Assembly (NCBI GenBank): GCA_039811165.1 | Contig: JBDHYC010000012.1 | Coordinates: forward strand, 19,090 to 83,089 | From: Chitinophagaceae bacterium | GTDB taxonomy: Bacteria; Bacteroidota; Bacteroidia; Chitinophagales; Chitinophagaceae | Direction: 5' to 3' | Length of the DNA: 64,000 bases | Shown here: in pieces, positions 1-64,000 of the stretch | Layout of the letters: each line of letters starts with the position of its first letter | Numbering within the stretch: position 1 is the first letter of the stretch | The notes under the pieces: generated by a model | What the model was told of the DNA's origin: nothing | The model's input: only the letters and a program-made list of their open reading frames with translations | Database searches by the model: none | Position numbers and translations under genes: made by a program

Positions 1-1343
1 ACCCGGTTTGTTTTTTGGGAGAAAAATTTCTTTTCAAAATCCCTTGAGATAAACGTTTCTGTTTCCTCTCCTTCATCTGTTGGTATGGCTACGGAATAAC
101 CTTCATCTGAGAGCAACTGGGTTGTAATTTCAGTTCTTGCATCTAAAACTCTCGGGTTAATAAGAAAACCATCTTTTACTCCATCAATTAATGAATAACG
201 GAATGTGGGTTCGCCGCCTTCGCATCCAAAGGTATTATATGTGTCACGCAGCATCCGGCGTTCAATTTCCCTCGGGTCGTTCTCTCTTACATTATTTATA
301 TCAACATTCTTCAAATAATCTTTTGGCGTAGCTGTTAATCCTAATTTATACCCGTGAAAATATTCAAACACCGCTCTTGCATTACCGGAAATAGAACGAT
401 GTGATTCATCAGAAATAAGCAGGTCAAAATCTGTCGGGGTGAAGTCGTAGCGATATTTGTTGTTAAACATCAGTGATTGAATGGTGGTAACCACTATATC
501 AGCTTTACGCCAATCATCTTTATGTTCTTTAAAGATATATGCTGAGTAATCGGGTTTCAGGTTATTCGTAAAAGCTTTCCATGCCTGGTCTTCTAATTCC
601 AATCTATCTACCAGAAACAAAACCCGCCTTGCATTTTTTGTGCGAAGAAATAATCGGATGATAGCAGCAGATGTCAGGGTTTTGCCGGTTCCGGTTGCCA
701 TTTCAAAAAGAAAACGGTCTTTACCTTTTCGAACAGCATCTTGTAAATGTTCAATAGCCTTTAATTGATATTTTCTAAGAAATCTTAATCCGTTTGACCA
801 GATAAAATCTTTACTGTTTTCAACCGTTCCGTTCCAGCCCGGTCTTTCTGCATAATCAGGCATCTGAACAGTAACAATATAATCGTTGGTAACTTTTTCA
901 GCAATTAATGCATTGCGGTCGGGATTCCATTCTTTAATGGCCCCGATTTCTCCCGGTGAAGGAAAGGCATAAATAGGTTTGGGGTTTCCTTTTTTTAAAT
1001 CCCACAGGTAATGAACAATACCGTTGGATAGAATGATAAACTGTGCACCAATTGTATTAGCATATTTTCTTGCCTGCTCTTTTGCAACTAATGGATGCAG
1101 GCTTTCCTTTTTTGCTTCCAGTACACAGAAAGGTTTGTTATTGCTGTCAACCAATAAGAAATCTATGGAACCGCTTTTCGTTTTTTCAAAGTCATTACCC
1201 CAGGCGTCAATTTCTTTTTGAGTAATCTTTACAAAATTTTCGAGAAGGATGTTGGCAGGGCCATTTTCATTGTCAAAGAAGCGCCAGCCTGCTTCTTCCA
1301 GCAGTTTGTTTATTTTAATCCGGGCTTTAGCTTCTTTATTCAT
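1..1343 (-). CDS. hsdR: Type I restriction enzyme R-subunit (HsdR)-like SF2 helicase/nuclease, N-terminal ~447 aa; the rest lies beyond the window start
   Basis: Not in the ORF track because it is edge-truncated. My translation from the ATG at 1343-1341 reads MNKEAKARIKINKLLEEAGWRFF... It contains Walker A FEMATGTGKT (~nt 680-720), DEAH box LISDESHRS (~nt 395-420) and motif III GLTATP. The frame stays open to nt 3. Confidence 0.7.
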   Translation of the reverse strand, partial: MNKEAKARIKINKLLEEAGWRFFDNENGPANILLENFVKITQKEIDAWGNDFEKTKSGSIDFLLVDSNNKPFCVLEAKKESLHPLVAKEQARKYANTIGAQFIILSNGIVHYLWDLKKGNPKPIYAFPSPGEIGAIKEWNPDRNALIAEKVTNDYIVTVQMPDYAERPGWNGTVENSKDFIWSNGLRFLRKYQLKAIEHLQDAVRKGKDRFLFEMATGTGKTLTSAAIIRLFLRTKNARRVLFLVDRLELEDQAWKAFTNNLKPDYSAYIFKEHKDDWRKADIVVTTIQSLMFNNKYRYDFTPTDFDLLISDESHRSISGNARAVFEYFHGYKLGLTATPKDYLKNVDINNVRENDPREIERRMLRDTYNTFGCEGGEPTFRYSLIDGVKDGFLINPRVLDARTEITTQLLSDEGYSVAIPTDEGEETETFISRDFEKKFFSQKTNR

Positions 1344-1477
1344 GATGGCTTAACGGCTAATGTCCGAAGGTAAAAAAAGCTGAGCAGAAATTTCAATCAC
1401 TGAAATGAACTCCGAAATTTCCGGAATAAATTCTTAAGCGATTTATATTAGGAATATTTAAAGCCTGATATCAAGTT

Positions 1478-2755
1478 CTACTGATTTTTATATACCACTC
1501 CCTCTTTCATTACAAAAACAACTTTTCCAAATGCCTGCGGATCTTTTAAGGGATCACCATCAACAGCTACAATATCTGCCCTCTTGCCGGTTTCGATGCT
1601 TCCTGTTTTGTCTTTAATACCAAGTAAATCTGCTGCGCTGATAGTAGCAGCTTTGATGGCATCCATTGCTGTCATTCCTGCTTCAATCATATAAGTGAAT
1701 TCCTTCCAGTTTTTTCCGTGCTGATATACGCCTGCATCTGTTCCAAACGCAATCCTGACACCGGCTTTGTATGCTTTTGCAAATGTGGACTGTATTTTCG
1801 GTCCTATCTCAACAGCTTTTTTGGCAACCAACTCCGGGTAATAATTAGGGATTTTTGCCGAATCAGCTACCGATTTTCCCGCTATGATGGTAGGCACATA
1901 CCAGGCGCCTGTTTTTTTAAATAACTCAATACATTCTTCATCCATTAAAGTCCCGTGTTCTATCGAGATAACCCCGGCTCTCAATGCTCTTTTGATTCCT
2001 TCAGCTCCGTGGGCATGCGCCATTACTTTTAATCCGTAATCTGCAGCAGTGTGAACGATTGCCTTCATTTCTTCTTCAGAAAATTGAGCGCCATTACTAT
2101 TGGTTGAAACATCAAGTACTCCACCGGTAGCCATTATTTTGATTACATCAGAACCTTCTTTGTAGCGTTGCCTCACTGCTTTCCTACATTCATCTATTCC
2201 ATTGGCAACTCCTATTCGTGGTCCGGGATCACCCATCAGGTCTTCACGATATCCATTGGAGGGATCGCCATGTGAACCGGTAGATCCAATCGGGGTACCG
2301 GCTGCAACAATTTGCGGGCCCACAATTATTCCCTGGCTGATTGCTTTTTTTAATGAGGGAATTACAGAGCCACCGGCATCCCTGACCGTTGTAAATCCTG
2401 CCATCAGGGTTCGCCGGGCATACTCAACACTCCGGTATGCATAATCTGATTCATTGAGTTGAAATTCTTCAAGGTAAGCTTTGGGATTTGTCTCAGAAGA
2501 TAAATGAACATGACAGTCTATCCATCCTGGTGTTACTGTTTTTGTTTTTAAATCAATGGTCTTTTCACCTGCAGCTGCTTTTGAAAAGCCGTTTTCTACT
2601 GCTACTATCTTATTTTTCTCTACCACTAACGTCATTTCTTTTTTAGGCTCATTGGAAATACCATCAATCAAAGTGCCGCACCAGATATAGGTTTTTTGGG
2701 CAGTAGCGCTTGCGATAAAGGTCATCAGGAACAGGAAAAGATTCGATTTTTTCAT
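1478..2755 (-). CDS. Secreted metal-dependent amidohydrolase family protein
   Basis: 425-aa ORF with an N-terminal signal peptide. It has the amidohydrolase metal-ligand motif CHVHL and the later HAHG/GTDAG motifs. Confidence 0.8.
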   Translation of the reverse strand: MKKSNLFLFLMTFIASATAQKTYIWCGTLIDGISNEPKKEMTLVVEKNKIVAVENGFSKAAAGEKTIDLKTKTVTPGWIDCHVHLSSETNPKAYLEEFQLNESDYAYRSVEYARRTLMAGFTTVRDAGGSVIPSLKKAISQGIIVGPQIVAAGTPIGSTGSHGDPSNGYREDLMGDPGPRIGVANGIDECRKAVRQRYKEGSDVIKIMATGGVLDVSTNSNGAQFSEEEMKAIVHTAADYGLKVMAHAHGAEGIKRALRAGVISIEHGTLMDEECIELFKKTGAWYVPTIIAGKSVADSAKIPNYYPELVAKKAVEIGPKIQSTFAKAYKAGVRIAFGTDAGVYQHGKNWKEFTYMIEAGMTAMDAIKAATISAADLLGIKDKTGSIETGKRADIVAVDGDPLKDPQAFGKVVFVMKEGVVYKNQ

Positions 2756-3054
2756 ATAGTGTGTTTTGGAGGTTCTAATGTAAAATCTTTTTTCAAAATC
2801 CGGGCTTAGAATTTTTTGATAAAGGAAATTACATTAGTTTTGTACGACCTCTCGGAAAACATTTCAATTCATTTTAGTCGGTAAAATTTCCACTGGTCAA
2901 ATGGCTGGGCGATTTTTCTTTTATTTATTGCTGAATAACGTTACAGGTGTATATGTGAGTGCCCCCGATTTTCACCGGGGCAGGCACATCAAAAGTTGAG
3001 TTGTGTTATGAAACTGGTAAAAAATATTTTTTTGAAATTGTTAATAATAACTGA

Positions 3055-4713
<1,659 letters not shown>

Positions 4714-4926
4714 AAAATAATATTTCATGCAGAGAAGGTCAGGATATGCTGAAAAAGGAATATTTCACGAAAAGAAATATTTAGTTCCTTAAGAAAAAAG
4801 TAGTAAATAAGAAATCGGCATTCCCTATGTCCCTTCAGGATTTTTTTCTTTTAAAGCCTCATCCTTTTGTTTAGTAATTTTCTTTTACCTTGTCTTTTGA
4901 AATAGTACTTCTCTGATTATAAAAAG

Positions 4927-5946
4927 ATGAAATATATTTTTCATTGCATAGATGCTCATACCTGCGGTAATCCTGTTCGGTTAGTAAAAGAAGGCGGCCC
5001 GTTGCTGCAAGGAAAAAACATGAGTGAGAAGCGGCAACATTTTCTAAGAGAATTTGATTGGATAAGAACCGGGTTGATGTTTGAGCCGAGAGGTCATGAT
5101 ATGATGAGCGGAAGCATTCTCTACCCACCGCATGATCCTGCAAATGATATAGCCGTTTTATTTATTGAAACGAGTGGTTGTCTGCCCATGTGTGGTCATG
5201 GAACTATCGGAACTATCACTATTGCGATTGAAGAAGGATTGATTCATCCCAAAATACCGGGCATTGTAAAAATGGAAGCTCCTGCAGGGTTAGTACATAT
5301 TCAATATAAGCACATCCCTAACTCCCCGAAGGAGAGGCTGAAGGTAGAGTCGGTAAAGTTGACGAATGTTCCATCATTTCTTCATTCATCTGAATTGACT
5401 GCTGATTGTCCTGACTTGGGCGAATTGGTTGTAGATGTAGCTTACGGTGGGAATTTTTATGCTATTGTGGATGTTCAGAAAAATTTTAAAGGACTGGAAC
5501 ATTATTCCGCAGATAAATTGATTGCATGGGCAAGAGAGTTGAGGTATAATATCAATAATAAATATGAGTTTGTTCATCCCGGGGACCCGACTATAAATAA
5601 ATGCTCTCACATATTATGGACAGGGTCAGTGATTGATAAAAATTCCACTGCAAGAAATGCTGTTTTTTACGGGGATAAAGCTATAGACCGTTCACCCTGC
5701 GGTACAGGAACTTCAGCAAGAATGGCACAATGGTATGCAAAAGGAAAATTAAAAAAGGGAGATGAGTTTATTCATGAAAGTATTATTGGCAGTAAATTTA
5801 TTGGAAGAATAGAAGAAGAAACTTTTGTGGAAGGAAGACCGGCTATACGTCCTTCCATTGAAGGGTGGGCAAAAATTTATGGATACAATACTATATGGAT
5901 TGATAAAGAAGAGGATCCCTATGCTTATGGATTCCAGGTAATATGA
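4927..5946 (+). CDS. Proline racemase family protein, probable 4-hydroxyproline 2-epimerase
   Basis: 339 aa. Both catalytic Cys motifs of the racemase/epimerase branch are present (LPMCGHGTIG and DRSPCGTGTSA). Confidence 0.8.
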   Translation: MKYIFHCIDAHTCGNPVRLVKEGGPLLQGKNMSEKRQHFLREFDWIRTGLMFEPRGHDMMSGSILYPPHDPANDIAVLFIETSGCLPMCGHGTIGTITIAIEEGLIHPKIPGIVKMEAPAGLVHIQYKHIPNSPKERLKVESVKLTNVPSFLHSSELTADCPDLGELVVDVAYGGNFYAIVDVQKNFKGLEHYSADKLIAWARELRYNINNKYEFVHPGDPTINKCSHILWTGSVIDKNSTARNAVFYGDKAIDRSPCGTGTSARMAQWYAKGKLKKGDEFIHESIIGSKFIGRIEEETFVEGRPAIRPSIEGWAKIYGYNTIWIDKEEDPYAYGFQVI

Positions 5947-5995
5947 TTTTCTTGTTTTGATTTGGTTTGAAAAGAAAACGTTTCAATTTGCTGCT

Positions 5996-8032
5996 ATGAG
6001 AAAAATATTTTTTGCCTGTACGCTTTTTGTATTCGGTATAAATGCAAACAGCCAATCACCATTGGAAAAATTTGAGTTCATCAATTTTTCAAAGGTTAAT
6101 ATCACGGATAATTTCTGGAAACCGAAGATTGATAAAGTGGCAACCGTTACGATGAAAGCCTGTATTTATCAGACGGAAGTAAAAACTCCCCGCATCCGCA
6201 ATTTTGAAAAAGTAGCAAGAAATAAAGGAGAAAAATTCGAAGGTTTGGTATATGATGACAGTGATGTATATAAGGCATTAGAAGCAATGGCTTATTCCTT
6301 AAAAACACATCCGGATTCTGCATTGGAAGCAAAGGCGGATGACTGGATTGATAAAATTGCAGCAGCTCAGCTGCCGGATGGATATCTTGACACTTACTTC
6401 ACTCTGACTGATATAAAAAAACGCTGGGCCAATATTGAAGCCCATGAGGATTATAATGCAGGTCATTTGATAGAAGCTGCTGTGGCTTATTATAATGTAA
6501 CGGGGAAAAGAAAATTGCTGGATGTAGCTATCCGCTTCGCCAATCATATTGATTCCACTTTTCGTTTGGGAAATAAGAAATGGTTCAGCGGGCATGAAGA
6601 AATTGAATTAGCGTTGGTAAAACTGTATAAAGTAACAAATGATAGCCGCTATTTGAAATTAGCTGACTGGTATTTACAACAACGGGGTAAAGGAGGAATA
6701 TATACTTACGGAAAAACATGGTTCACTCCGGCTTATTGGCAGGACATTAAAACGGTAAAGGATCAAACTGAAATTACAGGCCATGCAGTCCGTGCCATGT
6801 ATTTATATACCGGCGCAGCAGATGTGGCAGCTCAAAACGGGGATGCTGGTTATATGCAGGCAATGGAAAAAGTCTGGCAGGATGTTGTGTATCGCAATAT
6901 GTATATCACCGGTGGTATTGGTTCGGCTGGCGACAATGAAGGTTTCAGTAAAGATTATGATCTGCCCAATGAAGAAGCGTATTGCGAAACCTGTGCATCA
7001 GTCGGAATGGTATTATGGAATCAACGGATGTGCCAGTTAACCGGCGACAGCAAATACATTGATGTATTGGAAAGAAGTTTATATAATGGGGCATTAGACG
7101 GATTGAGTTTGAGCGGCGATCATTTCTTTTACGATAATGTATTGGCATCAAACGGGCAGCATCAAAGGAGAGAATGGTTTGGCACTGCTTGTTGCCCTGC
7201 AAACATTGCCCGGCTGGTGACCTCGGTAGGAAATTATATTTATGGAAAAAGCAAAGATGGCATTTGGGTGAATTTATTTGCCGGCAGCAATACAAGTTTA
7301 AATATTCAGGGTAAAGAGGTGTCAGTAAAAATGGAAACCCGTTATCCCTGGGATGGAAAAGTAAAATTGAATATTGATCCACCAGGTAATTCAAAAATCG
7401 GGAACAACCGCTTTAAATTATATATCAGGATACCCGGATGGTCAATTGGCCAAACAAATACAGGTGGATTATACACAATGGCTCATTACGAAGCCGGCAG
7501 GGAAAAAAAGTATTCAGATGGATTGAATACTGTCTTTTTCATAAATGGAAAAGCAGTTGATGCTAAACAGGAGAATGGATATGCAGTCCTTGACAGGGAT
7601 TGGAAGAAAGGTGATGTGGTGGAATTTAATTTTGAAATGGATGCTCAGATTATTCATGCTAATTCAAATGTAAAATCCAATCAGGACCGTATCGCTATAC
7701 AACGGGGCCCCATTGTGTATTGCGTTGAGGGAGCTGATAACAAAGAAGGCGTATGGAATTTAATATTTTCTGATCCTGAGAATACAGGTCTTTCACCGGT
7801 TGAACATGCTATCCTTGACGAGAAAGTCATTGCGTTACAAACTGAAATTTCATCTGCATCACCCGGCCGGCAAGGGGAGAGAATTGAAATCAATAAACGA
7901 AGAGTAATAGCAATCCCATATTATTGCTGGGCCAACCGGGGCGCCAATGATATGCAGGTGTGGTTGCCAACACGAATCAAAGAAGTGAAAATTAATTATT
8001 CATCCAAATATGAAGACGGAGGTAATTACTGA
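5996..8032 (+). CDS. Glycoside hydrolase family 127 (DUF1680; beta-L-arabinofuranosidase HypBA1-like)
   Basis: The track ORF is 5957..8032. The internal ATG at 5996 precedes a signal peptide (MRKIFFACTLFVFG). Cys-rich GH127 motifs are present (EEAYCETCASVGMV, GTACCPANIARL). Confidence 0.8.
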   Translation: MRKIFFACTLFVFGINANSQSPLEKFEFINFSKVNITDNFWKPKIDKVATVTMKACIYQTEVKTPRIRNFEKVARNKGEKFEGLVYDDSDVYKALEAMAYSLKTHPDSALEAKADDWIDKIAAAQLPDGYLDTYFTLTDIKKRWANIEAHEDYNAGHLIEAAVAYYNVTGKRKLLDVAIRFANHIDSTFRLGNKKWFSGHEEIELALVKLYKVTNDSRYLKLADWYLQQRGKGGIYTYGKTWFTPAYWQDIKTVKDQTEITGHAVRAMYLYTGAADVAAQNGDAGYMQAMEKVWQDVVYRNMYITGGIGSAGDNEGFSKDYDLPNEEAYCETCASVGMVLWNQRMCQLTGDSKYIDVLERSLYNGALDGLSLSGDHFFYDNVLASNGQHQRREWFGTACCPANIARLVTSVGNYIYGKSKDGIWVNLFAGSNTSLNIQGKEVSVKMETRYPWDGKVKLNIDPPGNSKIGNNRFKLYIRIPGWSIGQTNTGGLYTMAHYEAGREKKYSDGLNTVFFINGKAVDAKQENGYAVLDRDWKKGDVVEFNFEMDAQIIHANSNVKSNQDRIAIQRGPIVYCVEGADNKEGVWNLIFSDPENTGLSPVEHAILDEKVIALQTEISSASPGRQGERIEINKRRVIAIPYYCWANRGANDMQVWLPTRIKEVKINYSSKYEDGGNY

Positions 8033-8033
8033 T

Positions 8034-9158
8034 ATGAAAAAGATTGTTTACTTCATTTTTTCTGCCTGTGTTATCCAAAGTTGTAATAATGCATCGCAAA
8101 AAGAAAAACCAATAACGGGTAAAGATACAGGCTCCCGGAACTATTATGGAAGCATTGGCGCAGATACGGTTTTTCAATTTAGCCTTGTAAACAATAAGGG
8201 GATGAAGGTTGCTATTCTTAATTACGGTGGAACCGTAACTGATATTCTGGTTCCTGATAAAAAAGGAAAGAATGCGGATGTGGTCCTGGGTTTTGAATCA
8301 CTTGCCGGCTATTTGCAAAAAGCAAATCCCTATTTCGGTTGTTTGGTAGGCAGGTATGCGAATCGTATTGCAAATGCTCAATTTATTCTGGATGGCAAAT
8401 CATTTGTGCTGGATACAAACGATCATGGCAATATGCTTCATGGAGGATTCAGTGGTTTCGATAAAAAAATATGGACAGTAGCCGGTTTTTCTGATTCATC
8501 CCTAAGCCTGGCTTATCATAGTAAAGATAGTGAAGGTGGCTTCCCTGGAAATCTTCAGGCAGAAGTAAGATATACGCTTACAGGTAACAATGAATTGAAA
8601 ATTGAATATACTGCAACAACTGATAAACCAACTCCTGTTAATCTTACCAATCATTGCTATTTCAATTTATCAGGTGCTGATGATTCTACTATATTAGATC
8701 ATGAATTAATGCTGAGGGCAAATCAATTTACACCGGTAAATGATAAATTGATACCAACCGGTAAAATTGCAGATGTAAAAGGTACAGCGATGGATTTTAC
8801 AACTCCTAAAAAGGTGGGAAAAGATATTTCGAAAGTAAAAGGAGGCTATGACTTTAATTGGGTATTGACAAAAAGCGGCACTACGCCGGAGTTAGCAGCC
8901 ACATTATTTCATGCACCGAGTGGACGGTATATGGAGGTTTACACTACAGAACCGGGCATACAGTTTTATTCAGGAAATTTTTTAGATGCAACATTAGCTG
9001 CAACGAAAGGTGCTGTAAAATATGTACAACATGCGGGGCTTTGTTTGGAAGCTCAGCATTTTCCTGATTCACCCAATGAGCCTGCTTTCCCCAATACGAT
9101 TTTAAAACCCGGTGAAACCTATCATCAAACTACGATCTATAAATTTTCAACAAAATGA
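8034..9158 (+). CDS. galM: Aldose 1-epimerase (mutarotase), lipoprotein-type signal
   Basis: The track ORF is 8010..9158; the likely start is the ATG at 8034 (MKKIVYFIFSAC). Family motifs GRYANRI, HGG..GF and HCYFNL are present. Confidence 0.85.
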   Translation: MKKIVYFIFSACVIQSCNNASQKEKPITGKDTGSRNYYGSIGADTVFQFSLVNNKGMKVAILNYGGTVTDILVPDKKGKNADVVLGFESLAGYLQKANPYFGCLVGRYANRIANAQFILDGKSFVLDTNDHGNMLHGGFSGFDKKIWTVAGFSDSSLSLAYHSKDSEGGFPGNLQAEVRYTLTGNNELKIEYTATTDKPTPVNLTNHCYFNLSGADDSTILDHELMLRANQFTPVNDKLIPTGKIADVKGTAMDFTTPKKVGKDISKVKGGYDFNWVLTKSGTTPELAATLFHAPSGRYMEVYTTEPGIQFYSGNFLDATLAATKGAVKYVQHAGLCLEAQHFPDSPNEPAFPNTILKPGETYHQTTIYKFSTK

Positions 9159-10192
9159 AGCGACTCATTTGCCTGGTTGTTCTTTTGCTCTCATTGTATG
9201 TAAATGCACAGCAATGGAGTGCCCGGGAAGCGAATGATTGGTATAAAAAACAAAACTGGCCGGTCGGCTGTAATTTTTTGCCTAGCACTGCTATCAACCA
9301 ACTGGAAATGTGGGAATCGGCTACGTTTGATACTGCAACCATAAACCGGGAATTGGGATGGGCTGAAGCTATCGGCTTTAATACGCTCCGGGTATTCCTT
9401 CATGATCTTGTTTGGGAAAATGATGCTGAAGGCTTTAAAGAACGCATCAATATTTTTTTGCAAATAGCCTCACATCATTCTATAAAACCCATGTTTGTTT
9501 TTTTTGATGATTGCTGGAATCCCGAACCACAATATGGAAAACAACCTGACCCTAAACCCGGCGTACATAATTCAGGCTGGATGAGAAGCCCTTCCCTGCA
9601 TATTCATAACGACAGTACAAGATGGAATGTGTTGGAAAAATATGTAAAGGATATTCTCACTACTTTTAAAAATGATGATCGCATATTGTTGTGGGATCTT
9701 TATAATGAACCGGGCAACAGCGGATACAATGAGACTTCGATGCCCTTATTGAAATCCATTTTTCAATGGGCACAGGCCGTACGCCCTTCTCAACCACTGA
9801 CAGCAGGTATTTGGTATGACAAGAATGTTTTCAATGAATTTCAATTAAATAATTCTGACATCATCAGTTTTCATAATTATGGAAACGCTGATAATCTTGA
9901 AAAAGAAATCGGGAAACTGCAATTGTATGGGAGGCCGGTTATCTGCACAGAATATATGGCAAGAACCAACGGTAGTACATTTCAAAAAAATCTGCCTGTC
10001 CTAAAGAAGTATAATATGGGGGCTATTAACTGGGGTTTTGTCAGTGGTAAAAGTAATACCATCTTTCCCTGGGGAAGTAAAGAGGGAAGCCCGGAACCTA
10101 CAGTTTGGTTTCATGATATTTTCAGAAAAGACGGAACTCCTTTTGATGAAAAGGAGATAGAAGTGATAAAAAGGTTTACAGGAAAGAACTAA
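9155..10192 (+). CDS. Secreted clan GH-A (GH5-like TIM-barrel) glycoside hydrolase
   Basis: 345 aa with a signal peptide. It has the acid/base motif WDLYNEPGN and the nucleophile-type motif ICTEYMAR. Its start overlaps the galM stop (ATGA). Confidence 0.6.
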   Translation: MKRLICLVVLLLSLYVNAQQWSAREANDWYKKQNWPVGCNFLPSTAINQLEMWESATFDTATINRELGWAEAIGFNTLRVFLHDLVWENDAEGFKERINIFLQIASHHSIKPMFVFFDDCWNPEPQYGKQPDPKPGVHNSGWMRSPSLHIHNDSTRWNVLEKYVKDILTTFKNDDRILLWDLYNEPGNSGYNETSMPLLKSIFQWAQAVRPSQPLTAGIWYDKNVFNEFQLNNSDIISFHNYGNADNLEKEIGKLQLYGRPVICTEYMARTNGSTFQKNLPVLKKYNMGAINWGFVSGKSNTIFPWGSKEGSPEPTVWFHDIFRKDGTPFDEKEIEVIKRFTGKN

Positions 10193-10317
10193 AAAATTAA
10201 AAATCGGTATTAAAATCCGAACCTGAAGTTTTTGAAATTTAATTTCATAAAATTCCAGGCTTTGAAGAAGCCAATAGAGCAGAAGCGAATAATTCATAGG
10301 ACGTCAACTTAAAATAT

Positions 10318-11562
10318 ATGAAAGTAACAATCATTGGCGGAGGAGTAATCGGACTTTGCTCCGCTTATTATTTACAAAAGGCAGGATATGAAGTAACGGT
10401 TATTGAAAAGAATGACATAACAGACGGTTGTTCCTTCGGGAACATGGGATATGTTTCTCCTAGTCATTTTATTCCTATTGCCACGCCGGGAATTGTATCG
10501 CAGGGATTACGCTGGATGCTGAATTCCTCTTCGCCTTTTTATATTAAGCCACGATTGAATTGGGATCTTATTCGCTGGGGGATGACATTCTGGAAAAGCG
10601 CCAATGCAAAAATGATTGAGAAGAATACGCCGCATTTGAATGATTTATTACAACTGAGCCGCCACCTGATGAATGATTTAAAAACAGGATTGAAGGATTC
10701 ATTCCCAATGATAGAAAAAGGAATCTGGATGCTGTACAGGTTGGAGAAGACAGGAGATCATGAAAAACATTTAGCGGAACAGGCGCAGGAACTTGGATTG
10801 AAAACTGTAATCTGCAATCCGCAACAGGTACAGGAATATGAACCCGAAGTGGAAGTGAAAGTTGCGGGGGGTGTTTTATATATCGACGATTGCCATATTG
10901 ATACGGCAAGCTTCATGAGAGCCATGAGTAGCCACCTTCAAAATGCAGGAGTGAAATTCTGGTTGAATACTGAAGTAACGGGGTTTGAAAAAAATAATGA
11001 AAGAATAACTTCGGTGATCACTGACAAAAATAAAATGGAATGTGATGAATTGATTATTGCCAATGGATCCTGGCTGGGAAAAATTTCAAAGAAATTAGGT
11101 GTTTATATACCCATGCAACCGGGGAAAGGATACAGTCTTTCTTACAATAATCTTGAAAAGAACCTTCATTATCCATCCATTTTAGTGGATGATCGCACTG
11201 CCACTACTCCTATAGATCGCTGGTTGCGGATTGGCGGCACTATGGAACTGAGTGGACACAATAATTCGATTCTACCTAAAAGAGTGATGGCTATTTACAA
11301 TGCGTTTAAAAAGTATTATCCAAAAATGAATCTCCCATTGGCGGAACCGAAGAAAGCATGGTATGGCTATCGCCCCGTCTCACCAGATGGAATGCCCTAT
11401 ATCGGGAGGCATAATAAATTTTCTAATCTATGCTACGCAGGCGGTCATGCTATGCTGGGAGTATCTGCTGCTGCAGGTACAGGACATTTGATTGAACAGG
11501 TTATTGGCAAAAAACCTACAGCAATTGACATTAGTGCTTTCAATCCGCTTCGGTTTTCATAA
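10318..11562 (+). CDS. FAD-dependent oxidoreductase, DadA-like (candidate D-hydroxyproline/D-amino-acid dehydrogenase)
   Basis: 414 aa with an N-terminal Rossmann motif VTIIGGGVIGLCSAYYL. Overall it is DAO/DadA-like. Confidence 0.75.
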   Translation: MKVTIIGGGVIGLCSAYYLQKAGYEVTVIEKNDITDGCSFGNMGYVSPSHFIPIATPGIVSQGLRWMLNSSSPFYIKPRLNWDLIRWGMTFWKSANAKMIEKNTPHLNDLLQLSRHLMNDLKTGLKDSFPMIEKGIWMLYRLEKTGDHEKHLAEQAQELGLKTVICNPQQVQEYEPEVEVKVAGGVLYIDDCHIDTASFMRAMSSHLQNAGVKFWLNTEVTGFEKNNERITSVITDKNKMECDELIIANGSWLGKISKKLGVYIPMQPGKGYSLSYNNLEKNLHYPSILVDDRTATTPIDRWLRIGGTMELSGHNNSILPKRVMAIYNAFKKYYPKMNLPLAEPKKAWYGYRPVSPDGMPYIGRHNKFSNLCYAGGHAMLGVSAAAGTGHLIEQVIGKKPTAIDISAFNPLRFS

Positions 11563-11585
11563 TATGAAGTTGTTATTCTTATATA

Positions 11586-11662
11586 AACCACAAAGACACA
11601 AAGGCACAAAGAATTCACGAAGTATTTTTTGTGCAACTTAGTGTCTTAGAGGCTTCGTGGTT
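11586..11662. repeat. 77-nt imperfect palindromic intergenic element, copy 1 (AACCAC...GTGGTT)
   Basis: The left arm is built of ~8-nt CAC(A/G)AAG-type units and the right arm is its complement. A second 77-nt copy with the same termini and architecture lies at 37358-37434. Confidence 0.75.
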
Positions 11663-11734
11663 CAAATAAATCTCCTGACACAGTTTCAACGATTTGATTC
11701 AATTTGTGTTAGTACCTTAGACAAAAATTTTAAT

Positions 11735-12562
11735 ATGAAATGCCTGACTGCTGCCGTAGTATTTCTTTTTACAGCTTCTTTTGTGACAGCACAGAATCAT
11801 CAATTGATACAACTATGGCAGACTGATACAACATTAAAAACTCCTGAATCTGTTTTATTCCATCCCGGGAATAATTTTCTTTACGTTTCAAATATCAATG
11901 GAGCAGCAGGCGCCAAAGATGGAAATGGATCAATTGGCAAAGTAAATTTGGATGGGAAAATAATAAATGCAGATTGGGTAAAGGGATTGAATGCCCCGAA
12001 AGGAATGGGTTTTTACAAGGGAAAACTTTGGGTTGCGGATATTGATGAAGTGGTGGAGATCAATACTTCAACGGCTACAATAGAAAAAAGAATACCTGTA
12101 AACGGCGCCACTTTTTTGAACGATATTGCAATTAACGGGAAAGGTGTTGTTTATGTTTCCGATACCCGGATGAAAAAAGTATTTACTATTGAAGACGGCC
12201 GGGTAAACCTTTTATTAAGTGACCTGAAAGCTCCGAATGGTTTATTTGTTGCGGGTGACGACCTTTACATTCTTGATAATGGCTCATTACTAAAAATGGA
12301 AAAAAATAAAAGCTTGACAAAGATTGCGGACGGTATGGATCCCGGTACGGATGGATTGGAAATCATCAATGGGCATGATTTTATTGTTTCTGCCTGGGGC
12401 GGTGCTATTTATTATGTAAAAGCAGGTGGAAGTACAGAATTATTATTAGACACCCGTCCTCAAAAGATTAATGCTGCGGATATTGGATTGGATGCAGAGA
12501 AAAAGATAGTGTATGTACCTAATTTTTTACAAAACAGGATTACGGCCTATCAATTGAAGTAA
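11735..12562 (+). CDS. Secreted beta-propeller protein (SMP-30/gluconolactonase/LRE- or NHL-like)
   Basis: The track ORF starts at a GTG (11657) inside the palindromic element. The ATG at 11735 gives the signal peptide MKCLTAAVVFLFTASFVTAQ. Blade-like segments repeat through the protein. Confidence 0.45.
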   Translation: MKCLTAAVVFLFTASFVTAQNHQLIQLWQTDTTLKTPESVLFHPGNNFLYVSNINGAAGAKDGNGSIGKVNLDGKIINADWVKGLNAPKGMGFYKGKLWVADIDEVVEINTSTATIEKRIPVNGATFLNDIAINGKGVVYVSDTRMKKVFTIEDGRVNLLLSDLKAPNGLFVAGDDLYILDNGSLLKMEKNKSLTKIADGMDPGTDGLEIINGHDFIVSAWGGAIYYVKAGGSTELLLDTRPQKINAADIGLDAEKKIVYVPNFLQNRITAYQLK

Positions 12563-12627
12563 GAGAACGTTAAAGTTATTGAAGTGTTGATTTATATAAA
12601 TTGTAGTTTTTATTTTTAGAACTTCTT

Positions 12628-14229
12628 ATGGATTGTAATGCTATACGAATTCCTTACCGGCAAACCGGTTTTTTCACCCGGACAGCCCTGGATTATATTG
12701 ACCAGGCGGATGCATTGAAATCTTTTTTCGTTCATCCTCCGTCTTTGCAGGGAATTCAAAAAGCAATTGAGGCAAGAAAAAGACATAAGGTGGACAGGGA
12801 AACACTGGTTCGGCACCTGAAAAGTCAATATCAATCCGTTTCTTCAGCAAAGGCAGTTCATGAAAATATAGAAGCATTACTTTCGGCTGATACTTTTACG
12901 GTCACCACTGCACATCAGCCCAATATTTTTACTGGCCCGTTATATTTTATTTATAAGATTCTGCATGCAATACGGCTGTCTGAGCATTTGAAAAAGCTAA
13001 TGCCGGAATATCGCTTTATCCCGGTTTACTATATGGGTTCCGAAGATGCTGACCTTGATGAGCTGGGACATATACACCTGGATGGACAAAAAATTGAATG
13101 GAACACCAAACAGACCGGTGCTGTGGGAAGAATGAAAATTGATAAAGAATTCATACAGATAATTTCCCGGATAGTAGGCTGTTTATCCGTCCTGCCCTTT
13201 GGTGAAGAGATTCTCTCCCTGGTAAAAAAGGCTTACAGGGAAAATGTTTCTGTCCAGGATGCGACATTTTATTTTGTTAATGAATTATTTGCTGAATACG
13301 GTTTGATTGTTCTCGTCGCAGACGATGCGTCATTAAAAAAGCCAATGACCGGGGTGTTTGAAGATGATCTCATGAATCAAAAGCCATCCCGGATCGTTGA
13401 AGGCACTGCCAAAGAACTGCAGGCAGCGGGATACAAGGTTCAGGCTCATCCCAGGGAAATCAATTTGTTTTATTTGAAAGATAATCTGAGGGAAAGAATA
13501 GTGGAGAAAAATTCACAATTCGCAATTCACAATTCACAATTGCAATTTAGTAAAGAGCAAATGTTGGAGGAGTTAGAAAAACATCCTGAACGTTTCAGCC
13601 CGAATGTGATTTTAAGAGGATTATTCCAGGAAACGATTTTACCCAATCTTGTTTTTATAGGTGGCGGTGGGGAACTGGCCTATTGGTTGCAGCTAAAAGA
13701 TCTTTTTCAGCAATACAGCGTACCCTTCCCGGTATTACTGCTCAGAAATTCGTTTTTGGTTGTTGAAAAGAAATGGCAGGACAAGATTCAGAAACTGGGT
13801 TTTACATCAGAAGATATTTTTTCAAAAGAGGAGGAACTCCTGAACCGACTTGTAAAAAGGGAGATTATAAATGATGTCGGGCTTAATGGAACTTATACCG
13901 AGACAGGGCAAATATATGATTCCGTAAAAAAGCAGGCTACAGCAATTGACAAAACATTATCTGCCCATGTTGATGCGCTGAAAACTCAGGCCTTGCACCG
14001 GCTTCATGAGCTTGAAAAAAAAATATTCCGTTCCGCAAAAAGAAAATTTACGGATCAGCAACGCATGATTGAATCTGTAAAAGGAAAATTATTTCCTTTG
14101 GATAGTTTGCAGGAACGCCAGGATAATTTTTTATCTTATTATGCCAAATGGGGGAAAGATTTTTTAAAAGAGCTGTATAAAAATTCGCTGACTACGGAAC
14201 AGGAATTTGTAGTGCTTTCCGAAAAGTGA
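12628..14229 (+). CDS. bshC: Bacillithiol biosynthesis cysteine-adding enzyme BshC
   Basis: 533 aa. The blocks HQPNIFTGPLYFIYKI, MGSEDADLDE and HPERFSPNVILRGLFQETILPN..GGGGELAYW match conserved B. subtilis BshC blocks as I recall them. Confidence 0.8.
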   Translation: MDCNAIRIPYRQTGFFTRTALDYIDQADALKSFFVHPPSLQGIQKAIEARKRHKVDRETLVRHLKSQYQSVSSAKAVHENIEALLSADTFTVTTAHQPNIFTGPLYFIYKILHAIRLSEHLKKLMPEYRFIPVYYMGSEDADLDELGHIHLDGQKIEWNTKQTGAVGRMKIDKEFIQIISRIVGCLSVLPFGEEILSLVKKAYRENVSVQDATFYFVNELFAEYGLIVLVADDASLKKPMTGVFEDDLMNQKPSRIVEGTAKELQAAGYKVQAHPREINLFYLKDNLRERIVEKNSQFAIHNSQLQFSKEQMLEELEKHPERFSPNVILRGLFQETILPNLVFIGGGGELAYWLQLKDLFQQYSVPFPVLLLRNSFLVVEKKWQDKIQKLGFTSEDIFSKEEELLNRLVKREIINDVGLNGTYTETGQIYDSVKKQATAIDKTLSAHVDALKTQALHRLHELEKKIFRSAKRKFTDQQRMIESVKGKLFPLDSLQERQDNFLSYYAKWGKDFLKELYKNSLTTEQEFVVLSEK

Positions 14230-14295
14230 TCCCGGTTGTTATAAAGTAACCTGTTTTTATTTTGTAGTTCAAAACGGTGATTTTTCAAAAAAAAT

Positions 14296-14385
14296 TTACT
14301 TTTTGTCTTGATACAAAAAGTAACAAAAAAATCAAGGCAAAACATCAGAAGTCTGGAAAATTGAGAAGACTGTTTGTTTTGCCTT
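14296..14385. repeat. Two strong hairpins in the bshC-CRISPR intergenic region
   Basis: The first has a perfect 11-bp stem, TTACTTTTTGT(14296-14306)/ACAAAAAGTAA(14313-14323). The second has an 11-bp stem, AAGGCAAAACA(14334-14344)/TGTTTTGCCTT(14375-14385), with inner AGTCT/AGACT pairing. Confidence 0.7.
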
Positions 14386-14531
14386 TGAGCAGTTCAGGTG
14401 TGGGATCGGCGCAGATATTCAATATTTTATTTTTAGAATTTTTATATTGAAAGGAGGGAATGCTGTACCTGGCCCTAAGCCTAACAAGCCGCCCTTATTT
14501 TATTATTTTTAAAATTTGACAAAAGCCCTGC

Positions 14532-14592
14532 TGTGAATTGATTTGCTTTCTCCCGAAGGCTTTCGGATTATGTGGCTTAACTCTTTAACAAT
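14532..14592 (+). repeat. Degenerate solitary CRISPR repeat (D1) with an internal hairpin insertion
   Basis: The sequence is TGTGAattgATTTGCTTTC + tcccgaaggctttcgga + TTATGTgGCTTAaCTCTTTAACAAt. Both flanks align to the 47-nt repeat. The central AAATTTTC is replaced by a CCGAA/TTCGG hairpin. Confidence 0.8.
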
Positions 14593-14625
14593 GGTAATTA
14601 AAACTTATTAATTAGTTTTACAATT

Positions 14626-14889
14626 ATGATTATTGATGCCAGAACAGTAAATTTTTTAAAAAAATTCTCAACCGAGAATGTTTATTTCGCATCCTCATTC
14701 CATGATGTATATTTTAAATGGGATATTAAAGAAAGGAAATATTACCAAAAGTTTAGGGGAATGGAAGAGACGCCTGTACAAAAAGGCAGCGATTTGCTTA
14801 TGGAGGCTATTTTGGACAGAAATGAAATTACAGAAGAGGAATACGAATCAGGTAGTAATTTAGTGTCAAGAGATAGGATTTGGCATTAA
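14626..14889 (+). CDS. Hypothetical 87-aa protein occupying the interval between two degenerate CRISPR repeats
   Basis: This ORF is in the track, is AT-rich and has an acidic C-terminal half. I recognise no family. Its stop codon (14887-14889) abuts the next repeat remnant. Confidence 0.45.
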   Translation: MIIDARTVNFLKKFSTENVYFASSFHDVYFKWDIKERKYYQKFRGMEETPVQKGSDLLMEAILDRNEITEEEYESGSNLVSRDRIWH

Positions 14890-15020
14890 TTGATAATTTG
14901 GTTTGCTTTCAAATTTTATGCTTGTCCGTCCGAAGCGATGCGAAGGCGGATAGCTTAGCTCTCATATCCCGACAGAATCGTCGGGAAGATTTGCCCGCCT
15001 GCATGACGCAGTCGGGCAGG
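14889..15020 (+). repeat. Disrupted CRISPR repeat remnants (D2) with inserted hairpin sequences
   Basis: aTTGaTAATTTGgtttGCTTTCAAATTTT-ATG (14889-14920) is followed by a 30-nt insert. Next comes TAGCTTAGCTCT (14951-14962, repeat positions 28-39), then a 58-nt insert. That insert contains the hairpins TCCCGAC/GTCGGGA (14967-14986) and GCCCGCCTGC/GCAGTCGGGC (14993-15017). Confidence 0.8.
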
Positions 15021-16746
15021 CTTTCAAATTTTCATGTAGCTTAGCTCTTTAACAACCTTTATTAATAATTTTAATAGTAAGAAAAAGTTGTGATTTGCTT
15101 TCAAATTTTCATGTAGCTTAGCTCTTTAACAACTTGGCAATCAATACGGCTGTGGCTGAAGCTGTTGTGATTTGCTTTCAAATTTTCATGTAGCTTAGCT
15201 CTTTAACAACGAATTGATCTCTCCACTCCCTTTAGGGGATGTTGTGATTTGCTTTCAAATTTTCATGTAGCTTAGCTCTTTAACAACCGGCTATTATCAA
15301 TCTATATGACATACACGGTTGTGATTTGCTTTCAAATTTTCATGTAGCTTAGCTCTTTAACAACAGAACCCTCTTTACAATGCACAGCAGTTTGTGTTGT
15401 GATTTGCTTTCAAATTTTCATGTAGCTTAGCTCTTTAACAACAATTACTGCTCCCGTTCCTTCACCGGAATGGTTGTGATTTGCTTTCAAATTTTCATGT
15501 AGCTTAGCTCTTTAACAACGCCAATAACGGCAAGGTTAATTACCCCTGCGTTGTGATTTGCTTTCAAATTTTCATGTAGCTTAGCTCTTTAACAACCTTC
15601 CTGTACCCTGCAACCCATCTACACAAGTTGTGATTTGCTTTCAAATTTTCATGTAGCTTAGCTCTTTAACAACGTCGGCTTCATCAAATGTTAGCACCAA
15701 TGGTTGTGATTTGCTTTCAAATTTTCATGTAGCTTAGCTCTTTAACAACTAATTGCAGGCTGCATGGTGCTTGGGTTGGTTGTGATTTGCTTTCAAATTT
15801 TCATGTAGCTTAGCTCTTTAACAACCTACCGGTGTCAATTAGCACTAATATATCAGTTGTGATTTGCTTTCAAATTTTCATGTAGCTTAGCTCTTTAACA
15901 ACTTATTTAATAATTGTTTTTCTTTTTTCAATGTTGTGATTTGCTTTCAAATTTTCATGTAGCTTAGCTCTTTAACAACAATAATAATCTCGGACTATTT
16001 ACTTGAGTGTTGTGATTTGCTTTCAAATTTTCATGTAGCTTAGCTCTTTAACAACTGCGTTGTTTGGGATTACGAATGGATAAAAGTTGTGATTTGCTTT
16101 CAAATTTTCATGTAGCTTAGCTCTTTAACAACTATAAAATATCTACCATCTTGAAATTGAAGTTGTGATTTGCTTTCAAATTTTCATGTAGCTTAGCTCT
16201 TTAACAACAGCGTTGACGTTAACTATCGTTAATGTATCGTTGTGATTTGCTTTCAAATTTTCATGTAGCTTAGCTCTTTAACAACCAAAATAAAACAATT
16301 ATCAAATGCAAAGGAGTTGTGATTTGCTTTCAAATTTTCATGTAGCTTAGCTCTTTAACAACTTGTAATATCCGTGAACAATCAGCTTTATGTTGTGATT
16401 TGCTTTCAAATTTTCATGTAGCTTAGCTCTTTAACAACCCACCGGAAAAAACAGGCAAGCGATAAGCAGTTGTGATTTGCTTTCAAATTTTCATGTAGCT
16501 TAGCTCTTTAACAACAGAAACAAAGAAAGCGTATGATGCAATACGGTTGTGATTTGCTTTCAAATTTTCATGTAGCTTAGCTCTTTAACAACGGAGTTGA
16601 TACCATTCCTGCAATGCTAACAGTTGTGATTTGCTTTCAAATTTTCATGTAGCTTAGCTCTTTAACAACAAAAGACCTATCAATGCTCCTATTCCTGTTG
16701 TTGTGATTTGCTTTCAAATTTTCATGTAGCTTAGCTCTTTAACAAC
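15021..16746 (+). CRISPR. CRISPR array: one 5'-truncated repeat, 22 identical 47-nt repeats and 22 spacers (type II-C, Bacteroidetes 47-nt class)
   Basis: The repeat is GTTGTGATTTGCTTTCAAATTTTCATGTAGCTTAGCTCTTTAACAAC, first at 15087-15133 and last at 16700-16746. The period is ~77 nt with unique 29-31-nt spacers. The truncated copy (repeat positions 12-47) is at 15021-15056. The strand is assigned from tracrRNA anti-repeat complementarity. Confidence 0.98.
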
Positions 16747-16804
16747 AGCTTATAGGCAAAACCTTGATAATACGGTATTTGAGCTGGGTTTTACAATCAA
16801 AAAA

Positions 16805-16829
16805 ATGGGTTTGACGACCCATTTTTTTA
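16805..16829 (+). terminator. Intrinsic terminator downstream of the last repeat
   Basis: The stem is ATGGGT(16805-16810)/ACCCAT(16817-16822), followed by T7 and preceded by an A-run, so it is potentially bidirectional. Confidence 0.65.
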
Positions 16830-16916
16830 TTCCTACCCCTTTTTCATATCCTTTCAACCAAAAAGAATCCAAGCCCCAACGGGGCAATCTGTTTATAGAA
16901 AATTGTAAATTCAAAC

Positions 16917-16939
16917 CCCGGCTCCGTAGGAGCCGCCTG
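16917..16939. repeat. REP-like hairpin upstream of the Y1 transposase gene
   Basis: CCCCGGCTCCGTAGGAGCCGCCTG, with stem GGCTCC/GGAGCC. Its flank GCCGCCTG is the inverse of the CAGGCGGC flank seen on the downstream REPs. Confidence 0.75.
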
Positions 16940-16959
16940 AATCATAAAGCTACCTGCCA

Positions 16960-17421
16960 ATGGCTAATACATTTTCACAAATCTACCTGCAATTTGTTTT
17001 TGCAGTGAAAGGGCGCCAGAATCTTATAGAAAAGAAGAATAAGGAAGAACTCCATAAATACATCACCGCCCTGGTACAAAACCGAAATGCCAAAATGCTG
17101 GCGATTCATTGTATGCCTGATCATACGCATATTTTTGTTGGGTTCAAACCCTCAGTTCTCATTTCAGATTTTATCAAAGAAATTAAAGTTGAGAGCAATG
17201 AATTTATCAACAGTAAAAAGTGGATTAAAGGCAGGTTCAGTTGGCAGGAGGGCTATGGGGTATTTTCCTATTCTCATTCACATATTGACCGGGTGGTAAA
17301 ATATGTGCTCAACCAGGAAGCCCATCACTATAAAAAGCCTTTCCGCCAGGAATATCTTGAATTACTTAAACGCTTTGAAATTCCTTTTGAAGAAAAATAT
17401 CTTTTTGATTTTTTGGATTGA
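16960..17421 (+). CDS. IS200/IS605-family Y1 HUH transposase-like protein, probable REP-associated tyrosine transposase (RAYT)
   Basis: 153 aa with HUH motif PDHTHIFVG and catalytic-Tyr helix VVKYVLNQEAHH. It is a single gene with no tnpB, flanked on both sides by GCTCC-N3-GGAGC hairpins. Confidence 0.85.
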   Translation: MANTFSQIYLQFVFAVKGRQNLIEKKNKEELHKYITALVQNRNAKMLAIHCMPDHTHIFVGFKPSVLISDFIKEIKVESNEFINSKKWIKGRFSWQEGYGVFSYSHSHIDRVVKYVLNQEAHHYKKPFRQEYLELLKRFEIPFEEKYLFDFLD

Positions 17422-17429
17422 TATGCAGG

Positions 17430-17946
17430 AAGCTCCACCGGAAACTAATCCAGCTATCTGATACAGGTTAAAAATATGGCACACCTACGTGATCGGTGTT
17501 GTATAAACAGGCGGCTCCGAAGGAGCCTTTGTCCTCTTATTTCATTTGGGCTACAAACACACAGCTCCTCCGGAGCCCGATTCAGCTATCTGTTACAGAT
17601 TATAAATACAGCGCTCCTACGGAGCGTAACGGTTTTGTCATATAAATTGCAATTGATGTACAGGCGGCTCCGATGGAGCCTTTGTCCTCTTATTTCGTCC
17701 GGGCTACAAACACGCAGCTCCTACGGAGCGTAACCCTGTAATTTGTTAACGTTTATAAACGTGATGCTCCTACTGAGCTTTGCATTTCTGTATTAAGAAG
17801 CAGATCGAAATGATTTCAATAGATGTGCAGGGGGCTCCGATGGAGCCTCGATCTCCTTATATTATCGGGGCTACAAACACGCAGCTCCTCCGGAGCCTGA
17901 TCCAGCTATCTGTTACAGTTTAAGATCACGACGCTCCTCCGGAGCA
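17430..17946. repeat. Cluster of about 10 REP hairpins (GCTCC-N3-GGAGC) arranged in three composite 70-120-bp units
   Basis: Hairpins lie at about 17432, 17513-17527, 17564-17576, 17612-17626, 17665-17680, 17717-17729, 17763-17778 (degenerate), 17833-17847, 17884-17896 and 17933-17945. The repeated linker is GGGCTACAAACAC...AGCTATCTGTTACAG. Confidence 0.9.
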
Positions 17947-17971
17947 TATCACAGCCTGGCTAAATAGTCTA

Positions 17972-18346
<375 letters not shown>

Positions 18347-18410
18347 TCACAGACCTGGTAGCTGTAACCGGCTGGCTGATTATTTTATTTTCCATATATG
18401 GTGATTCCAT

Positions 18411-19343
18411 TCATTCAAGGGTAGGGTATAAAATCTTTCTTGTTGTGCCTTCAAAACATTTTGCAAGTGATGCGGTGGTTCGCTGCACCGCATTCATCAT
18501 CGGGCTTTTTTCTCCGTTTATTTTTACATCCATTGCCGGGATCTCCAATAACATTTTTTTCATGGAGGGTGTCATTTCCAAAAATCTTCCATTATTTCGG
18601 ATGATCTGATATACTACCATATCCACATAAGGACGATAAGGTTCCATGATGTCGTCTGCTAAACAATAAGCATTGTATTGATTGCGGTGATGAATTCCGA
18701 GAGTTGGTAATAGTCCGCTTGCCACTAAGCTTCTTGCCACCAATGCTCTTAAAATTGCATAGCCATAATTCAAAAGATTATTGGGTGGCGGGCCGAAACG
18801 TTCTCTCCGGAATTCCAATTCTTCCGGAAAAATTCGTTTCCAATAATAAGCAGCGGCCTTAGCTTCATGATTTTCGCTGTCGCCGCTTTTTACATCAGTA
18901 GCATAGCGCAGAAGAATTTTGTTTTCTGTTCTTTGCCTGTTTAGCAATGCAGCCTGGTTTTCTATTTTGGAAATAATGGTTTGTTGCCATAATTGTTTTT
19001 TCAGCGGAACAGTGGCATCTATCTGCGCCTGGAATTTTTGGCTTTGAAGTGTATTACCATCAAGGCTTAGTAACATGCCTGCAGGGTGGTGGGTATTATC
19101 GCAGGTGATGACGGCGCTGTTGTTTGCTAATAGTTTTGCGAGTAATGCCTGCGTGATGGTGACCTGTTTATGATCGAGGATAAGCAGCCCAATATCTTCA
19201 ATGGGAATCGTTTTGGGTTCGGGTTTTATTTCTTCCTTTCCTTCAGGCAGGGTAACAGCAATGGCGGGAACTTCGACTACGAGTTGTTCGTTGGCGGTTT
19301 TGAGATAAGCGGGGTTACCAAAATATAGGGTTCGCTTTATCAC
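18411..19343 (-). CDS. cas1: CRISPR-associated endonuclease Cas1 (type II)
   Basis: 310 aa starting MIKRTLYFGNPAYL. Conserved GxHH (LGIHHRNQ) and acidic motifs are present. It lies adjacent to cas9 and cas2. Confidence 0.95.
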   Translation of the reverse strand: MIKRTLYFGNPAYLKTANEQLVVEVPAIAVTLPEGKEEIKPEPKTIPIEDIGLLILDHKQVTITQALLAKLLANNSAVITCDNTHHPAGMLLSLDGNTLQSQKFQAQIDATVPLKKQLWQQTIISKIENQAALLNRQRTENKILLRYATDVKSGDSENHEAKAAAYYWKRIFPEELEFRRERFGPPPNNLLNYGYAILRALVARSLVASGLLPTLGIHHRNQYNAYCLADDIMEPYRPYVDMVVYQIIRNNGRFLEMTPSMKKMLLEIPAMDVKINGEKSPMMNAVQRTTASLAKCFEGTTRKILYPTLE

Positions 19344-19451
19344 AGGATGATGGGTTTCTAAGGATAAAACGAAGAATGAGGGGATTTATTTTCTGTTATT
19401 TCCAAAGGGTTGCTTACCTTTTCATCGGCTTCTTTAAAGGAGTTAAAGACG

Positions 19452-22400
19452 TTAATTGTTTTTTGAGGGAGAAATGTTGCCGAGGCGGTCAACTTCCTTC
19501 CATTTAATTTCGCCGAGCAGAGAAATTTCAAAATCTTCATCCTCAATCAGAAAATTCCAGTTGTTACGACTTAAACCCAAGAGAGGAACAGGATTCTTAT
19601 CATTGATTACTGAGGACTCAGTTTTGTATTCTTCAATTTGCAATTTGAGCCTTTCAGCAAGATCGGAAGACGAATGTTGTTTTATAAGTTCAATCCGTTT
19701 ATCGAAATCATAAAGACGTTTTTCGAAGTCTTTATTCCTATCTGATGTATTGTTTATGTTTTCATTGGGAGTAATTTCTGGAATATCAAACTGTTTTTCG
19801 AATGGGCTTAATATCTTGCTCTTAGTTTGTTTAATAGATTTATCAATGTCCCCCTTTGCTCTCGATTCTAGATGACATTGTAGCATTATTTTGTTTCCAG
19901 TATAATGAAATTGTGTAATTCTGTATAACCTTTTTATCTGAAACTCTATTTCATTTATCTTCTCAAGTTCCGTATCATCGTTTAAAACAAAGACTTTTTG
20001 CCCCACTTTTAAAAGTTTTTTATCAGCATAATGATTGTATTCTGGGTAATACTCGCTGATAAGCCGATCTATTTCAAATTTGCTATTCTTTTTATACATC
20101 TTACCCAAATCAGTGGAAGCTATTGGTATCATTATTCGTTCTATCTTATCGTTATTAACATGTTGCAAGAATGCTGCATAAGGTAAGGAGCCGGCAGCTG
20201 AATAATAATTATTTTTGTAGTCATGTTTTGATTGATAATTGATTCGTTGTTTGACAATTTTTCCTGCGGTAGTTCTTATCCGAACGTGCCGTATTTCATT
20301 GCCTTGATGATCTTTTGGTTTCAGAATATTCTGTTGTTTTGAAATCAACTCTTGTATATCATGGTCAACAATATCATTAATGTATTTTTTTGCATCTTCT
20401 AAACTTACTCTTTCGGCAAAGAAAAATTCGTCTTTCCCGGTTTTAAATTTCCACTTTCCATCGTAAGTTCTTATTGGCTTATGTTGTTCATCCCGCTCAA
20501 CGTCTTTTAATTTAGCCAAAAATGTTTGCTTATAAAGTGTTGTTCGGATACTGTCACCTTTTGCAATTTTAGAAATTTTGCTTCCATTTTTGTCCAAAAC
20601 GTAATGCCCATTTATATCTTTTAAATAAACAAGCCTCCCTCTGCTACGAACAGTTTTATAAGTCCGTTTTAATATTTTATCTTTTTGGTAGTTTACTATC
20701 AACACCGAGTTTTCAATACTTTGTATTAATGCCTGGGAATTGAAGTTTTCGTATGGCATAACGGTAAACTGTCCTTTTTTTTGTTCCTGCCATTCATACA
20801 TAATTTTGAGCAAACGTTCCCGGTAACTAGCGTTGGTTGGTATCAAAGTTAGTACCGCAGCATCAATGGCATGGTGGGTATGCTTATTACGGTTTTTAAT
20901 TTCATCTTCTTCCTGGAAGCCATATATTTTACGAAAATCGGCAGTGACAATTCCCTTTTGCACTTTTACTCTATTGCTATATACTTTCTTTTCAAATGAT
21001 TCATTTTTGGTGGATTTGAAATATGTGCTTAAAAATTCCCGGGCATATTTTGAAATCATTTGTGTATCGGTGAGCTGTCTGCGAACCCAACTTTCTTTAA
21101 TTTCCTCGCAGGTAAAACGCTCTATTTTATCTGTCCAGTAGTCGAGGTGCATTTTGAAGTAGAGCTTGCTTTGGATGCGTTTATTTTTGTTTTCTTCGTC
21201 TTCCCCCGGTTTAGCTTTTTTATTCTCTTCATATAGTGTTTCGTAATGCTCTTTCAGTTCAATCCAGTTTTTAAGTCTTGGCTCAATGGCAGTACCCCAG
21301 CCCTCTTTATCTTTTGAGTAATTATCACATTGAGTTGGAAATTGGTTTTTCTTTTTATCACGATTATACCTGGCATAGCACACGGTTTGATTAGCCATGG
21401 TATTATCTGGTAATAAACTGCGGGGAATAGTGTGTTCAATATCAATTTCATTGGAAAATAGCTGGGTAATAGAAATCATTTTACCGGTGTACATGCACAT
21501 ACCTTTCTGCTCCATCCAAAGCTCATAGCGTTTTACCGCATCTTTTTGTTTAAGTATGTAGTCCCTTGTAGGTATCTCTTTCTCCTTTCCACTCTTTTCA
21601 TCTTTTATTTTGGTATTACCCAATATCTGTTCATTCCATAACTCAAAGTCTGCTATCCGATCATCTATGGTAATTTGAATATTTTCTTTTACTTTAAATT
21701 CTTCTAAAAACTTTCGAAAGAGGTCTCTTTTATTTTCACGATCTCGCTGATATCTCTCTATAGCAATTCGTTTGTTGTTATCATTCAATTCTCGGGCTAC
21801 TTCGATAACAATTTCAGTTTCTTCATCAATCTCGTCTTTTAATATCAATTCATTTAATAACTTCCTTAAAACGCAGAGAGCTTTATTAAACATTGGATTT
21901 TTAATACTGTCAATGAGTGGCACTGCAAGGATTTTCTTACTAGTATTTTTATCAATGATAGGAGGCTTGTATTTATTCTTCTGTTTGGAGTGGTGATATA
22001 ATAAGGTTGTATCAATGTTTACTTTCTGTTTCTTAAATTCTTTTTGAAGGATTTCATCCAGAGTAGGTGGCTGACAATAAGATCGTGTAGCATCTTCAAA
22101 AAATTGCTGGTAATGGCTTTTTACTGCATCAAAAAAAATATTTTTTTCGTCCTCGGATTTAGTATTCCATGTTTTTTCGCCAAAATGTTTGGTACAGGCA
22201 TTCTGTATATCATTCTCATCATCTTTTTGTAAACGATATGTTGTGTCTTTATAAGCAAACTTTTCACGGTTTTCTAAGCCTTTCCAGGCATCTATAAGGC
22301 TATTTGAAATGGTAGCGATAGTTTTGTCCCGGTTGTAAGCTGAATTAGCTTCTTTTATAGCAAGAAAGATATTTTCTTTTTCACTTTCCCAATTTTGACC

Positions 22401-22802
22401 AAGTAATTCAGGCATTTTTGCTAACAGTACAGCTTCATTATATAGATGACCTTTGCTTAAGAATGGGATAATTTTACTAATTGCTTTTATACTTAAATCT
22501 GAGAAGGATGAACCAATACTTTTCTTCAATTCAACGAACGGGTTATATATTTTTCCTTTTTTTGTTGTCTCATCTGGTATCATTAATTTTTGAACGGAAA
22601 AATATTTCAGGTAGGGTTCATCAAAACTGTAGAGTGCATGCCACAAATCAAGAACCGAGTATTTCTTAGCGATTATTTTAGGTGCTATTTGATGTTTAGT
22701 ATCATTTTTTGCAGCACCGCCAATTATATAATTATGTAATTGATTTAATTGCGTTTCAATTATTTCTCCAAAAATATCAATCAACCCTTTGCAAATTGGC
22801 AT
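19452..22802 (-). CDS. cas9: Cas9, C-terminal 1116-aa fragment (REC remainder, RuvC-II, HNH, RuvC-III, PI domain)
   Basis: It carries RuvC-II IVIEVAREL, HNH IDIEHTIPRS...N and RuvC-III HHAIDAAV. This frame is actually open upstream to nt 22916, through the A12 tract. Confidence 0.95.
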   Translation of the reverse strand: MPICKGLIDIFGEIIETQLNQLHNYIIGGAAKNDTKHQIAPKIIAKKYSVLDLWHALYSFDEPYLKYFSVQKLMIPDETTKKGKIYNPFVELKKSIGSSFSDLSIKAISKIIPFLSKGHLYNEAVLLAKMPELLGQNWESEKENIFLAIKEANSAYNRDKTIATISNSLIDAWKGLENREKFAYKDTTYRLQKDDENDIQNACTKHFGEKTWNTKSEDEKNIFFDAVKSHYQQFFEDATRSYCQPPTLDEILQKEFKKQKVNIDTTLLYHHSKQKNKYKPPIIDKNTSKKILAVPLIDSIKNPMFNKALCVLRKLLNELILKDEIDEETEIVIEVARELNDNNKRIAIERYQRDRENKRDLFRKFLEEFKVKENIQITIDDRIADFELWNEQILGNTKIKDEKSGKEKEIPTRDYILKQKDAVKRYELWMEQKGMCMYTGKMISITQLFSNEIDIEHTIPRSLLPDNTMANQTVCYARYNRDKKKNQFPTQCDNYSKDKEGWGTAIEPRLKNWIELKEHYETLYEENKKAKPGEDEENKNKRIQSKLYFKMHLDYWTDKIERFTCEEIKESWVRRQLTDTQMISKYAREFLSTYFKSTKNESFEKKVYSNRVKVQKGIVTADFRKIYGFQEEDEIKNRNKHTHHAIDAAVLTLIPTNASYRERLLKIMYEWQEQKKGQFTVMPYENFNSQALIQSIENSVLIVNYQKDKILKRTYKTVRSRGRLVYLKDINGHYVLDKNGSKISKIAKGDSIRTTLYKQTFLAKLKDVERDEQHKPIRTYDGKWKFKTGKDEFFFAERVSLEDAKKYINDIVDHDIQELISKQQNILKPKDHQGNEIRHVRIRTTAGKIVKQRINYQSKHDYKNNYYSAAGSLPYAAFLQHVNNDKIERIMIPIASTDLGKMYKKNSKFEIDRLISEYYPEYNHYADKKLLKVGQKVFVLNDDTELEKINEIEFQIKRLYRITQFHYTGNKIMLQCHLESRAKGDIDKSIKQTKSKILSPFEKQFDIPEITPNENINNTSDRNKDFEKRLYDFDKRIELIKQHSSSDLAERLKLQIEEYKTESSVINDKNPVPLLGLSRNNWNFLIEDEDFEISLLGEIKWKEVDRLGNISPSKNN

Positions 22803-22888
22803 AGTAGCTGCTGAGTGATCGTCTTTATAGTTGTATTGGTGTTCATTTTTTAGCTGTTTGTCAAGAAACTTTTTAATATCAGCAAACT

Positions 22889-23896
22889 TTACATTTTTTT
22901 TTTTTGAAGGAAGAAATTAGTATAGAGTTTATCCTTAATTTCCTTTGGCAGAAATTCCATGCTACCTGGAGCATTATTGTATTTAATTGTATTGATAAAC
23001 TGCCAGGCTCTGGAGATTTCAAAAAGTGGATGAGATACCGGGCACCTGGGGCGATCTTTTTCTAAAGTACACCTACCAATATTTCCTTTTTGACTTCTTA
23101 AGGGGCGTTGCCAGATAATTGATTTCCAGAATTGTTGCACTAAAGAATCTTGATAAGTACCCATTGCATTACGGCTAATGTCAAATTCTTGGGCTTTGCA
23201 GAGCTTTTCCAGTTCAGCCCTGTATTCTTTGCGAAGCGGATATTGATTTCTTGCCCTTTTCCCCTTGTCTAAAAATTCTTTTTTCAGCGCTTCAGCAATG
23301 GTTCTATTATTTTGTAGTGCTTGTGCAAAACCGTCTGCTTCTCTTCTTTCCAATTGCTTTTTTGTTTCGATATCTTTTTTGGCTTCGTCAATATTGAGTT
23401 CATCTGTATCAGATTCTCCAATATTTTTGTAACCTCTCCTTTGCACTAAATGATAAAGTGCCCGTCCCAATTCTTGCTTACTTACTTTGTTATCTAAAGC
23501 GAAGACTCTTAATTCGTATGGATTTTTATAATTTCTGCCATTTTGATAAGTAAAATCGCATGCCAGCCATTTTTGAAATAACCCGTTTTCGGGAAATTTT
23601 TGTAACTGACCTTTTTTATAGTTGCTCCAAATTTCAAGCTCATTCTTTTGTAATGGAGTATAATCATTTTTAATAAGAACTTTGAGCAGCTCCCATTTTC
23701 TGTATTTACGTGCCTGTATTAATCTCCTTTTGGATCGAGCTTCTCTTCTTTCTTTAGCGGGGGAAGTATATCCTCCAGTACCTTTTACCATACCAGACTC
23801 AAAGGTTATCACGCCTGTTTTGATACTGTTATCTTCATTTCTTAGTGCCCATCCGATTGATGAACTTCCCAAGTCTAGACCCAAAATTTTGTTCAT
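22889..23896 (-). CDS. cas9: Cas9, N-terminal 335-aa fragment (RuvC-I, Arg-rich bridge helix, start of REC)
   Basis: It starts MNKILGLDLGSSSIGWAL (RuvC-I Asp) and carries the bridge helix RREARSKRRLIQARKYRK. It ends ...FFLQKKKM*, immediately after the A12 run (22894-22905). Confidence 0.95.
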   Translation of the reverse strand: MNKILGLDLGSSSIGWALRNEDNSIKTGVITFESGMVKGTGGYTSPAKERREARSKRRLIQARKYRKWELLKVLIKNDYTPLQKNELEIWSNYKKGQLQKFPENGLFQKWLACDFTYQNGRNYKNPYELRVFALDNKVSKQELGRALYHLVQRRGYKNIGESDTDELNIDEAKKDIETKKQLERREADGFAQALQNNRTIAEALKKEFLDKGKRARNQYPLRKEYRAELEKLCKAQEFDISRNAMGTYQDSLVQQFWKSIIWQRPLRSQKGNIGRCTLEKDRPRCPVSHPLFEISRAWQFINTIKYNNAPGSMEFLPKEIKDKLYTNFFLQKKKM

Positions 23897-23931
23897 AATA
23901 TTTTAAGTTTTAAAATTCTTCATATATTTAT

Positions 23932-24022
23932 ACCGAAAGACAAATCACAACAAGGCTATAAGCCGCAGATTTACTTTCTGAGCGACTGCTTGAATAAAAT
24001 CGGTAGTCGCTAATTTTTTTTT
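23932..24022 (+). ncRNA. tracrRNA: tracrRNA (predicted), divergent from cas9
   Basis: The anti-repeat GAAAGaCAAATCACAAC (23934-23950) is complementary to repeat positions 1-16 with one bulged A. It is followed directly by the nexus-like AAGGCTATAAGCCG (GGCT/AGCC hairpin, 23952-23965). The terminator stem is AGCGACTGC(23981-23989)/GGTAGTCGCT(24002-24011) plus T9. The 5' end is approximate. Confidence 0.85.
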
Positions 24023-24176
24023 GAATACTATCTCTTTGCAGAACCATTCAGCTTTTAACAGGGAGCAGGAAGGATAATAAATATAGGCAATTTAAAGTTT
24101 TTGCTAAAGAAAAAAAATGATTATTCTTTGCAATGGCAATGCTTTTATAGAGGAATTTGTTGGTGAAAGATATGAT

Positions 24177-24689
24177 TCAATCAAATTGATTCTCCCAACC
24201 TTCTTTCTTTAGCTTCTCCACTTTTTCTATTACCTCGTTGTTAAGAGAGTTTTTATAAATAGCAATCTTTTGGGAGATGGTTTCATCGGAAGCACCGAGT
24301 ATTTCAGCAGCCAGTATTCCTGCATTTTTTGCTGCATTGAGTGCAACGGTGGCAACAGGTACACCATTGGGCATTTGGAGAATGGAAAGCACCGAATCCC
24401 AACCGTCAATGGAATTGGAAGATTTAATGGGAACACCAATTACCGGCAAAGTGGTTACCGATGCTACCATACCGGGAAGATGGGCAGCACCACCGGCTCC
24501 TGCAATGATTACTTTCAATCCTCTTTCTTTTGCTTTTTGGGCATAGTCCACCATCCGGAGCGGAGTACGATGAGCAGATACCACCGTTACTTCATTAGGT
24601 ATATCAAATTGTTTTAAAATATCGGCAGCGGCTTGCATAATATTGAGATCGCTGTCGCTGCCCATGATGATGCCGACTAAAGGATTCAT
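24177..24689 (-). CDS. purE: N5-carboxyaminoimidazole ribonucleotide mutase
   Basis: 170 aa starting [11 protein letters not shown], with the SAHRTP motif and GGAAHLPG. Confidence 0.95.
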
Positions 24690-24712
24690 GGCGCAAAGAA
24701 ACAGTAAAAAAA

Positions 24713-26029
24713 TTACTTTACTAAGTCTCCTTTTAAACTTAATAATTGAGTTTCTGCAAGTTTAGTATTGTAGCGGGCAGAAATGAGGCGGGTATATGCG
24801 TTTTCCAGGCTTCTTTGTGCTTCACGAAGTTGTAACAGCGTTGCTGCCCCTAATTTATAGGTTTGAAAAACAATATCAACGTTTTCTTTTGCAAGTAAGA
24901 TATTGGATTCTTCCAGGGCTAGCTCTTTTTTTTGTTGCTCGTAATTTTTAAAGGCTGTGAGAACACTTAAATTGATCTGCGATCTCTGATTTTCATAAAT
25001 TAATTCCTGGTATTGTATATCAAGTTTCGCTTGTTGAACAAGACGCTTTGTATTAAAGTTGTTGAAAATGGGAATAGTAGCTGTGATGCCGTAATTAAAT
25101 CCGCTTGATCTGTTATAGAGGGTTGAAAAAGAATTGATGACGGCCTGGTTTTTATTGCGGTTAAAATTATAAGCGGAATTCAGGGAAACTGTTGGAAAAC
25201 CGAGGGCCTTTGTTTCCTTTAATGTCAGGTTGGAGATATCAACGTTTTTTTTCAAAGTCAGAAGTAAAGGATTGCTTTTGTCAATACCTGTTTGAATTTC
25301 TCCAAGGCTAATGTCTTTATTAAGGGGGATGGTATCACTTACCTCAAATATAGTTTCGGCTGTAATGTTCATCACCTGGCTCAATTGATCTTTCAATTGG
25401 CTGATCAGGGTTTGCTGGCTGAGTTGTGCAGCTTTCTGGGCATTCAGGTCCACTTTACTTTGCAGCACATCCGGCTTTGCCCCTGATCCGATATCCAGTT
25501 TATATTGGGCAAGTTTTACCTGCTCTTCATTAATAGCCATCTGTTCTTCAATAGCTTTCAGTTGTTGTTTTTGCCTTACGATATTATAATAGATGGTAAT
25601 CACATTAGCCACTGTATTTACCAACTGGGTTTTTATTCCAAGCTCTCCCAGTTTTAAATACTCTGCTGCTTTATCTCTTGTGGCAAACATTTTTAATCCG
25701 TCGAACAAAGTCCAGTTTAATGCAAGGCTGGCAGCAATATTGTTCGACCGTAACCCGCTGCTTTCCCTTTTGGTACCGTCAAACAGGATTTGTTTTGTAC
25801 TGTTATTATTCCATGTTGTTCCCAGGTTACCGTTCAGCCTTGGTAGAAAAGCTGCATTTCGATAGGAATAGTTTAACGCAGCAACCAGGGAATCATTTTT
25901 TGACAATTGGATATCATAATTGTTTTGTAATGCAGTGGCAACTGCTTCTTCAATAGTTAGCAACCGTTGTGCCGGTACAGTGATGGCTGTAAATAGTAAG
26001 CCTGTCAGTATGATTGTAAATTTTCTCAT
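24713..26029 (-). CDS. TolC-family outer membrane efflux protein
   Basis: 438 aa with a signal peptide and the duplicated coiled-coil/OEP architecture. It lies adjacent to the RND pump. Confidence 0.85.
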
Positions 26030-26034
26030 TTCAA

Positions 26035-29000
26035 TTATTCCAATGAATGTTGGGTTGGATGTTGAGCCTGCTGATCCATTAATTCCAGTTCATTTTTTTT
26101 CTTACTTAAAGAAAGGAATGAGTACATGGCAGGTATTACAAATAATGTCAGCACTAATGAAAACATGATTCCCCCAACTATGACAATGCCCAAAGGTATC
26201 CTGCTGGTTGCAGCATCACCAATGGAAAGGGCAATCGGCAAGGCACCTAAGGCCATGGCAAGGCTTGTCATCAGGATGGGACGTAATCTTTTCTCTGCTG
26301 CGTAGATCACGGCTTCTGTTTTTTTCATGCCTTTGTTGAGCCGGTTCTGATTGGCAAACTCCACAATCAATATTCCGTTTTTCGTTACCAATCCAATCAA
26401 CATAATCATACCGATCTCGGAAAAGATATTCAGGGTTTGGCCAAACAGCCAAAGGGATAATACGGCTCCCGCAATGGCAAGTGGAACGGTAAGCATAATA
26501 ATGAATGGATCAACAAAACTTTCAAACTGGGCGGCCAGGATCAGGAAGATTAACCCTAATGCCAGCAGGAAGGCAAAACTTGTATTGCTGGAACTTTCTG
26601 CATAATCTCTTGAAGAACCGGTAAGGGAAGTAACAAAAGTATCATCCAAAACCTTCTTCGATATCCGTCGCATTTCTTCAATGCCATCTCCAATAGTTTT
26701 TCCGGATTGAAGGCCTGATGAAATGGTAACTGATTTAAAACGGTTGAAGTGATAAATGTTGGATGGAGTGGTTGCTTCTTCAAAATTTACAAGATTGTCC
26801 AGGCTGATCATATTTCCTGAATTGCTGCGGACATAAATGTCTTTGAGGTCTGTAGGATCGTCACGATCGTCCCGTGATACCTGTCCTAAAACATCATACT
26901 GTTGACCATCCATAATGAAGTATCCAAGGCGGCGATTACTTAAAGACAAGTTTAAGGTTTGAGAGATGTCATCAATGTTTACTCCCAATTGGCTTGCCTT
27001 GAGCCTGTTCACACTAATCCGAAGTTCCGGCTTATTAAATTTCAAATCCACATCAACGCCCTGGAGAATGGAACTTTTGTTGGCTTCATCTAAAAATTCG
27101 GGAACAACTTTAGAGAGTTTGTCAAAGTTGTTGTTCTGAATGACAAATTGAACCGGTTGTCCTCCTCTCCGGTTGGTTTGTATGGTCTGATCTTCTGAAG
27201 CAAACACTCTGCCTTCCGTAAATTTCGAAAGATTCCGGTTGACCATTGCTACAATTTGCGATTGAGAACGTTTCCTTTCCTTAGGGTCAACCAGAGTAAC
27301 TCTTATCCAACCTGTATTGGAGGAGGCAGAGCCAAAACCCGGTGCTGTCATTGACATGACTGTTCGTTGCTCGGGGACGGAATCTAAAATAAAATTGGTT
27401 ACTTTATTTACAAAAGCATCAGTGTATTCAAACGATGCTCCTTCCGGTGCTGTAAGGTTTAAACGGAATTGACTGCGGTCTTCCATTGGAGCCAATTCTG
27501 ACTGCAGGTTGTTTCCAATAAAAAATATGATTCCCCCGCATACGAGAATGATCAGGAGTCCGAGCCAACGGAAATTCATAAATTTTTGTAATGACTTTCT
27601 ATAGCCTGTTTCCATTCCACGGAAAAAAGGTTCTGTTTTCCTGTAAAACCAGGATTGTTTTTGGAAATTCCTTGTAAGCTTTACATTCAATACCGGTGTT
27701 AGCGTTAAAGAAACAAAGGCTGAAATCAAAACGGCACCGGCCACAACGATACCAAATTCCCTGAAAAGCCTTCCAACAAATCCCTGGAGAAAAATGATCG
27801 GAAGAAATACAACAGCAAGAGTTAACGAGGTGGCAATGACGGCAAAATAAATTTCTTTAGATCCTTCCTTGGCAGCCTGCCATTTATTCATCCCCAACTC
27901 CAGCTTCTTATAAATATTTTCCGTCACAACAATTCCATCGTCAACCACCAACCCGGTGGCAAGTACAATAGCCAGCAACGACAATATATTAATGGTAAAT
28001 CCTGCGAGGTACATTATGAAAAAGGCGCCAATCAAACAAACAGGTATGTCAATCAATGGCCGGAGGGCAATGATCCAGTCACGGAAGAATAAATAGATAA
28101 TCAAAACGACAAGAACTAAAGCGATGATCAGGGTTTCTTCTACTTCGGAAATAGATTGTTTAATGTATTTGGTTTGATCCATCGTAATATTCAGCTTGAT
28201 ATCGTCAGGAACTTCTCTTTTCAATTCTTCAAGCCGTTTGTAAAATTCATCAGAGATGGCAACGTAATTCACTCCCGGTTGTGGGATGATTGCGAGAGCC
28301 ACCATGGGAGTGCCGCTTTCTTTCATACCTGTTTCCTCATTGGCAGGCCCTAATACAACGTCTGCAACATCTTTCAGGTGGATCGTACTTCCATCTTCAT
28401 CTTTCACGATAATGTTTTCGAATTCTTCTTCTGTACTTAACCTGCCGAATGTGCGGACCACCAGTTCTGTTTCATTGCCATAGATCTTTCCGCTGGGTAA
28501 TTCAATATTTTGTTTCAGTAAGGCATTCTGTACATCTGCAGGAGTGAGGTTGTAGGCAGTTAATTTTTTTGGATTGAACCAGATACGCATGGCATATCTT
28601 TTCTCGCCCCAAATCTGAATGCCGCTTACGCCGGGAATCGTTTGAAACCGTTCCACCAATACGTTATCGGCATACTGGCTTATTTGTAATTGATTCCTTG
28701 TTGTACTCTGAACCGTCATGGAAAGAATCGGGCTGGCACTGGCATCTGCTTTTGAAATCACCGGCGGCGCATCCAGGTCTTTTGGTAAAGAACGGGAAGC
28801 CGAAGAAACTTTATCTCTCACATCATTAGCTGCTGCTTCCAGGTCAACTCCTAATTCAAATTCCACGTTGATATTACTGCGCCCCTGGCTGCTGGAGGAT
28901 GTAATATTTTTAACTCCGGAAATACCATTGATAGCTTTTTCAAGAGGTTCGGTGATTTGTGTTTCAATAATATCCGGATTTGCGCCGCCATAAGAAGTGC

Positions 29001-29142
29001 TGACGCTGATATTGGGTGGATCAATGGCAGGATAATCCCGTACTCCTAAAAATTTAAAACCAATAATACCAAACACCACAATGATGATACTCATTACTGT
29101 GGCAAGCACCGGCCTTCTTAAACTTAATTCCGAAATATTCAT
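26035..29142 (-). CDS. RND efflux transporter permease (AcrB/HAE1 family)
   Basis: 1035 aa starting MNISELSLRRPVLATVMS, with 12-TM RND architecture and two large periplasmic loops. Confidence 0.93.
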   Translation of the reverse strand: MNISELSLRRPVLATVMSIIIVVFGIIGFKFLGVRDYPAIDPPNISVSTSYGGANPDIIETQITEPLEKAINGISGVKNITSSSSQGRSNINVEFELGVDLEAAANDVRDKVSSASRSLPKDLDAPPVISKADASASPILSMTVQSTTRNQLQISQYADNVLVERFQTIPGVSGIQIWGEKRYAMRIWFNPKKLTAYNLTPADVQNALLKQNIELPSGKIYGNETELVVRTFGRLSTEEEFENIIVKDEDGSTIHLKDVADVVLGPANEETGMKESGTPMVALAIIPQPGVNYVAISDEFYKRLEELKREVPDDIKLNITMDQTKYIKQSISEVEETLIIALVLVVLIIYLFFRDWIIALRPLIDIPVCLIGAFFIMYLAGFTINILSLLAIVLATGLVVDDGIVVTENIYKKLELGMNKWQAAKEGSKEIYFAVIATSLTLAVVFLPIIFLQGFVGRLFREFGIVVAGAVLISAFVSLTLTPVLNVKLTRNFQKQSWFYRKTEPFFRGMETGYRKSLQKFMNFRWLGLLIILVCGGIIFFIGNNLQSELAPMEDRSQFRLNLTAPEGASFEYTDAFVNKVTNFILDSVPEQRTVMSMTAPGFGSASSNTGWIRVTLVDPKERKRSQSQIVAMVNRNLSKFTEGRVFASEDQTIQTNRRGGQPVQFVIQNNNFDKLSKVVPEFLDEANKSSILQGVDVDLKFNKPELRISVNRLKASQLGVNIDDISQTLNLSLSNRRLGYFIMDGQQYDVLGQVSRDDRDDPTDLKDIYVRSNSGNMISLDNLVNFEEATTPSNIYHFNRFKSVTISSGLQSGKTIGDGIEEMRRISKKVLDDTFVTSLTGSSRDYAESSSNTSFAFLLALGLIFLILAAQFESFVDPFIIMLTVPLAIAGAVLSLWLFGQTLNIFSEIGMIMLIGLVTKNGILIVEFANQNRLNKGMKKTEAVIYAAEKRLRPILMTSLAMALGALPIALSIGDAATSRIPLGIVIVGGIMFSLVLTLFVIPAMYSFLSLSKKKNELELMDQQAQHPTQHSLE

Positions 29143-29171
29143 TTTCCTCTGAATGTTCTAAAAAAAATTAA

Positions 29172-30290
29172 TTACTGCTTTTTACCTTCTTCCTTATTTC
29201 CCGGGGATTTTATTGTGTCGTTTACAATATCTGCTAAAATGACTTTTGAATCCGGCTTTAAACTCAGCAACCCTGTCAGCAAAATAGTATCTCCGGCTTT
29301 AATGCCTTCTGTAATTTCAACACTGGAAGAATCACGATAACCTGTTGTTACGTCAACAAATTTTGCAACGCCATCATTGTAGAGATATATTTTTTTCCCA
29401 CGGGCCTGGGGAATGATAGCCTGGGAGGGCACTGTAATGGCATTGGGATTTGGCTGAAAATCTAAAGATACTTTTGCAAATTTTCCGGGGATCAGATCAG
29501 ACTGGTTGCCCTGCACGGCTGCCCGGACTTGTAGTGTTCTGGTAGCTTCAATGACGCTTGCTTGTGTCGCAATGACTCTTGCCTTGTATGCTTTGTTGTT
29601 CCCTTCTACTGAAAAATCCAGTGGTTGCCCGATTTTGATTTGGGTTGAATATTTTTCAGGAACTGTAAAATCAATTCTCATTTGATTGAGTTGGGTAATA
29701 TTGGTCAGCGTAACTGTAGGGCTTACAAATGCTCCCGAACTTACCAATTTCAAACCCAGTCTACCATCGAAGGGAGCTCTTATTTCTGTTTTAGTAATAC
29801 CGGCTTTGGTAACTTCAATATCTGCTTTGATGTTGTTTACATTTAAAAGGCTTGCATCATAATCCTGCTGGCTGATACCTTGAATGTTTAATAACTGTGA
29901 AGATCGTTGTTCATTTTGCTGGGCTATTTGTAATTGTACCTGCAACTTATTTAAAGTTGCTTGCAGGTCTCCGTCATATAATTTTGCCAGCAAGGTACCT
30001 TTAGCAACAAACTTTCCTTCATTAATATTAAGGTAAGTGATTCGTCCTGAAATTTCCGGGTGAATTTCTGTTGCTTCATTGGCCACCAGAGTGCCGGGGA
30101 TTACGATTTTTTCAGTTAGGGTGACTTTGTGAACCACGAACCCGTCAGCACGAACACCCATAGACTTTCTTGAGTCAGCTGGTCTTGGACCTGCCTGGTT
30201 TTTTTGTTTTTTGTCTGAACAGCCAACTGTAAATAAGAGAAAACCAATAATTCCGGGGGCAAAAATTAAAAATTTCATGAATGTCTTCAC
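29172..30290 (-). CDS. RND efflux periplasmic adaptor (membrane fusion protein), lipoprotein
   Basis: 372 aa with lipobox FTVGCS and biotinyl-lipoyl/coiled-coil/beta-barrel MFP-like regions. It sits upstream of the pump. Confidence 0.88.
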   Translation of the reverse strand: MKTFMKFLIFAPGIIGFLLFTVGCSDKKQKNQAGPRPADSRKSMGVRADGFVVHKVTLTEKIVIPGTLVANEATEIHPEISGRITYLNINEGKFVAKGTLLAKLYDGDLQATLNKLQVQLQIAQQNEQRSSQLLNIQGISQQDYDASLLNVNNIKADIEVTKAGITKTEIRAPFDGRLGLKLVSSGAFVSPTVTLTNITQLNQMRIDFTVPEKYSTQIKIGQPLDFSVEGNNKAYKARVIATQASVIEATRTLQVRAAVQGNQSDLIPGKFAKVSLDFQPNPNAITVPSQAIIPQARGKKIYLYNDGVAKFVDVTTGYRDSSSVEITEGIKAGDTILLTGLLSLKPDSKVILADIVNDTIKSPGNKEEGKKQ

Positions 30291-30426
30291 CGTATGATTA
30301 GGTTATTTGAATAATGCAATAAAGATACAGGGATAATCGCTTTCTTTTGACGCTAAAAGGGGAATATTCTCTTCTTATGTTGACGAAAAAATTATGAAAA
30401 GTATTTTGAACGGCTAAAAGACAATT

Positions 30427-31566
30427 TTATGACTTAGTTATTAAAGTTCTTTTTACTTTGTTGGCCTTATGCAACAAGTCATGCTTTTCTTTGCTGATAA
30501 TTGTTATGTGCCCCATTTTTCTTCCGGGCCGGGTTTGTTTTTTACCGTACAAATGCAAGTAAGCATTTTCAATTTCTAATACCTCATTCATTCCTTCATA
30601 AATTACATCTCCGGAATAATTATTGGCGCCAATAATATTGACCATTATAGAGGGAAGGATGATCGCCGGATTTCCAAGAGGATATCCCAATATGATGCGC
30701 CAGAGCATATCAAACTGGGAACTGTAATGAGCTTCAATGGTGTGATGCCCGCTATTATGCACCCGGGGTGCTGTTTCGTTTACAAATACGTTTCCGGTTT
30801 TGTCCAGAAACATTTCTACTGCAAACAGCCCGGGAGAATTGAAATTTTTTGCAACAGCTAATGCCACTGCCTCCACTTTATAAAGTATGGGTGTAGTAAG
30901 TTCCGCCGGGCAAAGCTGGTAATTCAACAGGTTCAGTACCGGGTCAAACAGCATTTCCACAGGAGGGTATAATGCCGTTTCTTTTTTTTCATTAATAGCA
31001 ACCAGCACTGCAATTTCTTTTTGAATTGAAATCATTTTTTCAAGGACCGCAGGCTGATCAAATCCTGTTTCGAGTTCTGCTTTGGTAGCAATCATTTTGA
31101 CGCCCCGCCCGTCATATCCTCCGATTGCAAGTTTATGAACGGCCGGTAAAAATTCCTGTTGTTGTTTTAGCTCTTCAAGATTTTGAGTAATCACAAAATT
31201 TGAAGTAGGAATCTGGTGAAGTCTGTAATATTCTTTTTGCTGTATTTTATCCCTTATAATTTTTAGTACTGAAGGTTTTGGAAAGACTTTAATTCCTTCC
31301 TGTTCCAGTTGCTCCAGCGCTTCCACATTTACATTTTCAATTTCTATGGTGAGGGCATCAAGTCCTTTTCCAAAATTGTAAACTTCGCTGTAGTTTTTAA
31401 TATCACCTTTAACAAAATGATGGCAAAGATGAGCTGACGGACATTCAGTGTCGTTTTCCATGATCCATGTTTCCACAGGATAATTGGCGGCTACCTGCAG
31501 GAGCATTCTTCCTAGTTGTCCGCCACCAAGAATACCGACTTTGAGTACAGAAGAAGAATTTTGCAT
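30427..31566 (-). CDS. purK: N5-carboxyaminoimidazole ribonucleotide synthase
   Basis: The track ORF extends to 31653; the likely start is the ATG at 31566 (MQNSSSVLKVGILGGGQLGRM). It has an ATP-grasp fold and ends in a GRKMGH motif. Confidence 0.92.
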   Translation of the reverse strand: MQNSSSVLKVGILGGGQLGRMLLQVAANYPVETWIMENDTECPSAHLCHHFVKGDIKNYSEVYNFGKGLDALTIEIENVNVEALEQLEQEGIKVFPKPSVLKIIRDKIQQKEYYRLHQIPTSNFVITQNLEELKQQQEFLPAVHKLAIGGYDGRGVKMIATKAELETGFDQPAVLEKMISIQKEIAVLVAINEKKETALYPPVEMLFDPVLNLLNYQLCPAELTTPILYKVEAVALAVAKNFNSPGLFAVEMFLDKTGNVFVNETAPRVHNSGHHTIEAHYSSQFDMLWRIILGYPLGNPAIILPSIMVNIIGANNYSGDVIYEGMNEVLEIENAYLHLYGKKQTRPGRKMGHITIISKEKHDLLHKANKVKRTLITKS

Positions 31567-31800
31567 GGCGCAAAGATAGGGAAGGAGGCAGGAGCCCGGG
31601 GGCGATGTTGAATAGTTTTTATAAATTTGTTCATGCGCCCTGATTATCCTCACAAATTATTTTCAGACTATCGCTCCAGTTTTGTTTTACTGATGGAGAC
31701 ACTGGCCATGTATCATTGATGGGAACCCGTTTTAAGTAAGGATTCATTCCTGCTAATTTTTATTAACGAAAACCGGCCCGGGGAATCCGGGTTTTAAATC

Positions 31801-32934
31801 ATGAAAACAACAACGATCGCTGCTACAACAATTAGTTCAAATCAGGATTTTCTCCCGTTGCTGGGAACCGATTATGTAGAGTTTTATGTAGGCAATGCCA
31901 AACAAGCGGCTCATTATTATATGAGTGCTTTCGGTTTCAAGGCGCTGGCTTATGCCGGCCCCGAAACCGGGATGAAGGATATTGTGAGTTATGCGGTCAG
32001 GCAAAATAAACTCACATTTGTTTTGACTACTGCTTTACGGATTGATAATCCCATAGCCGAGCATGTGTATCAACATGGTGATGGCGTGAAGGCTCTTGCC
32101 CTGAAGGTGGAGGATGCCGAAACTGCATGGAAAGAAACAACAAAAAGAGGAGCCAAAAGTTATTTGAAACCGCAGCATCAGGAAGATGAAAATGGTGAAG
32201 TGGTAATCAGCGGCATTCATACCTATGGTGATACGGTGCATTTATTTATTGAAAGAAAAAATTACCGGGGAGCATTTATGCCCGGTTACCGTCCCTGGGG
32301 AAACCCTCATTTTCAGCCGGCAGATACCGGGCTTCTGTATGTAGATCATTGCGTAGGAAATGTTGGCTGGAACCAGATGAACCCAAGAGTGAAATTTTAT
32401 GAAGATGTAATGGGCTTCCGGAATATTCTTTCTTTTGATGATAAGGATATTTCCACTGAATATTCGGCGCTGATGAGCAAAGTGATGAGCAACGGGAATG
32501 GGTATGTAAAATTTCCGATAAATGAACCTGCTGAAGGAAAGAAAAAATCACAGGTGGAAGAATTCCTGGAGTTTTATAATGGTGAAGGTGTTCAGCATGT
32601 GGCTATGGCAACGCACAATATTGTTCAGACGGTATCTGAATTGCAAAACCGGGGAGTTGAATTTTTGAAAGTACCCACTTCTTATTATGATTCCTTACCG
32701 GAACGTATCGGGAAAATTGATGAAGACCTGGCTCCCTTAAAAGAACTGGGAATCCTGGTAGACAGGGATGAAGAAGGTTATTTACTGCAGGTTTTCAGCA
32801 AGCCGGTACAGGACAGGCCTACCTTGTTTTTTGAAATCATCCAGAGAAAAGGGGCAAAGAGTTTTGGTAAAGGAAATTTCAAAGCATTATTTGAAGCCCT
32901 GGAAAGAGAGCAGGCCGCAAGAGGGAATTTGTGA
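31801..32934 (+). CDS. hppD: 4-hydroxyphenylpyruvate dioxygenase
   Basis: 377 aa with GVQHVA, an FFEIIQRKG..GFGKGNFKALFE-type C-terminus and two VOC modules. Confidence 0.93.
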   Translation: MKTTTIAATTISSNQDFLPLLGTDYVEFYVGNAKQAAHYYMSAFGFKALAYAGPETGMKDIVSYAVRQNKLTFVLTTALRIDNPIAEHVYQHGDGVKALALKVEDAETAWKETTKRGAKSYLKPQHQEDENGEVVISGIHTYGDTVHLFIERKNYRGAFMPGYRPWGNPHFQPADTGLLYVDHCVGNVGWNQMNPRVKFYEDVMGFRNILSFDDKDISTEYSALMSKVMSNGNGYVKFPINEPAEGKKKSQVEEFLEFYNGEGVQHVAMATHNIVQTVSELQNRGVEFLKVPTSYYDSLPERIGKIDEDLAPLKELGILVDRDEEGYLLQVFSKPVQDRPTLFFEIIQRKGAKSFGKGNFKALFEALEREQAARGNL

Positions 32935-33124
32935 TAGTCATAAAGTGAGAGGAAAAGATCTGATTACAAATCCAACGGTTCGTATTATTGCCCGTGAATT
33001 TATCGCTGCCGTATGATGTTTTTCCTCATTTAATTATAAGAATTCAAATTGTACCTTTACAAATCATTCACTTTTTTGCTGAAATAAATTTGCGGATTAT
33101 TTGTTATAAACAGAAAATGTAAAA

Positions 33125-34318
33125 ATGAAAAACCTTTTCTTAGTGTTTTTGATTTGTTGGATGGGGGCCGTGCCTTCAGAGGCACAACCGGCATTACAGA
33201 AAAGCGGTCCTTCCTATACATCGTTTATAAATTATCAGAAAAGCTTTCCCCGTGTCAATGAAGCCTGGCAACGGAAAATTGATACTTTGCAAAAGCAGTT
33301 TAAGGCTAAAGACCTGGAATGGCCGGCAAAATATATTTATATCCGTTCTTTCAAATACGACAGTCAGCTGGAGGTATGGGTAAAAAATGAATTGAAAGAA
33401 CCATTCCGCTTATTCAAAACGTATAAAGTTTGTGCACTCGCCGGCACCTTAGGCCCGAAAAGAATGGAAGGAGATTACCAGGTTCCGGAAGGGTTTTATT
33501 ATATCAATGAGTTTAATCCTAAAAGCTCTTATTACCTGTCATTAGGAATTAATTACCCCAATGCATCCGACCGGATTCTCAGTGATTCATTACAACCCGG
33601 CGGTGAAATATACATTCATGGCAGTTGCGTGACAGTGGGCTGCATTCCTGTTACCGATAAACAAATTGATGAAATTTATATCCTGGCGGCAAATGCCAAG
33701 GATCTCGGGCAGGACTTTATTCCCGTTCATATTTTCCCGATACGATATGATGTTCCAAAAAGTGTGGATTACCTGGCTAACATCACAAAAGATGATGCGT
33801 CACTGAAAAAATTTTCTGCAAAACTGGAAGGAGCATTTGATTACTTTGAAAAATATCATCAGCTACCGGTGGTTATGATTGATGATGATGGCGGATATAT
33901 GATTGATGGCGCTCCGGCAAAAAAAGCGGTGGCCGACAAGAACAAATCTGTAAAGAAAATCAAAGTGCCTGTGAAGCATCGGGTAAGAACTATCAACCAC
34001 ATGCCTCAAGCTGTTGATCAGTGGCCGCAATATCCCGGGGGAAATGAAGCTTTCATGAAGTATCTTGACAACCTGGGAAAAGAAATGGTTCCCTTTTTAC
34101 CCAAAGGGTTGAGCAAAGCCTATGTCCTGGTTGAATTTATCATAGACAGTGATGGGGTACCTGTGAATTTCAAAGTAGTCAGGGGCATGAATGATGAAGA
34201 TTTCAATGATGAATTGATTTCCCGGATGGAAAAAATGCCCGACTGGCAACCTGCCGTTTTGGATAAAAAACCGGTTCCCAAAAAAATGGCGCAAACCGTA
34301 ACGGTGGAAGACTTTTAA
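33125..34318 (+). CDS. YafK-like L,D-transpeptidase catalytic domain fused to a TonB C-terminal domain
   Basis: It has a signal peptide and the YkuD active site IYIHGSCVTVGCIPV. The C-terminal ~90 aa are TonB_C-like (QYPGGNEAFMKYL...VEFIIDSDGVPVNFKVVRG). Confidence 0.7.
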   Translation: MKNLFLVFLICWMGAVPSEAQPALQKSGPSYTSFINYQKSFPRVNEAWQRKIDTLQKQFKAKDLEWPAKYIYIRSFKYDSQLEVWVKNELKEPFRLFKTYKVCALAGTLGPKRMEGDYQVPEGFYYINEFNPKSSYYLSLGINYPNASDRILSDSLQPGGEIYIHGSCVTVGCIPVTDKQIDEIYILAANAKDLGQDFIPVHIFPIRYDVPKSVDYLANITKDDASLKKFSAKLEGAFDYFEKYHQLPVVMIDDDGGYMIDGAPAKKAVADKNKSVKKIKVPVKHRVRTINHMPQAVDQWPQYPGGNEAFMKYLDNLGKEMVPFLPKGLSKAYVLVEFIIDSDGVPVNFKVVRGMNDEDFNDELISRMEKMPDWQPAVLDKKPVPKKMAQTVTVEDF

Positions 34319-34325
34319 TAAGGGT

Positions 34326-35588
34326 TTAGTACATTAAAACCTGTACGGTTTCCGGAGTCTGTTGCTGTAAAATTATTTTCTTGCCGGCGCTTAGTTTTTC
34401 AAATAGTTCAGGAGTGTAATGACGAATCGTCAAAAGAGTCAATCCTTTTGTTACCTGTACGTCAAACAAATCTGCAGCTTTCAATGATAATATTTCAATT
34501 TTTTCAGGACGATCATCTAAAACTGCAATACAACTGATAGCTGCATTTTGTGTGAGGTTAGGTTTTATTTTCAGCTTCTCAAAAATTTGATTTAATTCAA
34601 TAAGATGATGTTCGCCGATAAAAGAAAAATCTTTAGTCTTTAATTGAAGCATTACCTGTTTTTCTTTCAGCACAATAATAGGAGGCAGGTTTTTCAGCGA
34701 ATGGTTATGAATGAAGGTTCCGGGTAAAGATGGATTGAGAAAACATTTTACATATAGGGGGATGTTTTTATTTTGTAAGGGTTTAATCGTTTTGGGGTGA
34801 ATGACCTGTGCTCCGTAAAAAGCCATTTCAATGAGCTCGGCATAATTTAATTCCGAAATGGGTTTGGCATCGGAAAATTGTTTGGGATCGGCATTCATTA
34901 CGGCTTCTACATCTTTCCAGATGGACACCTGTTCCGCCGCTAACAGGTTTGCAAAAACGGCAGCGGTATAATCACTGCCTTCTCTTCCCAGTGTTGTACT
35001 TTCATTTTCGTCTGTAGAGCTGATGAATCCCTGGGTGACAATTTTATCAGTATCTCTGAAAAGAGGAACAATAACAGATTCAACTTTAGACCGGGAAAAA
35101 TTCCAATCAATAGATGCATCACGGAAATTATTGTCGGTATGAAGTATATCTCTTACATCAATCCATTTATTTTGTATTCCGGTTTCATTGAGATAAGCGC
35201 TGATAATGGTTGTAGAAAGTAATTCGCCGATACATACCACCTGGTCATAATAAAAATCAAAATCACGGACCGGGCTGCCATGCAGCAGCCATTCTGCTTC
35301 AGTGAAAAAATCCTTTAATTGTTTTTCACAATCCAGATAATGGGTGACAAGCAGATATTTTGCAGTGTTAAGATGCTGCATCCTGACTTGTTCGAATAGT
35401 TCAAGTGCGATTTTATTCTCACCATTAAAAAATGATTCAGCCACTTTTTCCAGGGCATTGGTGGTTTTGCCCATTGCTGAAATAACCACCATGATCTTTT
35501 CACCGGGAAATTGTTTGAGAATGGTGCCCATGTTTTTGATCCGTTCCACACTGTTAACTGAAGCACCACCGAATTTAAAAACCTTCAT
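34326..35588 (-). CDS. lysC: Aspartate kinase
   Basis: 420 aa starting MKVFKFGGASV, with the GREGSDYTA motif and a C-terminal ACT region. Confidence 0.9.
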   Translation of the reverse strand: MKVFKFGGASVNSVERIKNMGTILKQFPGEKIMVVISAMGKTTNALEKVAESFFNGENKIALELFEQVRMQHLNTAKYLLVTHYLDCEKQLKDFFTEAEWLLHGSPVRDFDFYYDQVVCIGELLSTTIISAYLNETGIQNKWIDVRDILHTDNNFRDASIDWNFSRSKVESVIVPLFRDTDKIVTQGFISSTDENESTTLGREGSDYTAAVFANLLAAEQVSIWKDVEAVMNADPKQFSDAKPISELNYAELIEMAFYGAQVIHPKTIKPLQNKNIPLYVKCFLNPSLPGTFIHNHSLKNLPPIIVLKEKQVMLQLKTKDFSFIGEHHLIELNQIFEKLKIKPNLTQNAAISCIAVLDDRPEKIEILSLKAADLFDVQVTKGLTLLTIRHYTPELFEKLSAGKKIILQQQTPETVQVLMY

Positions 35589-35791
35589 TCAATGAAAATG
35601 ATTTGTTGATTTTTAGAATGGGGTAAAGATACGCAGAGTTTGAAAGCTTCAAACTGCCGGGTATAAAGTTTAGAAGCTGGTATAAATTACTTGTGATTCC
35701 AGGCTTGCTTAAAAATTTCAGAATCGCAAAAAGGGAAATCTTTTACGACAATCTCTTTTAATAATGTCTTCTATAAATTTCTGGCCCGCAA

Positions 35792-36553
35792 TTACAATTC
35801 TCTCAGCCATATATTTTTGAAACTGATCGGTTTGCTGTCGTCTCCATGTGCCTGCAATTTTATAGAAGATGCTCCGTGAGATTTATAAGAAGGTTTCCCG
35901 ATGTATAATGTAGGCCCTTTCAACTCCACATTATTTTGCACCAGTATGCCATTATGAAATGCAGTTACACGGGCGGGGCTTTTTAAACTTCCGTCTTCAT
36001 TGAACCGGGGTGCTGTCCAGATGATATCATACGCCTGCCATTCGCCGGGTTTTTTACAGGCATTCACCAGGGGAGGATATTGCTTATAAACACTGGCTGC
36101 CTGACCGTTCACATAGGTTTCATTATTGTAGTTGTCTAATATCTGGATTTCATAGCCTGCATCACCGGCACCGGTGGAAGCAAGAAACACGCCGCTGTTT
36201 CCCCGGCCCTGGCCGGAACCCGTTATACCTAACGGAATACGATATTCAAGGTGTAACTGGTAATCCAGGAATTTTTTCCTCGTCTGAATATTACCGGCAT
36301 TTTTATTAACCGTCATAATGCCATCAGCAACATCCCATCCGGCAGCTTTTGTTGTATCTCTTACCGACTCCCATTGATCCAGGTTTTTGCCGCCAAATAA
36401 AACGAGAGCATCTGAAGGAGCAGCACTGCAAATTTTTCCCGGAGTTACAATTTTTGGAACCGGGCTCCACACTTCAGTAAGCTTGGGATCTCCCTGTTGT
36501 GCCACCATTTGTTGAGTAACCAATAGTGATGCAGCAAAAACTATTTTTTTCAT
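35792..36553 (-). CDS. Secreted DUF1080 (3-keto-disaccharide hydrolase-like) protein
   Basis: 253 aa with a signal peptide and a typical DUF1080 C-terminus (...FKNIWLREL). Confidence 0.7.
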   Translation of the reverse strand: MKKIVFAASLLVTQQMVAQQGDPKLTEVWSPVPKIVTPGKICSAAPSDALVLFGGKNLDQWESVRDTTKAAGWDVADGIMTVNKNAGNIQTRKKFLDYQLHLEYRIPLGITGSGQGRGNSGVFLASTGAGDAGYEIQILDNYNNETYVNGQAASVYKQYPPLVNACKKPGEWQAYDIIWTAPRFNEDGSLKSPARVTAFHNGILVQNNVELKGPTLYIGKPSYKSHGASSIKLQAHGDDSKPISFKNIWLREL

Positions 36554-36562
36554 ATACGTTGT

Positions 36563-36838
36563 TTAAAATCTGACAATACTGAATTGAATAAACTCCTGTA
36601 AAGGTAAATGCTTAATTTCTGTTCTGTTTACAATGGCTTTTGGCGGGCCTTGCTTACACCACCGGGCTAATTGATCCAGTTGTTCTGCTGTACCGGTAGC
36701 AATAATTTCCACAGTTCCGTCTCGCAGGTTTTTCACTTCTCCCGTAATATTCAATTGTTGTGCAATTTCTTTTGTGCTTTGTCTGAAGTAAACGCCTTGC
36801 ACTTTACCAAAGACAATAATTGAAATGGTTTGTAACAT
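36563..36838 (-). CDS. acyP: Acylphosphatase
   Basis: 91 aa with motifs GKVQGVYFRQ and GEVKNLRDGTVEI. Confidence 0.9.
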   Translation of the reverse strand: MLQTISIIVFGKVQGVYFRQSTKEIAQQLNITGEVKNLRDGTVEIIATGTAEQLDQLARWCKQGPPKAIVNRTEIKHLPLQEFIQFSIVRF

Positions 36839-36841
36839 ACG

Positions 36842-37315
36842 TTAAAAAGAGATGAATGAAACTATTTCTTCGAGAAATTGCTGATCCGTTTTGTCAAATT
36901 GATTTGTTTGCAGGCTGTCTGCATCCAACACTCCCACTACGAGGTGATTCCGGATAATGGGAACTACAATCTCTGACCGGGATAAGCTGCTGCAGGCAAT
37001 ATGCCCCGGAAATTTTTCTACATCCGGCACAATCAATGTTTCAGCTTTTTGCCAGCTGGTACCGCAAACACCTCTTCCTTTTTTTATTCTTGTGCAGGCT
37101 ACCGGGCCCTGGAAAGGTCCCAACACCAACTCATCCTTTTTAACAAGATAAAATCCAATCCATAGCCAGTTGAATTGTTCTTTCAATGCACCGCAGATAT
37201 TGGCAAGGTTGGCTATCAGGTCCGGTTCTCCATCCAGCAAACCTTTTATTTGCGGAATCAGCGATTGATATTGTTCTGTCTTATTACCTATAATAATTTT
37301 TAAATCTTCTGACAT
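36842..37315 (-). CDS. GAF domain protein (free methionine-(R)-sulfoxide reductase family-like)
   Basis: The track ORF extends to 37363, inside the palindromic element; the ATG at 37315 (MSEDLKI) is more likely. The GAF motif FQGPVACTRI..GRGVCG is present. Confidence 0.75.
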   Translation of the reverse strand: MSEDLKIIIGNKTEQYQSLIPQIKGLLDGEPDLIANLANICGALKEQFNWLWIGFYLVKKDELVLGPFQGPVACTRIKKGRGVCGTSWQKAETLIVPDVEKFPGHIACSSLSRSEIVVPIIRNHLVVGVLDADSLQTNQFDKTDQQFLEEIVSFISF

Positions 37316-37357
37316 GGAGCAAAGGTATGTTGAAATGCAGGATGCTTTAAAAAATTG

Positions 37358-37434
37358 AACCACTAAGGGGCAAAGTCACGAAGGTTGCACGAAGAAAATC
37401 TTGTGATACTTAAAGCCTTTGAGCCTTTGTGGTT
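37358..37434. repeat. 77-nt imperfect palindromic intergenic element, copy 2
   Basis: The sequence is AACCACTAAGGGGCAAAGTCACGAAGGTTGCACGAAG...CTTTGAGCCTTTGTGGTT. It has the same length, termini and arm periodicity as 11586-11662. Confidence 0.75.
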
Positions 37435-37455
37435 ATAATAAGAAATAACGGCTGC

Positions 37456-39621
37456 CTAAATTTCCATCGCCATTGCCGGATCGCTTACACTATGTTTCCC
37501 GGTTTCCACCCTGCCTGCAAAGCGGTGCAGAAATCCTGATTTCATTTTCACTGAAAAATCATACCAGTTTCCACTGGGTTCCAGGTTGCGATACAATTTT
37601 ATATTCTTACCGGGTTCAATGGAAATGATTTCTTTTTTTGCGTAGCTATAAGCGTTGGATAAAATTTCTGCTTTTAACTTTACCCCGGTGTTATTGTTGA
37701 TGGATATATAAATACCGCCCTTTCCGGAATCATATTCAGGAGCAACAGTAGGTTCATTCTTATTAATGTTTCCGGAAAATTTTTGAAAATAGCCATTGGG
37801 TCCGTACACTTCCAGTTCATATGATCCTTTATTTTCTGAAACATTCCATTCATCCTGTAAGGATTTACCTGCCTCTACTGTATAGCGCCGGGGAATCATA
37901 TCGAGCCGGTGCATATTATACACATGATATACTGCTCCTTTGCTGCCTTTGTTTTCAAATATCAATTGAACTTGTTTTTCGTTTCTGAGATATTTTATGC
38001 TGCAATGTAAACGGTATGCTAATGCCCTCGAAAAACGGCTTCCCTTTTCCTGGAATAATTTTGATGGTTTTTCAGGAGCTGTTGCCTTAGGAAGTTTTTT
38101 TGATTTTTCGTCCAGTATTTCAAAATTGGAAGTATCCGGCAAGGATGGGAATTTAGGATCGTTTGGATTTTCAAAATCAAATGCTGAAGTAAGATCGCTG
38201 CTGATAGCACGATGCCAGGGTGAAATAGCCGGAACTATAACACCAAATCTTTTTTCTATAAACTGAGCCACGGAAGTGTGATCTGCAATTTCAGAATGGA
38301 TCCATCCGCCCTTGCTCCAGGGAGAGATGATATACATCGGGACCCGTGGGCCTAAGCCCCAGGGACGAATGTTTCCTGAAATAGTATCCCGTTTATCCTG
38401 GTAAATACGGGTGTTGTTAGGTTTGCCCAGGTTGTATGGAAATACAGAAGTTCCTTTATCATTATTAAAATACATTCCATCCAGTTTCAATGTTGATTTA
38501 CCCGCAAGCGAACCATCAATGTTGTAAGAAGGAACCGCAGGGGCAGGCAAATGATCGAAGAGCCCGTCGTTTTCATCAAAGGTTAAAAAGAAAACAGTTT
38601 TACTCCATACTTCAGGATTAGATGTAATAGCTGCTAAAACATGATGAGTAAAATCGGAAGCACGGTAAGGACTAGAAGGTGCACTGGGATGTTCTGAATT
38701 TATTTGTGATGGCAAGACCCAACTTACCTGGGGCAGTTTATTATTTTTTACATCGTTGGCTAAATCATTTATTGACCAGTGACGCATTCCGTTTTCATAA
38801 ATGGGAGAACCTTTTTTTGCATTGCGGAAACTTTCAAAAGCGAGACAGCCATGCATGGCTCCTGTCCAGTTATCATTAGGATCCTGGTAAATACGCCAGC
38901 TGATGCCTGCATCCTGCAAAACGTCAGGAATGGTGGGCCACTTAAAAGCATTTCCCCGGTATGTGTAACCCGGTTCGGGCATTGTACCTGTAATCCAGCA
39001 ACGCAGATTTACAGGCTCCGAGTCTTCATCGGTGCAATTAATTCCTGCTGCTCTTTTCTCCGGGTTAAAATTGGAACCGGACCAAAACATAATTCTATTG
39101 GGATCGGTACCGGTTGCAATGGAACAATGATAGGCATCACTAATGGTAAACGCTTCAGCCATGGCATATTGATAAGGAATTTCCTCACGGGTATAATAGG
39201 CCATGGAATAAGGTGTTTTAAATAAAGGCCAGAAACCGTATTTGCCCTGGTTCCAGGCAGCTTGTGTATCCTGGAAATCATGTGGTGTACCATTAATCAA
39301 TGCTGCATTTGTTTTTTTACCATTGGCCCTGTAAGGAGTGATAATTCTTTTTCCATCAGATTGGTCAAACATTCTTCTACCACTTTCTAAAGGAATCGGA
39401 AAACGATCCCCGAAACCACGAACTCCTCTCATGGCGCCAAAGTAATGATCGAAAGAGCGGTTTTCCTGCATCAGGATTACGATATGTTGAACGTCGTTAA
39501 TAGAACGGGATACATTATATGCTTCTACAGCCAGCGCTTTTTCCAACAACGATCCCCAAAGGGCAGCAATGCCGGCGCCTGCAGATATTTTTATAAATTT
39601 TCTTCTTTGAAGTTTTGACAT
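37456..39621 (-). CDS. Phosphocholine-specific (non-haemolytic) phospholipase C, Tat-exported
   Basis: 721 aa with twin-arginine signal MSKLQRRKFIKISAGAG. It has a phosphoesterase-family N-domain (ENRSFDHYFG) and tandem C-terminal DUF756-like repeats. Confidence 0.85.
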   Translation of the reverse strand: MSKLQRRKFIKISAGAGIAALWGSLLEKALAVEAYNVSRSINDVQHIVILMQENRSFDHYFGAMRGVRGFGDRFPIPLESGRRMFDQSDGKRIITPYRANGKKTNAALINGTPHDFQDTQAAWNQGKYGFWPLFKTPYSMAYYTREEIPYQYAMAEAFTISDAYHCSIATGTDPNRIMFWSGSNFNPEKRAAGINCTDEDSEPVNLRCWITGTMPEPGYTYRGNAFKWPTIPDVLQDAGISWRIYQDPNDNWTGAMHGCLAFESFRNAKKGSPIYENGMRHWSINDLANDVKNNKLPQVSWVLPSQINSEHPSAPSSPYRASDFTHHVLAAITSNPEVWSKTVFFLTFDENDGLFDHLPAPAVPSYNIDGSLAGKSTLKLDGMYFNNDKGTSVFPYNLGKPNNTRIYQDKRDTISGNIRPWGLGPRVPMYIISPWSKGGWIHSEIADHTSVAQFIEKRFGVIVPAISPWHRAISSDLTSAFDFENPNDPKFPSLPDTSNFEILDEKSKKLPKATAPEKPSKLFQEKGSRFSRALAYRLHCSIKYLRNEKQVQLIFENKGSKGAVYHVYNMHRLDMIPRRYTVEAGKSLQDEWNVSENKGSYELEVYGPNGYFQKFSGNINKNEPTVAPEYDSGKGGIYISINNNTGVKLKAEILSNAYSYAKKEIISIEPGKNIKLYRNLEPSGNWYDFSVKMKSGFLHRFAGRVETGKHSVSDPAMAMEI

Positions 39622-40013
39622 GGCAGTTTGATTAATTGGAATATAAATGGTGAGTCAGGATATTTTATCCCTCTACTAAGTTAAAGGATCTTAAGAGTTT
39701 TTGTTTCAGAATTTCAGTGATTGTACATTTCTGATGCTCTACAAATATTGATGTTAGACAATTAAGCAGGCTGGCTATTTATATTCAGAATGGTATCTTT
39801 TTCCGGCATGTCAGGATATAACTAATTGTCATCAGTGTATTTGATCTAAAAATGAGAATTAGTCTCTGGAATTTCCGTAAGACGGTATTTGTTCTTTTGA
39901 GTGAGTATCATGGTGAATAAATAGTTCAATACGATTTTTTCACAAAATCCGGGTTTGGGAAAAAGTCATAATCACGTATTATTATTTTTCGGTATCTTTT
40001 CAAAAATTGATAT

Positions 40014-40586
40014 ATGAAAAAGTATTTTATACTTGCTGTTTCTGCATTATTTCTCCTGTCTTGTAATTCAGGAAATGATAAAAAAGCTGCAACTGATAGT
40101 GTTGGGCAAAAGGAAAATAATGTTGCTGCTTCCAATGCGGACAACCGGATTTTGTTTAAAGTAGATGGTGCTGAAGTAAGTTCTGATGGTTGGATTGTGC
40201 AACGATTTGTGTGGGATGAAAAAACACCTGCTCCCTGGCTGAATATCACCAGCAATATGCACAAGGATAAAAGAACCATCAATGTGAATCTGAATAGTAC
40301 AAAGCCGGCTACCTATACACTGTTTGAATCCGGTATGTTAACTAATTCACATGGCGCTTATTTTCCCGATTTTTCTAATCCCATGGAAAGCTATTCCTTT
40401 ACGAGCGGGAATTTCATAATAACAGGTGTTGATACTGTTAAGAATGTTTTAAATGGCACTTTTTCCGGTGTGGCAAAAAACAGTGACGGAAAAATAGTAA
40501 CAATCACTGACGGGCAACTTATAAATGTTTCTATGAAACCCGGAGTGAACAATCTTCAGGCCGAGTTGGATAAACTCGGTAATTAA
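40014..40586 (+). CDS. Lipoprotein of unknown function (same fold family as 47230..47724)
   Basis: It has lipobox LLSCNSG. The C-terminal motif ...LNGTFSGVAKNSDGKIVTITDGQL resembles ...LSGTFEGVVQDKEGHKAKITEGKF in the ORF at 47230. Confidence 0.6.
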   Translation: MKKYFILAVSALFLLSCNSGNDKKAATDSVGQKENNVAASNADNRILFKVDGAEVSSDGWIVQRFVWDEKTPAPWLNITSNMHKDKRTINVNLNSTKPATYTLFESGMLTNSHGAYFPDFSNPMESYSFTSGNFIITGVDTVKNVLNGTFSGVAKNSDGKIVTITDGQLINVSMKPGVNNLQAELDKLGN

Positions 40587-40745
40587 ATTCTTTAAGGATT
40601 ATTTGATATAAATATATTATTCTCATAACCGGATCGGAGAAATGTTTTAAAATCTTCTTGTCTGCACATATATAATATTACCTTTTCGGGTAAACATTTT
40701 CCCGGGCATAGTAATTAAATTTGCTTTTAATCATTATTGAGGCCT

Positions 40746-41309
40746 ATGTACTCACTAAAAATAATTATTGCAAGTACCCGCCCGGGGAGAAGGGGAATTG
40801 CGGTTGCTGAATGGTTTATTGAAATAGCTAAACAAAACCCTGATTTTTCTATTGAAGTTCTGGACCTGGAAAAGATCAACCTTCCTTTTATTGATGAGCC
40901 TAACCATCCCAAATTGCAGCAATATACACAGGAGCATACCCGCCAATGGAGTAAGACTATTAATGAAGCAGATGCTTTCATCTTTGTAATCCCGGAATAT
41001 AATTATGCAATGCCTCCCACATTATCAAATGCCATTGATTTTCTTTTTAATGAATGGAATTATAAGCCGGTGGGCTTAGTGAGTTATGGTGGCATTTCCG
41101 GCGGACTTCGTTCTGCACAAATGTGTAAACAGCAGATCACAACCGTAAAAATGATGCCTATGTCTGAAGGGGTGGCTATTCCTTTTATTGAAAAATTTAT
41201 AAATGAAGAGGGACGATTCATTAGCACTGATCAGATAGATCGCTCTGCAGAAATTTTGTTGAGAGAATTATTAAAATGGACAATAGCATTGAAGACCATG
41301 CGTATTTGA
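40746..41309 (+). CDS. NADPH-dependent FMN reductase
   Basis: The likely start is the ATG at 40746 (MYSLKIIIASTRPGRRG). The motif is flavodoxin-like and the PEYN motif is present. Confidence 0.85.
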   Translation: MYSLKIIIASTRPGRRGIAVAEWFIEIAKQNPDFSIEVLDLEKINLPFIDEPNHPKLQQYTQEHTRQWSKTINEADAFIFVIPEYNYAMPPTLSNAIDFLFNEWNYKPVGLVSYGGISGGLRSAQMCKQQITTVKMMPMSEGVAIPFIEKFINEEGRFISTDQIDRSAEILLRELLKWTIALKTMRI

Positions 41310-41573
41310 AAGTTGCCGGGAAAGCTAAATTTTTAATTGCCTTTCCTTTTTTTGTCAGCAAATAATCTTCAAATTTCAAAATACAAGGTTTCTGGTTGAT
41401 TCATGATCCCTCTTGTTGCACTGTATATGTTTTCGTGAATTAAAATCGCTTAATGCATTCTTCTGTTCAATCCTTATATTTTACTTGTTAAAAAAGAATT
41501 ATATAAAAGAGTTGAGAAAAAAATAATAGCGATCCGGTTTTAAAATTGTAAACTTGCTGAAACCAAACTGCTC

Positions 41574-44054
41574 ATGTATAAACATATAGTCCTTCTGCCG
41601 GCAATCCTTCTCAGTATTTCAGTGAATGCTCAAAAGACTGGGAAAAATATTTCTACAGCAAACTATGAACTTGCTTCTCGTTTTTCGCCGGGGAAAACCG
41701 GGAAAATGGTTTTTTCTACCAGCGTTACACCAAACTGGCTAAAAACCAGTGGCAGGTTCTGGTACACATATAGTACACCCGACTCAAAACGATGGGTTAT
41801 TGTAGATCCGGTGAAACGGACAAAAACCGATTTGTTTGACAATGCTGACCTGGCAGCTAAATTGAGTGTAATAACGGAGGATCCCCACGAGTCAAAGCAC
41901 CTGGAGCTTACCAATATTAAATTTGCTGATGATGAAAGAACAATGCGTTTCCAGGTTGCCAGTAAAAAGGAAGTTGTGAAGAGTGATAAAGAACGAAAGA
42001 AACTGACTAACAAATCAGACACTTTAAAGAAGAAAACATTTTATCTCGAATATAACTTTGCAACAAGACAATTGACAGAATTGGCTGATTCGTTAATGCC
42101 AAAGAAAGATTTATCCTGGGCTTCGTTTTCTCCTGATACTTCTGTAATTGTTTTCGCCAAAGGATTTAATTTGTTCTGGATGGATCGGGTCAATTATCGT
42201 AAAGCACAGGAAGATGATAAAGATTCTACCATTGTTGAACATGCACTTACATCCGACGGAGTAAAATTTTATGAATGGGGCGGCGGTTATAGCAGCACAG
42301 CAGATACTACTGATGAGTCAAGGGTAATGAAAGAAAGAAGGCCTGCAAGAATTCTGTGGTCACCCAATGGACGCTATTTTGTTTTAACCCGTCGTGATAA
42401 AAGAGATTTAAAAAACTTATGGGTTATTGATAATGTGGGAGGCAAAAGACCTATTCTCGAAACCTATAAATACCAGATGCCGGGTGAACCTGACAGTGCA
42501 AGAGATGAGTTGTATATATTCGACTTCAGGGATAAAAGCCATAAACAAATAGATGTAAGTGCATTCAAAAATCAAACAGTTCAGGGTTGGTCGGCAAAAA
42601 TGCCTAAAGCAGTTTGGGAGGATGAACCCCGCTTATTAAAATGGATTGGAGATGATGAATCTTTTTATGCTTACCGGGAAAGCAGGGACGAAAAACGAAT
42701 AGACTTTTTGAGAATACACGTAGATGGCAGGGTGGAAGTATTAGTTGAAGAGAGAAGTAATGTTTACCTGGATGTAAAACGTCCTGAAATAATTGATAAA
42801 ACGGGAGAGATTGTCTGGTGGAGTGAACGGGATGGCTGGGGACATCTCTACTTATTAGATAAAAGCGGGAAATTAAAAAATCAAATTACACGGGGAGAAT
42901 ATTTTGTATCCGGAATTGAAGGAATTACCGGCCGCACATTATATTTTGTTGCCAATGGAAAAGAGAAAGATCAGGATCCTTATTATGATCATATCTATAG
43001 TGTGAGCCTGGACGGAGGTACGCCGAAACTTCTGAACCCCGGAAATTTTGACAACCAGGTTTCAACCAATGATGCAGTTACCTTTTATGTAAATAATTTT
43101 TCAAGAGTCAATACAATACCCGCCAGTGATCTTTATGATGTTAATGGGAATAAATTAATGAACCTTGAAACAGCTGACCTCAGCCAGTTATTTGCGGCAG
43201 GATATAAATTTCCCGAACCATTTAAGGTTAAAGCAGATGATGGAATTACTGACTTGTACGGGGTCATGTATAAGCCTTTTGATTTTGATTCAACAAAAGT
43301 TTATCCATTGGTTGAATATGTATATCCGGGCCCGCAAACAGAGGAGGTGAATAGTACATTCTCTGCATGGATGGATAGAACTGATCGTCTTGCCCAGGTT
43401 GGTTTTATTGTGATAACAGTGGGCAATCGGGGAGGACATCCAAACCGGTCGAAATGGTATCATACTTTTGGTTATGGCAACTTGCGGGATTATGGCCTGG
43501 CAGATAAAAAAGCTGCTGCTGAGCAATTGGCAGACAGGTATTCATTTATAGATAAAGACAAAATTGGAATTACAGGCCATTCGGGTGGTGGCTTTATGTC
43601 CACTGCTGCCATGCTGGTATACCCGGATTTTTTTAAAGTAGCTGTTTCCAGTTCAGGCAATCATGAAAACCAGATTTATAATCGCTGGTGGAGTGAAAGA
43701 CACAACGGGGTTGCCGAGAAAATAAGTTCAAAAGGGGATACCACTTTTTCTTATGCTATTGACAAAAACACTTCGATAGCAGGCAACCTGAAAGGCCACC
43801 TGATGCTGACCACCGGGGATATTGATAATAATGTGCATCCTGCAAATACCATTCGCATGGCAGATGCATTTATAAAAGCCAATAAGCGGTTTGATTTTGT
43901 CTTATTCCCGGGACAAAGGCACGGCTATGGAAATATGACTGAATATTTCTTCTGGAAAATGGCTGAATATTTTGCAGAATATTTATTGGGCGACAGCCGG
44001 AGAAATGAAGTAGATATTATGGAGATGAACAGGGAGATACCACAGAAAAAATAA
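41574..44054 (+). CDS. S9 family serine peptidase (dipeptidyl-peptidase IV-like)
   Basis: 826 aa with a signal peptide and an N-terminal beta-propeller. The nucleophile elbow is GITGHSGGGFMS, and a C-terminal His (QRHGY) is present. Confidence 0.88.
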   Translation: MYKHIVLLPAILLSISVNAQKTGKNISTANYELASRFSPGKTGKMVFSTSVTPNWLKTSGRFWYTYSTPDSKRWVIVDPVKRTKTDLFDNADLAAKLSVITEDPHESKHLELTNIKFADDERTMRFQVASKKEVVKSDKERKKLTNKSDTLKKKTFYLEYNFATRQLTELADSLMPKKDLSWASFSPDTSVIVFAKGFNLFWMDRVNYRKAQEDDKDSTIVEHALTSDGVKFYEWGGGYSSTADTTDESRVMKERRPARILWSPNGRYFVLTRRDKRDLKNLWVIDNVGGKRPILETYKYQMPGEPDSARDELYIFDFRDKSHKQIDVSAFKNQTVQGWSAKMPKAVWEDEPRLLKWIGDDESFYAYRESRDEKRIDFLRIHVDGRVEVLVEERSNVYLDVKRPEIIDKTGEIVWWSERDGWGHLYLLDKSGKLKNQITRGEYFVSGIEGITGRTLYFVANGKEKDQDPYYDHIYSVSLDGGTPKLLNPGNFDNQVSTNDAVTFYVNNFSRVNTIPASDLYDVNGNKLMNLETADLSQLFAAGYKFPEPFKVKADDGITDLYGVMYKPFDFDSTKVYPLVEYVYPGPQTEEVNSTFSAWMDRTDRLAQVGFIVITVGNRGGHPNRSKWYHTFGYGNLRDYGLADKKAAAEQLADRYSFIDKDKIGITGHSGGGFMSTAAMLVYPDFFKVAVSSSGNHENQIYNRWWSERHNGVAEKISSKGDTTFSYAIDKNTSIAGNLKGHLMLTTGDIDNNVHPANTIRMADAFIKANKRFDFVLFPGQRHGYGNMTEYFFWKMAEYFAEYLLGDSRRNEVDIMEMNREIPQKK

Positions 44055-44233
44055 AGTTGTATCCTGCGAAAGATTTAGTAGCGAAATATTTTTATGGCTG
44101 GGGCATACCGGCCATTTGTTTTTTATGAATAATAAATTCACTGAATTCTTTTTCTCAAATCAAGTTGGCTTTTATAGTTTTGGAATTAATTGTAAAGACC
44201 CATTCCAAATATCTTATAAAGCACCGATGCTTT

Positions 44234-46459
44234 ATGAAACTCACTGTGGTTATAAATATTTTTTTCATTACAACTTCCTTATTCTTAGGAAATCATCGGG
44301 CTTGCGCACAGACAAATGAATATATCTCTGATTCAACTGCAATTTTCGATCTGATAGATAAAGCAGAATATTATTATGAAGCATCTAACTACGATTCTGC
44401 TATTTTTTATGTGACCAATGCAATTCAGCTTGGGCAAAATATGAAATACCTTCACGGCGAAGGGTGGGCTTTAATAAAATATACGGATATACTGATTGAT
44501 AAAGCTGATTATAAAACTGCAGATGGTAACCCCTTAAGAGAGGAAAATATCGGGAGCGTACTAAATGACTCACTGATTATAGCAATTTCCTATCTGCATT
44601 CTGCACAGCTAAAAATGTATAACGAAAAACCGGATGAAGCTATTCCGCTTTTTCAAAAAGCGCTGAAAACTAGGTTGGCGAAAATTAATTCACCCTATTC
44701 GGCACTTGCGTATAATGATTTAGGATTTACTTACGGACAAAAAGCGGAGTACCAGCTGGAGATTGAAAATTTATTAAAAGCACTGAACATTTATGAAAAG
44801 ATAAAGGATGATGCAGGCGCAGCCATGTCACTTAGTAATATTGCCGGCATGTATTATAGCCTTGGGGATAAACAAAAGGCAATTGAGTATCAAAAAAAAT
44901 CTCTTGAAAAAAGAAAAAGCTCAGATGTGGAAGGACTGGCAATAGGGTATTGTAATATATGTCAGATGTATCTGCAGGCAGGTGATTTGACTGAAGCAGA
45001 ACGATATCAGCAATTATGTTTAAAATATTCCAACCAGTCAAAGTTTACCTCAAGAGTGGTGATGGGGTTTATTACCTCAGGATTACTGGCAAATGCAAAA
45101 GGAGATAATAAAGAAGCGTTTGATCTGGAGAAAAAGGCAATTAGTACTTTGGAAAAATCTCATAGCGATAGTGTGATGTTGGCAACCCGCTATATCTCCG
45201 CGGCAATTTTGGCAAATAATTTAAAAGAAGATTCCCTGCTTACTCTCGGGTATTTTCAAAAGGCAATGACACTTTCCAAAGAATTGAATATCCGGGAAAA
45301 TTTAAAATCAATTTATTATTATCAGACAATATTTTTTAAAGACAGGAAAGATTTTTACCATGCCTATGAAAACTACAAAAAATATGTTGTTTACCGGGAC
45401 AGCCTGAACTCAGAAGAGACTAAGAGAAACATTGCGGAATTGGAAACAAAATATCAAACGGAGAAAAAGGATAATGAGATAGTAAAGCTAAATGCGGATC
45501 AAAAAATAAAACAACTGGAGATTGAAAAGCAAAAAGCTATTATTGCAGGAGATCTGCTGCAGGCACAAAAGAAGCAAAATGAAATTGATCTGTTGGGCAA
45601 ATCAAAAGAGTTGTTAGACATTAAAATAAAACAGCAGGACGAACAGTTAGAGAAAAATCTACTCATTGCTAAAAACAATGAACAGCAGCTTCAACTTGCT
45701 GAGCAGGATAAAAAACTCCGGGAAAAGAAGATAGAGGAACAAAAGCAACTCCGAAACATAATGATTTCCGGAATTATTATTTTATCTATTTTGGGGTTTG
45801 TATTATTTAATCGTTACCAACTGAAAAGAAAGCTGCAACAGCAGAAAGCCTTATTGGACGTCAGAAATAATATTGCAAGGGATCTTCATGATGAAATCGG
45901 CTCTACACTTACCAGCATTAAAATCCTTTCGGAAGTTTCTAAAAATAATTTGCAAAAGGATCAGCAAAAAGCCACAGCGTTACTTCAAAAAATTACGGAA
46001 CAGTCCTCAGCAATGCAACAAAGCATGAGTGATATTGTCTGGGCCATAAAACCCGAAAATGACAAACTGGAAAACATGGTAATACGAATGCGGGAATATA
46101 TAAGCCATACACTTGAACCTAAAAATATCCGCACCTTGTTTACTATTGATGAAAAAGTGCTGGATAAAAGTATCAATATGGAGCAACGCAGGGATTTTTT
46201 CCTGATTTTCAAAGAAGCTATTAATAACGTGGCTAAATATTCTGAATGTGGGCAGGTAAAAATTGACCTGAATTCCGATAACGGAAACATTAAGATGACA
46301 ATTACGGATGATGGCGTTGGATTTGACACTCAAAGGATCACTTCCTCAAACGGGTTGAAAAATATGCAATCAAGGGCAAACGCTCTAAAAGGATATTGTT
46401 CTATCCATTCTATTGTGGGAAAAGGAACAACCGTGATGGTGGAAGTACCCGCTACATGA
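44234..46459 (+). CDS. TPR-repeat sensor histidine kinase (HisKA_3/NarX-type)
   Basis: The likely start is the ATG at 44234. It has TPR repeats, a long coiled coil, one TM segment, the H-box ARDLHDEIGSTLTSI and a HATPase_c domain. Confidence 0.88.
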   Translation: MKLTVVINIFFITTSLFLGNHRACAQTNEYISDSTAIFDLIDKAEYYYEASNYDSAIFYVTNAIQLGQNMKYLHGEGWALIKYTDILIDKADYKTADGNPLREENIGSVLNDSLIIAISYLHSAQLKMYNEKPDEAIPLFQKALKTRLAKINSPYSALAYNDLGFTYGQKAEYQLEIENLLKALNIYEKIKDDAGAAMSLSNIAGMYYSLGDKQKAIEYQKKSLEKRKSSDVEGLAIGYCNICQMYLQAGDLTEAERYQQLCLKYSNQSKFTSRVVMGFITSGLLANAKGDNKEAFDLEKKAISTLEKSHSDSVMLATRYISAAILANNLKEDSLLTLGYFQKAMTLSKELNIRENLKSIYYYQTIFFKDRKDFYHAYENYKKYVVYRDSLNSEETKRNIAELETKYQTEKKDNEIVKLNADQKIKQLEIEKQKAIIAGDLLQAQKKQNEIDLLGKSKELLDIKIKQQDEQLEKNLLIAKNNEQQLQLAEQDKKLREKKIEEQKQLRNIMISGIIILSILGFVLFNRYQLKRKLQQQKALLDVRNNIARDLHDEIGSTLTSIKILSEVSKNNLQKDQQKATALLQKITEQSSAMQQSMSDIVWAIKPENDKLENMVIRMREYISHTLEPKNIRTLFTIDEKVLDKSINMEQRRDFFLIFKEAINNVAKYSECGQVKIDLNSDNGNIKMTITDDGVGFDTQRITSSNGLKNMQSRANALKGYCSIHSIVGKGTTVMVEVPAT

Positions 46460-46501
46460 TTATGTAGAGTGCTTTCAAAAAATTATTTTTATATTGTTAA
46501 T

Positions 46502-47152
46502 ATGCCTGTCAGAATATTATTGTACGATGATAACGAAGCACTGCGTGCCAGCATGGAAGCATTGATCGGTGAAGAGCCCGATTTTGAATTGTTAGCCGCT
46601 ATGCCTGATGCTGAAACGATTGAAGAAGACATCAGGGAATTAAAACCTGATGTGGTGCTGATGGATATTGATATGCCTAAGGTGAATGGTGTGCAGGCAG
46701 TTCGAACCATCAGGAATATAAATGAGCAGCTTCCGGTTATCATGCTTACCGTCTTTGATGACAATGAGAATATTTTTAAAGCTATTTGCGCAGGAGCATC
46801 GGGTTATATTTTGAAACGATACGCTACGGAAGAAATTCCTACAGCTATCCGGAATGTTTTAACCGGCGGCGCACCTATGACAGGAACGGTTGCAAGGAAA
46901 GTATTGCAAATGGTTCCGCAGGCTAAAACCAATGAGGGAGAAAAAAATGATCTTTCCAAAAGAGAAACGGAGATACTTCAGTTTCTTGTGAATGGTTTCA
47001 GTTATAAAATGATCGCATCAAAATTGGAAATTAGTATAGATACGGTACGCTTTCATATCAAAAAGATTTATGACAAACTTCATGTCCACTCTGCTACCGA
47101 GGCAGTTTCAAAAGCGTTAAAAGATAAACTCATCAGTTTCCTTCTTTTTTAA
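46502..47152 (+). CDS. LuxR/NarL-family response regulator
   Basis: The likely start is the ATG at 46502 (MPVRILLYDDN). It has a receiver domain (DVVLMDIDMP) and a C-terminal LuxR HTH (LSKRETEILQFL...). Confidence 0.92.
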   Translation: MPVRILLYDDNEALRASMEALIGEEPDFELLAAMPDAETIEEDIRELKPDVVLMDIDMPKVNGVQAVRTIRNINEQLPVIMLTVFDDNENIFKAICAGASGYILKRYATEEIPTAIRNVLTGGAPMTGTVARKVLQMVPQAKTNEGEKNDLSKRETEILQFLVNGFSYKMIASKLEISIDTVRFHIKKIYDKLHVHSATEAVSKALKDKLISFLLF

Positions 47153-47229
47153 TCCTGTTCTACCACATGATTATGTAGTTGTAGTACCCATAGCGCCTTA
47201 GTAGTTTGCATTGAAATTAATCGTCACCC

Positions 47230-47724
47230 ATGACTAAGGTATTTATCCTGACTTTTTTGATTTCTTTTTCCCTCGCTACAAAAGCACAAATCAACCCGTT
47301 GACAGGGAAACCATTTCCTGTTTCAAAACATACTTCGAAAGGCTCCATGTCTTTCAAGTTCAACGGTCAGCCATACGAAGCGGACCCTGCACATGCAAAA
47401 GGATATGCAATGGTGCAAACAGGATTGGGTTATATAAATGGAGCCAATAGCTCAAAAGGAATTCTGATCGGATTGGAATTGTTTGTCAAAGGAAAAGGAG
47501 CCATTTCTATTAAAGGAGATAAAGACGGGAAAGTAAATTTCACCATTAATAATGTAATGTATTGGGTAAAAAGTCCTGGTGATTTTTTGAATGTTGAAAT
47601 AACCAATGTGAAAAAAATGGGTCAATTGCTTTTATTAAGCGGAACATTTGAAGGCGTAGTGCAGGACAAGGAGGGTCATAAAGCAAAAATCACTGAAGGA
47701 AAATTTTCGACTGAAAGTCTATAA
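47230..47724 (+). CDS. Secreted hypothetical protein
   Basis: 164 aa with a signal peptide. It is a paralogue-like relative of 40014..40586. Confidence 0.6.
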   Translation: MTKVFILTFLISFSLATKAQINPLTGKPFPVSKHTSKGSMSFKFNGQPYEADPAHAKGYAMVQTGLGYINGANSSKGILIGLELFVKGKGAISIKGDKDGKVNFTINNVMYWVKSPGDFLNVEITNVKKMGQLLLLSGTFEGVVQDKEGHKAKITEGKFSTESL

Positions 47725-47791
47725 TTGACATGTACGGGCTGAATTTTATTAGCTCATCCGTACCCTATAATAAAATTTTAAATAAAATATC

Positions 47792-48550
47792 ATGAAACAA
47801 CTTCCTCTTTATTTACTTTTTTTAGTATTTGCCAATTGCAATAATAACAGCAGTTCAAAGCAAACTACAGATAATAGTAAGAAACGAGCATCAACAACCG
47901 GTACTGTTGCAGATAATGTTTCATCCGGCGGTTGCGGTTCATTAATCTATTTTCAAAAAGGAGCAGTTATTGAGGCAGCTACTTATGACGCTACCGGAAA
48001 AGAAACCGGAAAACAAACTACAACAGTTGTGGATGTAAAAGATGAGGGTGCTGAAAAGATTAGTGATCTGAAAATGGACATGAATTCTTCCCTGGGGACT
48101 AGCAGTCTGAGTACAGAGTATAAATGTAATGGCGCCAGCGTCTTTCTGGATATGAAATCCACGATGTCAAATTTTGCAATGATGAAAAATGCTACTGTGG
48201 AGTCTTCTTCTCTGGAATTTCCCGTCCAGCTTTCGGTTGGTGAAAATTTACCGGATGCCACCATAAGTATCGCAATGGAGAGGGGAAACATTAAAACAAA
48301 AACAATTGCCACTCATACAGAACGGAAAGTGGAAAAAGCTGAGAAAATTACAACCCCTGCCGGTTCCTGGAATTGTTTTAAAGTAGTTTCTACCGTTAAA
48401 ACTTCTATGGTAATGAGCGGCATGAACCGAAGCATGCCGACACAAAAAATTATTTCCTGGTTTGCACCGGATTTTGGTATTGTTCAAACTGAAATGTACA
48501 GCAACGATCAACTGGCTAGCCGGTCTTATGTAATTTCTGTAAAAAAATAA
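47792..48550 (+). CDS. Hypothetical lipoprotein
   Basis: 252 aa with lipobox VFANCNN. I recognise no family. Confidence 0.6.
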   Translation: MKQLPLYLLFLVFANCNNNSSSKQTTDNSKKRASTTGTVADNVSSGGCGSLIYFQKGAVIEAATYDATGKETGKQTTTVVDVKDEGAEKISDLKMDMNSSLGTSSLSTEYKCNGASVFLDMKSTMSNFAMMKNATVESSSLEFPVQLSVGENLPDATISIAMERGNIKTKTIATHTERKVEKAEKITTPAGSWNCFKVVSTVKTSMVMSGMNRSMPTQKIISWFAPDFGIVQTEMYSNDQLASRSYVISVKK

Positions 48551-48552
48551 TT

Positions 48553-49158
48553 ATGCAAAAGAAGACAAAGAGATTAAAGGCATTTGTAATCATCTGTTTA
48601 CTTTTTTCAGGATCAATACTGAAAGCCCAGCCATTTAATTTGAACGACAACATTCAACCTGTTGAACTCAACCTGGTAGATTATAAAAAAGATGATGCGA
48701 AAGCAAAGGGAAGGATTAACATAACAGAAGTAACACAAGTGAAAGACACCCTTTATTTTTTTGCAAAAGGATTCAGTATGTATTCTCCTGCTTATTTCTG
48801 CATTACAGCTACAGATGCTACAGCTCCTATTCAGGTTACTTTGAATAAAGAAAATTGGCACCAGTCAAATACTGCAGGAGAAACCAATGAGAAAGGGTTT
48901 TGGGAAACTTCATTTAAAACCGAAGGAGATTTTGGCATCATGGTAGTGCCGAAAACGAAACCTGTAAAATATACATTGCTTATCTGGAATGGTGCCGAAG
49001 CAAAAGATGTGGGAATCACTTCAGCATTTTCAGATAAAGCCCCGGCAGCATCAACCAACGGGTTTTTGAAAAACAACCTTATCTACATCATAATAGGTGC
49101 AGTTTTATTATTAGTTATTACTTTTGTTGTAATTAAACGGAAAAAATCAAACGCATGA
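48553..49158 (+). CDS. Hypothetical protein with a signal peptide and a C-terminal TM anchor
   Basis: 201 aa. The C-terminal segment LIYIIIGAVLLLVITFVVIKRKK is a TM anchor. It starts 2 nt after the previous stop. Confidence 0.6.
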   Translation: MQKKTKRLKAFVIICLLFSGSILKAQPFNLNDNIQPVELNLVDYKKDDAKAKGRINITEVTQVKDTLYFFAKGFSMYSPAYFCITATDATAPIQVTLNKENWHQSNTAGETNEKGFWETSFKTEGDFGIMVVPKTKPVKYTLLIWNGAEAKDVGITSAFSDKAPAASTNGFLKNNLIYIIIGAVLLLVITFVVIKRKKSNA

Positions 49159-49850
49159 AAAAGACATTGCTTTTCATCCTGTTTGCAACTCTTGTCCTCA
49201 TTGGCAAGTCGCAACCGTCCGTCACAGATGCACAGGTGGATGCCATCAATCAAATGGGGCAAGATCAGGTTGATAACATACAGCAGCAGACAAGTTCTGA
49301 TGAGACTGTTAACAGCAGTATCGGGGAAGCCTTGGAGCATTTGAATACTTTTCTAAGTATTGCACAAAGTGCACAGGACCTTTATAACAGTTCCCGTTCG
49401 CTTAGTAATGGAGAATGTGCGCCGGACTTCAGTACCAGCGCCAATGATATGATGCCTTCAAGTTGTGCCTCTGCCGATTGCCAGGATTGTTATGCAAAGG
49501 CGGTTAACGAATTGACCTTTGTGCGCAGGCAATTGGGAAGATTAAGTTGTATTTACAGAAACACCAGGAATTTTAACCAGAGCGCCATTGCATTTGGAGA
49601 TAATGCCAGTGGCATTCATGCAGTAACGGGACTTGCCTGGCAAAATGCCCGTGCAGAAATTGTAGCTGAATATGAAAATTTCAAAAGAGCTTATGATGAA
49701 AAATACCAGGGCATGATGGGCTCATTGGAAAAAGCATTGAAAGCAATAGGAGAATGTGAAAATCAGTATGGAGGTCAGAGGGACTGGTATCAGCGGTTTG
49801 GGTTTATTTATTTTCAGATGATGCAGGATAAATACAAACGTACTGATTAG
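49155..49850 (+). CDS. Secreted Cys-containing hypothetical protein
   Basis: 231 aa with a signal peptide and six Cys residues. Its start overlaps the upstream stop (ATGA). Confidence 0.6.
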   Translation: MKKTLLFILFATLVLIGKSQPSVTDAQVDAINQMGQDQVDNIQQQTSSDETVNSSIGEALEHLNTFLSIAQSAQDLYNSSRSLSNGECAPDFSTSANDMMPSSCASADCQDCYAKAVNELTFVRRQLGRLSCIYRNTRNFNQSAIAFGDNASGIHAVTGLAWQNARAEIVAEYENFKRAYDEKYQGMMGSLEKALKAIGECENQYGGQRDWYQRFGFIYFQMMQDKYKRTD

Positions 49851-49905
49851 ATTTTTATGTTATGCGGGTTAAAGTAAGCAACACGAAGATTTTAAAATTT
49901 CTATT

Positions 49906-50406
49906 ATGAGATTTTTTAGCGCTGCTTTGTTTTTCCTGCTTTCAATACAAAGCACATGGTCGCAAGGGGACTATGCACCCACACTAAAAAGATTAATCGG
50001 AAAAAAATTTACTGATGAAAAAAATATTCCTGGTTTGAAAGGCTATAGTTTTCGTGAAGGTTCCCTGATTACAGATGTTGATGACCCGGAGCCACAGTTT
50101 ATTACTCTGTTATTAAAAGGAACGAAGGGGGCAGTTGTTTATAGTGTAATGCCGGACACATCTCAAAAAATTTGTCACATTCTTGATGTGATTGAGATTC
50201 GAAATATTCCAACCGGATGGGAAATCAGGACCGTAGGATGCCAGGAAGGTGAAACAGAAGATCAAATTATTGTTGCGTTGGTAAAACCGGGAAAGGGAGA
50301 ATATGTGAAAGCGATAAAGCAGGCATGGCTCTGTCTCAGGGATAAATTAAGATTTACAGGAATCAGCAGTAAAGACATTAAATGTATCAATGAAGGACAG
50401 GAGTAA
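49906..50406 (+). CDS. Secreted hypothetical protein
   Basis: 166 aa with a signal peptide. Confidence 0.55.
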   Translation: MRFFSAALFFLLSIQSTWSQGDYAPTLKRLIGKKFTDEKNIPGLKGYSFREGSLITDVDDPEPQFITLLLKGTKGAVVYSVMPDTSQKICHILDVIEIRNIPTGWEIRTVGCQEGETEDQIIVALVKPGKGEYVKAIKQAWLCLRDKLRFTGISSKDIKCINEGQE

Positions 50407-50441
50407 ATTTTTTAGTCATTCAAAACCTTAAAACATACAAC

Positions 50442-51071
50442 ATGAAAAAAATGATTTTTATCTCGATGATTACTGTTTTTGCAGCAGTCGCAAATGCACA
50501 AATCAATCCGCAAAAGAATAAACAGATTTACAAGCCCATTAAGCCCTTGATTGTGAAACTTGATTCAGCTATACAAGTTATACCCGCAACGGTAGGGCCT
50601 TATTGTCCTACAAAACTATTGGGTGGCGATAGAGAATTTGGTGGACATGGTCCCGAAATATGGGCGAATATTGACATTACAATAGAAAACGGCAACCAGC
50701 TTTTTGCAACAGTATATATGCATGCCAGGGAAACTGAAAGCGATTGGAGCGAAACAGAAGGTACCTGGAAAAAATTAATTTATAGTGCGCCTGCCGGATA
50801 CAATATCAGCCAGATTCAAAGTGGAAAACATTCGGAAGTACATTATATCAGCAAGCCGGGTATAGGTATTTTTTCAAAAGGAGCAGCGCAGGAGTTATTT
50901 TCAGGCGCAAAGGGAAATAATGTAGCTTTTCAGGACGACGGCTTAGTCACCCGCTGGAATATTGTTGGTGATACCATGGGAGATGATATCAGTACTGATC
51001 GTAATTGTAAAGATGACACCCAGGTTGCGATTCAGTTGAACCCTGTAAAGCTTCTGCTTAGAAGAAAATAA
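50442..51071 (+). CDS. Secreted hypothetical protein
   Basis: 209 aa with a signal peptide. Confidence 0.55.
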   Translation: MKKMIFISMITVFAAVANAQINPQKNKQIYKPIKPLIVKLDSAIQVIPATVGPYCPTKLLGGDREFGGHGPEIWANIDITIENGNQLFATVYMHARETESDWSETEGTWKKLIYSAPAGYNISQIQSGKHSEVHYISKPGIGIFSKGAAQELFSGAKGNNVAFQDDGLVTRWNIVGDTMGDDISTDRNCKDDTQVAIQLNPVKLLLRRK

Positions 51072-51094
51072 GAATTAAAATAATTTCAGAAATA

Positions 51095-51129
51095 AAACCG
51101 CCCTGAAGATTGAGGCGGTTTTGTTTTTT
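51095..51129 (+). terminator. Intrinsic terminator closing the 47.2-51.1 kb gene string
   Basis: The stem is AAACCGCC(51095-51102)/GGCGGTTT(51114-51121), followed by TGTTTTTT. Confidence 0.8.
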
Positions 51130-51179
51130 CAGGAAACCTTTCTTGAAAAATCATTTTTGTCTTAACGATTATTTTATTT

Positions 51180-51552
51180 TCTAAATATTTCTTAAGTGAT
51201 ATACCTGTTAGACAGGTCCGGCCTTCGGCAAAATTTTATTTGGCAAAAATCCTTGTTCGTTGTTTTGGGGAACGTCTCCAACCCTTTATAAGTGAGGTCC
51301 CATTTTGTTGTTGCTGCTTCTTCAAATAATTCAAATGTGATAAATGAGATGCCTTCATACCCTTCATAAGGCCAACTGTACCGAAGATTTTTTATTTTGT
51401 ATCGCATAGGTGACCTTGCAGCAATGCAAAAACGTTTCACCAGTTTTCCTTTTACCATAAAATTGGAACTCATATCCGGGTTCCGGTTTAAATTTCCCCG
51501 GCAATTTCTTTACAGGGTCACAGGCTAACCCGCAGTGTCTTAGAGCAGGCAT
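51180..51552 (-). pseudogene. SRPBCC/AHSA1-domain gene with at least two frame disruptions
   Basis: Three frames carry consecutive family-like pieces: ...PGKFKPEPGYEFQFYGKRKTGETFLHCCKVT, ...YKIKNLRYSWPYEGYEGISFITFELFEEAATTKWDLTYKGLE, and (my translation) NFAEGRTCLTGISLKKYLE. Confidence 0.6.
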
Positions 51553-51718
51553 TGTGAGAGACGTAAGATAAGATCTCCTTATAAGTGGTGTTGCTATATT
51601 TTACAGAAGAACAAAAGACATTTTATTCAAACAGCAACAATGACGTAGAATTAATATAAATGGTTGAAGCTTGTCTTTTAGAGCAAGCTTTTTCTTTTTA
51701 AAACCGGGAAAAATAATT

Positions 51719-52987
51719 TTAAAACGATTTACAAACTACACCATCTTTCATCACAAGTTTGACTTTCCTTATATTTTTTATATCTGCCGAGGGGTCATTA
51801 TCCACTGCAATAACATCAGCAAGCAGCCCTTTTTTTATTCTTCCGATTTTATTTCCATATCCAAATACATCAGCATTTATGGATGTTGCCGACCGTAAAA
51901 CGTCAATAGGTTTCATACCATATTCTACCATCATTTCCATTTCTCTTGCATTTTCACCATGAGAGAAAACACCCACATCGCCACCCATGCAAATTGTAAC
52001 TCCTGCAGCTAATGCCATTTGAAAACTTTTTCTTTTATTAACTATATTTTCAGGTTCTGGGTCAATACCTTTTTTCCAACCCCGGTATTGTAATATAGCA
52101 TCCCCTGCTGCAAGAGTGGGACATAAGGCTACTCCTTTTTCTTTCATCATTTTAAAAACTTCTTCAGTGCCGCCATCTCCGTGTTCGATGGAATGAACGC
52201 CAGCCATTATTGCTCTTTTCATTCCTTCAGCAGTTCCGGAATGAACCGTGACAAATCTACCGCTACTGGAAGCAATTTTTACAGCCACAGCAATTTCTTC
52301 TGTAGTAAAAGTTGGCTCGGATTCTCCGTTTACTCCCCAGCGATAGTCTGCATAAATTTTTATAACATCAGCTCCTTTGCCAATTTCAGTTCTAACTTCA
52401 TCAGCCATTTCATCAATATTACTTACTTCAGCAGCTCCTTGTGGAAGTACTACATCGGCAGATGGAGATTTTGGGCCATAAGTTCCTTTTGCAACAATGG
52501 CTCGTGTAGCACAGATCATTCTTGGCCCGGGTATAACTCCTTTTTCAATTGCTCTTTTCAAACCTACATCATCATACAGGGCGCCTTCTGTTCCCAGGTC
52601 TCTTACGGTTGTAAAGCCTGCCATCAACGTGGAATCAGCATGAGTTACAGCTCTTGCAGTCCGTTCTGCCCTTGATTCTTTTAATACCTGGTCGTCCCAG
52701 CTTGTTTCATTATAGGGATGAAGAAATAAATGCGAATGACCTTCAATTAAGCCCGGGAGCAATGTCATTCCTTTCAGCTCTATAATTTGTGAACCGGGAG
52801 GAAGTTTGAAGTTCATTGGGCCGGCTGCTTCAATGATATTGTTTTTTACCAATACCACCCAGCCTGTTTGCATTTGCTCACCATCAAAAACTTTTTCGGG
52901 TTTCAGCAAAATGTATTTGTCAGGTTTTTGAGCTTCACAAAGAAATAACAGGAAAAGGGAAATTAGCAAGAGTAAATATTTTTTCAT
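51719..52987 (-). CDS. Secreted metal-dependent amidohydrolase family protein (distant paralogue of 1478..2755)
   Basis: The likely start is the ATG at 52987 (MKKYLLLLISLF). The GHSHL metal motif is present, and length and architecture match the other amidohydrolase. Confidence 0.8.
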   Translation of the reverse strand: MKKYLLLLISLFLLFLCEAQKPDKYILLKPEKVFDGEQMQTGWVVLVKNNIIEAAGPMNFKLPPGSQIIELKGMTLLPGLIEGHSHLFLHPYNETSWDDQVLKESRAERTARAVTHADSTLMAGFTTVRDLGTEGALYDDVGLKRAIEKGVIPGPRMICATRAIVAKGTYGPKSPSADVVLPQGAAEVSNIDEMADEVRTEIGKGADVIKIYADYRWGVNGESEPTFTTEEIAVAVKIASSSGRFVTVHSGTAEGMKRAIMAGVHSIEHGDGGTEEVFKMMKEKGVALCPTLAAGDAILQYRGWKKGIDPEPENIVNKRKSFQMALAAGVTICMGGDVGVFSHGENAREMEMMVEYGMKPIDVLRSATSINADVFGYGNKIGRIKKGLLADVIAVDNDPSADIKNIRKVKLVMKDGVVCKSF

Positions 52988-53255
52988 ATACAATAATTTT
53001 TTATGAATAATAACATTGTATCCGGGTTTTAATAAGACACCCCGCTGTCTCTATGTAATCAAAAATTACATTGGATTTATTAAATTAAGGATGGACTGAT
53101 CTTTCTTCATTATTAGCTCATACTCAATTTCGGAGAATCGCAATGTTAAATTCCTGCTTCAAAGCCGGGTGATTGAATACTTCAACTTCATTTTTCATTC
53201 CTGTTACTGAAAGAAGACTTCTGGCGGATAAAATTTAATTTTTTGGCAGCCCTGT

Positions 53256-54032
53256 TTAATTTAATGCCTTACTAAAAGATCTGAAATATTGTTCAGTGAA
53301 AATGGGGTTGAGTTTTCCGTAAAAATTTATCAGTAATCTTACTTTATTTCCAACCCTGGGATACTTATCTGTAATTTTCCAAAAGTCAGGATAGGGTCTA
53401 AAGAGATTTTGTGCTAACGTGTTAATGTCATTTTCCAGGCTTGACATAGCGTACTGAGTCAACATCCCCTTTTCAGCCAGGCGGGCATTCAACCCCTGCG
53501 AAGATTCGTTATTTTTAATTGCACCGACACCACTTGCCGGATCGTTGTAATTAAATCCCGGCTCATTCTGTTTCTTCCATGAAAGAGTATCAATCAGAGA
53601 AGGATAATCCCGGTAAAGAATACTTGAAAACTCATGATGAAAAGTTTGTTCAATATAAATATCCGTATAACCGTTGGATTCACCATTGCTGGAAATAAAA
53701 ACAGCATCAGTGGAATTAGTGCCACCGAAATTTACATTAAAAAAAGATATGCTTTTGACAAGATAAACAGCTTTAAGTGTTGCATTCAGCAGGGCCTCAG
53801 GATATTTCTTAAGGGATTTTATTATTATCAGTTCGGCTCTTTTTGATTCCAGGGAGTTAATGGGTTCGCCTTTAGCATTAATGGGATCTGTTCGCCATTT
53901 TTCCGGGAAATTTTTCGGGCTGTATTCAGAAATAACCGATACTCCATTTACAAGGGTAGTGTCAGAATTGGATGCGGTTAAAGATAAAGGGAAAAATAAG
54001 AAAAGGGTGAGGTAATATGTATTTTTCATCAA
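53256..54032 (-). CDS. Secreted hypothetical protein
   Basis: 258 aa with a signal peptide. It has an HHEFSS segment but no canonical HExxH, so I assign no function. Confidence 0.5.
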   Translation of the reverse strand: MMKNTYYLTLFLFFPLSLTASNSDTTLVNGVSVISEYSPKNFPEKWRTDPINAKGEPINSLESKRAELIIIKSLKKYPEALLNATLKAVYLVKSISFFNVNFGGTNSTDAVFISSNGESNGYTDIYIEQTFHHEFSSILYRDYPSLIDTLSWKKQNEPGFNYNDPASGVGAIKNNESSQGLNARLAEKGMLTQYAMSSLENDINTLAQNLFRPYPDFWKITDKYPRVGNKVRLLINFYGKLNPIFTEQYFRSFSKALN

Positions 54033-54087
54033 GTAAATTTAAAAAAATATTTGTGTATAAAATTTTAGCTGTTATATTTGTGTTTCA

Positions 54088-54147
54088 ATGAAGTTACAAA
54101 TTACAAATAAATCATGGTGGTGGCATACAACTCTCAGGGGTCTGTAA
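54088..54147 (+). promoter_or_regulatory. trpL: trp operon leader peptide MKLQITNKSWWWHTTLRGL with three consecutive Trp codons
   Basis: I read this directly. The ATG is at 54088, TGG TGG TGG at 54115-54123 and TAA at 54145-54147. It lies 77 nt upstream of trpE. Confidence 0.85.
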
Positions 54148-54179
54148 TGCTATTACTGTATTTATTTTATAATAGTGGG

Positions 54180-54205
54180 CCCCGGTTTCCGGGGTTTTTT
54201 ATTTT
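54180..54205 (+). terminator. trp attenuator terminator
   Basis: The stem is CCCCGG(54180-54185)/CCGGGG(54189-54194) followed by TTTTTTATTTT. The alternative pairing is GGGGTCTG(54137-54144) with TGGGCCCC(54076+100=54176-54183). Confidence 0.8.
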
Positions 54206-54223
54206 CTGAAAGAGTTAAAGAGT

Positions 54224-55642
54224 ATGAAAAAGATTGAACTAAAAACATATGTAAAAAAAATGCTGGCGGATGTATATACGCCTGTGGGAATTTACCTGCG
54301 GCTTCGTGACCGGTTCCGGGATACTATTCTCCTCGAAAGCACCGACCATCATGTCGCCGAAAACAGTTATTCTTTTATCTGCATTAATGCCATTGCCGGC
54401 ATTGAAATCCGGTCTACCCGTGATATTGAGTTCAAATTGCCCAATCATAAACCCGAAAAAGTTAAAATTGATGATGTGATGAAAATACCGGGTTCGCTGT
54501 GGGAATTTATGCAGCGATTTAATGTTCACACAGGAAATAAGAAAGAGGCAAAGTTTTCACAGGGCTTATTTGGTTATACGACCTATGATGCTGTGCAATT
54601 CTTTGACAGTATAAAATTGAAGTCATCTGTTACTGATTTGGTGCCGGCAATTCCGCTGATGCGATACAGGTTATATCAATATGTTATTGCTATAAATCAT
54701 TTCAAAGATGAGTTATTCCTTTGCGAAAACCAGGTACCGGGCCTGGAAAGCGAAGCAGTGGTAGTTGAATCACTTATAAAGGGAAAAGATGTGCCCGTTT
54801 ATCCTTTTTGTCCGAAAGGAGAAGAAATTTCCAACATGGATGATGAGGGTTATAAAGACAGCGTGAAAAAAGGAATTCAGAGCTGTCGCCGCGGCGATGT
54901 ATTCCAGATTGTTTTAAGCCGGAAATACGAACAAAGTTTTATGGGAGATGAATTTAATGTCTATCGGGCTTTACGGAATATTAATCCGTCACCATACCTG
55001 TTTTTCTTTGATTACGGTGATTATAAGCTGATGGGCTCTTCTCCGGAAGCACAATTGGTTATTCATAATTCTAAAGCAACTGTACATCCTATTGCCGGGA
55101 CTTATAAACGCACCGGGGATGACGAGGTGGATGAAAAGGAAACTGAGAAATTGTTGAATGATGCAAAGGAAAATGCAGAGCATGTGATGCTGGTGGATCT
55201 TGCCCGTAATGATTTGAGCCGGGTTTGTGAAGATGTTAAGGTGGAACATTACAGGCAGGTGCAATATTACTCACATGTGATCCATTTGGTTAGTGAAGTA
55301 ACCGGTAAAGTAAGAGAAGGAAGTAATCCGTTTGAATTGCTGGCTAAAACATTTCCTGCCGGTACGTTGAGCGGCGCACCTAAATTCAAGGCCATGGAAT
55401 TAATAGACGAATATGAGCCTACGGCAAGAAGTTATTATGGCGGCTGCATCGGCTTTATGGGTTTTGATGGCAGTTGTAATCATGCAATAATGATACGGAC
55501 ATTTATGAGTAAGAACAATACGTTGACTTATCAGGCAGGGGCCGGCATAGTTGTCGCCAGCAAACCCGAAAATGAGTTGGAAGAAGTAAAAAATAAACTG
55601 GGAGCGCTGAAGAAAGCAGTTGAAATGGCTGGACAGATTTGA
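54224..55642 (+). CDS. trpE: Anthranilate synthase component I
   Basis: 472 aa with LLES near the N-terminus (feedback site region) and the chorismate-binding C-terminal motifs GAPK and GGCIGF. Confidence 0.95.
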   Translation: MKKIELKTYVKKMLADVYTPVGIYLRLRDRFRDTILLESTDHHVAENSYSFICINAIAGIEIRSTRDIEFKLPNHKPEKVKIDDVMKIPGSLWEFMQRFNVHTGNKKEAKFSQGLFGYTTYDAVQFFDSIKLKSSVTDLVPAIPLMRYRLYQYVIAINHFKDELFLCENQVPGLESEAVVVESLIKGKDVPVYPFCPKGEEISNMDDEGYKDSVKKGIQSCRRGDVFQIVLSRKYEQSFMGDEFNVYRALRNINPSPYLFFFDYGDYKLMGSSPEAQLVIHNSKATVHPIAGTYKRTGDDEVDEKETEKLLNDAKENAEHVMLVDLARNDLSRVCEDVKVEHYRQVQYYSHVIHLVSEVTGKVREGSNPFELLAKTFPAGTLSGAPKFKAMELIDEYEPTARSYYGGCIGFMGFDGSCNHAIMIRTFMSKNNTLTYQAGAGIVVASKPENELEEVKNKLGALKKAVEMAGQI

Positions 55643-55737
55643 GCAATAAATATTGTGATTTAAGATTATTGAATGGTTGAATAGTTTGATTGTTGATTTT
55701 TAGTTATAAAAAATATTAGAAAAAAAATAAAGAAGGC

Positions 55738-56319
55738 ATGAAGATTCTTGTGTTTGACAACTATGATTCTTTTACCTACAACCTGGTGCATTTGGTAGAA
55801 AAAATTTTGCATCAGAAAGTAGCTGTTTTCCGGAATGATCAGATTCCATTGGAGAACGTCAAGGAGTATGATAAGATTATTTTATCTCCCGGTCCGGGAA
55901 TTCCCGAAGAGGCAGGACTGTTATTACCGCTGATAATGGAATATGCAGCTACCAAATCAATTCTTGGTGTTTGTTTAGGACAGCAGGCAATCGGTGAAGC
56001 ATTTGGCGGTAAACTGGAAAATCTGAGTACAGTATATCATGGAGTGGCTACAGCAATAAAAATAAAGAAGGAAAAATTAAGAAAGGAATCTCACTTGTTT
56101 GATGGGATGCCTTCTGAATTTGAAGCCGGCCGATATCATAGCTGGATAGTGAGTAAAGAAAATTTTCCGGATGAATTGGAAATAACTGCCGAAGATGATA
56201 ATGGATACATCATGGGTTTACAACATAAGAAATATGATGTACAGGGAGTGCAGTTTCATCCGGAGAGTGTTTTGACACCGATGGGGGAGATGATTATGAA
56301 AAACTGGCTCAACAATTAA
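55738..56319 (+). CDS. trpG: Anthranilate synthase component II (glutamine amidotransferase)
   Basis: 193 aa starting ILVFDNYDSFTYNL, with catalytic GVCLGQQ and QFHPES. Confidence 0.93.
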   Translation: MKILVFDNYDSFTYNLVHLVEKILHQKVAVFRNDQIPLENVKEYDKIILSPGPGIPEEAGLLLPLIMEYAATKSILGVCLGQQAIGEAFGGKLENLSTVYHGVATAIKIKKEKLRKESHLFDGMPSEFEAGRYHSWIVSKENFPDELEITAEDDNGYIMGLQHKKYDVQGVQFHPESVLTPMGEMIMKNWLNN

Positions 56320-56350
56320 TTATCCGATTTGAAAACTCAAAAAAAGCATA

Positions 56351-57343
56351 ATGAAAAAAATTCTTCAATATTTATTCGAACACAAAACACTTAGCCGTGA
56401 AATGGCAAAAGAAGTGTTGGTAAATATCGGGAAAGGAATGTATAATGAACATGAAGTGACAGCATTCATGACCATCTATCTGATGCGAAGCATTACAATT
56501 GAAGAATTACAGGGTTTCCGGGATGCATTATTGGAATTGTGTGTGCCGGTGGATTTGAATGGTTGCGAAGTAATTGATATTGTCGGTACCGGTGGGGATG
56601 GAAAAAATACTTTTAATATCTCAACACTCAGTTGTTTTATTGTAGCTGGTACCGGGCAAAAGGTAGCGAAGCATGGAAACTATGGCGCTTCGTCCATCAG
56701 TGGTGCCAGCAACGTAATGGAACAATTGGGGTATAAATTCAAAAATCAAAATGATAAATTAAAAAAGGAAATAGAGGCAGCGAATATTTGTTTCTTGCAT
56801 GCGCCCTTGTTTCATCCTGCATTAAAAACTGTGGGACCTATTCGTAAAAACCTGGGTATGCGAACCTTTTTCAATATGCTGGGGCCTATGGTGAATCCGG
56901 CAAGCCCGAAGTTTCAATTGGTGGGTGTGTTCAGCCTGGAGATGGCAAGGATTTATAATTACTTACTACAGCAATCCGATACTGCATTTACAATAATTCA
57001 TAGTTTGGATGGTTATGATGAAATTTCACTAACAAATGATACCAAGGTCATCACCAATAAAGGGGAGAGTGTTTTAACAGCAGAACAATTAGGGAAACGA
57101 ATGGTAACTGCTTCCGACATCAGTGGTGGCGCCTCTGTGGAAGAAGCTGCAAAAATATTTATGAATATTTTAAAAGGTGAAGGAACCTGGGCGCAGAATG
57201 CGGTGGTGTTAGCGAATGCAGCTATGGCATTGAACAGTGTGGGACATTATAAAAATTATGATGAAGCGTACAATGCTGCCGTGGAAAGCCTGGAAAGCGG
57301 CAAAGCAAAAATGAGTTTGGATAAATTAATATCCTTGCAGTAA
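56351..57343 (+). CDS. trpD: Anthranilate phosphoribosyltransferase
   Basis: 330 aa with DIVGTGGDG..TFNIST and KHGN motifs. Confidence 0.95.
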   Translation: MKKILQYLFEHKTLSREMAKEVLVNIGKGMYNEHEVTAFMTIYLMRSITIEELQGFRDALLELCVPVDLNGCEVIDIVGTGGDGKNTFNISTLSCFIVAGTGQKVAKHGNYGASSISGASNVMEQLGYKFKNQNDKLKKEIEAANICFLHAPLFHPALKTVGPIRKNLGMRTFFNMLGPMVNPASPKFQLVGVFSLEMARIYNYLLQQSDTAFTIIHSLDGYDEISLTNDTKVITNKGESVLTAEQLGKRMVTASDISGGASVEEAAKIFMNILKGEGTWAQNAVVLANAAMALNSVGHYKNYDEAYNAAVESLESGKAKMSLDKLISLQ

Positions 57344-57358
57344 AAATTGAATTGGAAA

Positions 57359-58141
57359 ATGAACATCCTCGATAAAATAATTGACGCTAAAAGGAAATCT
57401 GTAAAACAGCAAAAGAGTGATGCAAGCATTCATGAGTTGATGAACTCTGTTTATTTCAAAAGAAATTCGCTTTCATTGGTAGAAAGATTAAATAGCGGAG
57501 TAGCGAATGGTATCATTGCGGAATTCAAAAGGAAGTCTCCGTCAAAAGGGATTATTAATAATCAATCAGGGGTGGTTGATGTGGTTAGCAGTTATGAAAA
57601 GTATGGTGCTTCAGGTATCTCTGTGTTAACGGATGAAGAATTTTTTGGAGGAAGTAGTGAAGATTTGAAAGAGGCGAGAGAAGCAGTCTCTATCCCGATA
57701 CTGAGAAAAGATTTTATTATTGATGAATACCAGTTAATAGAAGCAAAGGCAATTGGTGCAGATGTGATTTTGCTGATTGCGGCTTGCTTGTCGCCGGGAG
57801 AAGTAAGAAGGCTTGCTGCTATTGCGAAGAATCTTGGATTGGAAATTTTACTCGAACTTCATGATGAGAAAGAATTAGACCATATTTGTGATGAGACAAA
57901 AATTATTGGAATTAATAACAGGAATTTAAAGACTTTTGAAGTGGATATTGAAAAAAGTTTGAAAATGGCTGAAAAAATACCGGGGGATAAAATAAAAATT
58001 GCTGAAAGTGGTATTAACTCGGCTGAAAATATCAGGTTATTTAAAGAAAACGGGTTTAAAGGCTTTTTAATCGGAGAAAATTTTATGAAAGAAGCTAATC
58101 CCGGCAAAGCATTTGAAAAATTTGTAAATAAATTAAAATAA
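57359..58141 (+). CDS. trpC: Indole-3-glycerol phosphate synthase
   Basis: The likely start is the ATG at 57359 (MNILDKII). Motifs IAEFKRKSPSKG, LRKDFI and NNRNL are present. Confidence 0.94.
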   Translation: MNILDKIIDAKRKSVKQQKSDASIHELMNSVYFKRNSLSLVERLNSGVANGIIAEFKRKSPSKGIINNQSGVVDVVSSYEKYGASGISVLTDEEFFGGSSEDLKEAREAVSIPILRKDFIIDEYQLIEAKAIGADVILLIAACLSPGEVRRLAAIAKNLGLEILLELHDEKELDHICDETKIIGINNRNLKTFEVDIEKSLKMAEKIPGDKIKIAESGINSAENIRLFKENGFKGFLIGENFMKEANPGKAFEKFVNKLK

Positions 58142-58174
58142 ATTCTCCCAAAAGGGGAGCTAAGGAGGAACTTT

Positions 58175-58804
58175 ATGAATATTAAGGTATGCGGTATTAC
58201 CACGATGAAACAGTTACAGCAGTTAGACGGATTGGAAATTGATTTTGTCGGCTTGAATTTTTACAAAGGTTCAGTACGATATATTGGCGATAAAATAACG
58301 GGTAAAGAGATTCAAAACGCAGATTTTGATATTAAGAAAGTGGGAGTATTTGTGAATACCGGTTATGATGAAATCATGAGAACAGTGGAGGAATATAGTT
58401 TGGATATTGTTCAGTTGCATGGCAATGAGAAGCCGGATTTGTGCAGTGCATTGTCAGAGGATATTGAAGTGATCAAAGTATTCCGTATTGATGCCACTAC
58501 TAAAAATGTTGATGAATTGCTGAAAGATTTTGACGATGTGTGTGATTATTATCTTTTTGATGCTGGCGGACAAAAAGAGACATTGGGTGGATCCGGAGTG
58601 AAATTTGATTGGGACCTTTTAGTGAAGGCAAAAATCGAAAAACCTTTTTTCCTCAGTGGAGGTATCGGTCCGGATGATACAGCAAAGATCAAAGCTTTTA
58701 AACATCCAGATTTTTTTGCAATAGATATTAACAGCAAATTTGAAACTGCTCCCGGTGTGAAGGATATGGGGAAGATTTTAAAGTTTGTAAAAGACTTACG
58801 ATAA
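58175..58804 (+). CDS. trpF: Phosphoribosylanthranilate isomerase
   Basis: 209 aa starting MNIKVCGIT, with QLHG and LSGGI motifs. Confidence 0.92.
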   Translation: MNIKVCGITTMKQLQQLDGLEIDFVGLNFYKGSVRYIGDKITGKEIQNADFDIKKVGVFVNTGYDEIMRTVEEYSLDIVQLHGNEKPDLCSALSEDIEVIKVFRIDATTKNVDELLKDFDDVCDYYLFDAGGQKETLGGSGVKFDWDLLVKAKIEKPFFLSGGIGPDDTAKIKAFKHPDFFAIDINSKFETAPGVKDMGKILKFVKDLR

Positions 58805-58874
58805 ACGGCCCGAATCCGGAGATTTTGCTAAGTTGAATTGAAACAGATGTGATTTTTCAAAAATATAATATCAC

Positions 58875-60092
58875 ATGATCAGTCGAAATATTTTGCTAAA
58901 TAAAGGAACTTATAAACAACCGAACATTTTTGGTTATTACGGAAATTTTGGCGGTGCCTACATTCCTGAAATGCTGCATAGAAATGTCGAAGAACTGAAG
59001 GAAAAGTATTTGGCGATAATCGGAGATGCGGATTTTCAAAAGGAATATCATGAACTGTTGAAAGATTATGCAGGACGGCCTACGCCATTATATTTTGCAA
59101 AACGATTAAGTGAACAGTATAAGACAAAAATATTTCTCAAAAGAGAAGACCTCTGCCATACCGGGGCTCATAAAATCAATAACACTATCGGACAAATTTT
59201 ATTGGCTCAACGATTAGGGAAAAAAAGAATAATTGCAGAGACGGGAGCAGGTCAACATGGCGTAGCCAGTGCAACGGTATGTGCTTTGAAGGGTATGCCT
59301 TGCATTGTTTACATGGGAGAAAAAGATATAGAACGCCAGGCTCCGAACGTGGCAAGAATGAAAATGCTTGGAGCTACGGTGATACCGGCTACCAGTGGCA
59401 GCAAAACATTGAAAGACGCAACTAATGAAGCTATCCGTGATTGGATCAATCATCCTGAGGATACGCATTATATAATCGGCAGCGTTGTCGGGCCTCATCC
59501 TTATCCGGATATAGTGGCACGATTTCAAAGTGTGATCAGCGAAGAGATGCGTTGGCAGTTAAAAGAAAAAACAGGAAGTGAATTGCCCACGCATGTTATT
59601 GCCTGCGTAGGTGGTGGAAGTAATGCGGCAGGAGCATTCTACCATTTTCTTGATGAAGTGTCGGTTCAGTTATTTGCGGTGGAAGCAGCAGGCATGGGAG
59701 TAAAGAGTGGTCACAGCGCTGCGACTACACAATTAGGCAAACCGGGAATTTTACACGGCAGTAAAAGCCTTGTGATGCAAACGGAAGATGGACAGGTTGT
59801 CGAACCACATAGTATTTCTGCAGGCCTGGATTATCCCGGCATTGGACCGATGCATGCCTATTTGTTTGAAACCGGCAGGGCTACATTTTTAAATGCTACC
59901 GATGATGAAGCAATGAATGCTGCATTTGAATTGGCAAAATCAGAAGGGATCATTCCGGCGTTGGAAAGTGCTCATGCTATTGCAGCATTAAAGCAATTGC
60001 GATTTAACAGAAATGATGTGGTGACTATTTGTCTTAGCGGCAGGGGAGATAAGGATATGAATACATACATGAAATCAATGAGCAATGATTAA
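58875..60092 (+). CDS. trpB: Tryptophan synthase beta chain
   Basis: 405 aa with the PLP-lysine motif HTGAHKINN and GGGSNA. Confidence 0.96.
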
Positions 60093-60453
60093 GATAATGT
60101 TTTGCTTATTGTTGATTTTAATTTTAGCTTCCTGCTCGAACCCGCCGTACCTGCATCATAAATTGCAGTTTGAGAGAGTTGCCGACAATTGCATTTCTGT
60201 TTCCCAAAAATTTGAAATGAATTCCAATATCAACGGTGAACGATATGAATTCAATAAATGCCTGCCGGAAAACTTTTCAAAAGATAATGTGGAGTTTAGC
60301 CGGCAGGGAGATACAGTGGTAGTGAAATTTGAGAAAAATGTAAATGCGAAAAAATCGGAATTTCATGTCATAATTGATATTGATACCTACCCGAGGTATC
60401 ATTTTCTGACTATTGATGGTGATACATTCATAATTGTTCCAACAGGAGGATAA
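60085..60453 (+). CDS. Small lipoprotein of unknown function embedded between trpB and trpA
   Basis: 122 aa with lipobox LILASCSNP. Its start overlaps the trpB stop by 8 nt, and trpA starts 2 nt after its stop. Confidence 0.65.
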
Positions 60454-60455
60454 AC

Positions 60456-61226
60456 ATGAGCAGGATAACAGAATTGTTTGCTAGAAAATCACAGAACGTT
60501 CTCAATGTGTATTGCACAGCAGGATTTCCGCATTTGAATTCCACCCTGGAAGTGATGAAAGCATTGCAGGAAAGTGGTGCTGATATGATTGAATTAGGAA
60601 TTCCTTACAGCGATCCGCTGGCAGACGGTCCGGTGATTCAGCAGAGCGGAAGTATTGCTTTAAAGAATGGGATGACAATAAAAAGACTTTTTGAACAATT
60701 GAAAGATTTCAGAAAAGAAATTTCTCTTCCTGTTTTGTTAATGGGATATATGAATCCCGTACTTCAATATGGATTTGAGAAATTTTGTGCTGATGCGTCA
60801 GCAGTCGGAATTGATGGATTGATTTTCCCCGATCTCCCCGAATTTGAATATGAAAACGAATATGGAGCGATTATAAAAAAATACGGATTGGATTTTGTTT
60901 TCCTTGTAACACCTGAAACTTCAACTGAGCGTATTAAAAAATTGGATGAACTCAGCACCGGGTTTTTATATGCCGTGTCATCATCATCTACAACGGGTAG
61001 TGAAAAAAACATGAATAATGTGGAGCAATACCTGCAAAAACTCCAATCCCTTCAACTTAAAAACCCAATCTTAGTAGGCTTTGGTATAAAAGACAAGCCT
61101 ACATTCGAAGCTGCCTGCAGGTATGCAAACGGTGCCATCATTGGCAGCGCCTATATTAAAACATTGGAAAATTGCAGTAATATTTCGATATCCACCCGGC
61201 ATTTTCTAACATCCCTTTTACAATGA
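60456..61226 (+). CDS. trpA: Tryptophan synthase alpha chain
   Basis: 256 aa with ELGIPYSDPLADGPVIQ and the C-terminal GFGI motif. Confidence 0.95.
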   Translation: MSRITELFARKSQNVLNVYCTAGFPHLNSTLEVMKALQESGADMIELGIPYSDPLADGPVIQQSGSIALKNGMTIKRLFEQLKDFRKEISLPVLLMGYMNPVLQYGFEKFCADASAVGIDGLIFPDLPEFEYENEYGAIIKKYGLDFVFLVTPETSTERIKKLDELSTGFLYAVSSSSTTGSEKNMNNVEQYLQKLQSLQLKNPILVGFGIKDKPTFEAACRYANGAIIGSAYIKTLENCSNISISTRHFLTSLLQ

Positions 61227-61282
61227 AAGGCTTTCATTCATGCTTTCAGTTTAGTAAATTTGCGTTTGATTTAATATTATGT

Positions 61283-62383
61283 ATGAAAATAATGAAGCAA
61301 CTTCTTCTTTTATTCCTGGTACCCGTGTTTTCATATGCACAAACGGTAAATAGTAGTTTTGAGATCACGGGGAAAGTGAGTAATCTCAACAATGGTGCTG
61401 AAGTGAAGATTATAAACGGAAACACTAAAGCTGATTTAGCAAAAACAACTGTGAATAACGGTGAGTTTACGCTGAAAGGTTCTGTAATCGAGCCGGGTTT
61501 GTATGCTTTATCTCTGGGGAATAATTCTCAATTCCAATTTTACCTGGAAAACAGTAAGATTCAAATTTCCGGAGATGCCAATCAAGTCGAAAAATTAAAC
61601 GTTACTGGTTCAGTATCTCAAAATGATTTCAGGAAATTTCAGTCCATATTTGACCCTTTGGTGCGTCAGCAAAATGCACTGGCCTCGACAATCAATTCCT
61701 TGCCGGGAGGAGCCGAACGGGATTCATTGCTGGCTATTTATTATGCAACACAAAACAGGATCAACCTGGAGGTAGATAGTTATATTAAGGATAAGCCACA
61801 TTCCATCGTTTCTCCTTTTGTCTTATTTGTAACAACTCAGTTTTTTGACGATATTTCATTACTGGAAAAAAGATTTAAAAGCCTGGATAGTTCCGTTCGT
61901 CATTCGGATATCGGTACATCCCTGGCTGAGTATATTGCCTATAATAAAGTGGGAGCCATCGGAACTGATGCATTGGATTTTACCCAACCGGATACCAGCG
62001 GCTCACCGGTTTCCTTATCTTCCTTCAGGGGCAAATATGTATTAGTGGATTTTTGGGCAAGCTGGTGCCGGCCTTGCCGTTTGGAAAATCCGAATGTAGT
62101 GGCAAGCTTCAATAAATTCAGGAATAAAAATTTTACAGTATTGGGTGTTTCCCTGGACAGGCCCAATGATAAGGAAAAATGGATGGAAGCAATTCACAGT
62201 GATAAGCTGACCTGGACACATGTAAGCGATCTGAAATTCTGGAATAATGCTGCAGCAGTACTGTATCATGTAAGTCAGATTCCACAGAATATGTTGGTTG
62301 ACCCTAATGGCAAAATTGTTGCCCGTGATCTCCGCGGTCCTGCTCTTGAAACAAAACTTTGTGAGCTATTAGGGTGCGACTGA
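61283..62383 (+). CDS. Secreted TlpA/ResA-like thiol-disulfide oxidoreductase (DUF4369 N-domain plus thioredoxin fold)
   Basis: The likely start is the ATG at 61283. It has a signal peptide and the active site FWASWCRPC. Confidence 0.85.
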   Translation: MKIMKQLLLLFLVPVFSYAQTVNSSFEITGKVSNLNNGAEVKIINGNTKADLAKTTVNNGEFTLKGSVIEPGLYALSLGNNSQFQFYLENSKIQISGDANQVEKLNVTGSVSQNDFRKFQSIFDPLVRQQNALASTINSLPGGAERDSLLAIYYATQNRINLEVDSYIKDKPHSIVSPFVLFVTTQFFDDISLLEKRFKSLDSSVRHSDIGTSLAEYIAYNKVGAIGTDALDFTQPDTSGSPVSLSSFRGKYVLVDFWASWCRPCRLENPNVVASFNKFRNKNFTVLGVSLDRPNDKEKWMEAIHSDKLTWTHVSDLKFWNNAAAVLYHVSQIPQNMLVDPNGKIVARDLRGPALETKLCELLGCD

Positions 62384-62726
62384 GCTCACTTTTTTAAATT
62401 TTTGCTCAAAAGCTTAAATTCAATTTCCCCGTTTCCGGCATAATGCTCCACACATATTTCAACATTGTGTTGGTTGCAGGATACCAGCCATATTGTTTTT
62501 CCCCAATTACTTATATTTCTTTGTCCTGTTTAGAAAGTCGAGAGTACATTAAACTACTACGTAAGTTTCTGTGTTAATATTACGCAGGTGGACCGGACTT
62601 GAGGCGGCTGATAAAAATAAAAACGAGCATTAATCGTTTGAAGAAAGGCCGAGTCAAAACCGGGCTGACCTATTCATAATTCAGGCGAATTTTCATAATT
62701 TCATTCCTTGCAGATACGTGTAGCTT

Positions 62727-64000
62727 ATGGTGCAAAAACTGAAGATATATCTCGTATATGTTGCAATGATTAGTATTGCAATTCCTGCCTTTCCTCAACT
62801 TCAGAATTGTCCTGCAAATATCAATTTTTCTTCCGGTAGTATTTCTTCCTGGTCTGCTACAACAGGGTTGATAAATGGCCCTAACCAGCTTTATCCTGCT
62901 CCCAATACCGGAATCACCTCGCTTTCTGAATACAGTATTACAACTACCGGTATTCAAATGATCACAACATCTTCCAGTGATTTATATGGAGATTTTCCAA
63001 CAATTCCTGTTATTAACGGATATTCATACGGGTATTCTGTTAAATTAGGATCAACAGCCACTTCCTGGGATCTTCATTCTTCTTCTCCTAACCCGGGAGG
63101 GTTTACCCGATCCATTACTTACTCAATTAATGTTCCGGCCGGCCCTTCAACTGTTCCGTATACGATGACTTATGCTTATGCAATGGTTTTGGAAAACGGG
63201 ACACATAATACTAATATACAGCCTTTGTTTAAAGCAACATTAAGTACTCCCGATAGTGTAGTTACCTGTGCATCTCCGGAATATTTTATTCCAACCAAAA
63301 ATGATGCTACAGGAGGGGGTGGGGGTGGGGGCAATACCGGTGCTACATTGGACACTGCCGCAGCCATTGCAAGCGGATTTACCTTAAGTCCTGTTTTATT
63401 TTTATCACATTCAGGTCAGTCCGGAAATGCAGGGACCTATTTACAGGATGTTTGGACAAAAGGATGGACAGAAGTTACATTTGACTTATCAGCTTACCGG
63501 GGCAGAACAGTGAGCCTGACCTTTGAAGCTTCTAATTGTGTGCCCGGTGCCCATTTTGCATATGCTTATGTTGCATTGAGAAATAGTTGTGCCGGTCTTG
63601 AGATCAGTGGCAGTCCGGTAGCCTGTATTAATGGAACATTGGAATATTCGGTACCGGCATTGGCTAATGCGACTTACAATTGGACCGTCCCGGCAGGATG
63701 GAATATTGTTTCGGGTGCCAATACCAATATTATCAAAGTTGATGTTGGAAATAACGGGGGCATGATTACAGTTCATGAAGTAAATAGTTGTGCGGATCTG
63801 AGAGATACACTTAATGTTACAACTTCCCCACCTACTGTTGCAGGACAGGTCAATAGCAATAATACAGTCTGTTCCGGTATTAACAGTACTACTTTAACTT
63901 TGAATGGAGCGGTAGGTAATGTTATCAATTGGATTTCTTCCACTGATGGTGTGAACTGGACCTCTGTTTTAAATAATGACATTACTCATACTGCTCAGGA
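62727..64000 (+). CDS. Large secreted/cell-surface protein (N-terminal ~424 aa; continues beyond the window)
   Basis: Not in the ORF track because it is edge-truncated. My translation from the ATG at 62727 reads MVQKLKIYLVYVAMISIAIPAFPQ.... It has a signal peptide, a Gly7 tract and Ig/PKD-like segments typical of Bacteroidota surface proteins. I saw no in-frame stop to nt 64000. Confidence 0.6.
   Translation, partial: MVQKLKIYLVYVAMISIAIPAFPQLQNCPANINFSSGSISSWSATTGLINGPNQLYPAPNTGITSLSEYSITTTGIQMITTSSSDLYGDFPTIPVINGYSYGYSVKLGSTATSWDLHSSSPNPGGFTRSITYSINVPAGPSTVPYTMTYAYAMVLENGTHNTNIQPLFKATLSTPDSVVTCASPEYFIPTKNDATGGGGGGGNTGATLDTAAAIASGFTLSPVLFLSHSGQSGNAGTYLQDVWTKGWTEVTFDLSAYRGRTVSLTFEASNCVPGAHFAYAYVALRNSCAGLEISGSPVACINGTLEYSVPALANATYNWTVPAGWNIVSGANTNIIKVDVGNNGGMITVHEVNSCADLRDTLNVTTSPPTVAGQVNSNNTVCSGINSTTLTLNGAVGNVINWISSTDGVNWTSVLNNDITHTAQ

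Follow-up and report, generated by a model that had tools for sequence, protein, structure and literature searches.

What is a complete small gene doing in the place of a CRISPR spacer? The question is raised by a 64,000-nucleotide stretch of DNA from a Chitinophagaceae bacterium (here, "the window"), where an 87-amino-acid ORF lies among degenerate repeats at one end of a CRISPR array. A preliminary description of this DNA did not recognise the protein, and offered for it an anti-CRISPR-like or regulatory role, a toxin/antitoxin module that addicts the cell to the array, or no meaning at all. The answer that we consider probable is a different one. On this reading, the ORF is a working Tis1-family immunity gene that has no toxin partner and that sits in a spacer slot but stands outside CRISPR immunity.

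The locus has the features of type II-C: an array, a tracrRNA, and the genes cas9-cas1-cas2 with neither csn2 nor cas4 among them; its cas9 is frameshifted. Its 22 perfect 47-nt repeats (GTTGTGATTTGCTTTCAAATTTTCATGTAGCTTAGCTCTTTAACAAC) lie at 15087-16746. The 22 spacers measured, which are the first spacer and the 21 between perfect repeats, are all 29-31 nt long. The crRNA sense, fixed through complementarity to the tracrRNA, is the plus strand. Because the cas genes lie on the minus strand at 17972-23896, the end that carries the decayed units is the cas-distal end. This is, in turn, the old (trailer) end, since the cas-proximal flank is conserved in relatives and the degenerate terminal repeats are distal. 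In the II-C locus of Riemerella, the leader adjoins cas2, and an anti-repeat upstream of cas9 has been reported (PMC5006608).

A palindrome in the array-end flank was considered as a spacer-acquisition leader and rejected. The cas-proximal flank, conserved in most relatives, is preferred, also on the Riemerella literature (PMC5006608). The palindromic motif recurs 40-90 nt past the last repeat in two other genomes (L025 and L030), whose neighbouring genes differ.

Table 1. Features of the CRISPR locus and its cas-distal end (positions in the window; L006 is a locus of a related strain).
Feature	Position	Strand	Remarks
Array-end flank	14288-14345	.	Conserved; palindrome TTACTTTTTGTCTTGATACAAAAAGTAA; limits the CRISPR locus on its old, cas-distal side
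D1, decayed repeat	14530-14592	+	Near-intact repeat in L006
AT-rich ORF leader	14593-14625	+	24-nt stretch absent from L006; TAnnTTTG-like box TAGTTTTA at 14613-14620
87-aa ORF, orphan Tis1-family immunity gene	14626-14889	+	Pfam, PDB, AlphaFold2/Foldseek, dN/dS
D2, insert-bearing repeat	14895-14962	+	30-nt GC-rich insert at 14921-14950; 3' end mutated in this genome
Two strong GC-rich hairpins	14968-14985 and 14992-15020	+	Next unit opens with a U-rich stretch
5'-truncated repeat	15021-15056	+	Matches repeat positions 12-47 perfectly; in the working array, the oldest unit whose 3' end is intact
Working array	15057-16746	+	30-nt first spacer, then 22 perfect repeats with 29-31-nt spacers
Cas-proximal flank (leader)	16747-16835	.	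Bidirectional terminator hairpin; kept beside the cas-proximal repeat in most relatives
cas2	17972-18346	-	Pfam match
cas1	18411-19343	-	Pfam match
cas9	19452-23896	-	Pfam match
Canonical tracrRNA	23933-24022	+	Divergent from and upstream of cas9; anti-repeat CCGAAAGACAAATCACAAC, nexus AAGGCTATAAGCCG, terminator hairpin, T-run

Three repeat-derived units lie beyond the perfect repeats, and everything that the preliminary description said of their structure holds. D1 has a 5' flank (14530-14550) with a 5-nt insertion, a centre occupied by a 19-nt hairpin insert (14551-14569), and a 3' flank (14570-14592) that matches the repeat at 20 of 23 bases. This flank retains, at 14582-14589, the box TCTTTAAC, which is conserved in the 3' half of 47 related repeats. 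The insert of D2 is also found in the related strain (L006/L007), with two differences over 73 nt; there, the 3' end of D2 is intact.

The hairpins that follow D2 are a candidate terminator or insulator for a transcript of the ORF. The stretch 14960-15022 is predicted to fold at -31.5 kcal/mol (z = -4.9), and none of 200 shuffles folds as well. A further related locus, L014, has a repeat cut off at the same position, and directly against it lies a hairpin related to these (CCCGCCTG...CGGGCAGG). The hairpin inserts were also compared with the REP elements of the neighbouring RAYT; the alignment scores are no better than those of shuffles, and CGGGCAGG is not enriched in the window. A search of viral contigs for the exact repeat found none, and the spacers, together with the pseudo-spacer upstream of D1, give only chance-level matches of 15-19 nt against the window and all fetched loci.

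Could D1 itself be the functional element, as an RNA? It might be a minus-strand tracrRNA anti-repeat, or act like CreA or scaRNA as a crRNA-like regulator. If D1 were transcribed from the minus strand, the transcript would pair with the two halves of the repeat (a 6-bp stem, a bulge and a 10-bp stem), and a terminator-like hairpin lies on the same strand at 14335-14393. The tail of that transcript, however, lacks a nexus and folds no better than shuffles (z = -0.5), the homologous unit of L006 is an ordinary repeat, the 30 nt preceding D1 have no other match in the window, and an Rfam scan of the whole window gives zero matches. The anti-repeat version fell when a canonical tracrRNA turned up elsewhere, upstream of cas9, both in the window and in related loci; 14 relatives keep it. 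We regard an RNA role for D1 as the least credible of the readings weighed here.

The protein, in contrast to what was first said of it, can be recognised. It is a Tis1-family immunity protein. Pfam PF24154 matches residues 12-76 with a score of 48 bits, where the cutoff is 27 (E 1.4e-12), and phmmer aligns residues 13-76 with PDB chain 6OX6_B (E 8.7e-7). The AlphaFold2 model of the protein (pLDDT 81) has a sole Foldseek match, which is the same chain (probability 1.0, rmsd 1.3 Å, TM 0.65/0.74). The conserved residues of the family are present, and the ORF is full length at both ends by comparison with its relatives.

Chain 6OX6_B is Tis1 (PA14_01140), which gives Pseudomonas aeruginosa PA14 immunity to its own T6SS effector Tas1/Apk1. 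Proteins of the Tis1 kind bind and block toxins of the Tas1/Apk1 type, which kill by converting ATP and ADP into (p)ppApp. Two distant members of the family lie immediately downstream of Tas1 homologues (matches to 6OX6_A, E 5e-55 and 6e-52). A tblastn search with two Tas1 homologues finds nothing Tas1-like, either in the 64 kb of the window or in 87 loci related to it. With no toxin nearby, the ORF is an orphan immunity gene. We know of no Tas1-type attacker in the habitat of the organism.

These facts also bear on the functions that would tie the ORF to CRISPR: anti-CRISPR, regulator of Cas9, or one partner in an addiction module through which the array is kept stable. The appeal of such functions comes, of course, from a small acidic protein lying inside a CRISPR locus, and from toxin/antitoxin pairs near comparable arrays, ParDE at the II-C locus of Flavobacterium columnare (PMC8092290) and HigBA in the related locus L053. 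The protein, however, is a clear member of a different, characterised family, whose members elsewhere pair with Tas1 toxins and not with CRISPR loci. Anti-CRISPR genes usually lie on a mobile element next to an aca HTH gene; no aca-like HTH gene adjoins the ORF. Neither PADLOC nor PHROG gives a match, and no support for an anti-CRISPR or regulatory role was found. The addiction module, for its part, fails for want of a toxin partner in the window or in the related loci. A CRISPR-linked function is thus very unlikely; no link between the ORF and CRISPR immunity was found, and the best explanation gives it no part there.

The ORF fills the interval between D1 and D2 at the cas-distal end, and is co-oriented with crRNA transcription, with bshC upstream of it and the array downstream. 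Its stop codon had been said to abut D2; the TAA is indeed close, lying 5 nt before the repeat-like part of D2. That the interval is a former spacer slot is seen best in L006, where only 9 nt separate a near-intact repeat from the ATG and the gene is followed by D2 with the same 30-nt insert, a layout shared by L007. Examined as a spacer, the interval does lie between two array repeats in register, but its length is not that of the adaptation ruler: spacers here have 29-31 nt, whereas the interval has about 300 nt in the window and about 276 nt in L006. Over 14125-15056, the window is matched at 100% identity by five independent Logan metagenome contigs, each from a different sample, which shows that the arrangement did not arise through faulty assembly of the window.

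The related strain (L006/L007) carries an 89%-identical copy of the ORF. Between the two copies, dN/dS is 0.14, with 14 synonymous and 11 non-synonymous differences (binomial p = 2e-5). This is the pattern expected of coding selection. All 25 differences, however, fall within the first 177 nt, which points to recombination and complicates the reading of dN/dS. The lineage is also rare; among 1.84 billion representatives, only one other cluster exceeds 40% identity to the protein, and the claim of selection thus rests on a single pairwise comparison. Even so, a gene 9 nt behind a repeat in L006, a D2 insert shared between strains, and a dN/dS of 0.14 together mean a selected cargo in a former spacer slot. 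Conservation and purifying selection contradict the "meaningless insertion" of the preliminary description.

Selected cargo must, of course, be weighed against decay. The cas9 gene is split by a frameshift in an A13 run (22895-22907); the Cas9 of L014, used as a tblastn query, switches frame at residues 364-369, and the Logan contigs carry the identical split. A RAYT with a cluster of REP elements lies between the leader and cas2. This RAYT is of the Y1 (IS200-like) kind, 2 kb away, and is the sole mobile-element gene near the ORF. With cas9 frameshifted and a RAYT inserted, the locus itself shows decay, and the cargo could be riding along in it as it dies, unexpressed or useless and simply not yet degraded. 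D1, D2 and the truncated unit are all damaged, and assorted unrelated DNA lies at the old end in other relatives. Against such neutrality stand the dN/dS and its p value, an ORF intact and full length in two lineages that are 14% apart over those first 177 nt, and 22 downstream repeats so perfect that the locus is not old wreckage. We therefore judge a neutral passenger unlikely, though it deserves more weight than the other alternatives considered here.

How, then, did the gene arrive? Its GC content (33%, against about 40% for housekeeping genes) supports a foreign origin, and horizontal arrival is suggested by this composition. One possible route is that Cas1-Cas2, or double recombination between a spacer and a phage, installed an over-long fragment of a phage toxin-immunity module, a giant spacer that was later domesticated. 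This concerns the route of arrival, and is compatible with the explanation preferred here.

Several features of the related arrays favour this route. In L006, the 3' end of the upstream repeat is intact and the cargo starts right behind it. In locus L008, assembled by SPAdes as a contig of 78 kb, two perfect repeats enclose a slot of 396 bp, and phage genes are cut mid-codon at either end of this slot. In L007, a 1,176-bp slot runs from inside a MuF-type gene (CRCTVIQV...) to inside a virion-morphogenesis gene; it is bounded by the intact 3' end of D2 and by a near-canonical repeat start (one base variant) at the contig end. An intact homologous module lies next to the L014 array, a viral contig has a MuF gene directly after terminase and portal, and Bacteroides has MuF-linked (p)ppApp synthetase toxins (PMC12691689).

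There are, however, difficulties. Adaptation complexes are not known to install spacers that are hundreds of base pairs long. The L007 contig comes from a de Bruijn graph with k=31, and may be a chimera through identity between spacer and protospacer. The 5' end of D2 is not a clean repeat start. The ORF has no relatives in the viral contigs or in the JGI metagenome contigs searched. Exactly one complete gene, with flanks of 9 nt and 0 nt, would be unlikely to arise by chance without selection. We consider this route unlikely, somewhat more so than neutral passage.

Is the old end a place where genes are generally caught? Among 30 related arrays, 7 have long non-spacer DNA inside the array or between the array and a cas-distal repeat remnant. 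The non-spacer DNA that recurs at the old ends includes a HigBA module, HTH proteins and fragments of phage genes. The cargo proteins of L034 and L071, considered as HicB-like, are confirmed as such by none of Pfam, NCBIfam, PADLOC or PDB, and are homologous to each other only in a C-terminal stretch of 60 amino acids. That old ends of Bacteroidota II-C arrays act as gene-capture sites, where adaptation or spacer-guided phage recombination occasionally places fragments of hundreds to over a thousand base pairs precisely between repeats, is a speculation to which we give little more than outside odds.

A gene in a spacer slot might also be expressed as a spacer is. In Bacteroidota II-C arrays, promoters embedded in the repeats fire towards the leader (PMC8092290, PMC10309648). 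Together with the TCTTTAAC box kept in D1, this makes it reasonable to propose that a promoter within a CRISPR repeat drives the ORF, and by analogy we consider such expression plausible. Two details argue for caution. The box, taken as the -7 box of the repeat, matches TAnnTTTG only partially. Further, the central insert of D1 shifts the -33-like TTTG about 11 nt further from the -7-like box, and the D1 promoter may therefore be weak or dead. The TAGTTTTA box, read from its letters as a Bacteroidota -7 element, lies nearer the ATG and could serve instead. A scan for sigma-70 promoters and terminators gave chance-level results, the model being ill suited to Bacteroidota.

The explanation that we prefer, the orphan immunity gene, would then run as follows. 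The gene would have arrived horizontally as a piece of foreign DNA of about 276 bp, landing exactly between two repeats at the old, cas-distal end, where spacers presumably matter least. If crRNAs are made from promoters inside each repeat, running towards the cas genes, then a gene just downstream of a repeat in the crRNA direction would inherit a ready promoter, and the GC-rich hairpins before the next unit would end its transcript. The flanking repeats would thereafter have decayed, by hairpin insertions, an indel and substitutions, while selection kept the gene. As for its use, we infer that an antidote without its toxin would protect the cell from neighbours, or from phage-borne polymorphic toxins, that use a (p)ppApp-making enzyme.

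This locus would join two layers of defence that are usually studied separately, immunity to interbacterial toxins and CRISPR. It is also a concrete case in which a CRISPR repeat may supply the promoter of a protein-coding gene. Should the giant-spacer route be true, the slot would hold a whole gene, expressed from a repeat promoter and kept by selection, the ORF would be the immunity gene of a phage polymorphic-toxin module, and the array would double as an integron-like platform for defence cargo. Repeat-bounded fragments, if real, would bear on how II-C systems control spacer length and on how arrays domesticate captured genes. Even if these fragments are not real, there is a lesson for annotators, who should screen any small ORF in a decayed array end before labelling it as junk or as an anti-CRISPR.

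Among known systems, the nearest to the protein is, of course, Tis1 of PA14. Both belong to PF24154, with about 34% identity over the aligned core and a shared predicted fold; they are similar in size, the ORF protein having 87 amino acids and Tis1 77. In PA14, the gene for Tis1 directly follows the toxin gene, within a T6SS locus, whereas the ORF is toxin-less, inside a CRISPR array, and in a member of the Bacteroidota. In this it resembles the orphan immunity genes and acquired interbacterial defence clusters (AID and rAID) of Bacteroidales, which are likewise without a toxin, horizontally acquired, and presumably protective against the toxins of other bacteria. Clusters of the rAID kind have a tyrosine recombinase and their own intergenic repeats, and AID clusters are multi-gene arrays on mobile elements. 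The ORF, in contrast, stands alone between CRISPR repeats, no recombinase adjoins it, and its locus has neither several immunity genes nor cluster-specific repeats.

A further likeness is to CreTA, where degenerate repeats also frame non-spacer sequence beside a CRISPR locus. CreA, however, is a short crRNA-like RNA whose pseudo-spacer partly matches the promoter of a toxin; the interval between D1 and D2 holds a 264-nt protein gene, with no toxin or matching target found. The promoter proposed for the ORF follows those embedded in repeats of Neisseria meningitidis and Flavobacterium, which start at the 3' end of the repeat and run towards the leader. To our knowledge, such promoters are known for crRNA units only, with no case of an mRNA driven in this way.

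Finally, coding DNA in or beside Bacteroidota II-C arrays has precedents, in an IS256 inside the array of Flavobacterium psychrophilum (PMC10309648) and in ParDE of F. columnare (PMC8092290). The arrangement, first thought undescribed, is therefore not wholly so, a gene-sized insertion having been reported already in the IS256 case (PMC10309648). Arrays with IS256 or ParDE stay transcribed from repeat-encoded promoters (PMC10309648, PMC8092290). The IS256 is, however, a transposase gene with target-site duplications, and ParDE is a toxin/antitoxin pair outside the array. Unlike either, the ORF is non-mobile, sits in a spacer slot, and runs in the direction of the crRNAs.

ORF87 is recognisable. 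The preliminary description did not recognise its product, yet both its sequence and its predicted fold place it among the Tis1 immunity proteins. It matches Pfam PF24154, the Tis1 family, with 48 bits (cutoff 27), and chain B of PDB 6OX6, a structure of Tas1 bound to Tis1 from Pseudomonas aeruginosa (E 8.7e-7, residues 13-76). An AlphaFold2 model built from a 23-sequence family alignment (pLDDT 81, pTM 0.70) has 6OX6_B as its sole significant structural match (probability 1.0, TM 0.65/0.74, rmsd 1.3 A). Tas1, or Apk1, is a toxin with (p)ppApp synthetase activity; the immunity protein cognate to it is Tis1 (PMC12691689, PMC10083569).

The Tis1 family is small, with 25 representative clusters at E <= 1e-3 among 1.84 billion proteins. 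Two distant members on long contigs have a Tas1 homologue immediately upstream (6OX6_A, E 5e-55 and 6e-52); membership in the family thus predicts a role in immunity. From this membership, we infer a protective function for ORF87. Its neighbours are bshC and the array, and no Tas1-like sequence was found in the 64-kb window or in 87 related loci. Thus, ORF87 is an orphan Tis1-family immunity gene inside the trailer of the window's type II-C CRISPR-Cas array. The earlier guesses of an anti-CRISPR, a regulator or an addiction module find no support. An anti-CRISPR or addiction module was rejected as improbable because ORF87 belongs to another, characterised family and has neither a toxin nor an aca-like gene beside it; searches against PHROG and PADLOC gave no match.

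Features of the window and of the related arrays that carry long non-spacer DNA
Locus	Feature	Coordinates	Strand	Remarks
Window	D1	14530-14592		5' flank with 5-nt insertion; 3' flank matching at 20/23 bases; centre replaced by 19-nt hairpin-forming insert
Window	ORF87	14626-14889	+	87 aa; occupies D1-D2 interval
Window	D2	14895-14962		repeat with 30-nt GC-rich insert; 3' end mutated
Window	Two strong hairpins	14968-15020		3' of D2; fold z = -4.9
Window	Truncated repeat unit	15021-15056		perfect copy of repeat positions 12-47
Window	Array	15087-16746		22 perfect 47-nt repeats
Window	RAYT (IS200-like Y1 transposase)	16960-17421		between cas2 and array
Window	REP-like hairpin cluster, GGCTCC-NNN-GGAGCC	17426-17945		between cas2 and array
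Window	cas2	17972-18346	-	Pfam
Window	cas1	18411-19343	-	Pfam
Window	cas9	19452-23896	-	Pfam
Window	tracrRNA	~23933-24022	+	upstream of cas9, divergent from it
L053	HigB(Gp49)/HigA module	14130-14803
L034	Small protein	12995-13381		homologous to L071 protein over C-terminal 60-aa stretch
L071	Small protein	8712-9122		homologous to L034 protein over C-terminal 60-aa stretch
L083	Three small ORFs	12766-13603
L028	345-aa gene	13752-14789
L037	Isolated 17-nt repeat half
L008	396-bp slot	13990-14385		perfect repeat on either side

The closest relatives of the Cas1 protein, on which the host was placed in the Chitinophagaceae, share at most 81% identity with it. The cas9 gene is broken into ORFs of 335 and 1116 aa, its reading frame being shifted within a stretch of 13 A (22895-22907, minus strand), and the identical break occurs in independent metagenome contigs. 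This may mean that cas9 is a pseudogene, that it is switched by phase variation, or that slippage during transcription rescues the site. The RAYT and REP-like hairpins (16860-17960) separate the array leader/terminator from cas2, an insertion absent in relatives.

The tracrRNA has an anti-repeat CCGAAAGACAAATCACAAC, a nexus AAGGCTATAAGCCG, and a terminator hairpin with a T-run; homologues stand at the equivalent place in 14 relatives. The nexus variant is common to the window and the related locus L014, most relatives having AAGGATTATTCCG. A reading of D1 as tracrRNA was rejected, as the true one lies elsewhere and D1 has no nexus. Because of the tracrRNA, the plus strand is the crRNA sense. 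In most relatives the cas-proximal repeat flank is kept, and degenerate terminal repeats occupy the opposite end. In Riemerella anatipestifer, the leader adjoins cas2 and new spacers are found there (PMC5006608); in Flavobacterium II-C arrays, repeat-encoded promoters drive transcription towards the variable end (PMC8092290, PMC10309648). Together, these observations mean that ORF87 sits at the old (trailer) end of the array, which is the upstream end in crRNA transcription.

The structure described earlier (D1, D2, the truncated unit and an ORF in the interval) was all found in the window, the truncated unit being followed by a normal 30-nt spacer and then by the perfect repeats. Region 14125-15056 recurs with 100% identity in five metagenome contigs from separate sequencing runs, so the arrangement is real. 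Beyond 15056 these contigs collapse the array, as short-read assemblers usually do.

Hairpins recur in such terminal repeats. That of L008 holds a central GC-rich palindrome, perfect over 20 nt (about 14463-14530). In both the window (14992-15056) and L014 (12604-12740), a repeat cut at position 11/12 is preceded by CCCGCCTG...CGGGCAGG hairpins, present in L014 as three tandem copies. Their assignment to REP elements of the RAYT was rejected, the similarity being no better than chance. A palindrome-bearing motif, accompanied by a hairpin, also lies at the cas-distal array flank in three genomes (window 14288-14393, L025 14837-14930, L030 12250-12400), conserved despite differing neighbour genes; possible roles are an array-end element, an outside promoter or a terminator. 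Between this motif and D1, at 14452-14520 (+), a Shine-Dalgarno-like AAAGGAGGGA precedes a 19-codon mini-ORF (MLYLALSLTSRPYFIIFKI), which is probably noise.

L006 and L007, both short contigs from metagenomes, carry the sole close relative of ORF87 (P0001, 89% identity). There, a nearly intact repeat ends 9 nt before the ATG, and the gene is followed by a D2 with the matching 30-nt insert and an intact 3' end. Further out, the flank of L006 does not resemble the window; the repeat-framed cassette is all that the two have in common. This bears out the view of ORF87 as real cargo in a spacer slot. The copies differ by 14 synonymous and 11 non-synonymous changes (dN/dS = 0.14; binomial p = 2e-5 for the synonymous excess), and ORF87 is full length at both ends against family members. 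Thus, ORF87 is not junk DNA, which contradicts the meaningless insertion also entertained earlier. All 25 differences fall in the first 177 nt of the gene (window 14626-14962 against L006 1801-2137); over its final 87 nt and D2 together, 2 of 160 positions differ. This mosaic suggests that a recent recombination or gene conversion left a boundary within ORF87, and asks for caution with the selection estimate.

How might such a gene be expressed? ORF87 follows D1 directly and is co-oriented with the crRNAs, and a repeat promoter is proposed to transcribe it. The 3' half of the repeat, dispensable for tracrRNA pairing, holds a TCTTT(G/A)AC box, spaced 5-6 nt from the end of the repeat and kept across 47 related repeat sequences. 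As a motif, it is similar to the TTTG core of the Bacteroidota -7 element. The box is kept in D1 (14582-14589), where the central insert moves the upstream TTTG some 11 nt further off; thus D1 may be a weakened candidate promoter. An alternative candidate box, TAGTTTTA, at 14613-14620 could serve instead. The double hairpin after D2, followed by CUUUCAAAUUUU, could be a terminator that would end the transcript. The repeat-promoter idea seems reasonable.

ORF87 is not alone as cargo. Among 30 related arrays with a visible distal end, seven hold long non-spacer DNA, placed either within the array or between the array and a remnant repeat on its distal side, the latter being the position in L053, L034, L071, L083 and L028. 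In four of the seven (L028, L034, L071, L083) the cargo ORFs have the same sense as the crRNAs, and likewise at the ORF87 loci (window, L006/L007).

The slot of L008 and a 1,176-bp slot of L007 (385-1560) are pieces of one phage region that spans a MuF-type polymorphic toxin and a virion-morphogenesis gene. The L007 piece begins within the MuF-type gene at a CRC motif and stops within the morphogenesis gene; that of L008, in the opposite orientation, covers the final 80 codons of the toxin gene together with the beginning of the morphogenesis gene. L014 (12822-16431) has an intact homologous module beside its array (384-aa MuF toxin, 68-aa gene, 109-aa morphogenesis gene), and in a viral contig the MuF gene comes directly behind those for terminase and portal. 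Bacteroides is known to have (p)ppApp synthetase toxins linked to MuF (PMC12691689), which makes a phage toxin-immunity module a plausible source of ORF87; the viral contigs searched yielded no phage carrying a relative.

These slots might be giant spacers, long phage fragments captured between repeats. Both cut ends in L008 meet perfect repeats, and those in L007 meet the intact D2 3' end and, at the contig end, a near-canonical repeat start (one base variant). However, L007 is a k=31 de Bruijn assembly and could be a chimera that arose where a spacer and its protospacer are identical over 30 nt; for L008, a SPAdes contig of 78 kb, this artefact is less of a concern. Giant spacers are therefore treated as a possibility rather than a result, and the slots may alternatively be products of spacer-guided recombination. 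Should repeat-bounded long inserts prove real and be installed by the adaptation machinery, the significance of ORF87 would rise sharply. Orphan immunity genes are known, as are insertions in CRISPR arrays; the case of ORF87 is new in combining the two.

What the first reader, a model, noticed from the sequence alone, without database searches (positions are those of the whole stretch)
16747..17971. A RAYT-like Y1 HUH transposase and a REP hairpin cluster are inserted between the CRISPR array and cas2
The 1.2-kb gap between the last repeat (16746) and the cas2 stop (17972) holds a 153-aa IS200/IS605-type Y1 transposase with HUH and catalytic-Tyr motifs. One GGCTCC-GTA-GGAGCC hairpin lies upstream of it, with an inverted flank. 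About 10 GCTCC-N3-GGAGC hairpins lie downstream, organised in three composite units. This architecture matches REP/RAYT (REPIN) systems. Two points make it notable. First, it occupies the array-proximal position next to the adaptation genes, where the leader of this array end would be expected, so it may alter spacer acquisition or expression. Second, IS200/IS605 elements are the evolutionary cradle of Cas9 (via IscB), so a Y1 transposase physically nested in a cas9 locus deserves attention even if coincidental. The hairpin cluster also lies between convergent transcription units (pre-crRNA/RAYT on + and cas9-cas1-cas2 on -), so it could act as a bidirectional RNA-stabilising or terminating block.
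Basis: partly seen in the sequence, partly recalled or inferred. Interest (0 to 1): 0.7.

Follow-up and report, generated by a model that had tools for sequence, protein, structure and literature searches.

The report
Sedentary Y1 gene with private hairpins
A single-copy, IS200-related tyrosine nuclease gene, bracketed by its own short DNA hairpins, sits as a passenger between a type II-C CRISPR array's intact leader and cas2; it looks ordinary for the CRISPR system, but it shows that a poorly known class of these nucleases always carries matching hairpins.

Summary
The 153-aa Y1 HUH ORF (16960-17421) is real. There are 11 strong copies of a 31-nt unit (TATAAACAGGnn + GCTCC-N3-GGAGC): 2 inverted upstream and 9 direct downstream, plus one decayed copy. 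None occurs elsewhere in the 64 kb.

The architecture is RAYT/REP-like:
- The gene is seen in a single context.
- The flanking hairpins are inverted relative to each other.
- Orphan hairpin clusters occur in other genomes.
- The family is nearly absent from plasmids and absent from phages.

However, the protein is not a RAYT-clade member. It belongs to the IS200-like "subclass 1.2" of Quentin et al. 2018, which that paper reported as having no REPs. All 8 lineages found by protein search carry these hairpins with the same polarity. Where it could be counted, hairpin copy number is low, not REP-like abundance.

The block is a roughly 1.1-kb insertion between the array's leader and the cas2 stop. 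The leader, including its poly-A/poly-T hairpin, is intact. Related loci show the empty site, and 0 of 80 Cas1-relative loci carry the block. Three CRISPR-linked lineages plus one cas-less remnant share one origin.

It is most likely a passenger in a convergent-transcription gap. The Cas9/IscB connection is coincidental.

The parts
15020..16746 (+). Type II-C CRISPR array. There is one 5'-truncated repeat (15020-15056) followed by 22 identical 47-nt repeats with a period of about 77 nt. It is transcribed on the + strand, towards the Y1 gene and cas2.
   Evidence: Orientation comes from the tracrRNA anti-repeat.
16747..16835 (+). Acquisition leader core of the array (the cas2-proximal flank). 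It includes a 12-bp perfect inverted repeat, A7TGGGT-N6-ACCCAT7, at 16799-16828, which looks like a terminator in both directions. It is intact and is not part of the insertion.
   Evidence: pair I9. It is collinear and conserved in L008, L012, L136 and L223, and present in the empty-site loci L139, L137 and L208. The literature says II-C arrays are transcribed towards the leader end and that leaders carry poly(A)/poly(T) regions.
16869..16899 (-). Upstream REP-like unit B', inverted. Its hairpin, GCCCC-AAC-GGGGC (16873-16885), differs from the usual stem on both sides and still pairs. Its flank is CTGTTTATAGA.
   Evidence: (31.0 bits). The same GCCCC/GGGGC variant is present in all four CRISPR-linked loci.
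16917..16947 (-). Upstream REP-like unit A', inverted. Its hairpin, GGCTCC-GTA-GGAGCC (16920-16934), lies 25 nt before the ATG.
   Evidence: pairs I2/I3; 29.6 bits.
16960..17421 (+). Y1 HUH tyrosine nuclease/transposase gene, 153 aa. It is IS200-like class 1, subclass 1.2 of Quentin et al. 2018.
17418..17449 (+). Decayed REP unit at the start of a partial B-C composite unit (17426-17489), directly after the stop codon.
   Evidence: (family D2), (9.9 bits).
17500..17629 (+). Composite unit 1. It holds three direct REP units at 17500-17530, 17550-17580 and 17599-17629.
   Evidence: 36.7, 31.0 and 33.7 bits.
17653..17782 (+). Composite unit 2. It holds three direct REP units at 17653-17683, 17703-17733 and 17752-17782; the last has one stem mismatch.
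   Evidence: 34.6, 35.7 and 30.6 bits.
17820..17949 (+). Composite unit 3. It holds three direct REP units at 17820-17850, 17870-17900 and 17919-17949 and ends 22 nt before the cas2 stop codon.
   Evidence: 28.1, 36.0 and 31.2 bits.
17972..18346 (-). cas2, convergent with the Y1 gene.
   Evidence: PF09827, E 1.5e-17. It is 90% identical to Cas2 of L008.
18411..19343 (-). cas1.
   Evidence: PF01867. It is 86% identical to Cas1 of L008.
19452..23896 (-). cas9, split into 335-aa and 1116-aa ORFs by a frameshift inside an A12 run at about 22893-22904.
   Evidence: The same split is seen in four independent assemblies.
23915..24022 (+). Putative tracrRNA. It comprises the anti-repeat GAAAGaCAAATCACAAC (23935-23951), an AAGGCTATAAGCCG nexus-like element, and the terminator AGCGACT...AGTCGCT followed by a T9 run. 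It fixes the crRNA strand as +.
   Evidence: Read directly from the sequence.

Best explanation
The 1.2-kb gap has two parts.

(a) The first ~85 nt (16747-~16835) is the array's own acquisition leader. It includes a poly-A/poly-T hairpin that serves the converging crRNA and cas transcripts. It is intact.

(b) The rest (~16870-17965) is an old insertion of about 1.1 kb. It consists of a single-copy Y1 HUH gene of the IS200-like 'subclass 1.2' and its cognate 31-nt units (TATAAACAGGnn followed by a 5-6-bp GCTCC-N3-GGAGC hairpin). Two units are inverted upstream and ten are direct downstream.

The module works like a RAYT/REP pair. By inference from IS608, ISDra2 and E. coli TnpAREP, the enzyme binds the hairpin when the DNA is single-stranded. 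It then cuts and rejoins at a site set by the conserved 5' flank. This would account for two observations:
- expansion and contraction of the hairpin cluster in place (2 units in L008, L012 and L223, 10 in the window, and 5 identical tandem units in Mucilaginibacter);
- occasional seeding of gene-less hairpin doublets elsewhere.

The gene itself no longer multiplies. It is inherited along with its neighbours.

In this locus it is a passenger in a neutral gap between convergent transcription units. As a by-product, the hairpins followed by UGUUUAU probably act as weak terminators or 3'-end protectors for cas2 mRNA, and insulate the Y1 gene from read-through.

Shown: the anatomy, family assignment, conserved polarity, single context, empty sites and the intact leader. 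Inferred: catalysis on these hairpins, the origin of the tandem expansion, and the effects on RNA.
For: Family.
- Pfam Y1_Tnp match.
- The subclass-1.2 signature DHxH / WQ / Y---Q--HH is present.
- The predicted beta-alpha-beta-beta-alpha-beta-alpha fold matches 30 PDB chains at E<=0.001, all Y1 HUH transposases.

Cognate hairpins.
- All 8 lineages found by protein search (window, P0003, P0091, P0102, P0040/P0018, P0110, P0087, P0038) have model hits within about 300 nt of the gene (up to ~420 nt upstream in L231; far-end inverted copies up to ~700 nt downstream in L005).
- The polarity is always the same: upstream copies on the strand opposite the gene, downstream copies on the gene strand.
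- The outermost stem pair covaries (GC 11, CG 3, AU 2), and one unit has a change on both sides of an inner pair.

Sedentary, housekeeping-like behaviour.
- The exact protein was read on 23 contigs from many samples, always in the same context.
- Other homologues each have a single context.
- Only 2 of 72,556 plasmid records match, both ~600-kb replicons predicted non-mobilizable.
- No phage record matches, and only 1 viral contig carries the DNA motif.
- Differences between orthologues fall mostly at third codon positions.

Insertion rather than a CRISPR part.
- In the empty-site loci L139, L137 and L208 the order is last repeat, then leader with hairpin, then the cas2 stop within about 110-130 nt.
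- None of the 80 Cas1-relative loci (about 560 kb) has the hairpin, the Y1 motif or a model hit.
- The block from last repeat through leader, B' and A' to the ATG is collinear and 79% identical in the window, L008 and L012, and also in L223.

Hairpins away from the gene.
- Gene-less clusters occur in L020, L030 and L075.
- Three separate loci in one Flavobacteriales MAG carry clusters; two of them (L019, L103) share a ~90-nt module.

Terminator-like geometry. The scan finds 10 sites against 1.4 expected.
Against: - No biochemistry exists for subclass 1.2.
- The cleavage site is unknown.
- The source genome is not available, so its genome-wide REP and Y1 counts are unknown.
- About 110 of the 120 hairpin stretches have no subclass-1.2 gene within the 8-kb block, so hairpins can exist without a nearby enzyme. 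Whether those genomes encode one elsewhere was not tested.
- The tandem expansion could result from replication slippage alone.
- Presence of the Y1 block does not follow Cas1 similarity. Cas1 of L223 is 81% identical to that of empty-site L137 but only 76% to the window's. The history therefore involves loss or recombination, not simple vertical descent.
- The structure model is of only moderate confidence (pLDDT 65.6).
Confidence: 0.65

Rival explanations
1. It is an ordinary, still-mobile IS200-type insertion sequence that landed in the CRISPR locus. The flanking hairpins are its left and right ends, and the gene-less hairpin doublets elsewhere are its MITE derivatives.
For: - The NCBIfam IS200/IS605 equivalog model passes its cut-off (70.6 against 55).
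- The closest structures are IS200/IS605 TnpA proteins.
- The minimal form of the block in L008 and L223 is about 0.65-0.7 kb, the size of IS200.
- The gene occurs in at least six unrelated neighbourhoods.
- The block's presence is patchy relative to Cas1 similarity.
Against: - Each homologue examined has only one genomic context, across dozens of contigs.
- Quentin et al. report low copy number and no IS properties for this subclass.
- The flanking units are inverted relative to each other, whereas IS608 and ISDra2 ends are read on one strand (established knowledge).
- The insertion is old. It is shared by lineages whose Cas1 proteins are 76-86% identical, with collinear junctions and a shared variant hairpin.
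- The family is almost absent from plasmids and phages.
Confidence: 0.12
2. The hairpins are mainly transcription terminators or RNA 3'-end protectors of the host, and have nothing to do with Y1 catalysis. The gene simply tends to sit in terminator-rich gaps.
For: - On the strand entering the Y1 gene, each hairpin is followed by a T-rich tail ((C)CTGTTTAT).
- The scan finds 10 terminator-like sites against 1.4 expected.
- The units sit between convergent genes here and in L228, L230 and L231.
- Many hairpin clusters lack a nearby Y1 gene.
Against: - All 8 Y1 lineages found by protein search carry this particular hairpin and flank with a fixed polarity.
- None of the 80 related CRISPR loci has it.
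- None occurs elsewhere in the 64-kb window, which contains many gene ends.
- The stem sequence, not just the ability to pair, is nearly invariant across phyla. That fits protein recognition better than a generic terminator.
- Ten copies in tandem are more than termination needs.
Confidence: 0.1
3. The Y1/hairpin block is functionally tied to the CRISPR adaptation module. For example, it might process single-stranded DNA for Cas1-Cas2, or recombine the cas1-cas2-leader-array cassette between different cas9 backbones.
For: - Three independent-looking II-C loci plus one cas-less remnant have the block at exactly the leader/cas2 junction.
- Between the window and L008, Cas1, Cas2, Y1 and the leader are 79-90% identical, while Cas9 is only 26-30% identical.
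- L012 keeps a decayed repeat, the leader and Y1 after losing the cas genes.
Against: - None of the 80 Cas1-relative loci has the block.
- Four of the eight lineages found by protein search, and all seven found through the hairpin, are not next to CRISPR.
- The four CRISPR-linked blocks share a variant hairpin, which points to one origin rather than repeated recruitment.
- Effector and adaptation modules are known to shuffle in CRISPR loci without any help.
- No hairpin lies at the cas9/cas1 breakpoint.
Confidence: 0.05

Closest known systems
TnpA_Y1 subclass 1.2 (Quentin et al. 2018, BMC Genomics 19:475; PMC6006769)
   Same: - The motif signature is the same: DH[IV]H-type HUH (here DHTH), WQ, and Y---Q--HH (here YVLNQEAHH).
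- The length is about 148-153 aa, with a conserved C-terminal tail.
- Copy number is low.
- The host is Bacteroidota.
- There is no IS behaviour.
   Different: [quoted passage not shown]
- Here, every lineage examined carries a conserved 31-nt hairpin unit on one or both sides of the gene.
- Close homologues with the same hairpins also occur in MAGs labelled Zhuqueibacter and Acidimicrobiia.
RAYT / TnpAREP with REP-BIME/REPIN elements (Nunvar 2010; Bertels & Rainey 2011; Ton-Hoang 2012; Bertels 2017, PMC5581495)
   Same: - It is a single-copy Y1 HUH gene flanked by short extragenic palindromes in inverted orientation.
- The hairpins also occur as gene-less inverted doublets and clusters elsewhere.
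- Its distribution is housekeeping-like: rare on plasmids and syntenic with its neighbours.
   Different: - It belongs to a different protein clade: class 1 IS200-like rather than class 2. It fails the NCBIfam RAYT cut-off.
- The hairpin is a perfect 5-6-bp stem with a 3-nt loop and a TATAAACAGG flank, rather than a longer imperfect palindrome with a GTAG or CGTC head.
- Copy number appears low: 0 in the other 62.8 kb of the window, and 1-3 stretches per genome in a truncated scan. RAYT systems have tens to hundreds.
IS200 / IS608 / ISDra2 (IS200/IS605 family, TnpA subclass 1.1)
   Same: - These are the closest proteins by sequence and fold.
- The minimal unit is about 0.7 kb.
- Subterminal hairpins are present. 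The IS200 left-end hairpin is a known terminator against impinging transcription (established knowledge), which matches the inward-facing terminator-like geometry here.
   Different: - No multicopy behaviour is seen.
- The flanking hairpins are mutually inverted and repeated in tandem.
- The Y motif is Y---Q--HH rather than Y[IV]ENQ.
- There is no tnpB, iscB or omega-RNA partner.
Type II-C CRISPR leader (Flavobacterium columnare, Hoikkala 2021, PMC8092290; Neisseria meningitidis, PMC12477760)
   Same: - The array is transcribed towards the cas-proximal variable/leader end.
- The leader carries poly(A)/poly(T) tracts within 100 bp of the junction.
- The degenerate, truncated repeat is at the far end.
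   Different: The leader-to-cas2 distance is 1.2 kb, against about 110-130 nt in related loci, because of the inserted block.

Membership tests
TnpA_Y1 subclass 1.2 (Quentin et al. 2018) | HUH motif DH[IV]H, WQ motif, and Y motif Y---Q--HH | tested here: met
   PDH55TH57, W95Q96 and Y115VLNQ119EAH122H123 are present. H55, H57, W95, Q96, Y115, Q119, H122 and H123 are invariant in 9 homologues. The paper's motifs are given. The middle HUH residue is T rather than I/V.
TnpA_Y1 subclass 1.2 (Quentin et al. 2018) | Low copy number per genome and no IS behaviour | tested here: met
   The exact protein was read on 23 contigs, all in the same context. Each of 7 other homologues has one context. The source genome itself is not available.
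TnpA_Y1 subclass 1.2 (Quentin et al. 2018) | No associated REP or terminal secondary structures, as stated in the paper's table | tested here: not met
   All 8 lineages found by protein search have covariance-model hairpin hits flanking the gene. This contradicts a descriptive statement in the paper, not the definition of the clade.
RAYT / TnpAREP (class 2 Y1) | Sequence membership in the RAYT clade | tested here: not met
   NCBIfam NF047646 REP_Tyr_transpos scores 31.5 bits against a cut-off of 80. 4ER8 is not found by sequence at E<=1 and ranks 30th by fold. The Y motif lacks the class-2 ...NP ending.
RAYT / TnpAREP (class 2 Y1) | Single-copy gene flanked by REPs in inverted orientation | tested here: met
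   Upstream units are on the - strand and downstream units on the + strand, here and in the homologous loci that have units on both sides. The gene has a single context.
RAYT / TnpAREP (class 2 Y1) | Flanking repeat is abundant across the replicon (tens to hundreds of copies; Bertels 2017 criterion 4) | tested here: inconclusive
   There are 0 copies in the other 62.8 kb of the window and 0 beyond about 700 nt from the gene in roughly 75 kb of homologous loci. The whole source genome was not available.
RAYT / TnpAREP (class 2 Y1) | Rare on plasmids; housekeeping-like inheritance | tested here: met
   2 of 72,556 plasmid records match, both ~600-kb replicons predicted non-mobilizable. No phage record matches. 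Synteny with cas1-cas2 and the leader is kept at 76-90% amino-acid identity.
IS200/IS605 insertion sequence | TnpA Y1 transposase of the IS200 type | tested here: met
   NCBIfam NF033573 scores 70.6 bits against a cut-off of 55. The top PDB matches are ISDra2, IS200 and IS608 TnpA proteins.
IS200/IS605 insertion sequence | Multiple (near-)identical copies with defined ends in a genome | tested here: not met
   Only one context is seen per protein across many samples. There is one Y1-linked stretch in the complete Ilyomonas chromosome, within the limits of a truncated scan.
IS200/IS605 insertion sequence | Left- and right-end hairpins recognised on the same strand (not inverted), plus a specific target tetra- or pentanucleotide | tested here: not met
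   The flanking units are reverse complements of each other, including the asymmetric flank. The target site is not determinable: comparison with the empty site gives only an approximate junction.
REP / REPIN elements | Short extragenic palindromes present at several unlinked loci in a genome, often as inverted doublets | tested here: met
   A Flavobacteriales MAG has three loci; two of them (L019, L103) share a ~90-nt module. Gene-less inverted doublets occur in L020, L075 and L107. This was not shown for the source genome.
Type II-C CRISPR-Cas locus component | Present in related loci of the same subtype | tested here: not met
   None of the 80 Cas1-relative loci (58-79% identity) has the hairpin, the Y1 motif or a model hit. 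Empty sites are seen in L139, L137 and L208.

The most novel reading that the evidence does not exclude
The Y1/hairpin block is not a mere passenger. It is physically and functionally coupled to the adaptation half of the locus. It would travel with cas1-cas2, the leader and the array, and promote their single-strand recombination onto different cas9 backbones, or feed or regulate spacer integration at the adjacent leader. This would explain two things: Cas1, Cas2, the leader and Y1 are 79-90% identical between two loci whose Cas9 proteins are only 26-30% identical, and the block survives with a decayed repeat and leader where the cas genes are gone.

A more probable reading, at roughly 0.3, also stays open. 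Subclass 1.2 may be a domesticated hairpin-processing enzyme with a host function, given a hairpin that is nearly invariant across phyla.
Probability: 0.05. Interest if true: 0.8.

Novelty: new variant of a known kind. Interest (0 to 1): 0.4.

Why it matters
For CRISPR biology the result is mostly reassuring. The insertion leaves the II-C leader, array, tracrRNA, cas1 and cas2 intact, and it is absent from related loci. It is therefore not a new CRISPR component.

The wider value concerns the Y1 nuclease family. A large and very conserved family (over 6,000 clusters, about 80% identical across genera) was previously described as lacking REPs and IS features. Here it turns out to carry a stereotyped, nearly invariant 31-nt hairpin unit with fixed polarity. 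The same unit also occurs as gene-less clusters in several phyla.

This gives a second, independent example of a REP/RAYT-like partnership, one that arose inside the IS200-like class. It also offers a simple, well-defined substrate for testing what sedentary Y1 enzymes do.

Tried and rejected
- The Python machine was lost. As a result there are no trees, dN/dS values or per-genome counts; the comparisons were done with pairwise and alignment tools instead.
- Rfam (E<=1) found nothing relevant in 14000-24500.
- Tandem Repeats Finder did not report the composite units; the repeat finder did.
- Folding the whole 550-nt cluster as DNA was uninformative (z = -2.4, with long-range pairings).
- The strict codon-pattern searches for Y1 genes in loci miss diverged genes. 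They also gave one chance hit inside a 403-aa ORF in L081.
- I first considered that the array might be read on the - strand, because the repeat begins GTTGT and ends ACAAC on both strands. This was rejected once the tracrRNA anti-repeat was found.
- I considered that the conserved sequence after the last repeat might be a tracrRNA or part of the Y1 element. This was rejected because it is present in loci without Y1.
It was redone with database homologues only, which gave a shallow alignment and a pLDDT of 65.6.
- L136 carries a different ~550-nt insert at the same site. It has no ORF of 100 aa or more and was not resolved.
Full report
OBSERVATION

The gap between the last CRISPR repeat (ending at 16746) and the cas2 stop codon (17972-17974) contains a 153-aa ORF at 16960-17421 on the + strand.
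- It matches Pfam Y1_Tnp (E 5e-24).
- GCTCC-N3-GGAGC occurs nine times exactly in the 64-kb window, all between 16921 and 17945, against zero expected.
- Relaxed matching adds a one-mismatch copy at 17766, a decayed copy at 17432, and a copy at 16873 whose stem is GCCCC/GGGGC, changed on both sides.
- The downstream hairpins form three composite units of about 133 nt, spaced 153 and 167 nt apart and 74-77% alike. A partial unit sits directly after the stop codon.
- The two upstream hairpins are reverse-complement copies of the first two members of a composite unit, including the asymmetric flank.

THE REPEATED UNIT

I aligned 30 copies from the window and seven other loci. The consensus is nnTATAAACAGGnn-GCTCC-TAC-GGAGC-n. 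The five inner stem pairs are essentially invariant. The sixth, outer pair covaries (GC 11, CG 3, AU 2).

I built a covariance model of this 31-nt unit and ran it on the whole window with filters off. It finds 11 hits of 28-37 bits, all in 16869-17949. Nothing outside that region exceeds 12 bits. In this window the unit is therefore strictly local to the gene.

THE PROTEIN

- NCBIfam places it in the IS200/IS605 model (70.6 bits against a cut-off of 55). It does not reach the RAYT model (31.5 bits against a cut-off of 80).
- The closest solved structures by sequence are the ISDra2, Sulfolobus IS200 and IS608 transposases. E. coli TnpAREP is not found.
- A moderate-confidence model (pLDDT 65.6) has the beta-alpha-beta-beta-alpha-beta-alpha HUH fold. 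All 30 PDB hits at E<=0.001 are Y1 transposases, and TnpAREP ranks 30th.
- The motifs PDHTH, WQ and YVLNQEAHH match the 'subclass 1.2' that Quentin et al. (PMC6006769) separated from true IS200 transposases. [quoted passage not shown]
- H55, H57, W95, Q96, Y115, Q119, H122 and H123 are invariant in nine homologues that are 56-89% identical.
- The family is very large and tightly conserved: 6,381 clusters at E<=1e-5, with the best 120 being 78-97% identical.
- Differences between orthologues fall mainly at third codon positions.

COPY NUMBER AND MOBILITY

- The exact protein was read on 23 contigs from many sequencing runs, always in this same CRISPR context.
- Seven other homologues each have a single context.
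- Only 2 of 72,556 plasmid records match, both ~600-kb replicons predicted non-mobilizable. No phage record matches, and a single IMG/VR contig carries the DNA motif.

These are the housekeeping-like traits that Bertels et al. used to separate RAYTs from insertion sequences.

THE HAIRPINS BELONG TO THE GENE

All eight lineages found by protein search have covariance-model hits beside the gene. These are the window, P0003, P0091, P0102, P0040/P0018, P0110, P0087 and P0038.
- Most hits lie within about 300 nt of the gene. They reach ~420 nt upstream in L231, and far-end inverted copies reach ~700 nt downstream in L005.
- Upstream copies are always on the strand opposite the gene and downstream copies on the gene strand.
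- The number of downstream units varies: 2 in L008, L012 and L223, 10 in the window, and five identical 71-nt tandem units in Mucilaginibacter. The cluster therefore expands in place.

This contradicts the 'REP: no' entry for subclass 1.2 and appears to be undescribed.

ARE THE HAIRPINS DISPERSED?

I scanned 185,579 species-representative genomes for TAYAAACA-N4-GCTCC-N3-GGAGC.
- The hits come from Bacteroidota, Acidobacteriota, Verrucomicrobiota, Poribacteria, Planctomycetota and other phyla.
- Only about 6-9 of the stretches contain a subclass-1.2 gene.
- Examples checked by hand (L020, L030, L075) are intergenic clusters or inverted doublets with no gene.
- One Flavobacteriales MAG has three separate loci; two of them (L019, L103) share a ~90-nt module.
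- Complete chromosomes in the sample show only 1-2 stretches.
- No unit lies beyond about 700 nt from the gene in roughly 75 kb of Y1-bearing loci.

REP-like dispersal therefore exists but at low copy number. For the source genome it could not be measured.

RELATION TO THE CRISPR LOCUS

A tracrRNA-like gene lies upstream of cas9 at about 23915-24022 on the + strand. It has an anti-repeat complementary to the + strand repeat, an AAGGCTATAAGCCG nexus-like element, and a terminator. This fixes crRNA transcription on the + strand.

The far (left) repeat is truncated at its 5' end. In type II-C systems, transcription starts inside the repeats and runs towards the variable, leader end.

Its first ~85 nt includes the perfect A7TGGGT-N6-ACCCAT7 inverted repeat at 16799-16828.
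- This stretch is conserved and collinear in L008, L012, L136 and L223.
- It is also present in loci without the Y1 gene. There the cas2 stop follows the last repeat within about 110-130 nt (L139, L137, L208).

The Y1/hairpin block (~16870-17965) is thus an insertion between an intact leader and cas2. None of 80 loci with Cas1 proteins 58-79% identical to the window's contains the hairpin, the Y1 motif or a model hit.

HISTORY OF THE BLOCK

Three CRISPR-linked lineages (window, L008, L223) and one cas-less remnant share the block. The remnant, L012, has a decayed repeat, the leader and Y1.
- All four have the same junction layout and the same GCCCC/GGGGC variant of the distal upstream hairpin. 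That variant is absent from non-CRISPR Y1 loci. This points to one insertion event.
- Between the window and L008, Cas1 is 86%, Cas2 90% and Y1 89% identical, but Cas9 is only 26-30% identical. The effector module was exchanged while the adaptation module, leader and Y1 stayed together.
- Cas1 of L223 is closer to that of empty-site L137 (81%) than to the window's (76%). Loss or recombination must also have occurred.

MECHANISM (INFERRED)

By analogy with IS608, ISDra2 and TnpAREP, the enzyme should bind the hairpin in single-stranded DNA and cut and rejoin at a site specified by the conserved 5' flank. That would account for the local tandem amplification and the rare gene-less doublets.

Independently of this, on the strand that enters the Y1 gene each hairpin is followed by (C)CTGTTTAT. 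This gives 10 terminator-like sites against 1.4 expected. The units probably insulate the gene, as the IS200 left-end hairpin does (established knowledge). Here they would also end or protect the cas2 transcript.

Nothing suggests a role in CRISPR function. The IS200-IscB-Cas9 ancestry is irrelevant here, because no IscB, TnpB or omega-RNA accompanies the gene.

VERDICT

The RAYT/REP reading is right about how the module is built and probably how it works. It is wrong about family membership and is unsupported on REP abundance. The CRISPR leader is not disrupted.

The item is a new variant of a known kind: a RAYT-like partnership built on the IS200-like subclass 1.2, sitting as a passenger in a II-C locus.

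Noticed in passing
window 22889-22910 (cas9, - strand): cas9 is split into 335-aa and 1116-aa ORFs by a frameshift inside an A12 homopolymer. One extra A would restore a Cas9 of about 1,480 aa. The same split is seen in four independent metagenome assemblies. It could be phase variation, transcriptional slippage or a pseudogene.
   Followed up: partly
window 23915-24022 (+): A putative tracrRNA lies divergent from cas9. It has the anti-repeat GAAAGaCAAATCACAAC, an AAGGCTATAAGCCG nexus-like element, and the terminator AGCGACT...AGTCGCT followed by T9.
   Followed up: partly
window 14572-15019: Upstream of the truncated first repeat there is a degenerate repeat interrupted by a 30-nt GC-rich insert (about 14897-14965). 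Two GC-rich hairpins follow (CCCGAC...GTCGGG and GCCCGCCTGC...GCAGTCGGGC). Another repeat fragment lies at 14572-14592, on the far side of an 87-aa Tis1_ImmP-like ORF (14626-14889).
   Followed up: no
window cas9 compared with L008:5010-9758: Two loci with nearly the same cas1, cas2, leader and Y1 (79-90% identical) have Cas9 proteins only 26-30% identical. L008 also has an extra DUF2204-like gene between cas9 and cas1. This is effector-module exchange.
   Followed up: partly
L012:9745-10003 (Chitinophagaceae MAG GCA_037975565.1): A decayed single CRISPR repeat and the leader lie upstream of the Y1 gene, with no cas genes; an esterase gene follows instead. bshC lies about 9 kb upstream, as in the window. 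This looks like the remnant of a lost CRISPR-Cas locus.
   Followed up: partly
L136:6760-7300: A related II-C locus (Cas1 75% identical) has the same leader and terminator as the window. Between them and cas2 it has a different ~550-nt insert. The insert begins with a CCCGG...CCGGG hairpin followed by CCTGTTT and contains no ORF of 100 aa or more. It may be a decayed or different element at the same site.
   Followed up: no
L005:10511-10825 (Mucilaginibacter sp. OK268): Five perfectly identical 71-nt tandem hairpin units lie downstream of the Y1 gene, followed by inverted copies at the far end. This implies very recent local amplification.
   Followed up: no
L030:4560-6500 (Segetibacter sp. 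3557_3): More than 2 kb with no long ORF is made of tandem repeats of about 370 nt. They combine the GCTCC hairpin units with other GC-rich hairpins (CGCCTTCGGCG). No Y1 gene lies within the 8-kb block.
   Followed up: no
L001-L004 compared with window 15020-16746: In the Logan assemblies the 23-repeat array is collapsed to the single truncated repeat joined to the leader. This is presumably an assembly artefact, so spacer turnover between samples could not be assessed.
   Followed up: no

Follow-up and report, generated by a model that had tools for sequence, protein, structure and literature searches.

The cas9 gene of a type II-C CRISPR-Cas locus in a Chitinophagaceae bacterium is interrupted by a frameshift that coincides exactly with a run of twelve adenines. 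We analysed this gene within a stretch of 64,000 nucleotides, referred to here as the window, and we consider that the break is probably a real and recent inactivation of cas9 at a mutational hot spot, with a predicted leak of full-length Cas9 that is not under selection. Nothing indicates that the arrangement has been selected as a switch. The original prediction for this DNA stands in part: its description of the split gene is correct, while assembly error and phase variation, which it had offered as explanations, are not supported by the analysis below.

The A12 homopolymer is located at 22894..22905 on the minus strand, which encodes cas9 (T12 on the plus strand), and is the longest homopolymer of the window. 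The minus-strand sequence at the break reads ...AAT TTC TTC CTT CAA AAA AAA AAA ATG TAA AG, and the TAA stop codon (22891..22889), one codon past the tract, ends the N-terminal product with ...LQKKKM*. This N-terminal ORF (22889..23896, minus strand) encodes 335 aa comprising RuvC-I, the bridge helix and the start of the REC lobe. The ORF aligns with positions 2-321 of the TIGR01865 Cas9 equivalog (E 2e-56) and includes the RuvC-I Asp (LGLDLGSSSIGWA) as well as an Arg-rich bridge helix. RuvC-II, HNH and RuvC-III are encoded at 19452..22916 (minus strand), in a frame shifted by -1 relative to the N-terminal ORF and open from 22916. The first ATG of this second frame is at 22802, which gives a 1116-aa C-terminal ORF (19452..22802, minus strand) with Pfam HNH_4 and RuvC_III matches and a match to positions 447-1034 of TIGR01865. 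Between the A12 tract and the Met of the C-terminal ORF lie 38 conserved residues (NVKFADIKKFLD...YNYKDDHSAAT) that are contained in neither stand-alone product.

Passage from the N-terminal to the C-terminal frame requires a shift of -1, which can be provided by one additional A in the DNA or mRNA, or by a -1 slip of the ribosome. A tract of A13 gives an ORF of 1481 aa and a tract of A10 one of 1480 aa, each with a single stop. The D8, IVIEVARE, DIEHTIP and HHAIDA motifs are all visible in the fused Cas9, where they are intact only after the frame correction, and no second stop or indel was found in the fused protein. These observations agree with the original prediction, which had placed the split at the A12 run of 22894-22905 with the stop after the tract and the other frame open from 22916, had calculated that A13 or A10 would restore a protein of about 1480 aa, and had reported that the catalytic motifs were kept and that no further lesion was visible. 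The cas9 ORF is disrupted relative to its full-length orthologs, as in a pseudogene, and the A12 tract is a simple repeat inside an ORF whose length sets the reading frame, as in contingency genes.

Base composition by itself leaves a tract of this length not improbable, since an A12 run was present in 41 of 100 dinucleotide-preserving shuffles of the window. The counts of actual A/T runs of 7, 8, 9, 10, 11 and 12 nucleotides in the window were 57, 13, 3, 0, 0 and 1, so that the next longest run after A12 is nine. Long runs are avoided in the real sequence, and A12 is an outlier against this distribution. Extrapolation of the run-length decay would predict approximately 0.05 runs of at least 12. 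On a longest-ORF map, cas9 is the only visibly split gene in the 64 kb, and the A12 tract coincides exactly with its break. Two A9 runs located within ORFs, together with other A/T runs of eight, do not break any ORF in the window.

Directly after cas9 are cas1 (18411..19343, minus strand; PF01867; TIGR03639, type II NMENI subtype, E 1e-89) and cas2 (17972..18346, minus strand; PF09827; TIGR01573), both of which are intact. Neither csn2 nor cas4 is present, and the only further gene before the array encodes an IS200-like Y1 transposase (16960..17421, plus strand; PF01797, E 5e-24), located between cas2 and the array and 88% identical to the gene at the equivalent place in an orthologous locus (L007). 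The Cas9 motifs, the NMENI-type cas1, the presence of cas2 and the lack of csn2 and cas4 identify this as a type II-C CRISPR-Cas locus. The CRISPR array (15010..16757) consists of 22 identical 47-nt repeats, the number originally reported, with 22 spacers of 29-31 nt, and it ends in one truncated 37-nt terminal repeat. The perfection of the 22 repeats and the lack of a second lesion in cas9 fit maintenance of the locus by selection as well as they fit a recent break.

Beside the last full repeat is a leader-like flank (16758..16860; leader flank sequence AGCTTATAGGC), assigned this probable role by comparison by eye. A hairpin with T-runs follows, and a related locus (L016) shows partial conservation of the flank. 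Sequence inspection also identified a putative tracrRNA (14895..15056, plus strand), consisting of an interrupted anti-repeat and two GC-rich hairpins, which runs into the truncated repeat of the array; an Rfam search of 13000-25000 detected no tracrRNA or other RNA family. No spacer targeted the window itself, and three leader-end spacers had no exact protospacer match in IMG/VR. Scanning JGI metagenomes with the repeat recovered only one short contig, from a 79%-related organism and without cas9. In four Logan contigs (L012-L014 and L018) the truncated repeat was joined straight to the leader flank. We tentatively attribute these joins to collapse of the k=31 assembly graph, which seems a likelier source than real loss of the array.

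We investigated whether the A12 allele is reproducible. The identical 335-aa product, which is possible only with an A12 tract, was present on 47 contigs (61 index blocks). These comprised Logan assemblies of individual SRA runs from at least three run series (among them SRR11845619, SRR16642405/427 and SRR25528452/463) and two NCBI MAGs, with the protein records MBS1633552.1 (locus tag JST10_13375), which corresponds to the window, and MBS1620237.1. The same strain was recognised by its flanking genes in SRR10848501, SRR25528462/471 and SRR30183947. No relevant publication was found for the run or MAG accessions. All five contigs whose DNA was read across the site carried A12. The exact products expected from tracts of A8, A9, A10, A11, A13, A14 and A15 were absent from a collection of 15 billion proteins, and protein searching found no full-length match to the fused Cas9 at more than 80% identity. 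There was no tract-length polymorphism and no ON allele among the 47 contigs at the level of the consensus, at which minority A13 sub-populations would not show. The tract scanned as an exact DNA pattern with variable A length had no match in GTDB genomes or JGI metagenomes, and no relatives of the fused Cas9 locus were found among GTDB representatives.

Over 4-7 kb the contigs matched the window at 99.96-100% identity. Strain-level differences in the cas9 region numbered 0-2, compared with approximately 20% divergence in protein from the nearest orthologs. The sole strain variant seen was K84Q of the C-terminal ORF, and so clonal a population gives no measure of selection. The 47 contigs represent one near-clonal strain and are technical replicates, not evolutionary ones. 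The OFF allele is the majority wherever cas9 was assembled, and the idea of switching gains no support from these data. An assembly error, one of the explanations first proposed, has become unlikely now that exactly A12 is implied on 47 contigs from several series and two MAGs. DNA-level phase variation, also proposed, is unsupported: there was no length polymorphism and no ON allele, and the closest orthologs are without the tract. An inactivating mutation at a hot spot, the reading favoured here, had appeared in the original prediction only as an outcome that would refute it.

Comparison with orthologs was informative as to how the tract may have arisen. We found approximately 120 full-length Cas9 orthologs with 52-80% identity, several of them labelled Chitinophagaceae or Bacteroidota. 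The A13 reconstruction aligned without gaps to the 38 closest across the junction, with the consensus FFLxKxKNVKF; its junction FFLQKKKNVKF corresponds to FFLKKDKNVKF, FFLKKNKNVKF, FFIRKEKNVKF and others in the orthologs. The A10 version, by the same alignment, would be one residue short. All 38 aligned orthologs were single ORFs across the junction, and the frameshifted organisation is not conserved. Inspection of the tract in orthologous cas9 genes had been suggested as a check on the original prediction, and it went against retention of a long tract: in four of the four full-length orthologs read as DNA (L006, L007, L008 and L011; 76-80% identity) the tract was interrupted and reached A8 at most. 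The site reads AGA AAA GAA AAA AAT, AAA AAA GGA AAA AAT, AAA AAA AAT AAA AAT or AGA AAA AAC AAG AAT in these orthologs. The region was therefore A-rich but interrupted ancestrally, and only this strain has the long tract. GTA AAG codons follow the tract in three of the four orthologs read. The TAA directly past the tract derives from these codons and would arise in those orthologs too upon a -1 shift; it is not an evolved feature.

These comparisons suggest that the inactivating mutation may itself have created A12, which would then not be a pre-existing switch. In one possible route, deletion of the interrupting base would convert CAA AAA GAA/AAT AAA AAT to CAA AAA AAA AAA AT, yielding the frameshift and the A12 tract together in one step. 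In a second, a substitution would have produced a short-lived A13 tract, followed by a -1 slip.

The sequence at the break was also examined for signals of recoding. The slippery heptamer A AAA AAA is present in the 0 frame, within CAA AAA AAA AAA ATG. A stimulatory structure was not found: the 114 nt downstream folded at -11.5 kcal/mol compared with a shuffle mean of -15.1 (z +1.2), and a 121-nt segment around the site gave z +0.9 against shuffles, so that neither folded better than its shuffled controls. Programmed -1 ribosomal frameshifting was set aside, as there was neither a stimulatory structure nor conservation. The tract has the form seen in programmed transcriptional slippage, as in Thermus dnaX, IS elements and tssM1, where an A/T run has about nine or more bases: insertion of 1 nt into A12 gives the functional 1481-aa frame. 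Ribosomes, as Koutmou et al. reportedly described in 2015, can slide on iterated AAA codons. In A/T runs, single-base insertions predominate transcriptome-wide and rise exponentially with run length (PMC5574713). In tssM1 of Citrobacter rodentium, an A11 run precedes a premature stop, and transcriptional addition of one A allows approximately 20% full-length protein (PMC4256274). Low and heterogeneous expression is likewise kept by a frameshifted SSR-containing mod gene fragment (bioRxiv 10.64898/2026.04.01.715767).

The lesion has left an A12 run, and the OFF state of cas9 is therefore predicted to be leaky. A slippage-dependent leak is mechanistically plausible, since addition of one A is the direction favoured by RNA polymerase. 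Full-length Cas9 would be expected as a minority product, perhaps 5-25%, a range extrapolated from Enterobacteria and not from Bacteroidota. Low-rate genetic reversion to A13 by replication slippage is also expected. In the sequence of events that we favour, a type II-C cas9 would have lost one base within its Lys-rich codons, giving a genetically OFF allele that became fixed in a near-clonal Bacteroidota population, probably a Chitinophagales-like one. The main product would be the 335-aa N-terminal fragment. Insertion by RNA polymerase of an extra A in A12 would supply exactly the needed correction and give a minority of 1481-aa Cas9, ribosome sliding on the iterated AAA codons would add to this leak, and the OFF allele would be revertible through replication slippage.

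The strongest alternative is that cas9 is a functional contingency or low-dose locus, in which the A12 tract, through selection or at least in its effect, would keep Cas9 stochastic or scarce. Reversible A12/A13 replication slippage (phase variation), constitutive transcriptional slippage or both would then allow immunity and spacer acquisition to persist. Several features are consistent with this: the A12 run is in the coding strand and the correction needed is one additional A; cas9, cas1 and cas2 have no other lesion, and the array has perfect repeats and a candidate tracrRNA beside it; and tssM1 provides a precedent for a slippage-rescued functional gene (PMC4256274). The arrays themselves provide a further indication. 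MAG GCA_018267495.1 (L015) carries the A12 allele, as indicated by the identical 335-aa product, and has flanks identical to the window. At the leader-proximal position its array has the spacer TAATATCTCGGCAAACTGATAATAATACCT, which the window array lacks; the window has AAAAGACCTATCAATGCTCCTATTCCTGTT there. Cas9 is needed for spacer acquisition in type II-A systems. If the same need applies here, and if the frameshift predates divergence of the arrays, this difference suggests that the frameshifted gene yielded some Cas9. However, the difference consists of one spacer on one contig, and alternative explanations are that a spacer was lost, that recombination occurred or that the A12 allele swept recently. 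There is also a second lineage (L023, JGI Ga0256747) in which the homologous codons (CGA AAA AAA ATG G) contain an A8 run with a -1 frameshift that one additional A would correct, but L023 is represented by one contig, whose end is 58 nt past the stop. Against a contingency or low-dose locus are the uniform tract length on all 47 contigs, an ON product that was found nowhere, the failure of orthologs to keep the tract, the lack of a stimulatory element, and a clonal population that offers no evolutionary depth. Also against it, full-text literature searches returned no report of a phase-variable, frameshifted or slippage-dependent cas9. Overall, we give it some weight but regard it as unlikely.

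To assess whether breakage at these codons is peculiar to this strain, we searched with the N-terminal fragment and found 108 other short Cas9 N-terminal pieces, many of which end at contig ends. Approximately 25 of the 108 were judged to carry non-homologous, frameshift-like tails, and in five of these the tail starts at reference residues 330-333, which are the Lys-rich codons broken in this strain. Besides the A8 frameshift of L023, a Tara Oceans scaffold found in two samples (L024) has lost approximately 26 nt and with them KKxKNFKFE. In two further loci (L021/L022) cas9 is split into numerous pieces, and the local break occurs in an adjacent T run; this fragmentation is typical of error-prone assembly or heavy decay. 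In a 77%-identical ortholog (L017) the gene is interrupted by an in-frame TGA and by a frameshift in its distal part. On this evidence cas9 commonly decays in the clade, and it breaks preferentially at the Lys-rich codon cluster.

A bolder form of the contingency idea would make the Lys-rich A tract, located where the REC lobe begins in the type II-C Cas9 of Bacteroidota, a recurrent slippage switch, with Cas9 made in this strain only from A13 transcripts or in rare A13 revertant cells. We consider this distinctly unlikely. The differing leader-end spacers and the A8 frameshift of L023 would be compatible with it.

It is very unlikely that the split is a sequencing or assembly artefact, with a true genome of A13 or an interrupted in-frame tract and an intact cas9. 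Homopolymers of 12-13 are error-prone in PCR-amplified libraries, related public cas9 loci such as L021/L022 and L017 are visibly shredded by errors, and one Logan contig of the same strain (P0123) has an A5-to-A4 indel elsewhere in cas9. However, exactly A12 was obtained by independent assemblers, in Logan k-mer contigs of many runs and in two submitted MAGs, no assembly has another tract length, and the genes of the window are unbroken at 16 A/T runs of 8-9. A natural two-piece Cas9, an active enzyme assembled from separately translated 335-aa and 1116-aa products, is extremely improbable: both ORFs are intact, engineered split Cas9 can reassemble, and the break falls in the REC lobe (about residue 300 of the 1082-aa Cas9 of PDB 9ar4, by alignment) and in no catalytic domain, but 38 codons separate the break from the first start codon available to the C-terminal ORF, the segment skipped is among the best conserved of the family, no ortholog is so organised, and the frames overlap with a 1-nt offset and are not those of two separated genes. 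The original prediction had likewise treated this as a remote option, and the 38 conserved residues that would be lost now weigh further against it.

We compared the inactivated cas9 with known systems. In tssM1 of Citrobacter rodentium and tssM3 of Yersinia pseudotuberculosis, which are rescued by transcriptional frameshifting (PMC4256274), the likeness to cas9 is that 11-12 A of the coding strand stand just before a premature stop. In tssM1, as in cas9, the distal domains are reached by one A inserted in the mRNA, and two products are expected. However, both products of tssM1 have been demonstrated and both are required, whereas those of cas9 are predicted; orthologs do not have the cas9 tract, and no role is known for the truncated Cas9 fragment.

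Defence genes with SSR contingency control include type III mod and type I hsdS/hsdM in Neisseria, Haemophilus, Campylobacter and Mycoplasma. These loci share with cas9 a hypermutable repeat in a defence-gene ORF that sets the frame by its length. They differ in showing tract polymorphism within and between isolates and conservation of the repeat across strains, whereas the cas9 tract has one length in 47 of 47 assemblies and relatives are without it. Tamas et al. reportedly described in 2008 poly(A)-tract frameshifts in genes of the endosymbionts Buchnera and Blochmannia that are partly corrected by polymerase infidelity. Here the likeness is a frameshift at a run of at least ten A, in a gene that is intact in other respects; slippage may rescue the gene, and a dedicated signal is lacking. 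However, endosymbiont genomes are AT-rich, have many such tracts and are under weak selection, in contrast to the window, which has 39% G+C and no other run longer than nine. With other Bacteroidota type II-C loci (Cas9 of approximately 1450 aa) the locus shares the order cas9-cas1-cas2 and the 47-nt repeat, but differs in the frameshift of cas9 and in the conserved Y1 transposase gene between cas2 and the array. The lesion therefore resembles slippage-rescued genes and restriction-modification SSR loci but fails their defining tests, because the tract is neither polymorphic nor conserved and the frameshifted organisation is not conserved. It is a homopolymer frameshift in an otherwise intact gene, which is a known kind of lesion.

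If the lesion is merely a fresh inactivation, it represents ordinary loss of CRISPR-Cas. Contingency and slippage control are well known for restriction-modification and surface genes, and if the leak or reversion were functionally used, such control would be extended to Cas9, with consequences for how bacteria retain their memory array and yet contain the cost and autoimmunity of CRISPR. A recurrent switch, if true, would mean low-dose or bistable immunity and the first contingency-type control of cas9. Many public runs, over several series, contain this strain, which makes the case unusually testable. In practical terms, even an ordinary loss shows that the A-rich Lys codon cluster is a weak point at which Bacteroidota cas9 is broken repeatedly, after which annotation pipelines report two "hypothetical proteins".

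Lesions in cas9 were not confined to the A12 allele of the window. In a further Bacteroidota locus (L023, JGI Ga0256747), a -1 frameshift is located in an A8 run at approximately positions 4270-4285, and in another, on a Tara Oceans scaffold (L024), a deletion of approximately 26 nt, at approximately 1125-1150, removes the KKxKNFKFE segment of the protein. These two lesions are independent, and both affect Lys-rich codons homologous to the site of the cas9 break in the window. A second long homopolymer is present in the window itself, an A9 run on the cas9 strand (24014-24022). It precedes the start codon of cas9 by approximately 120 nt, in what is likely the promoter. From the same strain, a 1863 nt Logan contig encoding a C-terminal piece of Cas9 (P0123) maps to approximately 19700-19760 of the window and has a tail reading ...NKDFE followed by NVFMISINGLNL. 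This tail is consistent with the loss of 1 nt in a short A run, and P0123 represents either a minor variant or a low-coverage error.

In the window, cas2 is separated from the CRISPR leader by an IS200-like Y1 transposase gene (PF01797; 16960-17421, plus strand). An orthologous locus with a full-length cas9 (L007) carries a copy at 9122-9583 that is 88% identical, a higher identity than the 80% of cas9, in the same position and orientation. L023 also has a Y1 gene (2044-2490; 35% identical), located upstream of cas9. In these type II-C loci the Y1 transposase gene appears to be a conserved accompanying gene, not a recent IS insertion. In a 79%-related organism (L016, JGI Ga0187894_10051550, positions 1-250) the same 47-nt repeat directly adjoins cas2 without a Y1 transposase, and the repeat nearest cas2 has a point mutation (CAACTTTT).

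At the other end of the array of the window we identified a candidate tracrRNA (14895-15056, plus strand), in which the anti-repeat is interrupted by an inserted hairpin (GGTTTGCTTTCAAATTTTATG ... TAGCTTAGCTCT) and followed by two GC-rich hairpins, with the end within the truncated terminal repeat. No Rfam match was obtained for this candidate. Its layout implies that the predicted crRNAs would be minus-sense and that the cas2 side would be the leader side. An ORF of 87 aa with a precomputed Pfam match to PF24154 (Tis1_ImmP) also adjoins the array (14626-14889, plus strand), and neighbours the CRISPR locus in every contig of the strain.

In four Logan contigs of the strain (L012, L013, L014 and L018), the leader flank is fused directly to the truncated terminal repeat and all 22 spacers are missing, a join that recurs in many runs. 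Collapse of the k=31 de Bruijn graph is the probable explanation, and recombination between repeats may instead have generated a genuine variant that lacks the array. The leader-proximal spacer of the window (16670-16699) differs from that of the metagenome-assembled genome GCA_018267495.1 (L015, 44-73), and the two share identical array flanks and the A12 cas9 allele. The difference may represent spacer turnover in a frameshifted cas9 background.
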